Of a stretch of 64,000 nt of DNA, positions 1-64,000 are shown piece by piece. The first letter of the stretch is position 1, and each line of letters starts with the position of its first letter. The stretch lies in NCBI GenBank assembly GCA_030704615.1, contig CM060731.1, forward strand, positions 40,672,001-40,736,000, given 5' to 3'. The translations under genes and the position numbers were made by a program. Below the pieces are notes generated by a model. The model did no database searches. It was not told the origin of the DNA and was given only the letters and a program-made list of their open reading frames with translations. This DNA comes from Takakia lepidozioides. Its lineage: Eukaryota; Plantae; Bryophyta.

Positions 1-1360
1 TGGAACATAGAGCAGCTCCTATGGTGGTCACTGCAAGTGATCAATTTGACCGAGCTACAGCCATAGAGTTGTAACTCGCAATGGGAGGGGCTGAGGGGGG
101 AAAACATGACCCTTCAAAGGAACATGGCATGAAACAAGTCACTGTTTTGAACCAATTGCCATATTGGAAAGACTTACTCATCCGATACACACTGGATGTG
201 ATACATTGTGAAAAAATTTTGTGTGAGAATGTGCTGAGAACCATTCTTGGGGAGAAGGACACAGCCACATCTAGGAAGGATATGGAACTAAATGTCATTC
301 GTGAACACTGGTGTTGAGACCCCATCCCTCTCAACCGAACAAGTTGGTGAAGCCTTTGGCCCCATATGTTCTTACTGAAGATGAGAAGGTGTTGTTTTTG
401 GAAACGTTGGCTGCAGTAAAGGCCCCCACAGGTTATGCTGCCACATTCCAGAAACATGTGGCTGACAATAAACTGTCTACGATGAAAACCCATGACTACC
501 ATGTAATGATGCAACAGATTTTACCTCTTTGCATTCGAGGGGTATTGGGAAAGGGTCCACGGATGGCAATGTGTGTTTCGTTTCTGCCAATGGTATAAGC
601 TATAATCCTAATTTGCAATTCTCATTTGGACAGGGCCTATGAAGAGGAGATGGCACTCATAGAAGCATCCCGCACTGAGGTTAGAACAACATTCCTTTGC
701 GAACAAGACCAGGACCACCACAATAGAGAAATTCCATACCCAACAGATATGCGCTTACTGGCTCCATTCCATGAATGGATTGAAGGTGTTGTCCAACGCA
801 AGGTGAGTTCAGGTGAGTCCTATGATTTGGACATATGCCATTTATGTATACCACCAGCAGTACAGTCCTTGGGCTTCAAGTCCATGTATGCTTACGGCAA
901 TCACTTTCGAGCAATACGTGATGGGACTGGCGCCACAGACACGGTGACATTTGATTCTGGAGTTGGTCAAGTATTCCATCAGGAAAGCGAAAATAGTGCA
1001 GGTATGTCAAGACGAGTGTTATCCCAATTGGAATATGTGGGTGTTGTAAGAGAAATAATTCAACTGGATTACGGAATTCTTCGCCCAATTCTGTTCTTGT
1101 GTAGATGGGTGAGGGTCACACATGGTGGGCCCGGAATGCCACCATGAAATGAGATGATTTCTCTTCTCTTTGACTTCAGTCGCATGTTACCTCGGATGGA
1201 GCAGCCCTGGACATTCCCTAGTCAGGTGGAGCAAGTTTTTTCTCGGAGGAAAAAAGTTCACGAGGGAACTGGAAGGTGGTCCTTCACAAGGACCGTCGAT
1301 CCCGACGGGTGGTTCACGATATTACAGGAGTGGCACTGGGTGAGGGAGACACTTATGTAG
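1..1360 (+). mobile_element. CACTA/En-Spm TnpD-type transposase remnant (DUF4218/DUF4216-like), frameshifted, truncated by window start
   Basis: Consecutive ORFs give LPYWKDLLIRYTLDVIHCEK..ENVL, APYVLTEDEK..VKAPTGY..KLSTMKTHDYHVMMQQILP, and YVGVVREIIQLDYG..ILFLCRW..PWTFPSQVEQVF. These are typical TnpD motifs. Stops and frameshifts are present. Confidence 0.85.
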
Positions 1361-1689
1361 GCATGGTGCCTCCTGAAATTCCTCATAACATCATGACTGA
1401 GCCTGCTGTTTGTGTTCCTTTGAGTGAGGCAGATGAATTGGCCATTGCCAACTTGAATGCACCTGCAAGGCAGAGGCAAAATGGTGGAAGGCACAGGCAA
1501 GCTCCACATGGGAGGTACCAGGCCAGTTGTGCTATGGTCTAGAGTTGGTTTCTGCTATTGCATGTATTTTTCCAGGGTTTACACTTGATACAACATGGTA
1601 CCTTGCATGGGTGGGAGTGACTGAGCTATTGGGGTGGGCAAAATTCTGACAAACACACTTTCATTGTGACAGTGAACTCCTAACAGTCA

Positions 1690-2330
1690 TGAAGCTGTAG
1701 CATGAATACTTTTCTGACCCTAGTCAATGGTGGCCCAATTGTGGCAAAAAGGTGAATGCCTGTTGGATTACAGAGAGTAGCAGATGCAATTGAGCATAGG
1801 AACTAGTGCGAGAAGTTGAGTTGGGTGTTTCCTAGAACAAATGTAGGCTGTTATTGTCAGCTACTATCAGCAAGGCAAGGATGTATGCATGATTTGTGCA
1901 GAGGCATGGATAGCTGAAGGAGCAGGGATAGAGTGTGGGTCCAGATTCATCCAAGAGGGCCACATTTCAAGCACAACATTGCCTATGATTCCTTGTGGAA
2001 GGATAGCTACAAGAAACCTGCATGGGTAGATGGTCAACTGGAAGCCGCAGCAGTAGCGGCACAATTGGTAAAATCGGGCGATGAGGGCACCTTCTTCAAC
2101 ACATTTCACCCTGTTTTTCCCTCTTATCAGAATTGGCCCTAAATTTCCATGTGAATTCTGCAAGTTAGTTGGTTGAGTGAATCTTTGATAGATTGGAGTG
2201 ACTTTGACATGATACTGCCAATGTGACAACAAGAAAGTATCCAAAAACATGTACAAGAGATGAGGAGAAGGTGTGGAATGAATACTTTTCTGATCCCAGT
2301 CAATGGTGGGACAACCGAGGCAAAAAGGGA
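1690..2330 (+). pseudogene. Two OSB-type PDF (WWDNR/PDFKH) motif exons, degenerate
   Basis: HEYFSDPSQWWPNCGKK, then intron 1752-1944 (GTGAATGCC...GTCCAG), then IHPRGPHFKHNIAYDSLWKDSYKKPAWVDGQL. A second half-motif EEKVWNEYFSDPSQWWDNRGKK lies at ~2260-2328. Confidence 0.7.
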
Positions 2331-2339
2331 ATGCCTGTC

Positions 2340-4380
2340 AGATTACCAGATGTCATTCTGAACACTGCCCTGGTGGATATATGCCAAATGTGGGTGCATC
2401 GAGGATGCCAAGGGAGTGTTCAACACTATGGCTAAACAAGATATGGTGTCGTGGAGTGCGATGCTTGCAGGGTATGCACAACAGGGGCGTGGGATGGAGG
2501 CTTTGGAGACCTATGAGCAAATGATGGGGGAAGGGTGAAGCCCGCACATAACGTTTGTGTGTGTTTGCAGTGCGTGTGGGAGCCTGGCAGCCCTGGAAAA
2601 GGGCAAAGAGATCCATCGTGACATCATCAAATTTGCAATTGTACCAGATGTCATCCTGAACATGACTGCTCTGGTGGACACATATGTGCCAAATGTGGGA
2701 GCATTGAGGATGCGAACGGAGTGATGGTGAACAAGATGTGCCAAGTCTGGCAGCCCTGCAAAAGGGCAAGAGGTGCATGGTTGCATCACCAAAGCTGGAA
2801 TTGTGATGGATTCTGAACAATGCCCTCGTGGACATGTATGCCAAATATATGTGAGAGCATTGAGGATGCGGGAGTGTTCAACACTATGGCTGAACAAGAT
2901 GTGGTGTCGTGGAGCGCGATGCTGCACAGTAGTGGTGCGGGATGGAGCCTTTGGAGACGTATCATGACCAAATGATGGGGGAAGGATGAAGCCCGACCAC
3001 AACACATTTGTGTGCGTTTGCAATGCGTGTGCAAGCCTGGCAGCTCTGGAAAAGGGAAGAGGTCCATGGTTTCATTGTCAAAGCTGGAATTGTACCTGAT
3101 GTGATTCTGGACAATGCCCTCGTGGACATGTATGCCAAATGTGGGAGCATCAAGGGCAAGCCTGGCAGCTCTGGAAAAGGGAAGATCAGGTCCATGGTTT
3201 TATTGTCAAAGCTGGAATTGTACCTGATGTGATTCTGGACAATGCCTCGTGGACATGTATGCCAAATGTGGGAGCATCAAGGGCAAGCCTGGCAGCTCAA
3301 GAAAAGGGAAGATCACGTCCATGGTTTCATTGTCAAAGCTGGAATTGTACCTGATGTGATTCTGGACAATGCCCTCGTGGACATGTATGCCAAATGTGGG
3401 AGCATCAAGGGCAAGCCTGACAGCTCTGGGAAAGGGAAGATCAGGTCCATGGTTTCATTGTCAAAGCTGGAATTGTACCTGATGTGATTCTGAACAATGC
3501 CAGGTCCATGGTCTCATTGTCAAAGCTGGAATTGTACCTGATGTGATTTTGGATAATGCCCTCGTGGACATGTATGCCAAATGTGGGAGCATCAAGGGCA
3601 AGCCTGGCAGCTCTGGAAAAGGGAAGATCAGGTCCATGGTTTCATTGTCAAAGCTGGAATTGTACCTGATGTGATTCTGGACAATGCCCTAGTGGACATG
3701 TATGCCAAATGTGGGAGCATCAAGGGCAAGCCTGGCAGCTCTGGAAAGGGAAGAGGTCCATGGTTTATTGTCAAAGCTGGAATTGACCTGATGTGATTCT
3801 GAACAATGCCCTGGACATGTATGCCAAATGTGGGAGCATCAAGGGCAAGCCTGGCAGCTCTGGAAAAAGGGAAGATCAGGTCCATGGTTTCATTGTCAAA
3901 GCTGGAATTGTACCTGATGTGATTCTGGATAATGCCCTCGTGGACATGTATGCCAATGTGGGAGCATCAAGGGCAACCTGGCAGCTCTGGGAAGATCAGG
4001 TCCATGGTTCATTGTCAAAGCTGGAATTGTACCTGATGTGATTCTGGACAATGCCCTAGTGGACATGTATGCCAAATTTGGGAGCATCAAGGGCAAGCCT
4101 GGCAGCTCTGGAAAAGGGAAGAGGTCCATGGTTTCATTGTCAAAGCTGGAATTGTACCTGATGTGATTCTAAACAATGCCCTCGTGGACATGTATGCCAA
4201 ATGTGGAAGCATCAAGGGCAAGCTTGGCAGCTCTGGAAAAAGGGATGAGGTCCATGGTTTCATTGTTAAAGCTGGAATTGTACCTGATGTGATTCTGAAC
4301 AATGCCCTCGTGGACATGTATGCCAAATGTGGGAGCATCAAGGATGCGAAGGCAGTTTTCCAACACTATGGCTCTTGGAG
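2340..4380 (+). pseudogene. PLS-class pentatricopeptide repeat pseudogene
   Basis: S, P and L motifs read across frameshifts: PDVILNTALVDxYAKCG, [48 protein letters not shown]. Confidence 0.9.
3030..4341 (+). repeat. Tandem array of ~120-128 bp PPR-derived units (about 10 full plus 1 partial)
   Basis: GCAAGCCTGGCAGCTC...GCCAAATGTGGGAGCATCAAG recurs at ~3030, 3154, 3281, 3409, 3596, 3724, 3843, 3971, 4091 and 4216. A partial unit starts at ~3502. Confidence 0.95.
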
Positions 4381-7300
4381 TGATTTTGACATGAACCAGC
4401 GAAGGGGAGAAAGTGGGGCCTCAACAGACGAGTTGAAAAGCACTAGTTAAAAAGCACTGGCGCTTGATAGGGTGGGGCAAAATTTAGGCTGGGCTGATCA
4501 TTGATATCCCGGACGTAGTGTAAAAAAGACGGTTGTGAGTGAAGTACACCTGTAAAAAAAAAAACCCTGCTGTCCAAAAAGGGAGAGTCACAAAGAGCAA
4601 GGCACTTTGTCCAAGCTTCTCGACATCTAGCAACAATGTGGACAGGGAGGGAGTCATTGGGAACAATTTTGTAAGGTGGCGAAGAAAACCTTGTCTGAGG
4701 ATCACTGATATTTCTCTAGTACGGTTGGACTAGTAGAGATTGAAATCCGTGCTCAGCTCAGCTTCAGATTGGCTTATTGTGAGGGTATGGTTGACTGGAC
4801 AGAAATGGGATTGACATTGCCGGGCTCACAAATTTTGAGACGACATGTGGTAGTTTTATCTATAGCTTCTCAAAGCAATTGTTGTACATTGTTGATTATA
4901 GTGTGACATTCTCATAACGATATTGTCGTCAGCTGCATGAGCAATGCATCTTTTTGGATTGCTGGTTCCCGGAGGAATTATATGTGACAGGACAGAGGGC
5001 AAGTTATAGCCAATAGTTGTAGGTAGTGTTCAATATTGAAGAGAATTCTATGCCCTTTCGGTTCTGCCGATCTCCTTCTCATTTTACTTGAGGTTGTCTA
5101 TTTTGAGAGCTTTGATGTTTGGATGAAAATGCATTTTGGCATCAACTTAAAGGGATGGCCTGCACTGGTGGGCATTCAGATTCTAAACGAGCTGGCAAAG
5201 AAAAACTACAAGTCCCACAGCCCTCTACATGCAGACCCCATAACCCTAATAACCTTTTTGAACTTTTTAAATTCTCTAAACAAAAGTCTATACGTGGTAC
5301 CCTAGATGGATTGCCACGTGGTTTTTTCATTATTATAAAATGCATTATGCCACGTGGCACAATGCGGTGCGACGCGGCGTTTAACATATAGTTTTTTAAT
5401 TTTTTTTAATTTAATTTAAATTTTTAAATCAATTGCGTCTCGCCACGTGGCGCGGCAGCAGCGGCTGCACTATGGTATATATGACTGCAGTGAGAGATAT
5501 CACTTGGTTCATATGACTGTAGTCATCCGGACCGTACCATCCTGTACTCATTGTATTGACTTGGTTTGCACGACTTACAGTCATAGAAGTCATATGTACC
5601 GTTTATGACTGCAGAATATTCATATATACAGTCATAAATACCACGATATGTTGTAGTGATATTAGGCATGAGTTTAATAAGAGGGCAAAACAGGCTGAAA
5701 ATAGGTTGAAGAAGAAGGTGCCCTCACGGCCTGCTAAGACCAAGTTGACTTTCTCTCTTGCACCAATGAGCTAACTTACAGAATTCAATATGCATATCAG
5801 GCCCGAGTCTGATAAGAGGGCAAAACAGGCTGAAATAGGTTGAATCAGGAAATGAATCAGCGGGCTGCTAAGACGAAGCTGATTCTCCCAAGATATTTGT
5901 AAACATCAGGAAGAATACCGTACTAACAGGAGCCAAAAGCCCACATTTGCAGGATGGACAAAACTTCTTCACATCCTACATTAAGGAAAAGCCACACTGT
6001 AGGTGAAAAAAGAAGGGGCATGAAACCCTTCTGGTAAACTATATTTAACTGTTTCTTGAGCAATGATCCATGGCCCTGCCCTATGACATCAACCTACTTG
6101 TTCTTTCTAAAATGACTCAGACCCTACTTAATTCATTCTAAATCTATTTATGACCAGAGACTTTATACCCTTATCCACGCCGCAGCGGAAGAGAAGACAT
6201 GGACAGGGCTGAGGTTATCTAAATTGTTATTGGGTCTCTTTAGTGAACAGATCATCATATATGCCAGAGTTCTTCTTCCCTAAATATGTCATCATTGAAA
6301 AATCACAGGGTGTACATTCTGATCCTTATACAGCTTCAGATCCTATCCACAGTGTAAACATATCAGAGATACCCCACTGGCCCATACTTGGACTAGGTAA
6401 GTGATGCAGAAATATGTGTGCCACTTACTCTAATGTAAACTAGAATGCAAAGGCCCAAGTTTCTACATATGAGCTCTCCTTCTCCTTCTTTATTAATACT
6501 ACAGCTATCTAAGAAACAGATCCCCTTTGGCATGATATTGCTACCCCTTCATATCCTGCCCATGGATTGTACACTGATGCATGGTATTTTGACATCATTC
6601 ACATCTACTTAAATGAAAATGCAAAACCCTAGCTTCTCTATTTCATTTTTTTCTCTTTATTTCCCTTAGCATGAAGAGGGCATGATATCACAAAGCCCCC
6701 ACTTTTAACTCCTCCTTAAAACTGCATTTTAACTATTTGAAAGACCTTTATGCCCCACTGATTGTAGATCTCACTCTATGAAGACAGGGATTCAAGACCT
6801 AGAATCGGGGCATGAAGGCGTGCACGATGATGGGACAACCGCGATCGCAAGGTGTGGCTTTTCTCAATGTACAATGACAAGCGGAGCTGGTGGGATAGGG
6901 GGCAGACACGGACTCAAGCCCTAGAATCGGGGCATGAAGGCATGCACGATGGTGGGACAACCGCAATCGCGGGGTTTGATACTCATGGGAGAAGGAACAG
7001 CATTCTGAATTACAGTAGGAGGTCATGAAAGTGCTTGAGTGCTATGGAATGGGTGTCTCTGCTGGTGAAGTGTTGCTGGTGTACTGCCTTTAGATGTTGC
7101 TCATGCCGGCGGTACAATCAGTAAAGTAGGGGATGTCTTGTGTGAAGAGATGGTGAAAGGATTGTTGAACATCTGCTGAACTTAGTTGGAAGGAGGACAC
7201 AAATGAAGGATAGTGGGGAAGAATGCCAATGACATATGAAGAGGGCAATGTACCTACTATGGGGGTAGGCTATAGCTCCTCCAGGGCATGTTGAATAGAG

Positions 7301-7610
7301 GTGGAAGTCATTTCATCCATCCATCTTCCACCTGGATGGTCAATGTGCCACGCCATATAGTTGCCCCAAATTCTTGTAGGACATCTCACACTCCATGACT
7401 CATTTCACACTCATGTCAAATGCCCCATATGAATTATCTTGGTCAACATCCGTTGACCGTATGGGTGTCATTTGAGTGTGAAATTTGTAACACCATGTGG
7501 CTTTTCCTACAATGGTCCAGATCACACCTTGCCTCCTCTCACATGGGTGTAAGAGGAGCCGTTCAAAGTGCCAGGTGTGAACTATGGGTGGTGTTGGAAA
7601 AATCGGTTTC

Positions 7611-8939
7611 TCTAGTGGTGTACGTGCCGAAGGGAGGGATCAGAGATAGTCTCTTGAGAGAATGCCACGATGGCCCACTTGCGGGCCACGGCGGAGCCAA
7701 GCGCACCGCGACACTCTTGAAGAAAGAGTATTTCTGGCCCAAACTGAGGGAGGAGGCCGAGGAGTATGTCAAGACATGCACCACATGCCAACAAAATCGG
7801 AGCGAGTACAAAAAGCAAGTAGGATTGTTACAACCTTTGTCGATTCCAGAGGGGTCTTGGGAAAGTGTCTCGATGGATTTCATGACTACTATGCCGCTGT
7901 CAAAAGGATTCGATGCAATCATGGTGGTAGTGGATAGGTTCAGTAAAATAGGCCATTTCATCCCCACCAAGGAGACGACAACGGCGCAGGAGACGGGATG
8001 ACTTTATTTCGCCCACGTCTTCAAGCATCATGGATTCCCAAAGGATATTGTCTCGGACCGCGATCCAAAGTTTACAAGTAAATTTTGGAGGGCACTTTGG
8101 AAGAAAATGGGGACAAGGCTCAAGATGAGCACCGCCTTCCGACCTACGACGGACGACCAAACGAAAAGGGTGAATTCCGTGGTGAAGCAGATCCTGCGGA
8201 ATTAGGTGTTGGCAGACCAATCGGACTGGGTGGAGCACTTGGATGCGACAGAGTTTTGTTATAATAACACAAAACACTCTGCAACGGGAGTTTCCCCTTT
8301 CGTATTGGTCTATGGAAAAGCACCTCTGGTGCCGACAAGTTGGGCCACCCAAGACGTTGATGAACCAGCAGCAGCAGCGGTGCTGGAAGAACGCGAGCGT
8401 TTGTTGAAGCTCGCAATGTACAACATTGCCAAAGCTAAGAAACGGTATGAACGGCAGGCGAATCGGAAGCGGAGGGAAGTTAAGTTTGAGGCAGGCATGG
8501 AGGTCTGGTTGAACATCAAGAATTTCCGACTACCTCCGGAAGTGAGTCCGAAGTTGTACCTCTGTATGCGGGACCCTTTTGCATCCGGAAGGTTATGAAT
8601 GAGGATGTGTATGAATTGGAGCTGCCGGCAAACAACAAGGTGCATCCGGTATTCCACGTCTCCCTTTTGAAGCCTTACTTCAAAGATGAAGCGCGTCCGA
8701 ATCGGTATCAAGTGTTGCGTCCGCCACCTGTGCTGTTGGATCATGAAAATGAACGTGAGTACGAGGTGGAGGCAGTGCTTAAGTCGAGGAGGTTCAAGAA
8801 TCAAGAAACGGAGTATCTTGTGAAATGGAAGGGCTATCATCATGTGGAGGCATATTGGGTACGTGCCTCAGAAATGAGAAACGCATCCGAGGCGGTTGCA
8901 GCTTTCAAAGGGCGACCTCAAAAGCGGAAGAAGCGTTGA
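7611..8939 (+). mobile_element. Ty3/gypsy chromovirus pol 3' remnant: integrase zinc finger, catalytic core and chromodomain
   Basis: ECHDGPLAGH..YVKTCTTCQ, WESVSMDF, VVVDRFSK, IVSDRDPKF, FCYNNTKHSATGVSPF, VHPVFHVSLLKPY, EYEVEAVL..YLVKWKGY. A purine tract GGGGGAGG follows at ~8963. Several frameshifts and stops. Confidence 0.95.
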
Positions 8940-9842
8940 TGGGGACATCAACCTTGGATCGTGGGGGAGGAAATGCATGCTTAGCCGGCTTAGCTAGCTC
9001 AGGAATCCAATTGCAAAAACTTGTGTTGTACAAATTTTGTTATAAATGAAATGGTTTCCAAATGTTGTGTCTCCTATTTTGTTTGGAATGGTGATGCATG
9101 TTATGGTTGGCTAGTGTGTAGAATACATGCTAGCTTACAAAAGTGGGAGAGGTAAATTGGATTAATCGTGTGTTTGCGCAGTGCCGAAATCGAGTGACTC
9201 CCATCCAAGGGGCAAGGAAACTTGCGCCTTCTTTGGGAGTTCACGTGGTAGTGCGCACCTGGCGCGTGCGCGTACTATAACTGTGCTACCGAGGGGGTTG
9301 TCTTGTAGTGCGGGCTAACGCGGAAGCTACGTGCTTCCGTTCACGTACTATAATCGTGTAGCATCGGGACGAAGTCGTAGTGCGGCTTCGGCGTGTTCCC
9401 GTACCTCAGGCCAACATTCCAAGGCGGACCCAATTGTAGTGATTGGGGCGCACGGTTGGTTCAAGGTTATCTTCCTAGTAAAAAAGGGTTCAAGGTGAAC
9501 CCTTGCTCAAGGTGATGCCAAAAGCGTCATCATGAGCGGTCGCAAGCAATGTTGTTGGAGTAAGGCGATTCGATCCTCGGGGAGGATCGTTCCTTGGCCT
9601 TAAAGTAGGCCAAGAAGATTGCACTGGGTGGAGCTTGAGAAGCTCCACCCTTGGCCGGGACTTGGAGGAAGTCGGCCGAACTAGCTAGTGGAGAGTAGAG
9701 TCAAGTGGGGGTTTGGTTCTTTGCCATGGGACGCCATGGTACGGAAACAAACTCCTTGATGTGGGACGCCACAACTTGGATGTTCGTTTCTACAAAATAG
9801 ACAAGTCGATGAGGACATCGACTCCCTGTTGGTAGGGGTGTG

Positions 9843-10559
9843 TGTCGCGACCCTTTGCCTTGAGGGCAGGGGGTCAGGACGCAGAGGGGCTGCCCCTATG
9901 GTGGGGGCGGTGGCAGCAATAGGTACGGGGGGCTGAAGCACCCTTGAGTGCCCAAGGCACTCACTAGCTAGGTGGAGCCCCGCACACCGGGTTGCGGTGG
10001 GGGTGGCTCTACAAGGGGTGGTGGTAGCTTAGTGGGACTGGGACTTAGTGGGGGTGGCATAGGACTCACCATGGGGCGGAGGCATTGTGGTGGGAGTCGT
10101 GGGGAGTCTTGGGACTCATCACGGTCCAATGGGACCGTGGTGGGTGGGCCAAGACTCACCACGACTCATCACCATGAATCGAGGGTCTTCGTGGTGGTTC
10201 GCCATAAAATGGCATGGTTGTTTGTGAAACCCCCGCGGACAGTCACAGAAGTATATATAGGGAGTAGTAACCCCGAGAACGGTGCAAGCCCGTTGGTGAC
10301 CAAAAACTAGTGAGTAAGCGAGCGAGCCGGAAAGCGACCAAGGAGTGGGGAGCTATTCCGGACTGCCATCTACCAAAGGGAATTTCCACTAGGCCCAAAT
10401 TGGTGGAGGGTCTAAAGGAAGAGTAAAGGGGGACCGTTATGTCCTGGTGAACACCCGAAGCTCTGGGTTGGCCCGGCGGACAGGTTGGGAGTTAGGCGCG
10501 CGCATCGAAGCGAGTAACTATGACTTGAAGGGGAGCTTACCGAAGGGAGGTACGTGACA
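9843..10559 (+). mobile_element. LTR (TG...CA), copy 1, preceded by a PPT-like tract
   Basis: Starts TGTCGCG and ends CGTGACA (terminal inverted repeat). It is a ~720 bp direct repeat of 12591-13313. Upstream GAGGACATCGAC...GGGGTGTG resembles a gypsy 3' internal end. Confidence 0.75.
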
Positions 10560-11094
10560 GATGCGCTCGTAGTGGTGCTGGAAGAAAATCTCGTGCAGAG
10601 CAAAGATGTTGTTGGAAGATGCCAGTGTCGACGTGAGCAATGGGGTCCATGAGCAGGGGTCGTTAACTGCACAAAAAGCGAGATGCAAGGGCAAGGGCAA
10701 GGGCAATCAAAGCCCAGCTGCCCAAGAACGCAGAGGGGGAAGTGCTGACTGATGGGAAGGCCAGACTTTCTTCCAAACATCTCAATGGCTGGAAGTGGAT
10801 AGAAATAGTATGAAATGAATTGGGATGAGTTGAGGGAGGCAACTTTGCCATATATGCAAATCTCACATTGCATGTGGCAGTGTCACCTCATTGATGTGAT
10901 GGAGTGTAAAATGTGCAAGTGATACTTGAGGCTTTTAATCCAATCGTCTTTCGCCATCTCTTCAATATATAAAGCATAAAGTTAGCTATGCCCTAATGTG
11001 TGAGAATACACAAGATCTTTTAGGACTTTCTCTCTTTAGCAAAGAATGAATTATGGGGCCGTTTATTATTCCTAAGTTGTCAGACAACCAGCAT

Positions 11095-11260
11095 GTAGCC
11101 CTGTGGTAATAGGCACATATCACATTTGGATGTGGTTGTGGGTTCAAACCACGATCTGGTTTGTCATGAAGGTGTCCACCTTTCAGCTCGAAGGTAGTAG
11201 CCCTTGTGGTGAAGTGACACCATAAGTTACGCTCCTTTGGGGAGGCGTCATACTTTTTCC
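11095..11260 (+). mobile_element. tRNA-derived SINE-like element
   Basis: A-box-like TAGCCCTGTGG, B-box GGTTCAAACC and a terminal T-tract. The body (GGTGTCCACCTT..AAGTGACACCATAAG) is shared with the inverted copy at 54745-54888. Confidence 0.6.
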
Positions 11261-11272
11261 TAAGTTGTCACT

Positions 11273-12521
11273 CACTACTACGTTTTGGGGAGCTCAGCGA
11301 CACCATGACCAGGAGGTTAGCCCCCTTGCGACTGCAGCATCGCGCAGGCGCCCGGCCCGAGACTTGCAACGTCGGGGCATCGCAACGCCGACGCTCGGAC
11401 GACGTTGTGGCATCTTGCAATGCCATGCCGTCGCCGGAAAGGGGCTTGACCCCATTCCCTGGCCAATGCGTTGGGGGGGTTGCAACGGCCCCGGGATGCT
11501 GCGACCCCGGGGAATCGCAATGAGGCGTCGCAGCGCCGCAGCCAGCGACGGCGGGGAATCGCAATGCCCTACCCAAAAAAAAAAAAAAAAAAAAAAAAAA
11601 CCGTTGTTTTGGCGATTCCCCGCCGTCGCAAAAGTGGCGCTGGGGCTACGGCGCTGCGATTCTCCGACATCCTGGGGGCGTCGCAGAAAATTGATTTTGG
11701 GAGTAGATTGTAGAGCATAATGGGCTTGGCATCCTCAGACTACAACCATTGTCCAACAATAAGTTGCAATGCAGCATTGCAAAACTTAGGCCATTGATAG
11801 ATATTTGTTTTTGAAGAACTCTGGGGACAAGTCTCGGTGCAAGTTCCAGCTGTGAGAGCTCTTGTAGAGCACGTATAATCTGCAAAACAATAATAGAATT
11901 GAGATAGTGGTAGTCACTAGGAGCTAACTCTTGATATGTATATATACTTGGACTACTTTTGTGATACATAGATATATTGTAGATTTGTTGGTTAGTGTGC
12001 AATATCTTAAAAATGTTATAATGTGGAGGTCCTAGGTTCAAGTATGCATTGCCTACTATATATACGAACTGCCATTGGACAAGACCGGAGTCAATGGTCA
12101 ACGCCGAGTCAATGGTCAAGTAGTTTTTTGAAATTCAAATTCAATTTTTCTCACCTAAATTCAAATGTACCTTCCTACTTTGACGTCTGGGGGTGGCATT
12201 TACGACCCCCGGACGTCCCTAATGCGGTGTCGTATGAATTTTTTTTTAAAATTTTTTTTTTAAATTTTTTTTTTAAAATTTTTGATGCCCGGACATCACA
12301 AGTCGCGCCGGCGCCGCGGCTGGGGGTTTTGCGATTCCCCGACGACGCTAATTAGCGACGTTCCGGGAGCGACGTCGTTGCGATTTCTCGACGTCACAAA
12401 ATGCCCCCAGCGCGCCCCGGGCGCCGTAAAGTATTTCCGTCGCAAATCGCGGCAGTTGGAGGTCGCTGGGCATCGCTAAACCCCCCCCCCCCCCCCCCCC
12501 CCCCCCCAAAACGTAGTAGTG
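11273..12521. mobile_element. Non-autonomous CACTA element (1249 bp)
   Basis: Perfect TIRs CACTACTACGTTTTGGGG / CCCCAAAACGTAGTAGTG, 3-bp TSD ACT on both sides, and GC-rich subterminal repeats (GAATCGCA, GTCGCA). Confidence 0.95.
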
Positions 12522-12590
12522 ACTGGAGTGAGTCGTAACTGGACTGACATTTGTCAAAAGCAGCTCTAGAAAATTGACCAACAGTCGGTA

Positions 12591-13313
12591 TGTTGCAGCC
12601 CTTTGTCTTAAGGGCGGGGGGTCGGGACACAAGAGGGGCTGCCCCTGTGGTGGGGGCAGTGGCAACAATAGGAAAGGGGGCTAAAGCACCCTTGAGTGCC
12701 GAAGGCACTCAAGGAGGCGGTGGCACTCACTAGGTAGAGCCCCGCAAACCGGGTGGCGGTGGTGGGGGCTCCACGAGAGGGGGTGGCAACGTAGGGAGTT
12801 GTAGTGGGGGTGGCATATGACTCACCATGAGGCTGAGGCCTTATGGTGGGAGTCGTGGGAAATCTTGGGACTCACCACGGTCCATTGGGTCCGTGGTGGG
12901 TGGGCCAAGACTCACTGCGGTTCACCACTGGGACGATTGAGGGTCTAAGTGGTGGTGCACCAGATTTGGACTGTGCTACTTGAGGAAACCCCGCGGACAC
13001 CTACAAAAGTATATATAGGGAGTCGTAACCCCGAGAACGGTGCAAGCCCGTTGGTGACAAAAAACTAGTGAGTAAGCATACGTGCCGGAAAGCAACCAAG
13101 GTGTGGGGAGCTGACGGACTGCCATCTACCAAAGGGAATTTCCATTGAGCCCAACAAGTCGAGGGTCGAGTGGGAGTGTGAGGGGGACCGTTATGCCCCG
13201 GTGAGCTGCCGAAGCTCCGAGTTGGCCCGACGGCCAGTTTGGGAGTTAGGCGCACGCATCAAAGCAAGTAACTATGACTTGAAAGGAAGCTTACCGAAGT
13301 GAGATGCGTGACA
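12591..13313 (+). mobile_element. LTR copy 2 (solo-like)
   Basis: TG...GTGACA, colinear and diverged relative to 9843-10559. No TSD evident. Confidence 0.75.
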
Positions 13314-14386
13314 CATGATCTCAATTGGTTAAGTGCAGTGAATGTCACCCAGTTGATTCTTGGGTCAAATCCTGCTACTGGACGGGGGTGGTACACTATT
13401 CTCCCCCTTTCCTGGGCGGTGTCCCACTTCTACGCCTTAATGGCGCGATTACTGTGAAAGAGGTTATTTTCTCCTCTCACTATTTAGGGGTCCAAGGTGT
13501 TTCCCTTTTGAAAAAAATAAAAAATCCTTTAAGTCATGCCCAGTTTGGACCTCTTGTGTTTCATCCCCTGTTTGAAAAATGGTCCAGAATTATATTTCCA
13601 CATTCGTGTATAATAAACGGCCATCACACTTTCTTGCAGCATTTTTGCATGAGATGCATTGGTTTGTAGTCGTGCGGATGATGTTTGAAACTACATGGTT
13701 ATATTTTGAAGTACAACATTGCCGCTTGTGAATGCAAAAGTTTGCATTTTGCGTAGTATTTCTTATCAAAAATTGATGTAATTCTAATGCACTTTTCGTT
13801 TTTCTTATATTTATGTACATTGTCAAATGCCAAGCCTTTTAACATGTGCTCTACGGAAACCTCTTACATCATGATCCGACGGATTTGCAATGCTTTGATG
13901 TTCGAATGGGGGGCTTTTATAGGTGAGGGTTTTAGGTGGGGTTTTGGAATTGGGTGAGGTTACTTTATTATTCATATTCCAAATATGGTATAGCCACATG
14001 GCAATCAGCAAGGCCACAAGACAAAGTAATTATGATAGAAAAAATTATCCACCCTATTTGAACTATTAAACAAGATATCAATTATAGCTTTCATAATCAT
14101 GATATATGATGAAATACCTATACTAGATATTACTGTGGTCCGTCACGTCGTTGAGCACATATTCAACTATAAAAGAGGTTTTTTGATATTTTTCATGAAG
14201 TTCAAATGACAAAAAATACTTGAAATTCAACAGCATGGGTCCAAAAATTTATGAAACCACCTTGATGCACCCCTACTCATCAAGGCTTTTCAACAGTACT
14301 AAGAACTTGGGCAAAGGCCTTGCAACGCGACAAACAAAACAAAACAAACTACCTTGCTTATCTATTGATATTTGACAACTAAGTTC

Positions 14387-14442
14387 TAGCCAGTGGTAAT
14401 GGGCATGTACCACCTCAAAAGTGGTTGTGGGTTCAATCCACC
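14387..14442 (+). mobile_element. SINE head fragment (same family as 11095)
   Basis: TAGCCAGTGGTAAT...GTGGTTGTGGGTTCAATCCACC. Confidence 0.5.
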
Positions 14443-15743
14443 AATTGGTACGGGATTGGTGTCCATGGGGTTTTTGACCAATGTACAACCATAAAAATAA
14501 TTAATACTTTTTGGATATCAATACTAATGATATATGACACCTCCCGAATGAAGCGTGAATTATGGCCGCGTCTCCTGACGTTGAAGGACCGCTCGTGTAC
14601 CCCACCATTCGAGATGCGAATTTATTGCCTCCAAGAAGGGAGAGAGTGTGCAAGCATTTTTTGCGGCCTTGAAATTTGACATGGATCATGGAGACAGTCA
14701 TATTATAGTATTTAGACAGAGTACGAAAAACAAAAATGAGGATGAGGCAGTTAAAGCTCCAAATGCAACTGCAGTTGCAGATCTGCGGAGAAAGGTGGAT
14801 TAGGTTGAGGCTGATGCCAAAGTAAGCAACAATTTCTTTTTGTTCAAACAACTCTTGTTGGACTTCAAATAAAATGTTCAATTGGGAAAAAACATCGATA
14901 TTGAATTGATGAATGTAGTAAGTTTACATTGACATTTTTGCTTTTAATCATTTAGTTCAACAATGCTTTGTTGTATTAGCTCAGTAAAACAATCTTCTCT
15001 TTTTATTTTATTTAATGTAATCTAATGTTCTTCCATGTTTATGCAGTCCAAACTTAAATATAGTACGCAAGGTTTGGGGGTTGCCTTTGCATCAGTTTTT
15101 TACTTCTGAAGTAAACTCCAATTTGACCAAGTCAAAAAATCTAGCAGACCAATTGGAGGGTGGAAACAGCAGACATCTGGTCTTTGAGGCAAATCTAACC
15201 CTTCTCTGGCTTCTCTTTTGTGCATATGAGAGCCTAAGATGGACGAAAACACTTTGATGGCCCATGCAAGTAAAGCAATAATAACATTTTTACTAACGGG
15301 GAAACATATAGTGACATACAGTAGGAGGGGCTTCCAAATAACATTAATATTTGTATTAATTTCTATACCTTGCATTGCATTTGATCTAGTTTGCACATGT
15401 TGAGCAATTGCAACATCAAAATGTCTTCAACGTGTCAATGAAGCTTTTGGACAATGTCTTTGGGAAGTTCATAGAACTATCATCAATATAATATTAGTGA
15501 GGCTACAGATTGTGCATCATCATGCAAGGTTTTATTTGACCTCGGAGAACTCTGATCTAAATCTCATTCATCTACTTGTGTCTTCAACATTTCACTCTCA
15601 TTTATCTCTCCCCATCAATTTGAGATAATTTCATGTGCCAATAGATAAAGAGGAGAGATTATACATGTAAATCAACAGTGTTCTTCAACTTCCTCATATC
15701 ATGCTCGAACATCTCTAAATAAAATCCGGCCGCGAGAAGTCAT

Positions 15744-16628
15744 CTAAGACCACGCTCTGCGAGTGCAAAACGCGACTTGTGTCACAGCTCCGAAATCAGG
15801 AACCATAGGTGGAATGGCTACCATTGTACGGTCCCCATCATCATCAATCGGACCAGGAATGCACGCTGGTCCGATGACGATATCAAAATCGTGCTGAACA
15901 CTAGCTCTCACTCCAAACAAGTTGTTCGCGCAAAAGATCACCCACTCTGCATCAGCATATTGGAACCACTGAACAACAAAAGGGAGAGCGGAACCTGGAG
16001 GAGGTCGGATCCCATGCAAAATATCAATATCTAGACTAAAAGCGAGAACAAACACTGTATCTCCGGGATGCCTTCGAGTCTTCACATGTAGAGGATGCTC
16101 AAACGCGTGCCTCAGTGAACTACTAGTGTAAAACGCAAGATACATAGAGAATTCATTACGGACTGGAAAAGGATCTATGCCATATATTACTAATCCATGT
16201 CTAGATACAACATCATGCATCCCAAATAAAAAAGACCTCTCCGCAATGGTAGTCAGCCACCCTACAACCCTCTTCTTTGGAGTACTGAAAGTCGGTAGGG
16301 TGACATCAAGAATAGATACCTCAGAAAAATGTTGCAAACTTGCAACTCTTCTGCCCTGACCACCCCCTCTCCCTCCTCTCCCTCCCCTCCCATCTCCTCT
16401 CCCTCGCCCTATCAGACCTGTACCACCCTGCTCCACAACGGGTAAACTTCCCGAGGCTCCTCCCCCCCTTCGTAGACTACGTCGATTGCGGACAGGAATA
16501 AAATCGTCCTCTGAATGTGAGAAGCGAGATGAGTAAAAAAAATATGGAATCTCCTCTAAAACCCGCAAACCCACTTTGCAGCCTGACCATTCAGGGAAGA
16601 AGAATAAAATCGAATGATGATGTTCCAT
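15744..16628 (-). CDS. Unassigned ~290-codon ORF with an RGG-rich segment
   Basis: Long open frame containing GRGRGDGRGGRGGRGGG, with a candidate acceptor GGTCAG at ~16583. No recognisable domain. Confidence 0.35.
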   Translation of the reverse strand: MEHHHSILFFFPEWSGCKVGLRVLEEIPYFFYSSRFSHSEDDFIPVRNRRSLRRGGGASGSLPVVEQGGTGLIGRGRGDGRGGRGGRGGGQGRRVASLQHFSEVSILDVTLPTFSTPKKRVVGWLTTIAERSFLFGMHDVVSRHGLVIYGIDPFPVRNEFSMYLAFYTSSSLRHAFEHPLHVKTRRHPGDTVFVLAFSLDIDILHGIRPPPGSALPFVVQWFQYADAEWVIFCANNLFGVRASVQHDFDIVIGPACIPGPIDDDGDRTMVAIPPMVPDFGAVTQVAFCTRRAWS

Positions 16629-16877
16629 TCAATCAGAGATGTCATTAAATGCATACCTCATCTTGCAACTGATAGAGCCTGGAAATCGACCGTCACAACC
16701 TCATCCTTTTATTTAAAAAATACAATCACCCCAAAGAAGCCTGTCCTAGTGCAAATTTCAAAGGATACCACCCTTGTAAGTATGCCTGACCATTCAGGGA
16801 AGAATAATAAAATCGAATGATGATTTTCCATTCAATCAGAGATGTCACTTTAAATGCAAACCTCATCTTGCAACTGA
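16581..16877. repeat. ~92-bp direct repeat pair (16581-16672, 16784-16877)
   Basis: GCCTGACCATTCAGGGAAGAA...CCTCATCTTGCAACTGA occurs twice. Confidence 0.9.
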
Positions 16878-18094
16878 CATTGAGGAATGAAAAGCCTCCA
16901 ACGTCAACGGCTCTATAATGACAAATACAACGAATGGCGGCCATAGTCTTCCACCATATCACATCTTGATGCATTGACAGGATTCCAATCTTGGCGGACC
17001 ATAGCTGGAACTGGCTGCCTCGGATCTGGAAATCACGTCATTTTCATCACTATCCGCATCACGATCCGCATCACTATCCTCTATCAAGGACCTATCATCT
17101 CCAATCTCTTGCCCTCCCAATAGGTGGAGAGATTTTAGAATTTCAACTTGTTCGGGACTAATAGAGATTTGGCACACGTCACTTCCACAGTATCGCACTT
17201 CCCGCAAGGATGCAAGTCCTGGTGCAGTACTCGAGCACATGGCTTCTCGTCCCTCATGAGTTTGACCCTAAGTGCGTGAGTGAAATTCACGTATCCGCGA
17301 AATGGGGTGAAACCTTCATTATGGTACTCAGGGACTAGGACCTGTCTGGTCTGATAGGGTAGACGAGTTGTACCCGTCCAAGGCACATAGCGATGAGGGT
17401 AGGCCATGCAGTACTCAAGAAAATAATTGGAATTGCATCGTACTCCAAGATGATGCCAATGTATACTCGCACATTTCGCATGTTTATATGCGATGGCTCA
17501 GCATCCTTCGTGTGCCACTGACCGCAAATGGGAATGAACGCTGAAGGGGACGCCTCATTCAAACAATCCGGATACGGGATACCAATCAAGTACAGTTTGT
17601 ACACTTCAATCTCGAGAGCCATGACTGCAAAACAAAGAAGAAAAGTGTCAAAGATGAAAGTGCGGATAAGTGATACAACTGCATATATAGCTTCATTTCT
17701 TTCCTAATCATTTAACCTTTCTCATAATTATGAAACTGTAGCAACTAATGCATCTTATGGTCGTCTATGCTAAACGTGAAAGCAAGAAGCAAGACAGGAA
17801 CTCGATAACAGAAGAAGGAAAAATGAGAAATCAAGAGGACGTTTCAACCGTTTTTAAAAATTTTAATTTTAATTTTCGTGAAATTGTTGTTTTATTTTTT
17901 GGAATTGTCGTCGGCTGCGGAAAAAAGTATGACAACTAATAGACCTTATGGTCGTCCACCCTAAACCAACTCCCTAACTGTCAATTATTAATTTTGGTAT
18001 TATTTTTTAATAATAATAAATATACAATATAATAATATAATCATAATTGGAATTTAGTTATTTATTAACTAAAAATATATTATAAAAATAAAAA

Positions 18095-18415
18095 TAAATG
18101 ACATATATGCATAAAACACATGCATCAATGGATTTTGAAATAAAAAAGAAATAACATGTAAACTTTGTTTATTCATACTAAAATATCATATTATAACAAC
18201 ATTATAGACAATTTACGAGAAAACAACCAAAAGTGATTTATCAAAATTAAAATTAACTTTTAAAATGACATATATGCATAAAACACATACATCAATGGGT
18301 TTTGAAATTTAAAAAAAAAAACCTAGACTTTGTTTATTCATTCTAAAATATCATATTGTAAAATCTTATAACAACATTATAGATAAATTACGAGAAAACA
18401 ACCAAAAGTGATTTG
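18095..18415. repeat. AT-rich ~150-bp tandem duplication upstream of H2A
   Basis: AAATGACATATATGCATAAAACACA...GAGAAAACAACCAAAAGTGATTT occurs twice. Confidence 0.85.
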
Positions 18416-18515
18416 ATTATTAAAGATCCGTAAATTATTTGATATTTTGATTTAAACGGGGTTACAAAATACTTTGTAAGAAAACCATGTAGGGAATATT
18501 ATCACACTAACCGCT

Positions 18516-18546
<31 letters not shown>

Positions 18547-18587
18547 AACATCTCATTATATATATCTCTTTTCGACCTTTGTAAGTC

Positions 18588-19953
18588 ATGGCTAGAGGAA
18601 TATCAAGGAAGAAGTCGATATCAAAGTCAACAAGAGCAGGCTTGCAATTCCCAGTAAGTAGGCTAGCTCGCTACTTGAAGCAAGGCAAATATGCTGCACG
18701 TGTGGGGGCGGGGGCACCTGTATATCTCGCTGCAGTCCTTGAATATCTTGCTGCCGAGGTAGAGATGCAAATCACAAGAAATATTATATTGGTTACATGA
18801 ATCATAGTATGTTTTCATAAATTGTCTGAATATTAAATATATTATATTAAAATTATATATGTATGTATTTAAAAATGACACAAATACTCAAGATCAACAT
18901 TGTATTGCTTATAAAACATTTGCAAATATAACTTTGTGCCTTCAGAAATATCATCATAATGTTCATGTTGCAAGACATGTTTAAAACCATTTAACCTTTG
19001 AGCGCATTAACATATAAATAACTTAAGAATCCATGCGTCTGGTCTTTAAATTGTTTTACCATATAAGTAACTTGATGCTTATTCATATTGATTTGTTGGT
19101 TTTTCTCTTTTTAAACTTCAATTCAACTTTGTAGAGCACCATGATTGACAAGGGTTGTGGAGACTATGTCCATTAGGACCTTAAAATATCTTACAATGCA
19201 TCATGATTGCATATTAAATCTGAATATGACATAATTCATCATGATGTACAAAACCTCACAATGTGCAATAAGAATATAATTACATTGTAATTATGTTATT
19301 CATGATATTTATCACTATATATTTATTTAGATCAATAATATCAAATCTGTTTTGACCATAATCAGCCATAGTTGCATGCATTATCAAAATGAGCATGAGT
19401 TTCATCCATGTTGGCCGTTGATAGGACTTACAAACTTGTACTTTATTTAGAGTAAATATCAGTTTTTGTTATATACGTTAATGTCAAGTTTATAAAAATA
19501 ATTTACTCATCAATAATGAGAAATAATGTATTCAAATATCATTTTGAGTTTACTATGGATCATTTCATGAGTTAGAGTGTGCTTTTGGTGAAAATTCAAT
19601 ATAGTATAATTATACATGTTTGTATGTTATTATATATATAAAATAATAATTTAAAATGACATGTGTCATGGGATGTTGTCCTCCGACTCAAATAGGTGCT
19701 TGAGCTAGCTGGAAATGCATCTCGGGACAACAAAAAAACGAGAATCATACCTCGTCATATTCAATTAGCTGTCAGAAATGACGAAGAGTTGGGCAAACTA
19801 CTGGCGGGTGTCACAATTCCGCATGGTGGTGTATTGCCTAACATCCATGGTGTTCTCTTGCCTAAGAAAACTGTCGCAACAAAACCTGAGCGTAGACATC
19901 CCAATGTGGCTTTGAAGAAGCATCTACAGAAGACTCATGGTTATCGACATTGA
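18588..19953 (+). CDS. H2A: Histone H2A variant, 142 aa; exons 18588-18758 and 19696-19953
   Basis: [30 protein letters not shown] | [44 protein letters not shown]. The GT-AG intron is at the conserved plant H2A position. A (CT)n tract lies upstream. Confidence 0.93.
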
Positions 19954-21809
19954 ACATATTTCACTATGCATATTGTCGATGAGAATCAATCTACAACTTG
20001 AACGTACAAATAATGATAACAAAGAGTTTCAAAATTGTTATGTCCAAGTAACAACAACGAAGTATATCTGAAGGCAACATAATTTTTTTAATAGCTTCTA
20101 AATATATCACTTTAAAAAAAGTAACATAAACATAAACATAAATATATGCTTATCATAACTACACCTAAGACCATCATTCGTTAATGAACTATTGTATATG
20201 ATATCACTCTACTAGTCAACCATCATTACATACAATGTTTTAATCGTATTTTTTTATTTAAATATAATACATATTATTATATCGTATCATATAACGTCGT
20301 CTCATTGTCCAACACTCTAATATGATAGATACAATATCGATAGTAATGTTGTGATTAAAATAACCTAAACTAAAATAATATTAAAGATGAAGTACTTTAA
20401 CTTGTATTATAATATATATCATCAAGTGTTTCTTCATGTAGTATATGCCATTTTTACCTATAACTGATAAATCATTGTAACATCTTTGTGGATAGTAACA
20501 TGTATGCATGACAATCTAATAATCTTGATATGATTTTAGATACTTGTTTGTGCATATTTTGTGACTATTTGACTTCAACTTAGGTGATGGATTATTCATG
20601 ATGCAATAATTAGCGTTACATTTTTAAATTTGGTTGCATTGTATGTTCTTATCCTCCACATTGCATAGCACAACAATAAACCCACAGGAAATGTGGTTTT
20701 TGTTTATTTTGTTGATTTCTGTGAGGCATTTGACTCAAGCTTTGGACCATCTATATGCTATTCAAGCCATGCCATGTTATAGCAGATGTCATAAGAATGG
20801 TATATATATATTCTTGATAAGAGGGGTCCATAGAACTTAGCCCTCCAATTTTATTGATGCGGGAAAAACAAATTGATAGTTGGGAAAGCCGAGGTAGATG
20901 TTTTTGGATGTTTTTGTCAAATACGGTTGGTCCCTCATACCCACTAGTTTGTAGATTAATTATTGACAGATGGTCTTGGGTACCGTCGTGGCTATTCTAC
21001 TTTATGCAAACAATATTTTTAATTCTTTCCCATTAAGCTAGGTCTTCAATGCCTTAATTACTATCTTGGGCTCTATTTTTCCCTATATTTGAGGTATACT
21101 AGCCGATAAGCCACTTGTTCCAGACAAACATTATGATATATATTTTAAAAAAAAAAATTGCTCTGGTCTCTTCTTTGTCGCTATGTACTGCAGGCTTCTT
21201 TTTTATACCGTGATCCCTCTTCTCTTCGTTATTTTGGGAGGAAGCAGGGTCTTCCTGGGTTAGCCTCAATGGAGCCTTATGAGGTTATTTTGTTTTCATT
21301 GTAATTGTTATTGTAAAACTTACAATTGTAATTGCAGAATGTTGTGGAATGGATGCCATAGTTTTAGAAGTATTTCCCATTTCAGGTATTTTGATGGTAT
21401 TCTTGATGGTATTTTGGTTTCATGTTCTCTAAATTCATCCCACGGTCATAGGACCCTCGGGTATAGGCGCCGTATGTTTCGGTTGACGTGATGGATGTTG
21501 ACATGCACGTCAACATTCGACACCATGGCAACCTGCTGGCATTACGCTCACGCCACGTCACCAGTGTGTGAGCGTACGCTCACATGCTCACGCGTGAGGC
21601 TCATGCAGTTGCGTCGTTGGTTTCTTGGTCGTCTAGCTTTGTGTTGGCACCATGCCTTCGCTGCAACTCCTCCTAACTTCAAATACAAACTTTTCTTTGG
21701 CGGGTCTGCCCCTTCGAACAGCAATGTCCAGACCTCCTCGGAAGGCAAGTCTATAGTGTCAGTCCCACCTAAGCCAGTCACAACAGCCCCTGTCCAGGTC
21801 TCAGAGGTA

Positions 21810-23939
21810 GAGAAACGATTGAAGAGAAAGGAATATGAGAGACATAGAGCTTTTCAAGACTTTTGGAGTGCAAAACTTTCTTGGGCCGAATATGTCAAGG
21901 GTGAGGATGGTCAAATGTAGCAGGTTCGGTGCAAGGTATGTATTGCCATTGATGGCAAGGAAAGATTATTGGCTCTAAAGTGGTAGGAAGAAGGCCAAGG
22001 CAGGGAACCCAGATATGGAGGAAGGAACCATCTATTACAATCCCGAATCCTTACACCGAGAAATTGTATGTTGCAAGTCTTCATGCTAATGTAGCAACAA
22101 AGTTAGCCATGGGAGAGGTAGTTGACAGGAGGATTCAATTTGCCATTATTTTTTGGTTGCTTCGAGAGGGTCGTCTTATGACAGAGTATGAGTCGGTGAA
22201 GGATCTGCTTGGATTCTTGAAGCTCAAGAATCTTCCAAGGAAACACTGGTCAGACAATTTGGGCTGGGACATCGCCGAGTGCATGCACGATGTGGTGCGC
22301 CAACGCACTAAAGAGGTCTTCCAAGCCTCTCATTTTGTTGCTGTTAGTGCAGATGAAGCTAGCACGAAGGAAAATGAGACATGGCTCTGCATACATGGGT
22401 ATGTGGTGTCCGATTAATGGCGTCGAGTCCCTCTACTGCTGAACTTGGAGAGAGTGACTGTGGAGGCAACTGCAGACAACCTATATACAGCCGTGCTCAA
22501 TGCTATTATGAGCCATGGAGGCCTAACTGACATACAAATCGCTGAAAGGTTCATGTCGATGGGAGTTGACGGGGGTTATGTATTTGAGGGTTGCCGCACT
22601 GGGGTCAACCAGCAGTTGAAGGAGAAAGTGGGGCCTTTCTTGGTACCTGTGCATTGTGCCGCACATCGTTGCAACTTGGCCATTCAGAGCCTTTCGAATC
22701 TTTTCATAGTGCACCGATTGGAGGATCTTTTACAATCTTTGAATCTATAAGCACGTACAGGAGCTGAAGAACTTCGCAGCTCTGTTAGAGACGAAAGATA
22801 ACAAAATCCTCTGAAACGTCAAAACTCGCTGGATCTCAATGTTGTCGCCAGCCAAGAGGGTTATGGTTGAGTTCAAGCCTCTTCTTTGCAAGCTGTGGGA
22901 GGATTTGACAAAGAATCCAACTGCTAAGAATAACTTTGCGAAGTTGCTAGATCTAGAATTGTTGTTGGGTATGTAATGTTTGATGCCCCTTCTTGAGCTT
23001 GCTCACTTGGTCATCAAGCTTGCACAGAACTGAGATATATATGTTTGTGACTTTGTGGATGCGATCCGCCTTTGCCGCACCAAGTTGCATGAGTTCTACC
23101 TGTCTGCACAAGAGAAGTTTCAAGATCAGGCTTTTGCAACATACCGCAACCTTGTGGCAGGCCGTTATGAGGCTTTGCCAATCATTTTCCAGTGGTGTGA
23201 TGTTGTAAATGCCGAGGCTTGTGCTATTGTATTCAATGGTAGATTTGCTTGGATACATTGGACGAACCCTTTGACTGGTGTGCTTGACCTTGTGTCACAT
23301 GAGACCTTCACGACAGTCAGACTGTCAGTTGAGCGCCAGTGCTTGGAGGCAGCCGAGCAATTGTCTATGGAGCTCGATCGGCGTTTCCCCAATCAGGAAA
23401 TGATGAATACTTTGGGGGTTGTATACCCAAGGTATTGGGTAGATGAGGATATTGAAGACCTTTTTGCATGTCATTTGGAAGTGATCAAGTCATTCTATTG
23501 TGTGGAAAAGAAGCTTGGGGATCTGATGGTTCCAGCTCCACTTAACAGCATGAAGCTTGATTCCCAAGCTACAACCTTCAAGACAACTATGTTGCACAAT
23601 GCCAAGCAGATATTGGAGGCTGATGGGAAGCAATGTAGCCATTTCAGGGTAATGTGGCTCCTTGTGTCCAGCTCTAAGATGCTTGTTCAAAGCATGTCTG
23701 AATACATAAAACTTGCGAAACTTGCCATGATTCACCTTTTGGGCTCAGTCGAAGATGAACGGGTCTTCAGCACTGTGACCTTCATGAACGGCAAGGTTCA
23801 GAACTGCTTGACAGATCACCTTGATCTTACTGTGAGGATGTTCTCACATGATTTCTACACCATGGAGAATTTTCCTTATACCCAAGCCATTTCAGCGTGG
23901 ATGAGCAGGAAGAAGTGTCGTTATGTAGTAGAATCTTAG
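21810..23939 (+). mobile_element. hAT transposase pseudogene (ZNF862-like type)
   Basis: VRCKVC zinc-finger remnant, VAVSADE, MGVDG, HCAAHRCNLA, KTRWISM, and the C-terminal dimerisation motif GSVEDERVFS..HLDLTVRMF. Multiple stops. A terminal repeat-like end ..CCAAAATAAAATTGTTG is at 24594-24610. Confidence 0.9.
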
Positions 23940-24610
23940 GCAATCTGGAATGGTTGCAGGGTTTCGGTGATCTGGTGTTTTGCTGTAGTCACCCTCTTTT
24001 GTTTGGAAATGTGATGGGCCAAGCAACCACTCATGATCCATGGCCCCTACTGATTCTTTCCTATGGGCTGCTTTCCTGGATCTTTGGCTTCCTTGCATAC
24101 ATGTGAAGCTTGATACAAGCATATGGTTTCCTAATGATTGCTCTAATAATTTTTCCTTACCTTCAGTGGCGTGCACACTATATCCATTCCCTGGCCATAT
24201 AATTGGTTATGAATGTTTGCATATCTGACTTGTGTGTGTGTATTAATGAGACTTGTGTTGCAGTTGGGTAAGGTCTATGAGGTCGAGGTTCAACCCCTCC
24301 AGAAGTCATTGTCTTATCATCGTGTATGCTTTTGTTTGCTGGTTTGTTGCTCAAATGCCAAGCTCTTCATGCATAATCGCCATTTCACCTATATGTGCAA
24401 CTCGACAGTAGCCAAAAAAACCCACCAGGAACTGACCAATTCGCAGACAACGATAGAAAAATTCTGCAACTCGCCACTAGCAACAACAAAATTCCATCCA
24501 CTCGCCACAAGTTACTACTACTGTAACAACCGTCTAGTCACACTCCATATAGGCAGCCATTAGGTGGAGGCCACCTCACCGATCAAATTGAAACCAAAAT
24601 AAAATTGTTG

Positions 24611-25660
24611 GATCCGATAACCTCACTGTAGATGAGGAAATTCAGGTCTTGGCTCAAGATATTTGCCAGAAAGATTTTCCAAGTGGCTTGAATCATCGCT
24701 TTTCCTGGTATTGCACTAGGAATTTCTTTATTAGGGCTGCCTCTGAAATGAGGGCTATTATGGACGTTGATTTCTCTATTGAAGATACATTATGGGAAGA
24801 ATTCTCTGATACAAGCCCGGATTCTCAAAAAATTGGAAAGTTGATCTTGCTCATTACGACATTCAGAATATCCGGAAGCCGTTTGATTGCCCTATCCTTG
24901 GTGTACTCGACACTTTCCAAAGACTTCAAGAGCGCAGACCTATGTGGACTGCAGAAAAGCCTGCACCACACCCGTTATTTGTGACACCATTGCCGAAATT
25001 CAAATATGAGGGATCATGTCTAGTTTTCGAAAGGTCCAATAGGACGCAATACGTTGAGCGGGATGACTAAGCGTATGACCTTGGACATTCTAGGATTGGA
25101 TACCAAAATCATTAGCAACAAATCAGGAAGGAGTACCGGAATTACACAAATGCTTGAAGGATATGTGCCACCACGCATTGGCATGGCCATTGCAGGGCAC
25201 AGGGGTCAAGAGAGTTACGAGAAGTACTCTCGAGTGAATAGTATGTTGAAGGAACGCGCTGCTCAGAGAGTTATATCAGGTGAGTTGCGTAATGGCAAAC
25301 CTATCTTGTTTTTAGATGCACACGGAGAGGATATGGTGCAAATATGGTGCTATACAGGGTTCAGCAACTACTAACGTTGATCCACCTCGAGAAGTTCTTG
25401 GTCAAATTTCAGGCAATACGGTGCCTACTGAGGTTCATGGAACCAACAAGAGCATGGCAATTATGCGGGTTCCTGACAAGGGGAACGTTGATGAGTATCT
25501 CAATATTCCTGATTCACTTTTTGTACAAGCTGAGCAAGAGCTGGTTTCAAGTGATGCTTCTATGCTTCGTCATTTTCCATCGTCTTCTAACACACATGTT
25601 GGCCACAATTTCTCAAACTTTCAGAATTGTACAATCACTTTGAATCTATCATCTGATTTA
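24611..25660 (+). mobile_element. Crypton-like (DUF3504-type) tyrosine recombinase, catalytic C-terminal half, degenerate
   Basis: SDNLTVDEEIQVL..PSGL..NFFIRAASE (R), SKNWK (K), PIGRNTL, ISNKSGRSTGIT (K/HxxR), IAGHRGQESYEKY (H, Y), and tail FQNCTITLN. Read across 2-3 frameshifts and one stop. Confidence 0.8.
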
Positions 25661-26589
25661 GAAGCTGCCAAGTTGCTTATAGCTGCTTTCGTAGGCAAGG
25701 ACCAGCTTGACAATGCACATACTACCAAATTACAGTACATAGATTGGATTGCACATTGCAATCAGATTGTGGGTATTCATTTCAGCACATTGCCCGAAAT
25801 TGCAATATACATCATGTTGGCATATTGTTCAAACTTGTAGTATAGATTCTGTTGATTTGAGGGGTGCCACCTTATGTAGCATGTACTATTGCAAGCCTTG
25901 CAACTAATTGAAGACCAAAACAACCAGTCAAAGAGTGGAATGCACAAAGGAAAGAAACTAAGATAATTTTCTGATGCAACAAATGGTGTAAAGAAAAACT
26001 ATGACTTAAGTAAAAGATATGATCCTAAAAGGAAAAGAAAAATAGAGAGGTGTGCATTACGACCTACATAATCGGCAGATTTGGAGAACCAGTGCATTAT
26101 GGACACCATATTGCGCTGGCGGCTCAGGCGGGACATTACGAATATTAACAAAGAAATTATTAGAAATTCTTTACGAATATGAATATCATGGGTTCCATGA
26201 TATTTCAAATATCGACAACTGTTTTGTAAAGAATGATCTATACCCACTGAATGTTTTTCGATAAGTTGCATACTAAAATAAAACGCCACTCGTTTGTTAA
26301 TAGTTAATACCGTATCCCTGAGGTCTTGCAAGCCTTAGCTGTGTATGTTGGATGCCTTGCACCCTGGCATGACTTATTGACAAATTTTCTGATGGGCATA
26401 AATTTTTGCATCCATGTACTTATTTGGTCTATTTATTGGCCGTTCATCGAACAAAAAATATATATTCCAATCGATCTTTTCTCTCTCTCTCTCTCTCTAT
26501 TCCAATCGATCAATTTCTATTTGAAGTTAAAATCATCAATAATGTAAGAATTGTCGGAAAAAAAAACCAAAAAAAAAAAAAAAAAAAAA

Positions 26590-26896
26590 AACAGAGCAGA
26601 AGAGATTGTCGGCACCGATCATCACTTCTGCCCTGTTTTTTTTTTTAATTGAAAAAAACGGAGAAAAAAAAAAAAAAAAAAACAGAAGTGATGATCGGTG
26701 CCGACAATCACTTCTGCTCTGCTCTAACAAATTGAGACACGCTTCCTTGTGCCGCAGCTCTGCTCTGGATAGCCGCACTGCATTGCTTCACTGATGCAAA
26801 CACAGAGCAGAACAGAAGTGATTGTCGGTGCCGATCATCACTTCTGATCTGTTTTGGCATTTGGGTAGAGGTGATGATCGTCGACGATCATCAATT
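26590..26896. repeat. Cluster of palindromic ~34-bp units
   Basis: CAGAAGTGAT(T/G)(G/A)TCGG(T/C)(G/A)CCGA(T/C)(C/A)ATCACTTCTG at ~26597, ~26683 (inverted) and ~26813, plus a degenerate copy at ~26868. The first two are flanked by A/T tracts. Confidence 0.85.
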
Positions 26897-27385
26897 CTAT
26901 TTGATACTTGATACTTGATTTCCAAACATGCAAGGGCTTAGTATGTAGACCATATTTAAATCAGTCTATTCCATCTTGGCGATTTTTACGTAAGAAAGCC
27001 TCAATTTCACTCCGGCTAACTTTGATGGTTGGGGATCTGCACTGGGAACTGCTGCTACACCTTGTTATCAACTGATACAAAAGCTTGTTGAAACTAGCAT
27101 GCTCATTCTTCCTTTCATGGGAGGGATAAAGATCTCACTTCGGCAATCGAACACTTATCAAATTGCAGTTTATGACACGAGGGCCGGCGGTGGGATGGAT
27201 GTTAAAGATGTAATCTGCAATGACTGGAAAAGGTAAATAATTCCGCGGAAATAGGCACCTACCTCACGCCTCTGGGCTCACGATCTAGCATTTCCCCCTT
27301 CCGCCTGTTTTGTCCGCGGTTATAGGTCTTAGCAGTCAAACAGTACTAGATCACCATTCCCAACACATATGGGGAGAAAGTTATC

Positions 27386-27514
27386 TGGCTTTAAATCCCG
27401 ATGAAAATAGCCATGCTTATGCATGTAAGCAAGCGCCTGCAACACTTGAAAACACCAATTTCGTGCTTTTGCTTCAGAAAATAGTTTAGCTTTCAACTGA
27501 TATAGATCGCACTC
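27386..27514 (-). pseudogene. Single exon fragment of a MAK/CDKF-4-like Ser/Thr kinase
   Basis: TGCAG acceptor, then [41 protein letters not shown]. No flanking exons recognised. Confidence 0.8.
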
Positions 27515-28399
27515 CTGCAATAAGCAAAGTGCACAACCATCACGCACAATAAAACCTTGCATTCAACCAGAACCGAAACAACCACCATTGTTTGTTCAAG
27601 CAGTTATACACGACGCACAAATGTTCTCAGAACTGCAACCCTAAATTATAATTCAAGCCTTCTCATTCAAACTTTGTGTGAAAACATGGCATTGGATTAC
27701 TGCGAAAAACAATCCCATGGAGTGTGATGTACTTCCTGCTTGACAAGAAAAAATATGAGGACTGCGCCTATGGAAATGACGTGGCATGACGTGACGTGAC
27801 GTCAACCACGCTGGCGAGGACTGCTGACGTGCCATAACACCCGTGAACCAACGTGGCGACAACTGCTGGCGTGGCGTGAGCTTGACTGCGCTCACGTGCT
27901 CACATGCTCACGCGGAGGCGTCCCCCCCAAGAAACTGACGCGAAAGAAGAGATACTTGGGACTCGAGAGGTTGCAATGCTGGGTTTTTATCATTGCCACA
28001 TCTGATCTTCTCTTCCCTCTCCATGAGCTATTCGTAGATATCCCTAACTTACATTCATTGATCAATCTCAATGTTAGTACATGAAATCAACATAAACATG
28101 AAAAGCCGGCGGCCGCCCACATTTACTGCATATGATCTACAAAATTCAAATCATCTGAACAGTGAACATTCAAAGAAAAATTGCAGAAACCAAGAATTAT
28201 AGGCTAAAGTAATAAAGTGCCGGAAGTGAGCCACTGAGCTTCACCATTCATTACATTGCAAGCAACTAAAAATTTCCTTCAAAGTTCATATCTGCAAATA
28301 TGTTGTCCATTCTCCCATCACATCCCAGCAGCCATTGAATGCACGCAGACATATTGCAACCGGTAGGTAAACCTCTCTAGCTAGAAACGTGCTGACGAT

Positions 28400-28690
28400 A
28401 GATTACAAGAACGAAGGTGGTTAGAGGCGAACCCTGTGAACGGCCCGGATGTCATCTGGCGATCAGCCCTACATATGACGATTATGGTGGCGATAGGGAG
28501 GTGAAGAGGTGGATGTACGTTAGGCGATCTAGACCATCCCCCCCATCGCAGCGTGGCGACACTGCGTGCTTTTGGATTCTCATTTTGGCGAATTTGGCCC
28601 ATTTTCGTCATTTTTTTTAATTATATGCGATTCGCATGGGCCTCTCACATGTCGCCAAGTGGTGATAAATTGCCAAATAAAAAAACGTTG
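28400..28690 (-). mobile_element. hAT-type terminal and subterminal end reading leftward
   Basis: Minus strand CAACGTTTTTTTATTTGGCAATTTATCACCACTTGGCGAC with repeated TCGCC motifs. It matches the end at 24594-24610. Confidence 0.6.
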
Positions 28691-29302
28691 ATCGGATCTC
28701 TTCACCTGCTTCCCAAGTCCAGTAGTAAAGGAGCATTTTACAGCTACATCTCCAGCTACAATTGCCTTCTGATACCGTACATCTGTCATGATACAAAAAA
28801 ATTCCTGAGGCTTGCTAATTTCGATAGATCGTTGATTGCACCTTGCTCTGATTATTCGACCAATGCCTCGCATCAATGCTTGAAGGGATTGCGGGGGATA
28901 CATTGTACCATCTTGTTTGTCTACTTCAAGTATGAAGTACGACAACATTTCAACAAAGCCTCGAATATCGTGCTCTTCAGACATACCCTCAATAGATTTA
29001 GATATGTCGTAACCTTTCTCAAGGTGCCGGTCATCAAAAGCCTTCCTGGCCCATTGGTCTGACTGCTCGCTATTGCGACTCCCACTCGCATCTACAGTCT
29101 TTTTCTCTTTATCAGTGATAGTCTCGTGTCGTCTACTGGTGACTCTCGTTTCTTCGTCTGAAGATGAATCAGACCCTGAGCCTATTCCTGGAATGTGATC
29201 TACCACATCAGTAGATATGACGGTGGTAGGGGGAACCAATATGGCAGACACCGGAACAAAAGAAACAGCGACAGCGGGCATTGATGCATTAGGGATCGAC
29301 AT
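28691..29302 (-). mobile_element. Crypton-like tyrosine recombinase, N-terminal (core-binding) half
   Basis: QWARKAFDD..MLSYFILEVDKQDGTMYPPQSLQALMRGIGRII..GLGKQVKRSD matches the F..E.RK.DG..YPP.SL..L..GI pattern of DUF3504/Crypton proteins. Confidence 0.8.
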
Positions 29303-29968
29303 AGCAAGTAAAGAATTTGCACCAAATGCTGCTGCAAAGGAGTCGGTACATCTTCAATATTGTAAGAACTGCCAACGCATGCAGATAAGGCGTTACCAAA
29401 CTACCGCAACAATTGTAGAAGAAGAATTAACAGATAATTCAGCTAGAGAGAGAGAGTAATTCAGCCTTCACGGGTTCGGATCCGGGTCCTGATTAATTGA
29501 TTAAAAAAACTAAAAAAAAGAGATTAATTAGAAATTATTATTTTCTGTCATATTTAATTAAACAAGCGGCTAGTCGCATAATGGCTACACCCTAAGACTC
29601 TAAGTAGAAAATTTCCTTGAGATGTTACATTGAAATAAGATAATCACATATTCAAAGTATATTTTAAACATGTTCTGTATAAGAGGAAAATATTTTTATT
29701 TATAAAATAGAAAGGCCCTGAGAGAACTTTATTGATGTATGAATTATATATTGATGTATGATATTACAACACTGATCTTCAGACTTACAAATTATTAAAA
29801 TATTGAAATGCTTGTTGAAATACTAACTGGAGTACTGAAATACTTGTTGAAGAACTAGCTGAAATATTCAAATACTTGCTTGAAATACTTGCTAAGAAAC
29901 TTGCTGAAATATTGAAATACTTGCTGAAAATCTTTTTTGAAATACTAAAATACTGATATTTTATTGTA

Positions 29969-32031
29969 CTAAAATATTGTAGCCATTTGAATCTGCTGAA
30001 ATGCCTCCTTGGTTTGAAGTCTGTACCCTATATCTGACCAATTACATAGTTTCCTCATATCCCTAGAGGTGCCAAAACATTTCTTGTGGACTCTCTCTCT
30101 TGGTCCTCTGTCAAATGGATTCATCACAGTGGATGTTCCCGATTCAAACAACTGTGTGATCCCTTCCTCCAGTTGAGGATCTACTCTTGGAGGTTTCTTG
30201 TAACTACCCATCCACAGTGACTCGATGGTTCTCTCGTGCTTGAAATCTGGTCCTTCAAAATAGATCTGCATCCAGGCTCTTTCAGCTGTCTATGCCTCCA
30301 CAACACAAATGCCTACAATCTGCCCCTTGTTGCAAGTAGCTAACGACGATTACTCATTATCCACACAGCTAACACCATCACCACCTACCAAAAAATAGCT
30401 CTCATGCTGAATTGCTGCTAACACTATAAAAATGCGGGTGAGGGAGAGGGCGATGACAATTTGAGACAAATTTTTCAATGCATGTTGTTTGCTTCCGCTG
30501 TAATAGAACAGAGGCATTCACCTTTTTGCCTTGATTGTCCCACCATTGACTGGGGTCTGACAAATATTCCTTCCAAAGATTCTCTTCATCCCTAATTGTG
30601 CTATTCAGAAATTTGCCTGCAACTACAAAAGTTGTAACATGTCAAAACATCAGACCATAAGAGATCCACCCAAACTTACATTACAAAGCCCATTATGAAA
30701 AAGAGATGTTCGTGTGGTTTAAGAAACCCCTTCGGACTATCCATCCACGGTGCCTCATTGGTACTGTTGTGCTTGAAATCTGGTCCTCTAAATCTGGTCC
30801 TCTAGGATGGATCTGCACCCACACTCCATCCCTGCCTTCTTTAGTTATTCTGTCTATAACGAAAATGCCTAGATTCCCTTTAGTGCAAGTAGCTAACAAT
30901 AATAAAACCTATACAGGGGACACCCCTCCTTAACTTACCAAATACAGTTCCCATATTGAATTGGTGCCAAGACAAACAAAAGTGTGTGTGTGAGAGAGAG
31001 AGAGAAGGTCCTTACCAGCAATGGCTCCAGTGTATTCTTCTAGCACTAATCCCCACTGAATACTAAATCTGTTGTGGGGTTTTAACAACCGTGGCATGGA
31101 AAATTAGCCCAAAACATTCATATACCCATGCACAGTCAACTAAACAATCTGATAATATTATTGGCATCATGCTAGAAAGCACGACGTTCACATGAGCACT
31201 GTCACATCAGCCGACCTCCACCTTAGATAATTGTTTTGGCTGTGGTTGCCATGCCATTTCCTTCACTAACAAGCTTTGCCCCAGGTGAGCAATACAGATT
31301 TGCCACATGCCACTTAAAAGGCCTAGTCCCTGCATGATTATCTTCCTTTCAGACTGACCATGGTCTTGAACTATTTTCGAAGTTTCTGTATATGTTAAGT
31401 TTTCATACAATCTTATTCTGTGGAACTGGAAGGTGGGATCAGAAGGGAAGTAAATGGCTTCACAAAAATCTTTCGTGATGATGAGATACGAGACAGCTTG
31501 GAAGTTCCATACCAATGCCACCTTCAATGGAAATGAGTTTTGATCACTACGCTGGCATTTCCCTCATCCCAGAAAACTTGAGGTTGATCCAGCAGAGATT
31601 CTGGTGTAAAATAGCAGGCATTCACCTTATTACCTCGATTGTAGTACCATTGCCTTGGGTCTGCAAAATATTCATTCCAGAGTTTCTCCACATCTGTATT
31701 CTGGCCGTGAAGTGTACCTCCCACCTGCCGAGACAACGGAGGATGACCAGTTGAGAGGTCACTTCAAAAGCCGGGTGGTTTCCTGAAAGCAAGCGGTAAC
31801 TCAGTGTAAGAGAATAACATCCCAACAGATATCAGAATCCCTCCACAACACCAACAAAAATATCAAATCATCATGGGACATGAAGAGTCCATATTTACAA
31901 GACAAACAAACTTCTTGTCATTCTACACCTTCGATAAGGTCTGTGCATGAAGACGCTGCCATCCTCCCATCCCTGCGCGGCTTCTCTGCCATAAACAAAA
32001 CCCTAAAGCTTTTCAGCGAAAACGCTGCCAT
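29969..32031 (-). pseudogene. Multi-exon OSB-type PDF-motif gene (two intron-split motifs), frameshifted
   Basis: Exons ~31730-31626 (EKLWNEYFADPRQWYYNRGNK), from 30812 (IHPRGPD..FKH, with a 14-bp duplication at 30776-30803), 30616-30522 (EENLWKEYLSDPSQWWDNQGKK) and 30265-29969 (IYFEGPDFKHERTIESLW). Donors read GTGAATGCC. Possible first exon MAAFSLKSFRV at ~32031. Confidence 0.7.
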
Positions 32032-33189
32032 TCTGCATCCCCCACCAACACACGTCTTCCCTGCAAAAAAAAAAACAACCCTACAACTTTCTTTTAATTC
32101 TTTCTTTGAGCTCTAAAAGATCAGCAAACAAAACAAAAAAAATCAGTTATATATATATATATATACGAAGGAAATTAAACCTTGCTCTTATCTTTATCAT
32201 AGTTTTTTATAATTCCAAATTTTAATATGAAATTACTTTCAAATATCTGCACTTCTGGCAGAATTATTATAAATAAATTTTAGACTCAGTTTTTTTTTTA
32301 GTGTTAATGTGATAGTGCTGTAATAAATCTCATGAATTTTTAAAAGCAAAAAATATTTCACTTTTATTTTGTTTTTATCCAAAAATGCTTTTGTTTAAAA
32401 ATGTAAGTATTTTCTGATCTCTAAGTTTCTGCTTTCTATTTTAAGGTGTATAAATAAATAAATAAATAAATAAGCCTATGTAAGTTAGCCTACATAAGCA
32501 TATGAATATTTACATGTGTAAGATTCATTTATGGGTCTTATCCAATCAAGGTACATTCAAGCTAACATTTAAGTTGGGGAGGATTATGTGCTTCATATAG
32601 GTACTATCTAGTGGAGGTATATCAGGATCTTACTCATTTTTGGCACCAATGCCTTGTCTCTCCCTTATAGGAAGGAGCCAATAAATGTTAGATAAATATC
32701 ACATTTTAAAAAAAGAAAGAAAGTTTACATATATATATATATTTGTTTATCAAAAGCTAAAACCCGGACCCTGACCTTATGGACCTAGCAAGCGGGTCCG
32801 GGTTCATTTCAGAAATGAACTCAGGTCCGGGGTGGGGTTTTTTGAGATTACACGGTCCCGGGGCCAAAACCCGGACCCGCACAACACTGGTTTACACATA
32901 GTTTTGCGATATATTTCAATGAATTCCCAGCCTCAAATAAGGCATCCAAAGTTAGTCCAAGCCAATAGTACTGCCAGCTATGACAAAGTTTGACACCACC
33001 ATTATTATTTGCTCTACATGTAGCTAAGATATACTCCATTAGTGATCAATTTTTATTTTTTTTACTTTATTTATTAAAAAGCTTGGAGACGATTCACAAA
33101 TGATTCATAGGAGGGGAGAAGTTATAACCCCATTCAATTATGAGCTGTGAAGCTTTATAGAGACTGGACCCATACTCGAATGTTGATGA

Positions 33190-33268
33190 ACCAACAGCGG
33201 ATTGAGCCCCAGACCCTCATGTCACTGGAATTGGCACCAATGCCCAACCACTGTGCGCCACTATGTGC
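33190..33268 (-). mobile_element. tRNA-like SINE head (degenerate)
   Basis: A-box TGGCGCACAGTGG and B-box-like GGGCTCAATCC at tRNA spacing. No intact cloverleaf seen. Confidence 0.4.
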
Positions 33269-34839
33269 TTCAATATGTGAATGGTTGAGCTCTCAGTGTC
33301 TTGCACTCTCTTTAACAATTTCCTTGGCCGAGGTTTCCATGGTTTAGGTTCACTCTTTGGATACCATTTGTGATGTTGGTTGGAAGGATGGGGGATCGGG
33401 CAATATTGATGGCTTGCCTACTTAGATTACCATATGATCCAAAGGGCATATTTGTGTAGAAATGTGTCTCCAACGGAATATGAGGTAAATTGCTCATGTT
33501 AAGATTTCTTTTATAAGAGATATCTACTTGGCTTTGAAATATCGCCAGTTACGCAACCATTCCGATCATTAAATCATTGCATACTTGGCTTTAGAGATGG
33601 GAAGGAAGAGCGGATATGGATTATCATGTTTTAAACTTTTGTCTACAGTGCCCAAATGGGAGGCGTTTAAAATTGTTGTTTTTTTTTCGGTTAGTTGTTA
33701 GTTCCTGGACAAAGCCTAAAGAGCTTCTCAGTCCAGATTGCTGAATCTGCTGTCAGTAATAAGATTTTGGGTCGATTGAGTGTTGCACTTGTCCCATGGC
33801 TCCCTCTGGACGTTTAATATCATTGATTCTTCATCCAATGGAAGACTTTCTCTCCTACCAACCAGTTCAATGGGGGAGTGATTTCTAGTCTCAACATTGA
33901 ATGGCAGCTCTTGCTGACCTAATTCTTCTGGTCATCTTCTTCCACAACTCAGCTTTCATTCCCTTACAATAACCCAGTGTGATGTATGCTTTCATAACGC
34001 TTGTGAAGTTATGACTTCTCAACTCAATTGGCCGGCAATTACATCTTCTACATGGGTTGTCCAAACTTGGCAAAAGAGAACTCAAAATTCCTTCCAAGCT
34101 CCTGGTTAATGGGAAATAAGAATGACATAAATGAAAGTGTAGAGTGGTATCCTAGTGTATGTCAACTAATAACTCAATAACCACAAGTTAAAAAAGAAAA
34201 AGAATAAACCCACAAGTTTTCAAGGACAAAAGCCATACTTGTTATTAATTCCTAATTCTATCTATGTAGGGAGTTGACACTTGAAACTCACAATTGCCAT
34301 ATTCTTCCCTTCCATGAGGGAATTCTTGGATGATTCTTTGGATGGGGAGAAAATGAAGTTTGTGCGTGCCTCTGCATTGGGTGCAGATAAGAATGGATGT
34401 AGAGTGGTTCATGCATACTAAATTTGCACACGCCTTTCAATGGACGAGTATGTTGTCTTAAACTTCCACTTCTGTTGTCATTCCATCCTCTTAACAGCCA
34501 ATTCTCATTTATCCATCTCATGTGGATCAGAACTTCATTGAGTCACTTTGTTTTTTTTTTTTTTTTTTTTTTGTTTTGGTTTTTTTTCTCTCACTCGCTC
34601 ATTTCAGTAAACTTATTGAAGTCGCTCCCAGGTTTCCTCTGTAAAAAATTAAAAAACAGTCCAATAATTTAATGAATATTGTAACATCAATTCTGCAACA
34701 ATAATACACCCCCCAATAAGGCAAATCTGTGGGACAAGATGATATTTGGCCATAAACCCTCATAAACCCACTCCACAACACCCCATAACTAAGTTGGCAA
34801 AAGCCAGATAGGCAGTAGTGGGCACAGGACCAATGAGCG

Positions 34840-35450
34840 GCCATTAATAGGGCCGCTCTTAACACCACGCGGAGAGCCTAAATTTGGCGGCAGCAGCTTG
34901 GCGACGGCCCCCAGCCTGGAAAGCCTTGTCTGGCGGGCCCACGCCACACTAGTGGCGTTCCCGCTAGTTTAGCCACGGTTAGGGCTAGGGTTAGGGCTGG
35001 CCTAATCCCAGTTAACCATAATCCGCCTACATGATGAGGGTGGCGTTGTTATGATGACGATAACTATTCAGTTAAGAAGGGTTTAGTGTCGGCTTTAATT
35101 GTGTATTTCGCGATTAGCAACCCTTCCAACATTCGTAATATTCGGGCCTATAATCGAGGCCCCGAGATGATGTGGGTCAGCGAGAGTCCACGTGGGAATC
35201 TGTGATTCGTTTATTTTCGAGATGGAGCAGTGGAGGGGGGTTTGATGAGGTGACGTGGCGAAATCGAGATGCGGAAACGAGATACTGAGTACGTGGCAGA
35301 ATAACTGCAAGCGCGCCGCCTAAAAAGCTGAGGGGGGCAAAACAGCGGGCCGGGCCGCTGGCGGCCCGTCCCTCTATTTTGGCCGGGGCGTGCCTAAATA
35401 CCTGCGATCCTAACTTTACCCCGTCTATCTCTCTCTCTCTCTCTCTCTCG
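34840..35450 (+). promoter_or_regulatory. Cyclin D upstream promoter region
   Basis: GC-rich, with E2F-like TTTGGCGG (~34883), telo-like TAGGGTTAGGG (~34987), GGGCCC, G-box-type CCACGTGG (~35188) and TGACGTGGC (~35251), and (CT)n at ~35428. Confidence 0.45.
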
Positions 35451-35920
35451 CTCGCTGGCTTGGCTGCAGCGTAAACCTCCGTTCTTTCTTCTTTCTGAGG
35501 CTGTCTGAGCAGCTCTTGGTAGAATGACTGTGAAGAGCTTGTGCATGTGGAGCTCAATGCATGCGCTGCTGATGTGTAGGGGGAAGAACGCGAGGGTGTA
35601 GTAGTGGCGCGCTTTTGCTAGTCTTTGGTTCTTTCGCTGTGTCTGCAGTGAGGAGGCGGGGAGTGTGTGGAGTGTGTGTCTTGGTAATGAGTTAGATGTC
35701 GTGCTGCAGGCATCGAAGTTGCTGCATTGTTGACTCGTTGTGCCAATGAGTAATGTTGATCTCTGTCATTGGGATGTACGTGAAGCTGGCGATAGCTTGT
35801 AATTAACTAGACTTGAACAGTTGGAATTAGAAGAGGTGTACAGATTTGGAGATGGCTCTTGGTTCAGAAGGCCACGCATGAAGTGGTCGATAGTCTATAG
35901 GAGGGGAGCCCTCCAGAGGG

Positions 35921-37892
35921 ATGTCGCCGAGCTTTGATCCCATCGGTAGCCTCTACTGCGCGGAGGATGTGTGCGGGACTGCATGGGACGATGATCACGT
36001 CAGCTATCCCGAGTCCGAAACCGTGAATGATTTCCATCCTGCTGTGTTCCTGGATTTCCCTGTTGAGGATGAAGAGGCTATCGCAACGCTGCTGCAAAAA
36101 GAGGCGCGGTATATGCCTGAAGAAGGTTACTTGGAGAGATACCATGCCCGTAACCTCAATGCTGGAGCTCGTCAGAGCGCTATCCGCTGGATGCTCAAGG
36201 TCGCTCTCATGTTCTATTGCTCGGATTTGATCATTGGCAGGATTGTGCTTATCCTAGAGCCCGAGAACAGTCGCATTACCTCGAATGGATTGTGTTTGTT
36301 CTTTGCAATTTGATCTTTTTACTTTCAGTGAGAGGCTTGGCTTTGGCGGTTAAACCTTCCGTGCGGTCTGGTTTTCCCTGCTTTGACCTTCAGCCTTACA
36401 TGTATCGAGCCTACTGAGATGTTGATTTCAGAGCACTTAAAGAGTGTATTTTTTTCTCAGAATGTAGAAGGCTCTACAGTGGTTGTAGTTCACCACGGGT
36501 ACGGACTGGTTCCATGAACATTGCCAGAACCTGTGATTCACGTGAGGCATTGTTGACGGCAGGTTCAAGAGTTTTACAATTTCGGTCCTTTAACTGCCGC
36601 CCTTTCAATAAATTACATGGATCGCTTCATGTCCCGCCATCATCTTCCGGTAGGAGCTCTTATCTCACTCGTCAAATGTCCTTGGGCCTGCTCTGCGATT
36701 TCTACATCTTTAAAGCGGGCTGTGTGTCTGCTGCACCTGGTCCTGTTGTGTGTAGAAAGGATATTTGATCTTGAGCTAACATTCTAGCTATGTGTCTTGC
36801 AGCAGGGAAAGGCCTGGATGCATCAGCTGCTGTCTGTTGCCTGCATATCTTTGGCAGCCAAAATGGAGGAGACATACGTCCCGTTTCTGCTTGACTTGCA
36901 GGTAATGATACGTGCCCCATCTTAGTGACAGGTTGCATCCGATATGACGCGCTTTGAGGTTTTTGCATTTGATGTGCGGTGAAAATAGCATTCTAACATC
37001 GAGCGCGCAACAGGTTGAAGAGGTTGAGCACATATTTGAGGCTCACACAATTCAAAGAATGGAGCTTCTGGTGCTGTCCACGCTGGAGTGGCGAATGAGC
37101 TCTGTTACACCCTTCTCCTATATTGATTACTACTTCCACAAGCTCGGCATCAGCAACCTACTGCTGCGGGCACTTCTGGGGCGAGTCAGCGAACTCATAT
37201 TGGGAACTATGAAAGGTGAGTTTCTAGCAAGTTTGTGGTTGCATTGGTGTACGCCATGCCCCTTCCCCTTCGAAGCGTTTCACCGTTACCTGATCTGTGT
37301 TCAGCCGTTCTCTTAATTACGAGGTTTAGGTCGTCTAATCTAAAGCCCATTGTCTTTTGCAGAAACTCTGTTTCTTCAATACCGGCCTTCTGTAATCGCG
37401 GCTGCGGCCATCATCTCATCCCTAGAGGAAGTGACGGCTCTACAAGCTGGCGATCTTTATCGCGTGTTTGGTGCTCTCTCAGTTGAGGAGGTGAGCCACT
37501 GTACTGTGCCTGCCCCTCTTCCTAAGCTTAAGATCCTACAAGGTCGATAGTGTGCTTATGTTGGTTCCTTGATTCATTTTTTGCTGGAAGCTGATCCTTG
37601 CATGTGGCCTTTTATGCAGAAAGCGTTAAAAAGCTGTTGCGAAGACATCCAGGAGCAATTGGCGGATCCGTTTTGCCGACTTCCATTGAGAAGGAAGATT
37701 TTCTGCCGCTCAACAGAACCCCAGAGCCCTGTTGGAGTACTGGAGGCTGCATCTCTTAGTAGTTGTGCCAGTGATAGTACTATTGGACCCCGAGAGTCAA
37801 GCCCAGGAGTTAGCTTGGCCTCGACAGCAGCACATAAGCGAAGGAAGATAGATGAGTTTTGCAGCACTCCTTGTGGCCTTACTTCCCTATAG
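35921..37892 (+). CDS. CYCD: D-type cyclin, ~355 aa; exons 35921-36199, 36563-36649, 36803-36901, 37014-37215, 37363-37490, 37620-37892
   Basis: LxCxE (LYCAE), [70 protein letters not shown]. All introns are GT-AG and the phases are consistent. Confidence 0.96.
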
Positions 37893-40800
37893 CATCGGTA
37901 GATGGACAAGTGTGTGACTTGACCTTTGCACATTTTGGAGTCCCTGGTGATCGCATGTGATCACTATTAGAGTTTCAGCTAACTCAATAACGTTAATTAG
38001 AAAGGCTTAGAAGTGGGCAACAGTTCAAAGTAGATTTGTTTCTACCATGGAGGGGAGCTGTGGAGTATGCAGCCCTCGTGAGATAGAGGAGGTTGTCATC
38101 TCCATTTATCAGAGGGTACATAGTATGTGGTAGTGTGTTAGAAACTCTTCAACACATGCACTCTTCCTGTGAGTCCCATTATTCATGGTAAAAGCCATAC
38201 AGTACCTTACGATTCTTCATTCTGTATATTATCTGTGCGCCATTTTGTATAAATGACAAGGTTGAGAACTGTAGATGCTCGTGTCATGTTATGCTCAAGA
38301 CTCGTCGTTGTGTTCTTATCCCTTAGTTCTGTGTAATGTTTGTGGTACTTTGTATGATAATTCTTAAAGCTGAACTCTATGCATTCATTTACTGGTATGT
38401 CCAAACGCTGTCATGGTCAGCATGGATCTATCTCGCAAGCAGCTAACTCCGGCTTGACACAGAAAGAGGTATTGAACAGACAAAATGTACCCTTGATGTA
38501 TACAATTGAAGAGGCAAGCACAAGAGCAAGGGAGAAGATGAAGCGCTGGAGTAGTCACAGAATATGGAGTCATGGATTATAGCAAGGAAGATGGATATTG
38601 CAGAGGATACTAGAGGTTAAATATGGGTGAAGAAGAGGCAGTGGAGTTCCTCAAGGAGTCCACCGCAGTATGACGTAAGAGAAAGCTGTGCTCATCATGT
38701 AGTGGGCCCACACAGCCAGCGCTGCTTTTTTCCTGCTGCCACCCCCATTACTCTCCCCGACTGTATTTCTTCTCTCCCTGCGCCCTGCGCTCTCTACGCT
38801 TGTACTTCACCCTAACTGAGACTTCACCGGACAGGAAAGGGGAAGATGCCTGGACTCTAGCAGCTCTGCCCTAACGGTATGTCTGCAGACAAACGCATTC
38901 CCTTTCTCTCGACGTCACCGTTTCGTATGCTTACTTCGATTTGCACACCAGACAGGTGGATTTTGTCTCTGCGAACTGAACTTGCTCTCTCTCTCAAGCT
39001 CTACCTATTGATACTAGGTAAGAGTTCTAAAATATTCTACAAAATCTGGCAAGGCCTAGCAGACTGTGGCCACCGCTCCCCTACCCGGTATCCATCCATT
39101 ACATTGGGAGTAGCTGAGGAAGCATCATGGAGTCAGTCCATCATACTTGGTTTTCTCTCCTCCTTTCCTTTCCTGGATATATCCAACTCGCAAGTCATCC
39201 ATGGGTGGGTCTCGTTATAAATGGTAGCTCCTCTCCCTGCAGGAAGTTTGTACGTTTGTACATGCTCATAAGTTGACGTGTGGCTCGCCATGCAGAAAGC
39301 TGCGGGGTTTCGTTTGGGCCAATCGCAGCTACGACAAATCGCAGATTTTGATTACTCACTTTTATTAGAAAGCAAAGCACTGCAGGCCTGCTGCCTCTGC
39401 CAACGATGGAAACACATGGGTCAATGGACAAGTTTTATGGTCTTTGATGCGCCTTCTTCTCCCACAAGACTGCTCAGCTCTGCACTGCCCGCATAATAAC
39501 ACATGGTGGCTAAGGAGCTCAGTCCCTGCTTCCTCTCTTCCCTTGCTCCGCTCTGCCAGGTATCCATCCTCCAACTAAACCCATCACCACACCCAACTTG
39601 GATGATGACGGGTGCAGTCAGCTGCCCACATCAGTCTTGCACCTAATTTTTTTGTTATTACCTAGTCCATGTTTAGACCTGAGACCACACATTGTCCTAA
39701 CCCGGCTTTTGTCAACAGTCTTCCATACCTTTGAACATGGAGACTAAAACTCTTTCCCACCAAAAAAAGACGAAGCCCACAAGTGGAAACATTTGCACAG
39801 AAACTCACAGCAGATTGGTGAGTGAAAAGTGCAGGACAATAAAGGCAGGACCTGCTGTGCACGGCACAGTATCGGGGGTGGGGATTTTGGGACGATTGTG
39901 GCGGCCCTCCCCCGCCCGACGGATTCCAGGGTCTGCTCTGCTCTGCCTCCTCTTGTGCTGCGCCAGATTCTCCCTTTCATTCAAGTCCTGACAGAGCAGG
40001 TGGTCGACGGCGATCTTTCTACTGTCCCTATACTGTAGGCCGTTGTAACGTGCAGCGTATTTATACATACAGGGACGAGGCAGGTGGGTACTGTAGCTGT
40101 TTGGAGTAACTTATAGGGATGGATCATTGTGTGTTCTCTACGTCCATTGGAAGCTGGATTCCGGCATTCCTCGAGAAGAATAGATTCTCTCCTCCTGTTG
40201 GGAGAGACGATTCTTCCTTGATCGACACCCACCGACATTATTACAACCTAGAGAGGAGGGGGAATATAGGTCGACATTCGGGAGCACAGCACATGAAATG
40301 AAATCTAGTAACATCCTGCTGGCAAGGCACGTATACGATCGAACTATGCTGCCTGTTCGATCCACAAAACTGATTCATATCTCCTAGGAGGTTTTAGAAA
40401 TCTACTGGAATCCTTGTTCATAAAATGTAATGGGATGCAAGATGAAACAGATTATACACAGATTATGCGTAGAGAAATCATGAAAGAGGGGAGCTCTAAC
40501 TGTATCGCAGTTAGAGGCTCAGTCAAGGACTCACACGTGCGTACGTGCAGTTGGCAGAGTACTTGGGATGACACAAGTGTAGAATTTACATATGGGGGAG
40601 CGTCTGGCTATCGATCTGGAATGATCCACTGGTGTGGTTTTGGCTGAGTATTTTTCTTGGGGTTTGAATCGTTTGATGTAGGTAGAAGTGTAGAGGTGGT
40701 GAGTAATACGGGAGTGTCACTGTAAGTAGAAGGTGCGAGAGAGGTTGCCATGTTGTATTGTTAGCGTTGGCAATGATTTTTGAGCGATCATTGTTTGTCC

Positions 40801-43800
40801 ACTTGTGGTGGCCGGCATGATGAGCAGGCAAATTTAGGGCGCTCATCAAGGCACCTACCAGCCCCCAAGTGCAATATTATTGTGGGCGGTTATGGCGCAA
40901 GATCCGTGTGAGGGGGACTAGTGTAAGTAAGCTTCAAAGACTCAGAGTGGAAAATGAAACCCATGAGGAGAATCAGAAGGAAAAATTAGCCATTGGGAGT
41001 TGATTGATTGATCCAAAGGGGGTTGGCCAAGCTTGGAAGAGACTGCAGGTGCAGAGGGGAGGGGTACTTTTTAGTATTAATTTGGGAAGGACTGCAGGAG
41101 TAGAAAGGGACGTTTGACATATCCAGCAGCATGATGAGTGTGAGAGCTTTGGTGATTGGAGCCAATGGTGGGCCCCACATCATTTTACTCTCCTACTGCT
41201 TTTGTCTTCCGTGGCCTGCCTCAAAGTCACAACAAGGCCAGCCATCGCCCAAGGGTCCTTGCGTTCTAGGTGGGTTCAGATTTGACTTGCAATGTTGATA
41301 GGCTGGGAGACCAAGAATGCAGGACGCTCAGAGACGGGGTACAACTGCTGCACCTGCATGCAAGCACAAGCCAGGCAAGCCTAGTCCCATCCTTGCAGCC
41401 TGTGAGCCCTGCTGCATCCCTTCACCCTCCATGCCTGTGTGCGCTTGCCCTATCCCCTAAACCTGGACTAGGACTGGACTGCGGCGGCGCCATTGTGTAA
41501 AGGGCTCCAGCCAGCCTGAGCTTGCTAGCTAATATGGCAGGAAGGTCACATTGGAGTTAATGGCGATGGTGACCTTTCTGGAGCTGCTCTGTAGCCACGC
41601 CACTTGAGTTTGAATATCAAACAAGAGGACTCCAGTGTTTCTGCGGAGCCATTGAAAGCTAGAGTGGGTGGGAGCGTGGGAGACGGCCAGTACCAATCCC
41701 TTCCGCCTTCCCTCAAGCGTGTCTCTGCCATCTTAGTACCACTACATATTGCCAGCAACGCCACTAACTTTTCCACATGACTAGCTTTTCAGCCCACCCC
41801 CCTTGAGCAAATTGCAACCCGACAATGAAGACTAGAATCAGAATCACTTGGAGGTGGAGCCCATACGGACCTGGCAAGCATTGTTTCAACTCTACTCCAA
41901 CCCACGTCTGCATATGGCTTGCAGTGAGTTCTACTCACTCCAAACTCCAAACATTCCAGAAGTTACTCAGACATGCAGTTGATCAAGGTACAACATTAGA
42001 AAGCAAAACATACAGGGTCCCAATGTAGCCTATAATATAGCTTCCAAATAGAGCCATGAGATCATTGGTTGGAAGGCCTACTACTAAGCAAATTGCAAAG
42101 GCAATAGAATACATCATTAGTTGACCTAATTTAGGATTGGAGAGCATCCAGTGTCAGGGATCTTCCTGTCTGACAGATACCATGTTTTCATCACAACAGT
42201 GATTTGTGTTGGAGTTTTATTATGTCCATCCCTTTGTCCTTTCCTTTCCTTTCCTTTCATGTGTAGGTGTATCAAGTCGGCTATGACTGCTGTGGGCCCA
42301 TATAGTGCCTCAAACGCCAAGAATGCATTCCAAATGGTGGTATTGAATACGACATATATTTAGTTCACTTCCATGAACTCCTTTTATGAGCCATGAATAG
42401 CTAAGAGCCCATGACTATCTCAACACCGAGCAACAGTAGAAGTAAGTGACGAGGACGAGACGTGCGAGTCGAGTAGAGTGACTCGCAAAAACGCGTCCAT
42501 GTGTTGCGCGCTGACACTTTATTTTGGGTTATGAGATGCGGGGCTTTAAGCATTCCTTACGTGTAGAACAAAATCATCGAGACCTACCTTGGATTCTCAA
42601 GTCACTCACTCTAACTGTGAACTGGCATGTTATATTTGGCTTGTAGATGAGGAGCTTCAGCACATTTCTGCACTTAGTTCCTCCACCGTCGTAGGAAACT
42701 GAACGCCGAATCAGCTCAGATCGAACCTATGCAATTGAAGATCTCGAGGATGAGGATCTATATGGGTGCCAGTGCCGATGAACCATCTCTAGGGCCTATC
42801 TATCCCTCGCCGAGCACTCCTCCTTCGGATCCATGTCTGTATCTTCCGACGTTGGTCCATTACAATGCCATCTTAATAAAAAACCATGTACTTATCCCAT
42901 ACCATGTCATTGTTGGAATTTGCGTTGAATAAAAATGTGTTTTCAGACCGCAGGGTATTCTCCAAAGTTTGATGTTGCACATGGTCTCTCATTATAGACA
43001 TGAAATGAATGAAGCTGACGATGTGAGGCAGGTCTTTACCGGAAGCATCTCTCAACCCAACTGTGGTCAGTTGGGGATCCCATGAGATCTCCAATTGCAG
43101 CATGTCTGTGTTTTGATCAGATGGAGCTTATTAGATGGTGATCCGGACCATCTGTGCACCATTTTTAGCTCCATCAGTTTCTTAGGGGAATATGGACATG
43201 CATCTGCGCATGTCCATAATAGGCTTTGCAATTCATTGTTTCATTGGGTAAATGCTCCCCTCACTGCTTACAAGTTATTGCTTCATACACAAGGTTTGGA
43301 GGGGGATGATGTTTAGCTGATGATATGGGGCTTTCCTAAGCTGGGCATTTTGTTGTATGTTAAAATAAGAGACAGAGCCCCCTGGTCAGATTGATGTTTG
43401 AAAGTGTTGTAGAACCGACTTGGTAAGTGGATGGACAGACATGGACAGGGTCTGGAATTTGTGTGAGGAAGGGTATGGGTCCAACAGTCGAAGGAGGAAG
43501 CTTGGTGGTGGGCAGTTTGAAGGCGGGTGAAGTGCAACAGGCTAGCTGGACTGGAGACAGTGCAGGCACCGAAGAAAAGTTGGTAGTCAAGATTAGCGGA
43601 GAGGGAGATAGAAGAAGCGCAAGGCATTGATCGAGCAGCAATCGGATCCTAGCTGACACCAAATACCGTAAGATAGCAGCGATTTGTGCGAACAGGTGAC
43701 TGCTATATATCTCACGCAGCCGCCCAGACTTCCCATGCATGCCAGCCCTGTGATTACAACTTCCTCCCTACCCTTCTTTGATCCCAGCTGCTGCTGCTGT

Positions 43801-46067
43801 TCGCGCCGGCAGAGGGGTCACTGAAATCATCATTCTCTCACAGAAATGTTATGATGATGACCTTCACAGCCAGGGGTCCCCGGGGACATAGTCCAAGCAC
43901 ATGATTCTGATGAGCTGCAGCTGCCAAAAGTCCTTTGGTCCGGCCATGGATCCTGGCGGGTACGACACCGCTATCGTGGCAGGCCCCCTGCCCCCTTCGA
44001 CCATCTCCAGTCAACTGCAGTGAATGCCTGCACTGCACTGCTCTGGTGGTAACGCATTTCACACGTGCCAATTCTCCGTCTCTTTCTTTTTTGCTGTACC
44101 TCATCACTCATCTGTCCTTTACTCCTCGGTTCCAGTGCTCTGAAAGAACAATCAGACTGGCAAGTGAAACAAATTAAGCTCCGGGCTGCAAGGTCCTCTT
44201 GAAAGCTCAGCGCATACCACTTCATACCATTTCACAGCTTCTATATCATACGGGGGACCTGTGGGCAGACTATAATACTGTGCACAACATACATAATGAG
44301 TGAGGAGAAGTACTTACGCATATAAAGTTGTGATATAAGAAAGATGAGCTCCCTTGTAAAGGCCTAGATTCATCACCCCCTGTCACCAATGCGCTTCCCT
44401 TCAGATGGTATTCATGTATTAACTGTCAACATGATTGTTGTATTCTGTACAGTCCGTGGATGGCTCTGCGCCTACCTAATGGCAAGTGCATTGGCGTGGC
44501 ATGTACAAATACCAGGTGGTGTGCTTCTTCACACAGGCTCCCCCTTTGTCTTCTCTGGAGGATGTGTTATTCTGGGGATCACATGTTCCCAGACTAACCA
44601 GACTCTTCCTAAGTTGGGCCTCTGCACAATCTGCATGCTTCACCAGTGCTAGTGATCTTACTAGTGGAAGGCTCCATTTGCTATAAATAGGAAAGAAACC
44701 TATGGAAAGGGGAACTCCATTATGCCTCAAATTGCTGAGAGGTTCACACATTCCCGTGCATTGGCTTCTGACCTCCCCATCATGAATCTACACTGCAGCC
44801 TAGGGATACTGTTGATGTGGGATGGGCAATTCAAAATTGATACCCATAGTTACATAAGCTTCCCACCTTCATGCACTTGCTCAAATTTGCAAGACTTGGA
44901 TTACCTACTGTTTTATTTATGATGGTATAAACTGTTTTGTCAAGTAGAGACTGCTACCCCACCTCCATTCTCCAATCATTTCCAAAGAGAGCAAACATCT
45001 CGAAATAGGTGACCCTCAGCAACACAACACCAACTGCTTCAATATCTTTGGAATTCAGTGCAATTTTATGTCACACTTTGTACATGCCCTGCTGTGAATT
45101 GGGTAACTACTAGTCACTCTCAAAGATCCCAGTTGAACAATTTGCCACCTATTCCTTGAGGCCAGGGCTAAAAGGAAACAACTCCACCTGAATATTGATG
45201 TAAGGGAGGTGCGTTGCATCCTAGATGTCAACAGTTGATACAGTGATTCAGGCAGAAAGTGAGATACTACAAGTGACACCTTTTCAACAGCCTTCATTTT
45301 CACTTTAAACTTAATACAGGTAGCATACTGCAACACCATGAATGCATTTCCCTGACCATAATGCCAGCAATTCATGCAAATTGTCAAATAATATTGCAGA
45401 AGCTTCAGGTGTTGCGAGAACTACTGTCCTCCAATGTAAGGGCCTCCAAGGGATGTTTGTGGTTTAGGTTTCCAACCATAACTCATTCCCTACACAAGTG
45501 CAAACTAGCCTATGGAGCATTTTCATAGACATGAAAGCCTGCACCTCAAATGCAAACAAGCAGTTGCAGGTAAGGTAACCATCATCAACTGATCAGAACA
45601 AAAGGGCCTCCGTTTCAACACTGATATGCTACAATGGTGAAAGGCTTGTTGTTAGCTGGATTACCTTGTGAGTGAACTTGATTCTTGCATTCCATATGTG
45701 CTACAAACAGCTTGTGAGTAAAACATCATTCCGAGACAAAATGTCAACCCAGCACCTCAACCAAAAAAGGTCATAGCATTCAAAGACTCCACATCAAGTA
45801 AATAGAAATGCCTCATTCATTTGGTCATTTTCCTTGCCGCACCCCGTTAGTGGCTCCACAACCCCAGGTAGCCATTTGAATCGATGTCTTGTCATATGAT
45901 TTTTCAAACCCCAGTTTGACGAATTCAAGCAGTCACATTTCTAGCGGCAACATCTAACTTGCAAACAACCCACTTCACTGTATCAGAGAATGAATGCTAG
46001 CCTCACCATCATGCTTGAAACTCTTCACATCAAGCAAAAAGAAATGCAGAATTCGTTCAGTCCTATT

Positions 46068-46149
46068 GGCTCTGCAAAAGCAGTCACGTTTCCGAAGGCA
46101 GCATCTCAGTTGCAGCTGCTTTCGGAAACGTGACTACTTTGTCAGAGCC
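46068..46149. repeat. Near-perfect 82-bp hairpin (MITE-like or small-RNA precursor-like)
   Basis: 35-bp arms GGCTCTGCAAAAGCAGTCACGTTTCCGAAGGCAGC and GCTGCTTTCGGAAACGTGACTACTTTGTCAGAGCC with a 12-nt loop. Confidence 0.85.
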
Positions 46150-49100
46150 TTATTGCAGTAACAAAAAAAGACCAAATAAAGTAATCCGTAAAGTCTTCCT
46201 TAGTTTGGGCCCCACTTTGGACCTGTAACTCGTGTTTCATCCCCAGTTTGAGTGCAGACACAAACTCAGCCAAACACGGTATGAGTTTGCTCAAACGCGG
46301 TACAAGTCCTGCTACTTGACACGATCTGATCCCCTAAAAGTATAAGAAGTAGGGAAGGTTCTTCTCTCAGCCCACGGTCAGCACATGGTCACCTCGTCAA
46401 AACCCAAACTGGGTATGAAACCGAGTTTTGGTGAATAAACTAGGTTCGTCCTGTGTCTTTCCCCTTTGTATTAGTTTGATCCCAAGTTTTGTGACTCGTC
46501 TCCTATTTTGGCCAAACCTCACCCCCAGTTTGTGGTACTTTATGGGTAACTTTAATGAATGCTGCATTTCTTTTTGCTAATGTGAAAAGTCTCAAATATG
46601 ATGGGGAGGCTAACATTCACTCACCGTCATGCTGCACAAACCCACCCAACTCCATCAAACTACTGTTTGAGCCTACTCTTACTTTAAACTTCAGCCTAAT
46701 TCACACCTGCGAAAAAACTCCACCATCTCTGCAAAAAGCACTTTTTAGTGAATCTCCTTTTTTGCAGCTGATGCAACTCAACTCTTACAAATACAGTTTA
46801 ACAAAGATTTTGCAAGGGAACTCTGCAGCTATAATTTGCGAGAAGGCCAACAAGAACAACAGTAATTGACACCAAATTACAGTGGGAGGGTTCTGATACT
46901 TATTATGAAAGGAGAGCTATTCCACCCAAAACACACACCTTGCCTCTGCTCCTTTCCAGTGTTGCAGAGCATTTACAGCTCGCTTCCTGACAGGCAAAAT
47001 TGTCAAAAAAATTCTCAACAGTAATGTACCATGCAAACTTCAGCTTTTGTGGTGACAGGAGTGCAGTCAGAAAGCTTGGACAGTTAAGTCAAACGAGCGT
47101 CCTGGTTAGTGCAGAATATCCGGATGGAACAAGGAATCAAGAAACAATTCACAGCAAGTCTTTTAGATGACAATGCCTTCCAGGTTGGACTAGTTAAAAG
47201 TGTGAGACTGCTCGATTGTGTAAATAGGTTTTTTGGGTGACTCAAACAAATGACTCTTGGGTGTGGGTAGAACAGAGGTACCTGGAAGGGAGAAGCGGCA
47301 AGTTGTATGTCGATTCCCTCTGTCGAAATTTCCCCGCAAGGCACCGTAGATTGCGTTCCCCATGCCCAAGAATCCCATCATCGTCCAACATCAAGTTTAC
47401 TTCTCCAAGCAAGTTTTGTTACAGACTAAGTCAAAGAGATGCACGACCGAAGTCTTCAAGAGTAAATATAGAAGGCATACAGATGAAGGAGGTCGCCCAT
47501 CTAGAACAAGTCCTGATGTAGATGAGCTCACGTCGATTTCGTCAAAACGGACTAAATCGTCGCTTGGTGGCAGTATGAGTCTGAAAATGTGTTCGATAAC
47601 ACAACGCATCAAGTACACCCGCTACACCGCACCTGATTGCAAGCAAAGAAACCACATCACAACATCAGGGTTTCCCCACCCAGATGAGGTAAGGACTAAG
47701 GACCACTCACCATGAAAGAAGACGGCCCTTGCGCCTTGTACCACCCTCGGGAATACAGCACGCAGTAATATCGCATATGTGGCAATCGTTCCACAGGATG
47801 GTTAGATGAGCTATTTGTGGAAGGATTGCGGCACACAGGATTTTCTGGGTGCTGTATGTTCGACTCAGTTCAAAAGCAGTACGTGGTGCCAAATACAGTG
47901 CCATAGTTTGGAATGATCTGCAGTGCAAACAGCTTGTGGAATGATGCAGCAGATTATTGAAAGCTCGTAAAACCCGTGCACAGCTCTGAGGAGAGCACCT
48001 AATCAAATGCAGTGGTTGCAACAAATGTAAACCCACGAAACACAGCATCATGACAGCTAATACCAAAATTGCGGTACCTCCTGCAGCGCCAACTTCCTTC
48101 TCCTGTGCTTACTCTAGTTAAACGAATAACCATAACCAACCGGTCGAAGGTATCACGAAAGATACGTTCTGTGACAGAGCAATGAAGACCCAAAAGCAAG
48201 AAAACAATCAGAAAGAGAACACACTAAAACACTTGCTTCTACTACGTCATAGCTTCATACCCAAATCGATCCGATGCTGTTTGCAGAGTGGAAACTCCTC
48301 TTTCCCAGCGAACTGCGCGCCACAGCGATGCAGTCGGAGGATGAATCCTCTTTGGTGTGTGACGTTAGTATCTGGGTCGTTGGGTAGATGGATGAATAGT
48401 TCACGATCTTGTGGTATCTCCAAAACCCTATGCCTCCTTCCCTTTTTGATTATACGGAGTGGGGGTGATGGTGGATATGAATTCACAGTTTGCATACACA
48501 ATCAGTCGAACAGCGGAAGGATATTGGCAAAGTTCTATGATACTTGGATGCAGATGATACTTTTATTGCGTATGCTTTCTCATAATGCCTTCCCAGCCAT
48601 CAATACAAGGGCAAAGGTCACAATGCTGATTCCCTGCAGGATGTTGCAATGGTCTCAGCTCCAGGGGTGCTACGATACTTGGCTTTACGCCCACAGCCTG
48701 TCTTCAGCTGATAATTGGCTGTCCCGGGAAGTACATGTGTTCCCTGGCCTTTGTTCTAATTAACCAATCTCTTTGAAAGGTTCGCTTGTTCATGGACTTG
48801 TTTCTGCAATTTGTATCATGGATTAGCAGGCATGTCCTATGTGATGTAATCGACTGTACCTTGTGATGATGATTCTACAAGGATCAAAATCAGAGTATAG
48901 AATAAATGAGAATTGTCGCCTTTACAAGTCTGGTACTTTCCTTTTGCAGAACTTACCAGTATTTGCGTAGCTAAAACCATGAGGGTGGTTTCATGGCCAC
49001 TGTGAAAATGGCTTTGTGACACTTTGGCTAACCATAATAGGGTTTTGAAGTCTGTTTGATTAAGCTACTTCCCATCTGGTATTTTTGCGATCCTGTTGGA

Positions 49101-49804
49101 TCTCACATGCTCTCCTGGTTTAGTTGGTGCTTATCATGTGGGTGTGAAGGCAGAAATCATATACATCGTGGTGGCAACTTTGGGGAGTTCTGACATGGGA
49201 CAGTATGCTTAGCTGATGTCCTATGCAAAAGCAAAGTTATTGCTGACTCTTACTTCGACATGCTGAATACTTGATTTTTTCGATCATGGTTTTGGCTGAT
49301 AATATGTAACTGGTAGGTTGTGAAGAGAAATGGGGATCCCGGGGTCCTCACAGAACGTTTTGCATTTCATCACGATCCAGGTGAGTCCTCCATGCCTGTG
49401 TGCCTGATTGACCTGTTTGGGTCAGAGAAGATAAGGGTGAAGGGAGATGCTCCATCAGGTTGAAACCTGCCTGAAGAAAATAATTTTTAGCCAGTTCTAA
49501 ATGTATCTTCACTGTAGAGCCTGTATCTGAGACTAAGTTATCCTTGTCGTCCGGCTTAGTGATTTAGTGTCATAAATTGGAGTTGAAAGAGAATGAACTC
49601 ATAAGACGTTGTTTGCCGTAGCCTTGTGGCCATTGATCCCGCACCCAGTCTGAGTGGAACACAAAGGGACAGAACCTACCTCTGTCAGGGGCTGACGTCG
49701 GTAGTAAGAATTACCTTGATATGAAACATTGATCTGGGTTTTCCAGATATCGCCTTGAGACTTTCAAAGTTGGTAAACAGAGGTACAGGCACAATTCCCT
49801 TGAT

Positions 49805-50023
49805 CTACTTGAGGAGAGCGTCTCTCTGGTGAGAGAACCCCGGAGAGTGAATCAGGAAATGAATATTGTCTTCGGGTTGCCCGCACAACGGGCAATTGCA
49901 CTCTCCCTTTCCTCTCTGCTTCTGTTTGCTGTTCAAAGGTAGGCTTCCTGCCCTGAGTTTAAATTTCAGTCTGGTGCCGAGAGTGGGTAGACCCTTGAGG
50001 TCATCTATGATGTCCTCCTCCAT
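49805..50023 (-). mobile_element. LINE ORF2 C-terminal zinc-knuckle remnant
   Basis: KFKLRAGSLPL..CPLCGQPEDNIHFLIHSPGF..RDAL. Confidence 0.65.
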
Positions 50024-50177
50024 GTCACAGACCGGAGGAGTTCAAAGAGAGAGAGAGAAGACAGCTGGTGTAACTAAGAGCCACTTCACCTGATTGTAAC
50101 AGTCAATCTTCCCATTGATGCTAGTGTTCAAACAATGCAAAAGTCTTATCTAATCTTGGCCACATGGCAGTTCGCAT

Positions 50178-50372
50178 AGGCAACATAGGGGAATCACCAA
50201 AAGGTTGCCTTGTGTTCTCATACACTCTGCAGACAGAAGATGGGTGTGCCGTGCCATTTCTATTATCTCTCATGGCAGGTTTGGGAGGCAACATATGGGA
50301 ATCACCAAAAGGTTGCCTCATGTTCTCATACACTCTGCAGATGGAAGATGGGTGTACCGGGCCATTTCTATA
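50178..50372. repeat. ~108-bp tandem duplication
   Basis: GGCAACATA(G/T)GGGAATCACCAAAAGGTTGCCT..TCTCATACACTCTGCAGA..GAAGATGGGTGT occurs twice. Confidence 0.9.
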
Positions 50373-51159
50373 ACCTCCCCTACTTGAACATGCCTCCATA
50401 TTGCTGACTTGTTTTGAGTCATGATTTAAAAGTTCAATGTCACATGGTGAACTTGTATCACTGTGCTCAGCTTTTAAATAGGGGAAGTCTGCAATGTGAA
50501 GGAAGATGCTTAGGTCGTGATGCCATCAGCCATTTGTAGATTCATGGAGAAGTGGATTGAATTCATAGCTTGCCCTTTTAGGAGGGGTGATAATCATAAG
50601 AGAGGTTAACTCTTTAGAGTGAGAAAAATCCACTCACAGAGCTTCTTTGCCGAAAAGAGAGAAAATACACCCATTGACTGTTCCATGTGAAGTTCGGGTA
50701 TGATTTACCCTCAAGCGCATGGGAGTAAACAGTCGGGAGCTTTTTGGGTCTCGAACATTCATTTATTGTTTACCAGGCTATGAGAACCCGAAATTGCCAT
50801 AGTTTGGACGACAATTCAGTGCCAGGGAATGAAGTGTTTATGTATCTGTTGGCATTGATATCATCCTAACATAACGGGGCGATGATTCCAATACCCATCT
50901 AGTCAGAAACAGATGTGGGAAATGTGGTTGTGGTTGCATTGCCAGTCATATTGCACACTGTTAAAGAGGAAGATGAAAGACAGAGACGTAGTTGTACAAC
51001 ATAGACTTTGCCATGTTTTTTTTTCTTGTGGTTTGGAAGGAGGAGAGTAGAGGTGGGGGTGTCCAAAGGAGAGTAGGATAGGTTCATAGTGGGGACATAA
51101 GTGCGCTCGAGATTTTCTCAATAATAGCATCACTAGCATACAGGTTGCCCATAAACGCA

Positions 51160-51675
51160 CCATTGCCTAGCACCCCTTCCCCAAACCTCACCGTACGCTT
51201 TATTGAATTCACGTATTGTAATGACCGCTACCCCTGCTCTTCCACACTAGAAAAACGTCAAAAATATGCCTCGCTCATCCTCGCCATCCGTCGACGTGGT
51301 TGGTCCACCGACTCCCTAACCGTTATTACGGCCAGCACCAGAGGTGGTATCCACAATGCTAGTATCTCTGTTCTTCGCAAAAACTTCAAAATCTTTTTTT
51401 CCCCATACACAAATGCTTCAAAGCAATCCACTTGACGGCGCTACGCTCCCTCACTGCTATTATTGCCAACAAAAGGTGGCTTGAATCCAAATATTTCCTC
51501 GGCCTTTTGATACCCCGATACCCCGGCTATCCCCGGGTACTTGCTCCCTTAGTTACTGGATGGCCTCCGGTCATCCTCTAGTTTTCATAAGGCCTACCCC
51601 TGAAAGGAGCAGTAGCCGCAAGGCGAAGTGCTCTTAATTACGCCGGCCTCGGCCATCGTCATATCTCTCTCTTTG
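51160..51675 (+). mobile_element. 3' fragment of a non-LTR retrotransposon with a restriction-like endonuclease C-terminus and putative 3' UTR
   Basis: VRFIEFTYCNDRYP..EKRQKYASL..RGW..ITASTRGGIH fits the E..K..KY..L..G pattern of RLE domains. Confidence 0.55.
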
Positions 51676-53325
51676 ATAACATCAATTTAATGGACTCACC
51701 CCAACATTGAGAAGAGCCGCAACTCGTATGATGACATGTATGTTGTAGCTAGATGGCTAGAGCTCACTGCTGCCATGTTTGTGAGTATGATGCTAATGCT
51801 TGCTCTAGCCTAGTTGCCATAGATCCAGATCCAATTGAATAGGTAACATACATGAAACAAAAAATGAGAAGCACAACACCGTGTGGGTTCTTCTTAATCA
51901 TCTCACCACAACGTTGTTTGGTATCCACTCGGTTGGCGCAGCACTTCCCTCGAAATGTAGGCAATGTCATGACAATTCTCCACTATGACTCCGACACTCT
52001 TGTCTCAACAATGGGTATGTTGTACTGCGTGACCATGTACTAAAAGGAGATGGCGATCTTGAACGTGCAAGGCTTGCGGTGCTAGACGAGACGTCATCCG
52101 ACAACATTATGGAACCTCAAGGGAGTGTGTGAATATTTTTGTCAGCTTGTCAAGAATCATCTTCCCCGCCAGGTTGGTCGTCAATTCGTAGTCTCATTGG
52201 ACGGGTGCGAACCTCTTTTTCACAAAGGTTCTCTCGCAAGGCTGTTGCCCACTTACGAGGATTCTTGGATCTGGAGGCCGTCCGCATCAGCATTTCCTGT
52301 CTGTCCGGCCCTAAGCCCCACTATTTCTCTTTTAAAAACTCGTTGTACCTGGATTGCTGCATGATGACCTCACAATGTCCTCCGTTGTGGCAATGAGGAT
52401 GCCCACCAGATGCGCCGCAAAGAGGCACGCCATAAAGAATGCACTGATTCGACCATGTTTGTTGTTGGTATGTCGGTGTCGGAGTCCAGACACAAATCCT
52501 GCAGATGTACATTTTTAGGTTAGAAGCAAGTTATAAATCATTGACAACCATAATATTCTTGGGGACCTAAAATCGTTCAACTCACCTACCACATATACTC
52601 GTCGAACTGTTTAAAACGATAATACCACCAAGCCGCCATTGCTCCATCATTTTTTTTTTTTTACAGCACCTGAAGTTGTCCACCAAGCCCGTATACATGC
52701 AAACTTGGTCTCTGCATCATCCAAAGTGGGAGCATTATCCCATGCAATACACATGGAACGGTGGTTCTCTCTGAAAGCTGGCGCCGTTTTGGTTGTGTAG
52801 TGCGACAAGCTCTGTAGAAAATGGAACCCACAAGATCTCTCATTTCTTTCCATTGGAACATTCGGGTCTTCCCCGTATACCCGTTGCATTGCAGTCCAGT
52901 TTGCTTGTACGTTGTCCGCCATGCAATCACAGAAATTCGGCGGGGGCAATCCCGCCCTAGCCATCGGTTCGTTTATTCCCTGCCAAAGGTGCATCTCCAA
53001 TTGTGTGTCCTCCATTTCATCTCACAAATAGCAATGGTCATTAGCATTCTGCATGGGGGTCCTAGACATGTGCACCAATTGTTACCCACTCGTGATTTAT
53101 AATACGCTTGATATGGTCGGACATGACCTAACTGTTTGTCGTCATCCGGCAGACTAGATCCACGCAGCTGCCAGGACCACACGTTGACATTTTGAATATG
53201 AAACAACGGTTTGCCTCACTCTTTTGTCTTGGAAACCGACTTCTATGAATGAAGTCATATCCACATTGTCACTTGACCTCCAAAATGGACTGCATATCCG
53301 AGCCTCACCCAAGTTTTGAACAGAC

Positions 53326-53377
53326 CAGTGTTGGGTGGATATTTGATTCTGCCTCAAACCCCCGGCGGATCCCAACC

Positions 53378-53420
<43 letters not shown>

Positions 53421-55282
53421 ATCTGCCGGAGGTCAAAATTTAAATATCTGCCTCCGTTAGGAACCACCGGATATGAATAGATTGGATAACCGGATCCGGT
53501 TGAGAACCCGTGGTTTTGTTTTTCCTTTTGTATTTGTTTTGATCCGGAACTAGTGGCCCACAAGAAGCAGGTTATGAACCCATATATCCGGCATTGAAAG
53601 ACGGAGGTTATACTCCGGATAATAGCCGGTTATTTGTTCACTTGACATAAAAGAGGCGGGCCATATCATGAGCTGGCATGTCTTCATTTTATTTCTACTC
53701 ATCACATTCAGAGGGGCACATTTCAGAGGGGCACGCATTTTTTCAGTAGTATTTTTAAAACATTAGATTTTAGTTTGGGTTATTTTATATTATTAAAATA
53801 AAATTAGATTTGTTGGATAACCGGATACTGAACCGCCGGAGGCCATCCTGACATAAACTCCATTTGTCCATAGCCGCATAGGGTTAAATTTTGAATTTGT
53901 TGCTAACCGGCAGGATATCAGAAACGGAAAAGCTCCAAAACCCCGGAACTGGAGGATGTGAACACAAAGTTAAAGTTAAACATCCGTAATCGGCTGATAT
54001 TAAAAAAAATCAAGTAACCACACAACACTCGAACAAACCAGTGTTGGGCGGTTCTTAGTTTCTTTAATATCTGCCGGGTCCAGGGTCATTTTTAAGGATT
54101 TTGAAAAGGGGTAGGAGTGGCTTTATAGAGTAGTGCAAGTGGCCCACTCTAGGTGATTTTCCTCAAACTGGTAGGCTACATGTATTTTCCACTTTTGTCA
54201 TATTTGTGAATCAAATGGATGTTGATGAGCATAGAAGGCGGAATTACAGAAATTGTTGAAAGCCATAATAGACGAATGGAACTCTTTCTATGTGAAAACC
54301 ATAGGCTAAATGGTACAAATAACGTATATAGTTCTGGCAAGACAGACGACCAGCATCTCCATGGGAGACGGAGGAGGCCCCACAATCCTAAACCCACTCC
54401 TCTGGCCGGTCAGATCATCCTGCATGCCCGCTATGGCTACATCTGTGCTACCCCGAAGGTCCACGGGCGAGGACCTTTTTGAGACCCCCAGTTTTTGGCG
54501 AAAATTGTCTTATTTGGACCTCTTTTTCCCTTTGTTCCATTCGCCAAGGGGTTTTTCAGGCGGCCAAATGGCCAAAAATCGCCAATAAAAAAACGCCGGC
54601 CGGGTCAGGATACTTGACAAATTAGAGAATGATATATCCTGCGGATCCGGATATTAGAATAATTTGCATTTCTAATATCCGCTGGTTATGCATAGTGGGA
54701 GTTTTTAAAAATCTGCTGGATATAAATAAGTCCAAAAACAAAAAAAGGTGGACGCGTTGCCGAATCTTATGGTGTCACTTGACCCCCTAGGGCTATCCTT
54801 CCAGTGGGAAGGTGGACACCGTATGACTTCCAACAGGTGGATTGAACCCACAACCACTCTTGAGAGGGTACGTGCACTTACCATAAGTCCGGATATTTAG
54901 ATTTTAATATCCGACGGTCGCCGTTATAGAGTAATCCGGATATAAATAATCACGAAATATATTTTTCTTAAAACAAGGGGATTGTAGCCCTGATTTTACT
55001 CGCAATTTTTTAAATTTTTATCTAATCAATTTAAATTATTAAAATTCTAATAAAATATTAATATTTCATTTCATTTTCTTGTATCATGTTGAGATCTGGT
55101 ATTTTGGCTACATATCCGGATACAATCCGGTTATTAAGCCTTTTTATATCCGGTGGGTAAGATCCTATCCGGATCCTCCGTTTTATGTATCCGCCGGATA
55201 TCAAATAGTTGTCCGATCCAGATCAGGATACATTGATATCCTACTATTGATATCCTGATGACTCTATATCTGCCCAACACTG
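53326..55282. mobile_element. Non-autonomous hAT-type insertion (two units, 53326-54030 and 54039-55282)
   Basis: TIR CAGTGTTGGG/CCCAACACTG with 8-bp flanks GAACAGAC and AAACAGAC. An internal head-to-head end pair is separated by GAACAAAC. Dense ATCCGG subterminal motifs and (TA)n. Confidence 0.85.
54745..54888 (-). mobile_element. SINE-like element nested in the hAT MITE (family of 11095)
   Basis: Minus strand GTGGTTGTGGGTTCAATCCACC..GGTGTCCACCTT..AAGTGACACCATAAG..TTTTTT. Confidence 0.6.
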
Positions 55283-55699
55283 AAACAGACGTGGGACTCC
55301 GATTCGTTGGAGCCAGCTTCCGACATTTTTTTGGTGAGTGCTTTCATCAATTTAGATACTTGCAGTTGTATTGATTGGGTGTAAAAACTAAAGGGCAATC
55401 AGGAGTCCAAATGGCAAAGTACGGAAGATAAATCTGTCCACCTTTTTGATATGGCAAGAACTTTTAGAACTCAATCTCAAGCATTGCCATCCATTATGCA
55501 GAAACCACAGCACTGTACAGCCTAATCGGAGCTCAATAGAAGCACTATCAAGACAAAACGTTCTAAGTTAGAGCATTGTTCGCATATCATCATCCTCAAA
55601 AAAACACTGTCAATGACCCTGGCGCACTTTGCGCAACATAAGGATAGATTGTCGAAGTAGACAGAAATGTCTCCACGAGCTTGCAATCCTGCTCGGTTC

Positions 55700-55865
55700 A
55701 GCGGATCAATCTGTTCCTTTACCTTTTCATCACTTTCAAGAACTCCAACTATTTCCTCTGCCACCTTCTTACAAATAAACAGCGGAGCTCGACACTTGAG
55801 GGCCAGAGCAACACCATCAGTTGGACTTATGTCCACACTTCTATGGCTTGGCAGGATTGACATAT
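55700..55865 (-). pseudogene. Bifunctional nuclease (DUF151)-like exon fragment
   Basis: SVDISPTDGVALALKCRAPLFICKKVAEE resembles the D.RPSDA.ALA.R..API.V motif. Confidence 0.45.
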
Positions 55866-58107
55866 CTGCTGGTGGTTTTTTCCACCCAGTTGTCTATGGG
55901 CTTGGAGTTTGAACCTTGAGTAGAAGCTATATTTGTCGACACCTAAATTACAATTATCTAAGGTGGTTTTGAAAACACAAGCCCTTTTGTCCAAATAGCA
56001 ATCCAGGTGGAGGGCCACCAAATAGACCTGGGCAAATCTGGAGCAAAGTGAACAAGTTGGCAAAAATCCAGGAATCCAGACAGATCCACTAGGCAAATTT
56101 ATGTGGACATATGTAAATCACCGATATTGGCATACTTGAACAGGCCTCTCACCTTTGTCCTTGAGGTTGGAGCTGTGTGTGGATTCTGGAGCTGGGTTTA
56201 AGTTAGAAGCCTGTGTGGAAGCTGAACCGCCTCTTCAAGTGTACTTGCGAGTAGGCAGATATCGGTTAGTACCTACAATGTGGTACTTCAGATGGTACTA
56301 ACAAGAAGTTTTAGGCCCAGGGAAGTGTGATTGGATTTGGATGAACACCGCCTGTTAGCTATTTTGAAGCAACCCAAATTCAAATTGAGAGGAAGTTGTG
56401 ACTAGGAAGATGGTGGAGCTGACAGGAGTACAAGTGTGATTGCTATTGAAGCAGCATCTGCAAGAGGAGAGAGAGCACTGTAGCGTGGCCTCCGAAGGAA
56501 AGCATGAAGATGCCCCCAGTAGGCAAACGCATAAGTTGCTGCGTGTATGTTTTGTCCACGTACGTATGAATGGACAGAGGGATGTGGTGAAGGAAACAAT
56601 ATGGTGCTTTTGTGATCATCCAAGGAACTTGCACTTGAATATTGGTTTGGAAAGTGAGGTGATTCCAGTCTGTCAGATTTGATTCACTGGAATCCCCTGA
56701 TGTGGCATCAAGCAGAAGGAAAAGGGCCCCTAAAGCCGTCAAGGTGGCAAGCTCCCAATCACTTTGACAAGTTTTATTCACCAGAATTGACTCTGCGATC
56801 TACACTGGTGAATTGATAAGACCTGGAATAGTAGGCATCGTGCAGGAGAAGTGGTGATATGTTTGGGATTTAGTGTCAATTTGGGTTTGGAAAGCATGTC
56901 CAGGCAGTCTAGTTCTCTGGCCCTCTGTCCTACAAGTCAGGAGGATTGTGGATAAGGATGTGTGGAGGTTATTAATGACAGAGATACAGGTGATGGCAGG
57001 CAAAGTTGGAGGTAGAAAGCTGGTCTCACCAGCAGACATGAATGTGCTTCCCATGATGGAAGTGGCGTGTGGTGTTGTATTCAACATATTACAGGTTGTG
57101 AGCTGTCTTGTATGTTGAATGATGGACATGGATTATATGCATGTTTTCAAGAATGTGAGCAGGTTGTTCCATGAAGACTGTAGGTTTCAAGGATACCCAT
57201 TCTTATATGAAAGGCACATCAAAGCTCCATGGGTGCCCATTGGGTGATCCCTCACTTTCAAGTTTGTTAATGACATCCCATCGGTGGTATATAGCTGTTT
57301 AGAAGCACTTACAGTATGAAAATGTTGTGGTGCAGGCACTTGGCGGTTGCTCAGCAACCTCAAGGGCGATGGCTGGACCTGTGTAGTGGCTCCGTGGGAA
57401 TTGAGGCACTCAGCAGGGGATGTGAAATGGTATGTAGTATTCACTCTTTGAAACACATCTGGAGATCAACAGACTAGATTAAGCAAGCCAAGAGTTCCAT
57501 ATTGAAATGAATCCCTCCCTCAGGTTCGACCATCATAATGAGATTACAGATATAAATACAACCTGAAAGATCGACCTCTTCAGAAGGAGGTACCGGTGGA
57601 GCCTGATGTCCAACTTTTTGATGCCCAGTAGTGCCTTCTAAGTTTACAAGTAACCATTCTAGAAACATTGACAAACATTCTTAAAGTAGTGGTTACACAG
57701 GTTGACATGTTTGCTGGTGTGTAGTCAATGTCAAGTACCTTGAAGTAAAGATATCATTGTTTCCATTATTGCAAGTGGCAGCAGATGAAAGTTAAAGCTA
57801 CCTTTAAAGATCTTCAGTACAACCTCCAGAATCTTTTAGTAATCGCACAACAAAATGTTACTTAGTTCTGATTTCCTGTGGAATGGATACCTAAACAAGG
57901 TTGCTTATGTGTACAGTGGCAGGCACCAGAAAGAGGGTAGGCCAGTTCTTTCAAATTGGTTTGCCTAGTGTATCCCTCTGCATGTCTAATTGTAACAGCC
58001 AATCTCCTGACGCCTACTCCTTCCAATAGAGGTGGGACTTTGGATATCTAAACAAGAAGAAGACACAAGTGAAATGTGGTGGGCTAAAAGCAAAGTTTGA
58101 AACTCAC

Positions 58108-58535
58108 AATACAGGTCTGATCTCCTAGAAGGGGTGATGTTGAGAGTTGGTCCATCAAGGTAGTGGAATTCTACTGCTTCATATGGAGGAGTTACACTTA
58201 TGTAGTCGAATTTGCCCCCAAGTATCTCAGCTGTCAAATAGACAGCACCAGCTGTCAGGCATTAAAGAATAGACCTCATATGTGACCATCTTCTCGGTAT
58301 GAATGATGGGGATGAGAAATGAAACAAAACAGACATTGCCTCCTCACCCTAAAGAACATCAAAGCATATCAAATGACCACAGAAAAAATGCCAACTAACA
58401 TACGTCCACGATCAGATGCTTGCTGCTTTCAACCCGTGTGGTATGCACAGTAGATTGTCCATGGAAGCTCGTTGCTTGCAAGTTGGTATCCAACACTTGT
58501 GCTACCACCCAGGGGTCCATCTCCACAAAATGTGC
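58108..58535 (-). pseudogene. RsmD/YlbH-like rRNA methyltransferase fragment (two exons)
   Basis: AHFVEMDPWVVAQVLDTNL..HTTRVE and GKFDYISVTPPYEAV..DQLSTSPLLG with splice sites. Frameshift present and the 5' part is absent. Confidence 0.8.
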
Positions 58536-58603
58536 CTATCTTCCCCCTTAGCAGCCTATGATTTCGTGTTTAATTATAATTTGAAGTATTTCGGGATGAA
58601 GAG

Positions 58604-61307
58604 GTGAACCAGGAAGATGGGCTTACAGATGAGTATGCATATGACTATGATAACTATGTGGATGAGTCAATGTGGGGTGTCGACGCCCATATTCTCTGTA
58701 CTCCGGTACGCACCTACCTGTTATTTGGGGATTGGAAAGGGGGAATCAGTATTGCCACCTTTCCAGCTGTAAGAGTTCTAGGTACACATGTAGGTGTTTG
58801 TGTCATATAAGAGTTAATGACCAGTCTGCTAGCTTGCCAGAGGGGAACTTCAGGGAAGTGAAGATGACTGTTTCAGGTTTATGGAGCCATGTGGTGACAG
58901 GTCATAGCTGACATCGATCAAGATGGAGTGGAAATGATTGTCGCAGCATCTTTCTTCTACGACTGTGAGTAAGCCCTTTCTTTCTTGGCTCCCCTTCCTT
59001 GATATTCACTTAACCTCCTCAGTTTCGGAAAGTGGTACATGGCTGTGTATGCTCATTGTAGTAGTAGTGCTACTCTAGGAAGGGTCTAATTGTAAAGGTT
59101 GTGGAAGCAATGAATAGCTTCGAATCAGCTAATTAACTGGAGGCTAAGATCATGGGGAGGTGGGCCAGATATTATGACATGCCAGAAGCAGGTTAAATGG
59201 ACTCAGGAACTCGACCTCAGCACGGTATATCGTGCCTACATTTACTCTTCACCAACTGTTGCGGACGTGGATAATGATGGATACCTGGAAATTCTTGTTG
59301 GCACCTCCTTTGGCTTCCTCTATGTTCTTCACCACAATGGTATCACATCTTCCTCCAACATTAGTTGTATGTGCTCCAACAAGGAATGTCCACATGTTTA
59401 CATTTTCCCTGAAAGTTTGTTATGTGTGTGCTTTGTATGTTGTCCTGTGGAGAGATTGAGAACCAGCAATTGATTTGGTACTGCAGGCACACTGAAAGCG
59501 CCATTCCCACTGTTGATGGGGGAGATTCAGGGACAAGTGATAGCAGCTGATATCAATGATGATGGGGACATCGAGATAGTGTGTGCTGATGTGCGTGGTA
59601 ATGTGGCTACCTGGACTGGGGAAGGCAAGGAAGTTTGGGATGCTCATCTGAAGAGCTCATTGCACAGGTAGCTTTGATCCTGTTCATAAACTGACTTCCA
59701 GTGTGGGTGCTTGACAATGCTGGCTGGCTGGAATTTCCGCTCTGTTACGTACATCTGCATAATGGCGTTCTTTTCTTCGGGTGCTGGATTGTCCCTTGAA
59801 CCTGCTCTCCCTACAAGGTTTTCAGTTGTCTGTTTGTTCTGGGTGGCTTGTAACAGTTGATGAGGTGTGGGGCAGGGACTGACAGGCGGTGATGTAGATG
59901 GGGATGGGCATACAGATGTGGTGGTTCCCACATCCTCAGGCAATATATATGTGCTCAAGGGTTCTGATGGAACGATGGTGCGACATTATCCCTTTCGCAC
60001 TCATGGCTGTGTAATGGCTCCAGTTCTCTTGGTGGATCTCAGTAAGCGAGGAGACAATCGCAAGGGGCTGACCATTGCAGTCACTTCTTTTGATGGCTAT
60101 TTCTACCTCATTGATGGCCCTACTGCTTGTGCTGATGCCATTGACATCGGAGAAACTCCGTAAGCAATCAGACTTGCCATGAGGCATTATTTTCTTGCAT
60201 CATCTGTGGTTCAGGTGTGGGATAGGTAGTATTCGCATCAGCTGACAAGAGCCTCCATTGCAGATATAGCATGGTGTTGGCGGAGAATGTTGATGGAGGC
60301 GATGACTTGGACTTCATTGTGACAACTATGAATGGCAATGTCTATTGTTTTCAAACACCTGCTCCCCATCACCCTCTCAAGGTATTCCTGCTAGATGCCA
60401 GTCTCGTTTGCCCAGGTTCCCTTCTTCCAAAGTCTCCTTGGCTGTGCCCCTATGACATGGGACAATAAAGGTATATGCAATGAAGATGTCACCTTGGTTT
60501 GAAAGTTGGAGTGACCGCATATGTGATGGGTAGTTACAGGAATTGTGTATCCCTGCAGCTGAAAGGGATGCCCCCTGATAGGTCGTCTCAAGATAGGCGC
60601 CGAGGTCAACCTCACCTTGAGCTCCTGGAAAGCTCGTTCCTGCTCATCTTCCCACTGGCACTCTTGGTCCACCTTGGTCAGTGTACCCCGCAATCCTCCA
60701 TGGCAAGCAGGCATAACCGGGAAGGCGTATTTATTCTTCCATCCTCATGCTCCTTCCGCGATGAGGCAGATAGCAACTTTTATGTGCAGTTTAAAATTGT
60801 TGACCATTATCGAGCCCTTCCAGGCACCCAGGGACCCTACAATGTCTTGGTAAGCACTCGTCACACCAAGAAAAAGTTGAAAATATGGTGTTCATGACTT
60901 GTGTGACTTCTCTTTGGGATGCATATCAGCTTAGCTCTAACACAGTGAGGGCGCAACTTTTTGGGGTTGCCGGATCAGGTGACACTACTGGTGCGCCAGG
61001 CAACTATCAGGGGCAGAAGTGGATTGTACAGCAGTCGATTTACACTCAGGCTGGTGTGTACACGGTGACGGTACCATGTGTGTCTGTTCAAGCAAATGGC
61101 AGTGTGCTGGTGGAGATGGTTGACGAGAATGGCCTCTATTTCTCTGATGAGTCTGCTCTTACCTTCCATATGCACTACTATCGCATGCTCAAGTGGTTGA
61201 TTGTGCTCCCCTTCTTGGGTATGGTTAGTGTGCTTCTCCTTGTGCACCCAAAGGAAGGAGCTCCACTTCCGTCCCTCTCCACGGACAGACATCTTCATTC
61301 TTGGTGA
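58604..61307 (+). pseudogene. DEX1: DEFECTIVE IN EXINE FORMATION 1-like (FG-GAP repeat) 3' part, disrupted
   Basis: [26 protein letters not shown]|[83 protein letters not shown]. The 5' end is missing, with internal deletions and frameshifts. Confidence 0.9.
60557..60681 (-). mobile_element. Short Ty3/gypsy RT-RNaseH connection fragment, antisense inside a DEX1 exon
   Basis: LTKVDQECQWEDEQERAFQELKVRLTSAPILRRPIRGHPFQL. Confidence 0.8.
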
Positions 61308-61396
61308 AGTTTGATAGCAGCTGTCTAATAGCCATATCCATTTTGGTTACGACATACCACAAAGTTGCATGTCATTATCAAAATGCACCTGAGGTT

Positions 61397-61455
61397 GCAG
61401 AGGCATGTGTAGCTGAAGGAGCAAAGAGAGTGTGGGTCCAGATTCATCCAGGGGG
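61397..61455 (+). repeat. Third copy of the PDF-gene intron end and exon start
   Basis: GCAGAGGCATG..AGCTGAAGGAGCA..GAGTGTGGGTCCAG|ATTCATCCA is near-identical to 1898-1953. Confidence 0.8.
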
Positions 61456-62847
61456 TAGCAAGTTGTCAACTTGGATGAGCTCACAAATGAGCAGAGAGCA
61501 AATCAGCACCAGCCAGTGTTCGGATAAAATTAGGTTAAATTTAATCCATACGATTCTTTGACAGTATAAAATATTGTAACACATGGACTGTAGGATCTGT
61601 GTTGTATGCACAGACTTCAATGTGTACAACAATGTATCTTACAAAAGAAGGTTAGGCTTGGCTCAAAATGTTTTTCCATTCTATCCTGGTGTTTTACACC
61701 ACATTTCCTGATTTAGCCCCCAGGCATGCTGGCACTAAATGCGCATTATACAGATTGGCCTTTCTGGGTCCCTCAATTTCACCTGCGTTAGTTCTGGGCT
61801 GGGTTGCTTCCTGCATGGGCCTTCAGAGAGTTCACACCGCAAAACTCCATTGCATGAGATGTTGGGTAAGTGTTTGAAGTTGTGCTCCAATCTTTGCACA
61901 ATTTTCGCATGCATCTAGGCCAATTGCCACAAAGTTGTTTCCTGCCAAGTTTTGTAACTTGAAGCCAGCATAAACATTTAGTTCTCACCTCAGGCTGTAC
62001 GGACAAATCAATAAAGTCCGCCTCCTTCTCGTGAGTGGTCTCAGATCATGAAATTTATCATTGTGATCAACGCCCATGGGAGGTGGATGCCCAAACAAGG
62101 CAATTGAGCAAGAGTGTGTTTGCCAACAACCTCTTTGTGTACAGCACACTAATTGAAAAACGTTTTTACTTTTGGGATCCTCCAAATCCCAAGGACCCCA
62201 ATGGAAGTATGGATGTATCACAAAAAATGAACGAAGGCTGCAACACCACAAAGCATGGGAGTACTGGATCTTCATAAACGGTAAACTTAAGTTCTCAAAT
62301 GACTCTCATAGCACAAATTGCATAACTGAGCAATCCAAGAAGGATACCATTCCATACAAGGCCACACTTAATCTTCTCCTCAAGTTTCAGATTATGGACA
62401 ATGACATTTTCCGTCCACGAAAGCCCACTGACAAGCCAACACGATTACGGAATTGAGGAGTATCAGACGGCTCCCTTTCCTATAACAGCCCAACACGACG
62501 CAAAAGAACCCACAATTGCAGTGGGACGTGTGTATAGTGCCTATTGTAAGGGTGATTTTGTAGATTGCCAGATGGGCACTTCTCGGATGTGCAAGGCCGA
62601 GAGAGATGAAGTGATCAAGCAGCAAGTGTGAAGTGTGGAGATAGGGACCCGTCCAAGCATCCAAACCAGAAGCAAGTGTACGGAGCCGTTTGTGAAGAAG
62701 CTATGGCCAGGGTTTAGGGTTTTGTGAGATTGAGAGAGAGGGGAGATGGGGATGCGGAATTAATATTGGGTGTGAACTGAGGGTGTCAGATTATCGGTAG
62801 CTCTTGGGGATGCTTAAATGCAGGCAGTACAAGGTGGAGGAAGCAAG

Positions 62848-62925
62848 ATGTTGGTGGTATTCATGCTGGATACTAGTGCGTCTATGAACCAGCGCTGTGC
62901 CAATGGTCTGTCGCTGTTGGATTGT
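62848..62925 (+). pseudogene. Integrator subunit 6 (INTS6/DDX26)-like N-terminal fragment
   Basis: MLVVFMLDTSASMNQRCANGLSLLDC matches the INTS6 vWA start (..F..DTSASMNQR....LD). Similarity stops abruptly. A telobox/(GA)n 5' region lies at ~62710. Confidence 0.65.
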
Positions 62926-64000
62926 GGCACCTGTGCATATGGGTTGATATGGGGATGTGATTTGTTCTGATGTATGCAATCAGGAATTCTGGACCAGCAT
63001 GGCAGTGACGTCTGTATGTCATTGAGAACTATGTGCTGGGCCTTCTTTCCACCATCCACTTTTCTCATCACTAAATTTCTGTCGGGAGAAGTGTTTACTT
63101 TTCTTACTAACAAGGCTGGGGACTGTGCATCTGTGGGAAAACTGAATAAGCGATTTTGGAACAGTAGAGCTGCTGGCACGTTATAGGCACCTGGGAGTAG
63201 TTGTAGCAAACTTAATCAAACACACAGAAAGGAGTGAATTGACAAATCTTTGATAATTATAGAGATGTTCTCTGGAGACAGATGCATACTCTCAAGGCAC
63301 TCTGTCAATGTTCTTATAACAAAACTTATGCAATGGTGCATGGTTACCATCACATCCCAATCAAGTGGGAGTCAATGAGCTCTGTTTTAGTTAGTGTGGA
63401 ATGGGTCTGCTGCTCCACATTGTCTGGAGTAGGGCTGTTAGCTACCTGGTATGCACTGTGTGGATTATTCCTGATGGGAAAGCAAGGGGACATGAAATAG
63501 GATTCCCTCGGTGAGTGCAGCGGTGCTGGAGAGAAGTGGGCCCATACCTCAGAACGCCCCCATTTCTGGTGCACAGTCTGCAGTGGCCATGGACTCCAAC
63601 ATATCAGCCTTCTGTGAGTTTACAGGGTGAGTGGATATTTCAGTACACCTTGTGGATCAGAATTCCTGAGCATGCATACAGATATGTGTTGCTTGAGACA
63701 GCTGGACCAGACTTGGTATAAATAGATGGTCTCGGTAGTGTTGTGGATGTCTGGACCTGGCATTTGGATTGTATCGTCATAGGTTGCACTGAAAGTTCCT
63801 TGTTACATTGGGTAGCTGTTTGATATCGTAGGCTTTTGTGAACAATTAGAGAAAGGACTGAGGAGGTTGGGGGGCAGAGGCAAGTGTTTTGTAGCGACAA
63901 GCTGGAAGGTGCTAATGCAGCATACGGATGTGCAGCCCGACTGCCACCCTGTGTTATTGTCTCCTTTGAGCACATGCCCTTACCTGGCTCCACCACTCTT

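Follow-up and report, generated by a model that had tools for sequence, protein, structure and literature searches.

Reversed-ends transposition of the maize Ac and fAc elements provides the closest described counterpart to the locus presented here. In the resulting inversions, which span ~81 kb and have a known progenitor in which Ac and fAc lie 331 bp apart, the inverted segment has one element end outside it and the other inside, each by an 8-bp duplication (Zhang, Peterson and colleagues; bioRxiv 10.1101/2021.03.08.434479). The interrupted gene described below appears to be Crypton-like, and the list of Cryptons published by Kojima and Jurka in 2011 holds none from land plants (PMC3212892). 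We analysed a stretch of 64,000 nucleotides from Takakia lepidozioides (contig CM060731.1, positions 40,672,001 to 40,736,000; hereafter the window), and our claim is a modest one: the locus is a new example of a known transposon-scar mechanism, and involves no new mechanism. The gene and its two junctions comprise the following features.

28699-29302, minus strand: N-terminal half of the putative Crypton-like gene (open reading frame list; weak QRICH1 match; phmmer).
24619-25374, plus strand: C-terminal (catalytic-domain) half of the same gene (tblastn of Riccia homologues; translation; DUF3504/Phage_integrase box-II match).
24611-24618, unstranded: target-site duplication copy 1, GATCCGAT (letters common to both sides in an unsplit paralogue).
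28691-28698, unstranded: target-site duplication copy 2, inverted, ATCGGATC (letters and the unsplit paralogue).

At the left junction, read on the plus strand, a 17-nt arm (24594-24610) is followed by GATCCGAT and then by AACCTC, the start of the C-half. At the right junction, an 18-nt arm (28673-28690) is followed by ATCGGATC and then by the minus-strand open reading frame, whose last in-gene codons before the junction encode GKQVKRSD. Each gene half adjoins one copy of the 8 bp, the two copies being inverted relative to one another. The duplication is exactly 8 bp, and the flanking bases on both sides are unlike between gene and arm. The first-pass annotation had proposed a gene split into inverted halves that becomes continuous and in frame when 24611-28698 is flipped, and the letters are as it described. 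The Riccia homologue P0001 matches the assembled sequence in two blocks, with residues 30-176 on 29131..28691 of the minus strand and residues 175-353 on 24613..25335 of the plus strand, and it aligns to the flipped copy in one HSP (residues 30-353, E 1e-68); P0003 likewise aligns over residues 21-375 (E 8e-72). The flipped sequence served as a local alignment target only, the database searches having used the two halves separately. Liverwort homologues are thus colinear across the junction. Furthermore, an unsplit paralogue is present on a 302-nt contig, found in two runs of the same sample, which joins 24619-24837 to 28691 on the opposite strand. This contig is 94% identical to 24619-24837 (13 differences and 2 gaps) and carries the 8 bp once, as eight shared letters at the joint. 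The split is genuine: one gene lies in two halves on opposite strands.

From its ATG at 29302 the N-half frame stays open and continues for 36 codons into the transposon end (open reading frame 28580-29302). The C-half had been described as frameshifted; translation and tblastn instead show one reading frame interrupted by two in-frame stops, TGA at 24982 and TAG at 25051, and no frameshift was demonstrated. With these two stops, the C-half is dead.

The identity of the gene comes through its relatives. A phmmer search with the N-half returned 89 matches (best E 8.7e-31), and the closest homologues of the gene are liverwort and lycophyte proteins. Against Pfam, the N-half matched QRICH1 at E 0.019, weaker than the cut-off, and the C-half gave no DUF3504 match. 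Three of the phmmer matches (P0045, P0084 and P0024) have both QRICH1 and DUF3504 domains; P0084, a DUF3504/Phage_integrase protein, aligns through its box-II region to 25024-25200, and the source of the Marchantia match P0037 annotates it as a DUF3504 protein. The C-half retains GH and a following Y, its mid-domain is degenerate with the two stops, and its HxxR box reads KSGR, as in its two Riccia homologues, compared with HSLR in P0084. These relatives argue for a Crypton-like (DUF3504/QRICH1-related) gene. Such genes are multi-copy in this genome and have a non-coding flank in common, a family that may hold longer-lasting interest than the inversion itself. Here the flank forms part of the inverted segment, which also contains repeats:

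25375-26260, plus strand: non-coding 3' flank, repeated along with the C-half, at ~3-4 times single-copy depth (a rough figure from summed contig depths).
26655-28033, unstranded: high-copy repeats, at a depth of 20-60 times single copy.
27329-27765, unstranded: 437-bp insert with a protein-kinase exon fragment (Pkinase match, E 8.6e-12), the joints of which (27327/8 to 27766) are present in other copies.

The two arms belong to a second set of features, together with a gene remnant upstream.

21735-23939, plus strand: hAT-like transposase gene remnant, in pieces in two frames (open reading frames 21495-21920, 21980-22417, 22445-22750 and 23055-23939).
24311-24593, plus strand: 3'-type subterminal region of a hAT-like element (TCGCCA spacing and orientation).
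24594-24610, plus strand: 3' terminus (terminal inverted repeat), reading inward CAACAATTTTATTTTGG, 671 bp past the transposase stop.
28034-28672, minus strand: 5'-type subterminal region of a hAT-like element, low copy (periodic GGCGA array).
28673-28690, minus strand: 5'-type terminus (terminal inverted repeat), reading inward CAACGTTTTTTTATTTGG (likeness to L005 and L001 termini).

The arms are identical at 14 of 18 positions, a similarity beyond chance; allowing up to 4 errors, the 28690 arm occurs at 7 places on 128 kb (both strands), counting itself and the 24610 arm. Three related hAT-like elements with similar termini were found elsewhere, at the metagenome loci L001, L008 and L005. 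The 28690 arm is nearly identical to one L005 terminus and shares 14 of 18 positions with the left terminus of L001. The eight termini from the four loci have a common form, in which CA and three further bases are followed by a T-run and then G or GG. Termini of hAT elements start with YARNG; the CAACG arm start fits this consensus, and the CAACA start deviates from it at the fifth base. Perfect 8-bp duplications of unrelated sequence flank L001 (GATTGTAG) and L008 (CTCCCTTC), a point that the first-pass annotation had proposed to check in other hAT copies. L005 has termini nearly identical to the arms but no matching duplication, and was left out as a bona fide element.

The subterminal sequences carry the same signature. 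On the 24610 side, TCGCCA lies at 24377, 24471 and 24502, that is 230, 136 and 105 positions inward from the terminus; in L008, a bona fide element, the motif lies at 105, 146, 210 and 274 from the 3' end, with matching orientation and comparable spacing. On the 28690 side, GGCGA recurs at 28426, 28458, 28489, 28523, 28555 and 28587 (a period of ~32 bp), with TCGCC at 28652. The density there, 7 GGCGA/TCGCC per 300 bp, is the window maximum, compared with 3 per 300 bp on the 24610 side and a window mean of 0.26. The two ends carry arrays of opposite polarity, as do the 5' and 3' ends of L008. Paralogous contigs cover 27927-28303, and one copy is without 28522-28565.

The transposase remnant was examined by several routes. 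L001 products are colinear with it on 21735-21983, 22271-22456, 22442-22904 and 23346-23939, and the distance of 671 bp from its stop to the 24610 terminus is comparable with 548-645 bp in L001, L008 and L005. For the last open reading frame, 27 of 30 Atlas feature matches were Dimer_Tnp_hAT clusters (score 0.96); an earlier one gave weaker Atlas leads to DUF4371 and ZBED5/FAM200 RNase-like families. PF05699 was weakly matched by 8 of 18 relatives (best E 0.0013), the open reading frames themselves had no direct Pfam match even at E 10, and a profile from the 18 relatives found nothing relevant among PDB sequences. An AlphaFold model of 23055-23936 was poor (pLDDT 60), and Foldseek returned only noise for it against the PDB. 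This weak sequence evidence would suit a hAT-like transposase; the one placed at 21.8-23.9 kb by the first-pass annotation is retained here as a hAT-like remnant, a gene in pieces that Pfam does not match directly.

Because the arms match as mates, have related termini elsewhere, carry GGCGA arrays and lie near a transposase remnant, they are transposon ends, and on these sequence features hAT-type ends and not recombinase sites, which would mean that a hAT transposase made both junctions. The hAT hallmarks seen are the 8-bp duplication, short imperfect inverted repeats and subterminal repeats at both ends. The earlier proposal that hAT activity broke a Crypton-like gene, and that this copy is now dead, is borne out at its core by the hAT-type arms, the single 8 bp in the paralogue and the stops in the C-half.

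The reading that we favour, at about an even chance of being right, is a one-step reversed-ends (alternative) transposition. A hAT-family transposase would have joined the 3'-type end (24610) and the 5'-type end (28690) to one staggered 8-bp cut in the Crypton-like recombinase gene, duplicating GATCCGAT. Since the ends would have faced each other in reversed orientation, as those of two neighbouring elements or of an element and a fragment, each would have stayed on its own chromosomal side, so that the stretch running from the 5'-type end to the target would have been inverted during that event, with loss of the DNA between the two facing ends. The N-half would have kept its start and come to read into the transposon end, and the C-half would have lost its promoter and decayed. 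The topology is that of the maize Ac/fAc reversed-ends type, with one end beyond the inverted segment, the other within it, and an inverted 8-bp copy beside each, and we infer that flip and integration were a single event. The fit to the single reversed-ends transposition proposed earlier is exact, yet falls short of proof: no outer ends were found for the two postulated elements, and insertion followed by inversion gives the same junctions. Fuzzy and pattern searches yielded no significant 5' terminus in 19953-21735, the interval from a histone gene to the transposase, nor any 3' terminus within 25375-28000. Candidate outer termini at 21191 and 21686 were rejected as within chance expectation once all query termini were counted. 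Against the reversed-ends reading, there is exactly one 5'-type and one 3'-type end, as a single element would also give; the weak hAT evidence for the protein and a left junction that no listed contig bridges also count against it.

A two-step origin is possible, although we think it rather unlikely. Here a hAT-like element would have inserted normally, with its 8-bp duplication, and an unrelated inversion of ~5-6 kb would later have turned round the C-half together with the part of the element that bears the transposase. One breakpoint of that inversion would fall within the element and the other past the downstream side of the gene's 3' flank; an inversion that cuts the element in this way leaves the same junctions as reversed-ends transposition. 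The neighbourhood holds only one 5'-type and one 3'-type end, which are good mates, there is no GGCGA array or convincing terminus upstream of the transposase, and the summed parts (~3.7-5.5 kb) equal the length of related elements (4.7-5.7 kb). However, this course calls for a further small inversion, independent of the first event, that happened to break inside the element; a breakpoint was searched for and none was located, and the plausible breakpoints have no inverted repeats that could have mediated it. Self-comparison for repeats able to mediate an inversion gave only 23-24 nt motifs (21546-21600 versus 27859-27919), with no clear homology in either orientation. A search for N-terminal transposase coding sequence on the 28690 side, which would have revealed a single broken element, found none; it is uninformative, as the relative has an unconserved, low-complexity N-terminus.

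Far less probable is an assembly artefact, in which a segment of what is really a simple insertion was placed in the wrong orientation during assembly. Exact contigs bridge the right junction in three runs (28492-28773, 28406-28724), whereas no bridging contig was among those listed for the runs at the left junction (24610/24611), and high-copy and palindromic repeats lie at 26.5-28.0 kb within the inverted segment. In run X2, contigs end and start at a GATC site by the left junction; in runs X1 and X3, a contig hole at 23700-24684 passes straight across that junction and does not stop there. A hole by itself proves nothing, but this one would fit a single filtered spanning contig. In addition, because each junction has a matching terminus and the 8 bp, an assembler could have made neither, and the orientation of the interior alone could be wrong; self-comparison found no inverted repeat pair around a candidate mis-oriented block.

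The weakest alternative is a switch, in which the arms and 8-bp core are sites of the Crypton-like tyrosine recombinase, acting in cis or from paralogues, and the 4.1-kb segment flips. It was attractive in that a flip restores the in-frame gene and leaves an 8-bp spacer between inverted arms, as in a tyrosine recombinase site (PMC3212892), and in that paralogues exist that could act in trans; it is nevertheless largely refuted, and we give it next to no chance. Each site as it now stands pairs a transposon terminus with coding sequence unrelated to it; the arms come with subterminal arrays of hAT type and have counterparts among hAT termini elsewhere; the 8 bp are ordinary coding sequence, present once in a paralogue; two stops interrupt the C-half; the KSGR in place of HxxR here and in two Riccia homologues makes catalytic competence itself uncertain; and Cryptons are described as without inverted terminal repeats (PMC3212892). 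The first-pass annotation had raised this alternative, and by that annotation's own refuting conditions, as far as these could be checked, it fails on the arms, on another recombinase copy being unsplit and on one orientation being seen. No contig showed the reciprocal joint or an exact-match rejoined gene (this applies to one sample, and rare variants are lost from contigs); the gene is seen rejoined only in the 94%-identical paralogue. It is similarly improbable that the hAT-type termini and 8-bp core still serve as a substrate for recombination or for transposase in trans, with the 4.1-kb segment flipping in some cells or accessions and so toggling the Crypton-like gene.

On the reversed-ends reading, the locus would be a clean natural fossil of a small transposase-made inversion outside the maize Ac/Ds system, in which a hAT element put a Crypton-like element, itself mobile, out of action, and would be further evidence for the part that alternative transposition plays in shaping plant genomes. 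The diagnostic termini and subterminal motifs are now usable for a poorly annotated hAT lineage whose transposase is missed by Pfam.

Compared with Cre/lox and FLP/FRT-type switches, the flipped locus formally shares two inverted arms around an 8-bp spacer, but the arms are transposon termini, the second site is armless, the recombinase is broken and one orientation is seen. With Crypton/DUF3504 elements (PMC3212892) it shares, via relatives, a QRICH1-like N-domain and a DUF3504-like C-domain, as well as multiple copies; it differs in that direct Pfam matches of the split copy are sub-threshold and the HxxR box is KSGR. Ordinary ZBED5/FAM200/DUF4371-like hAT elements (L001 and L008) have termini of the same form, an 8-bp duplication, GGCGA motifs (L008), a terminus ~550-670 bp past the transposase stop and transposase pieces 30-44% identical, whereas the ends in the window do not surround one continuous element and point in the same direction on the plus strand, 4.1 kb apart. 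Finally, the maize Ac/fAc inversions have the same end layout, new 8-bp duplication copies that are likewise inverted, and the same hAT superfamily. There, the segment is ~81 kb; here it is 4.1 kb, searches gave no outer ends for the two supposed elements, the plant is a non-seed land plant, and the target was itself a mobile-element gene.

The Crypton-like gene is divided between two junctions, at each of which an arm adjoins one copy of an inverted 8-bp duplication. The letters of these junctions were re-read in the sequence and are correct as the first-pass annotation had them.

24594-24610, plus strand: A/T-rich arm of 17 nt
24611-24618, plus strand: GATCCGAT, first copy of the duplication, after which the C-half codes from AACCTC
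28673-28690: arm of 18 nt
28691-28698: ATCGGATC, second copy of the duplication, followed by the minus-strand ORF
28580-29302, minus strand: ORF of 240 codons, the final in-gene codons of which give GKQVKRSD

The duplication is exactly 8 bp long, with adjacent bases that are unlike between gene and arm on both sides. Judged by alignment to homologues, the N-half and C-half are one gene. A phmmer search of N-half residues 1-204 against 1.8 billion representatives returned 89 matches (best E 8.7e-31); the top full-length matches were hypothetical proteins of the liverwort Riccia sorocarpa, and others were one lycophyte protein and one Marchantia protein named 'DUF3504 domain-containing' by its source. 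In local tblastn, the Riccia homologue P0001 aligns in two parts, residues 30-176 on the minus strand at 29131..28691 and residues 175-353 on the plus strand at 24613..25335, showing that the homologue is continuous across the junction; the overlap, two residues long, corresponds to the duplicated 8 bp. While the database searches used the halves separately, by reference, a copy of the window with 24611-28698 inverted served as a local alignment target. As had been proposed, this flip rejoins the halves colinearly with homologues, in single HSPs for P0001 (residues 30-353, E 1e-68) and for the homologue P0003 (residues 21-375, E 8e-72). Furthermore, two runs share a 302-nt contig in which 24619-24837 continues into 28691 of the opposite strand, the 8 letters at the joint fitting either side. 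Over 24619-24837 it shows 13 differences and 2 gaps (about 94% identity), and it represents a paralogue whose gene is unsplit and has the 8 bp once. Among the contigs of three runs from one sample, we found neither a reciprocal joint nor an exact match to the rejoined gene.

The N-half frame is open from its ATG and continues 36 codons into the arm. The C-half, degenerate in its middle portion, stays in one frame that is interrupted twice, by TGA at 24982 and by TAG at 25051 (W in P0001), so that its supposed frameshifts are better described as nonsense codons; with these stops, the view that the copy is now dead stands. Both this copy and its two Riccia homologues have KSGR as their HxxR box, which makes the catalytic competence of the recombinase uncertain. 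Assignment to a Crypton-like family is indirect: the Pfam search of this copy gave a sub-threshold QRICH1 match (E 0.019) and no DUF3504 match, and more distant phmmer matches carry QRICH1 and DUF3504 with strong scores, one of them aligning to 25024-25200. Depth over 24685-26260 is, as a rough figure, about 3-4x single copy, which suggests that the C-half is shared by several copies, along with its non-coding 3' flank of about 900 bp. Together with the 94%-identical unsplit paralogue, this indicates that in a land plant a family of DUF3504-related genes behaves like a repeat; no land-plant Cryptons are listed in the survey of 2011 (PMC3212892).

The arms themselves are transposon ends. They are identical to each other at 14 of 18 positions, and the 28690 arm, with up to 4 errors allowed, occurs at seven places on both window strands, itself and the 24610 arm included. 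Comparable termini bound elements at three metagenome loci with related hAT-like transposases:

L001, 1502-7166: element with termini that start CAGGGTT and a perfect duplication, GATTGTAG
L008, 271-5458: element with termini that start CAGTG and a perfect duplication, CTCCCTTC
L005, 1982-6726 of a metagenome contig: hAT-like element with termini almost identical to the window arms, both starting CAAC

All eight termini, those of the window and of the three loci, have CA, then three bases, a run of T and one or two G. The first-pass annotation proposed to test whether other hAT copies end in the same arms with unrelated 8-bp duplications; L001 and L008 have similar termini and perfect, unrelated duplications, but this does not hold for L005, where the flanking 8-mers are unlike (GATTTATG versus GTAAAAAT) and form no matching duplication; either its ends are mis-called, or its duplication has decayed, or the copy is rearranged. 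In addition, the 300 bp inward of the 28690 end hold seven copies of the motif GGCGA/TCGCC, the window maximum, six of them about 32 bp apart; the 24610 end has three, where the window averages 0.26 per 300 bp. Read inward from the 24610 end the motif lies at 105, 136 and 230, with the polarity of the L008 3' end (105, 146, 210, 274). At the 28690 end, a single motif close to the tip is followed by an array of opposite polarity, as at the L008 5' end. This polarity indicates that both end types of one hAT lineage, 3' and 5', are present in the window, once each. The body on the 28690 side is itself repeated DNA, since paralogous contigs cover 27927-28303; one copy is without 28522-28565.

Other repeats lie in and near the inverted segment. 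A 437-bp insert at 27329-27765, which other copies of a high-copy repeat lack (joints 27327/8->27766), carries a minus-strand protein-kinase exon fragment (ORF 27329-27562, Pkinase E 8.6e-12) and looks like part of a gene that the repeat captured or that inserted into it; 27446-27493 and 27548-27757 are matched, with differences, by contigs from what is guessed to be an RNA run. At 26560-26900, clustered hairpin units of about 44 nt, with a core around CAGAGCAGAAGTGAT ... ATCACTTCTGCTCTG, long flanking A or T runs and a contig depth of 25-70x single copy, suggest a family of miniature palindromic repeats that is very abundant. On the plus strand, 21484-21600 and 27776-27919 both hold TGACGT/ACGTCA clusters and then GCTCAC-type motifs, in the same order, and may be shared promoter-like modules; no clear alignment between the two was obtained, and the latter sits in a repeat of about 20x single-copy depth.

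The ORFs at 21.5-23.9 kb look like the pieces of a hAT-like transposase, in keeping with the hAT transposase annotated at 21.8-23.9 kb, and gave no direct Pfam match. Dimer_Tnp_hAT clusters account for 27/30 matches of the last ORF (Atlas features, score 0.96), and an earlier ORF has a weaker placement, close to clusters of the DUF4371 and the ZBED5/FAM200 RNase-like kind. PF05699 is matched weakly by 8/18 sequence relatives, and a conserved SVEDER-x-FS block resembles the hAT motif holding the last catalytic glutamate. The gene products of L001, L005 and L008 map colinearly to 21735-23939, and the transposase stop lies 671 bp from the 3' terminus in the window versus 548, 569 and 645 bp in the three loci. 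Two weak terminus-like strings upstream of the transposase on the plus strand, 21191-21208 (14/18 positions shared with the L001 left terminus) and 21686-21700, are each a candidate for the 5' end that is missing from the transposase-bearing element; with all query termini counted, such matches are no more than chance expectation.

Beyond the 24610 end lie the transposase and then a histone gene:

18588-19953, plus strand: histone H2A gene with an intron (Histone_H2A_C, E 2.3e-17), directly left of the hAT-like remnant

Beyond the 28690 end lie repeats and then the C-half 3' flank. The two ends do not surround a continuous element, and both bodies run leftward on the plus strand. Because an exact 8-bp duplication adjoins both termini, one transposase complex very probably joined both ends to one staggered cut. 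For the route we favour, at about even chances, a one-step reversed-ends transposition, which would yield the inversion, the duplication at both breakpoints and the loss of inter-end DNA together. A two-step route, in which an ordinary insertion came first and an inversion that broke once within the element came later, is rather doubtful: it gives identical junctions and accords with exactly one end of each type and with the window search, which found no outer termini, but it needs a second, coincidental event, for which comparison of the window with itself gave no mediating repeats, only shared motifs of 23-24 nt. The single reversed-ends hAT transposition preferred in the first-pass annotation therefore holds in its topology, which matches maize Ac/fAc, but not as the only route to these junctions.

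We regard mis-orientation by the assembler as very unlikely. Contigs of three DNA runs from one sample (X1, X2 and X3) were placed on 23700-29600 (5901 letters); exact contigs span the right junction in all three, and among those listed none spans the left. X1 and X3 have no exact contig over 23700-24684, where filtered records can leave holes; since this hole crosses the junction and does not end there, we infer that one filtered contig spans it. The likeness of the histone H2A gene to human histones may have caused long contigs to be filtered there in two runs. In X2, contigs end and begin at the GATC of the duplication, and one joint links the GATC sites 24611 and 25012 on opposite strands, presumably by Hi-C ligation; X2 is probably a Hi-C library, whose GATC joints should not be taken as rearrangements.

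The self-inverting recombinase switch, the alternative raised earlier, has a negligible chance of being right. In tyrosine-recombinase sites a core of 6-8 bp lies between inverted arms, and Cryptons are described as without terminal inverted repeats (PMC3212892). Here each present site pairs one hAT terminus with one unrelated coding-sequence arm, the core is ordinary coding sequence that is single in the paralogue, contigs of the one sample have only one orientation, and the gene is dead. The first-pass annotation named three findings that would defeat the switch (arms that are hAT ends elsewhere, unsplit recombinase copies, a single orientation), and all three are seen in the loci and contigs covered.

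Transposase-made inversions are known for Tam3 in Antirrhinum and for P and hobo in Drosophila, and those made through hAT ends are already well described in maize. One-step reversed-ends transposition would make the window a new natural example from a non-seed land plant, with a Crypton-like element as its victim. The two ends in the window lie exactly as in the reversed-ends product of maize Ac/fAc, which has one end outside and one inside the inversion, a duplication at both breakpoints, and the inter-end DNA lost (bioRxiv 10.1101/2021.03.08.434479).
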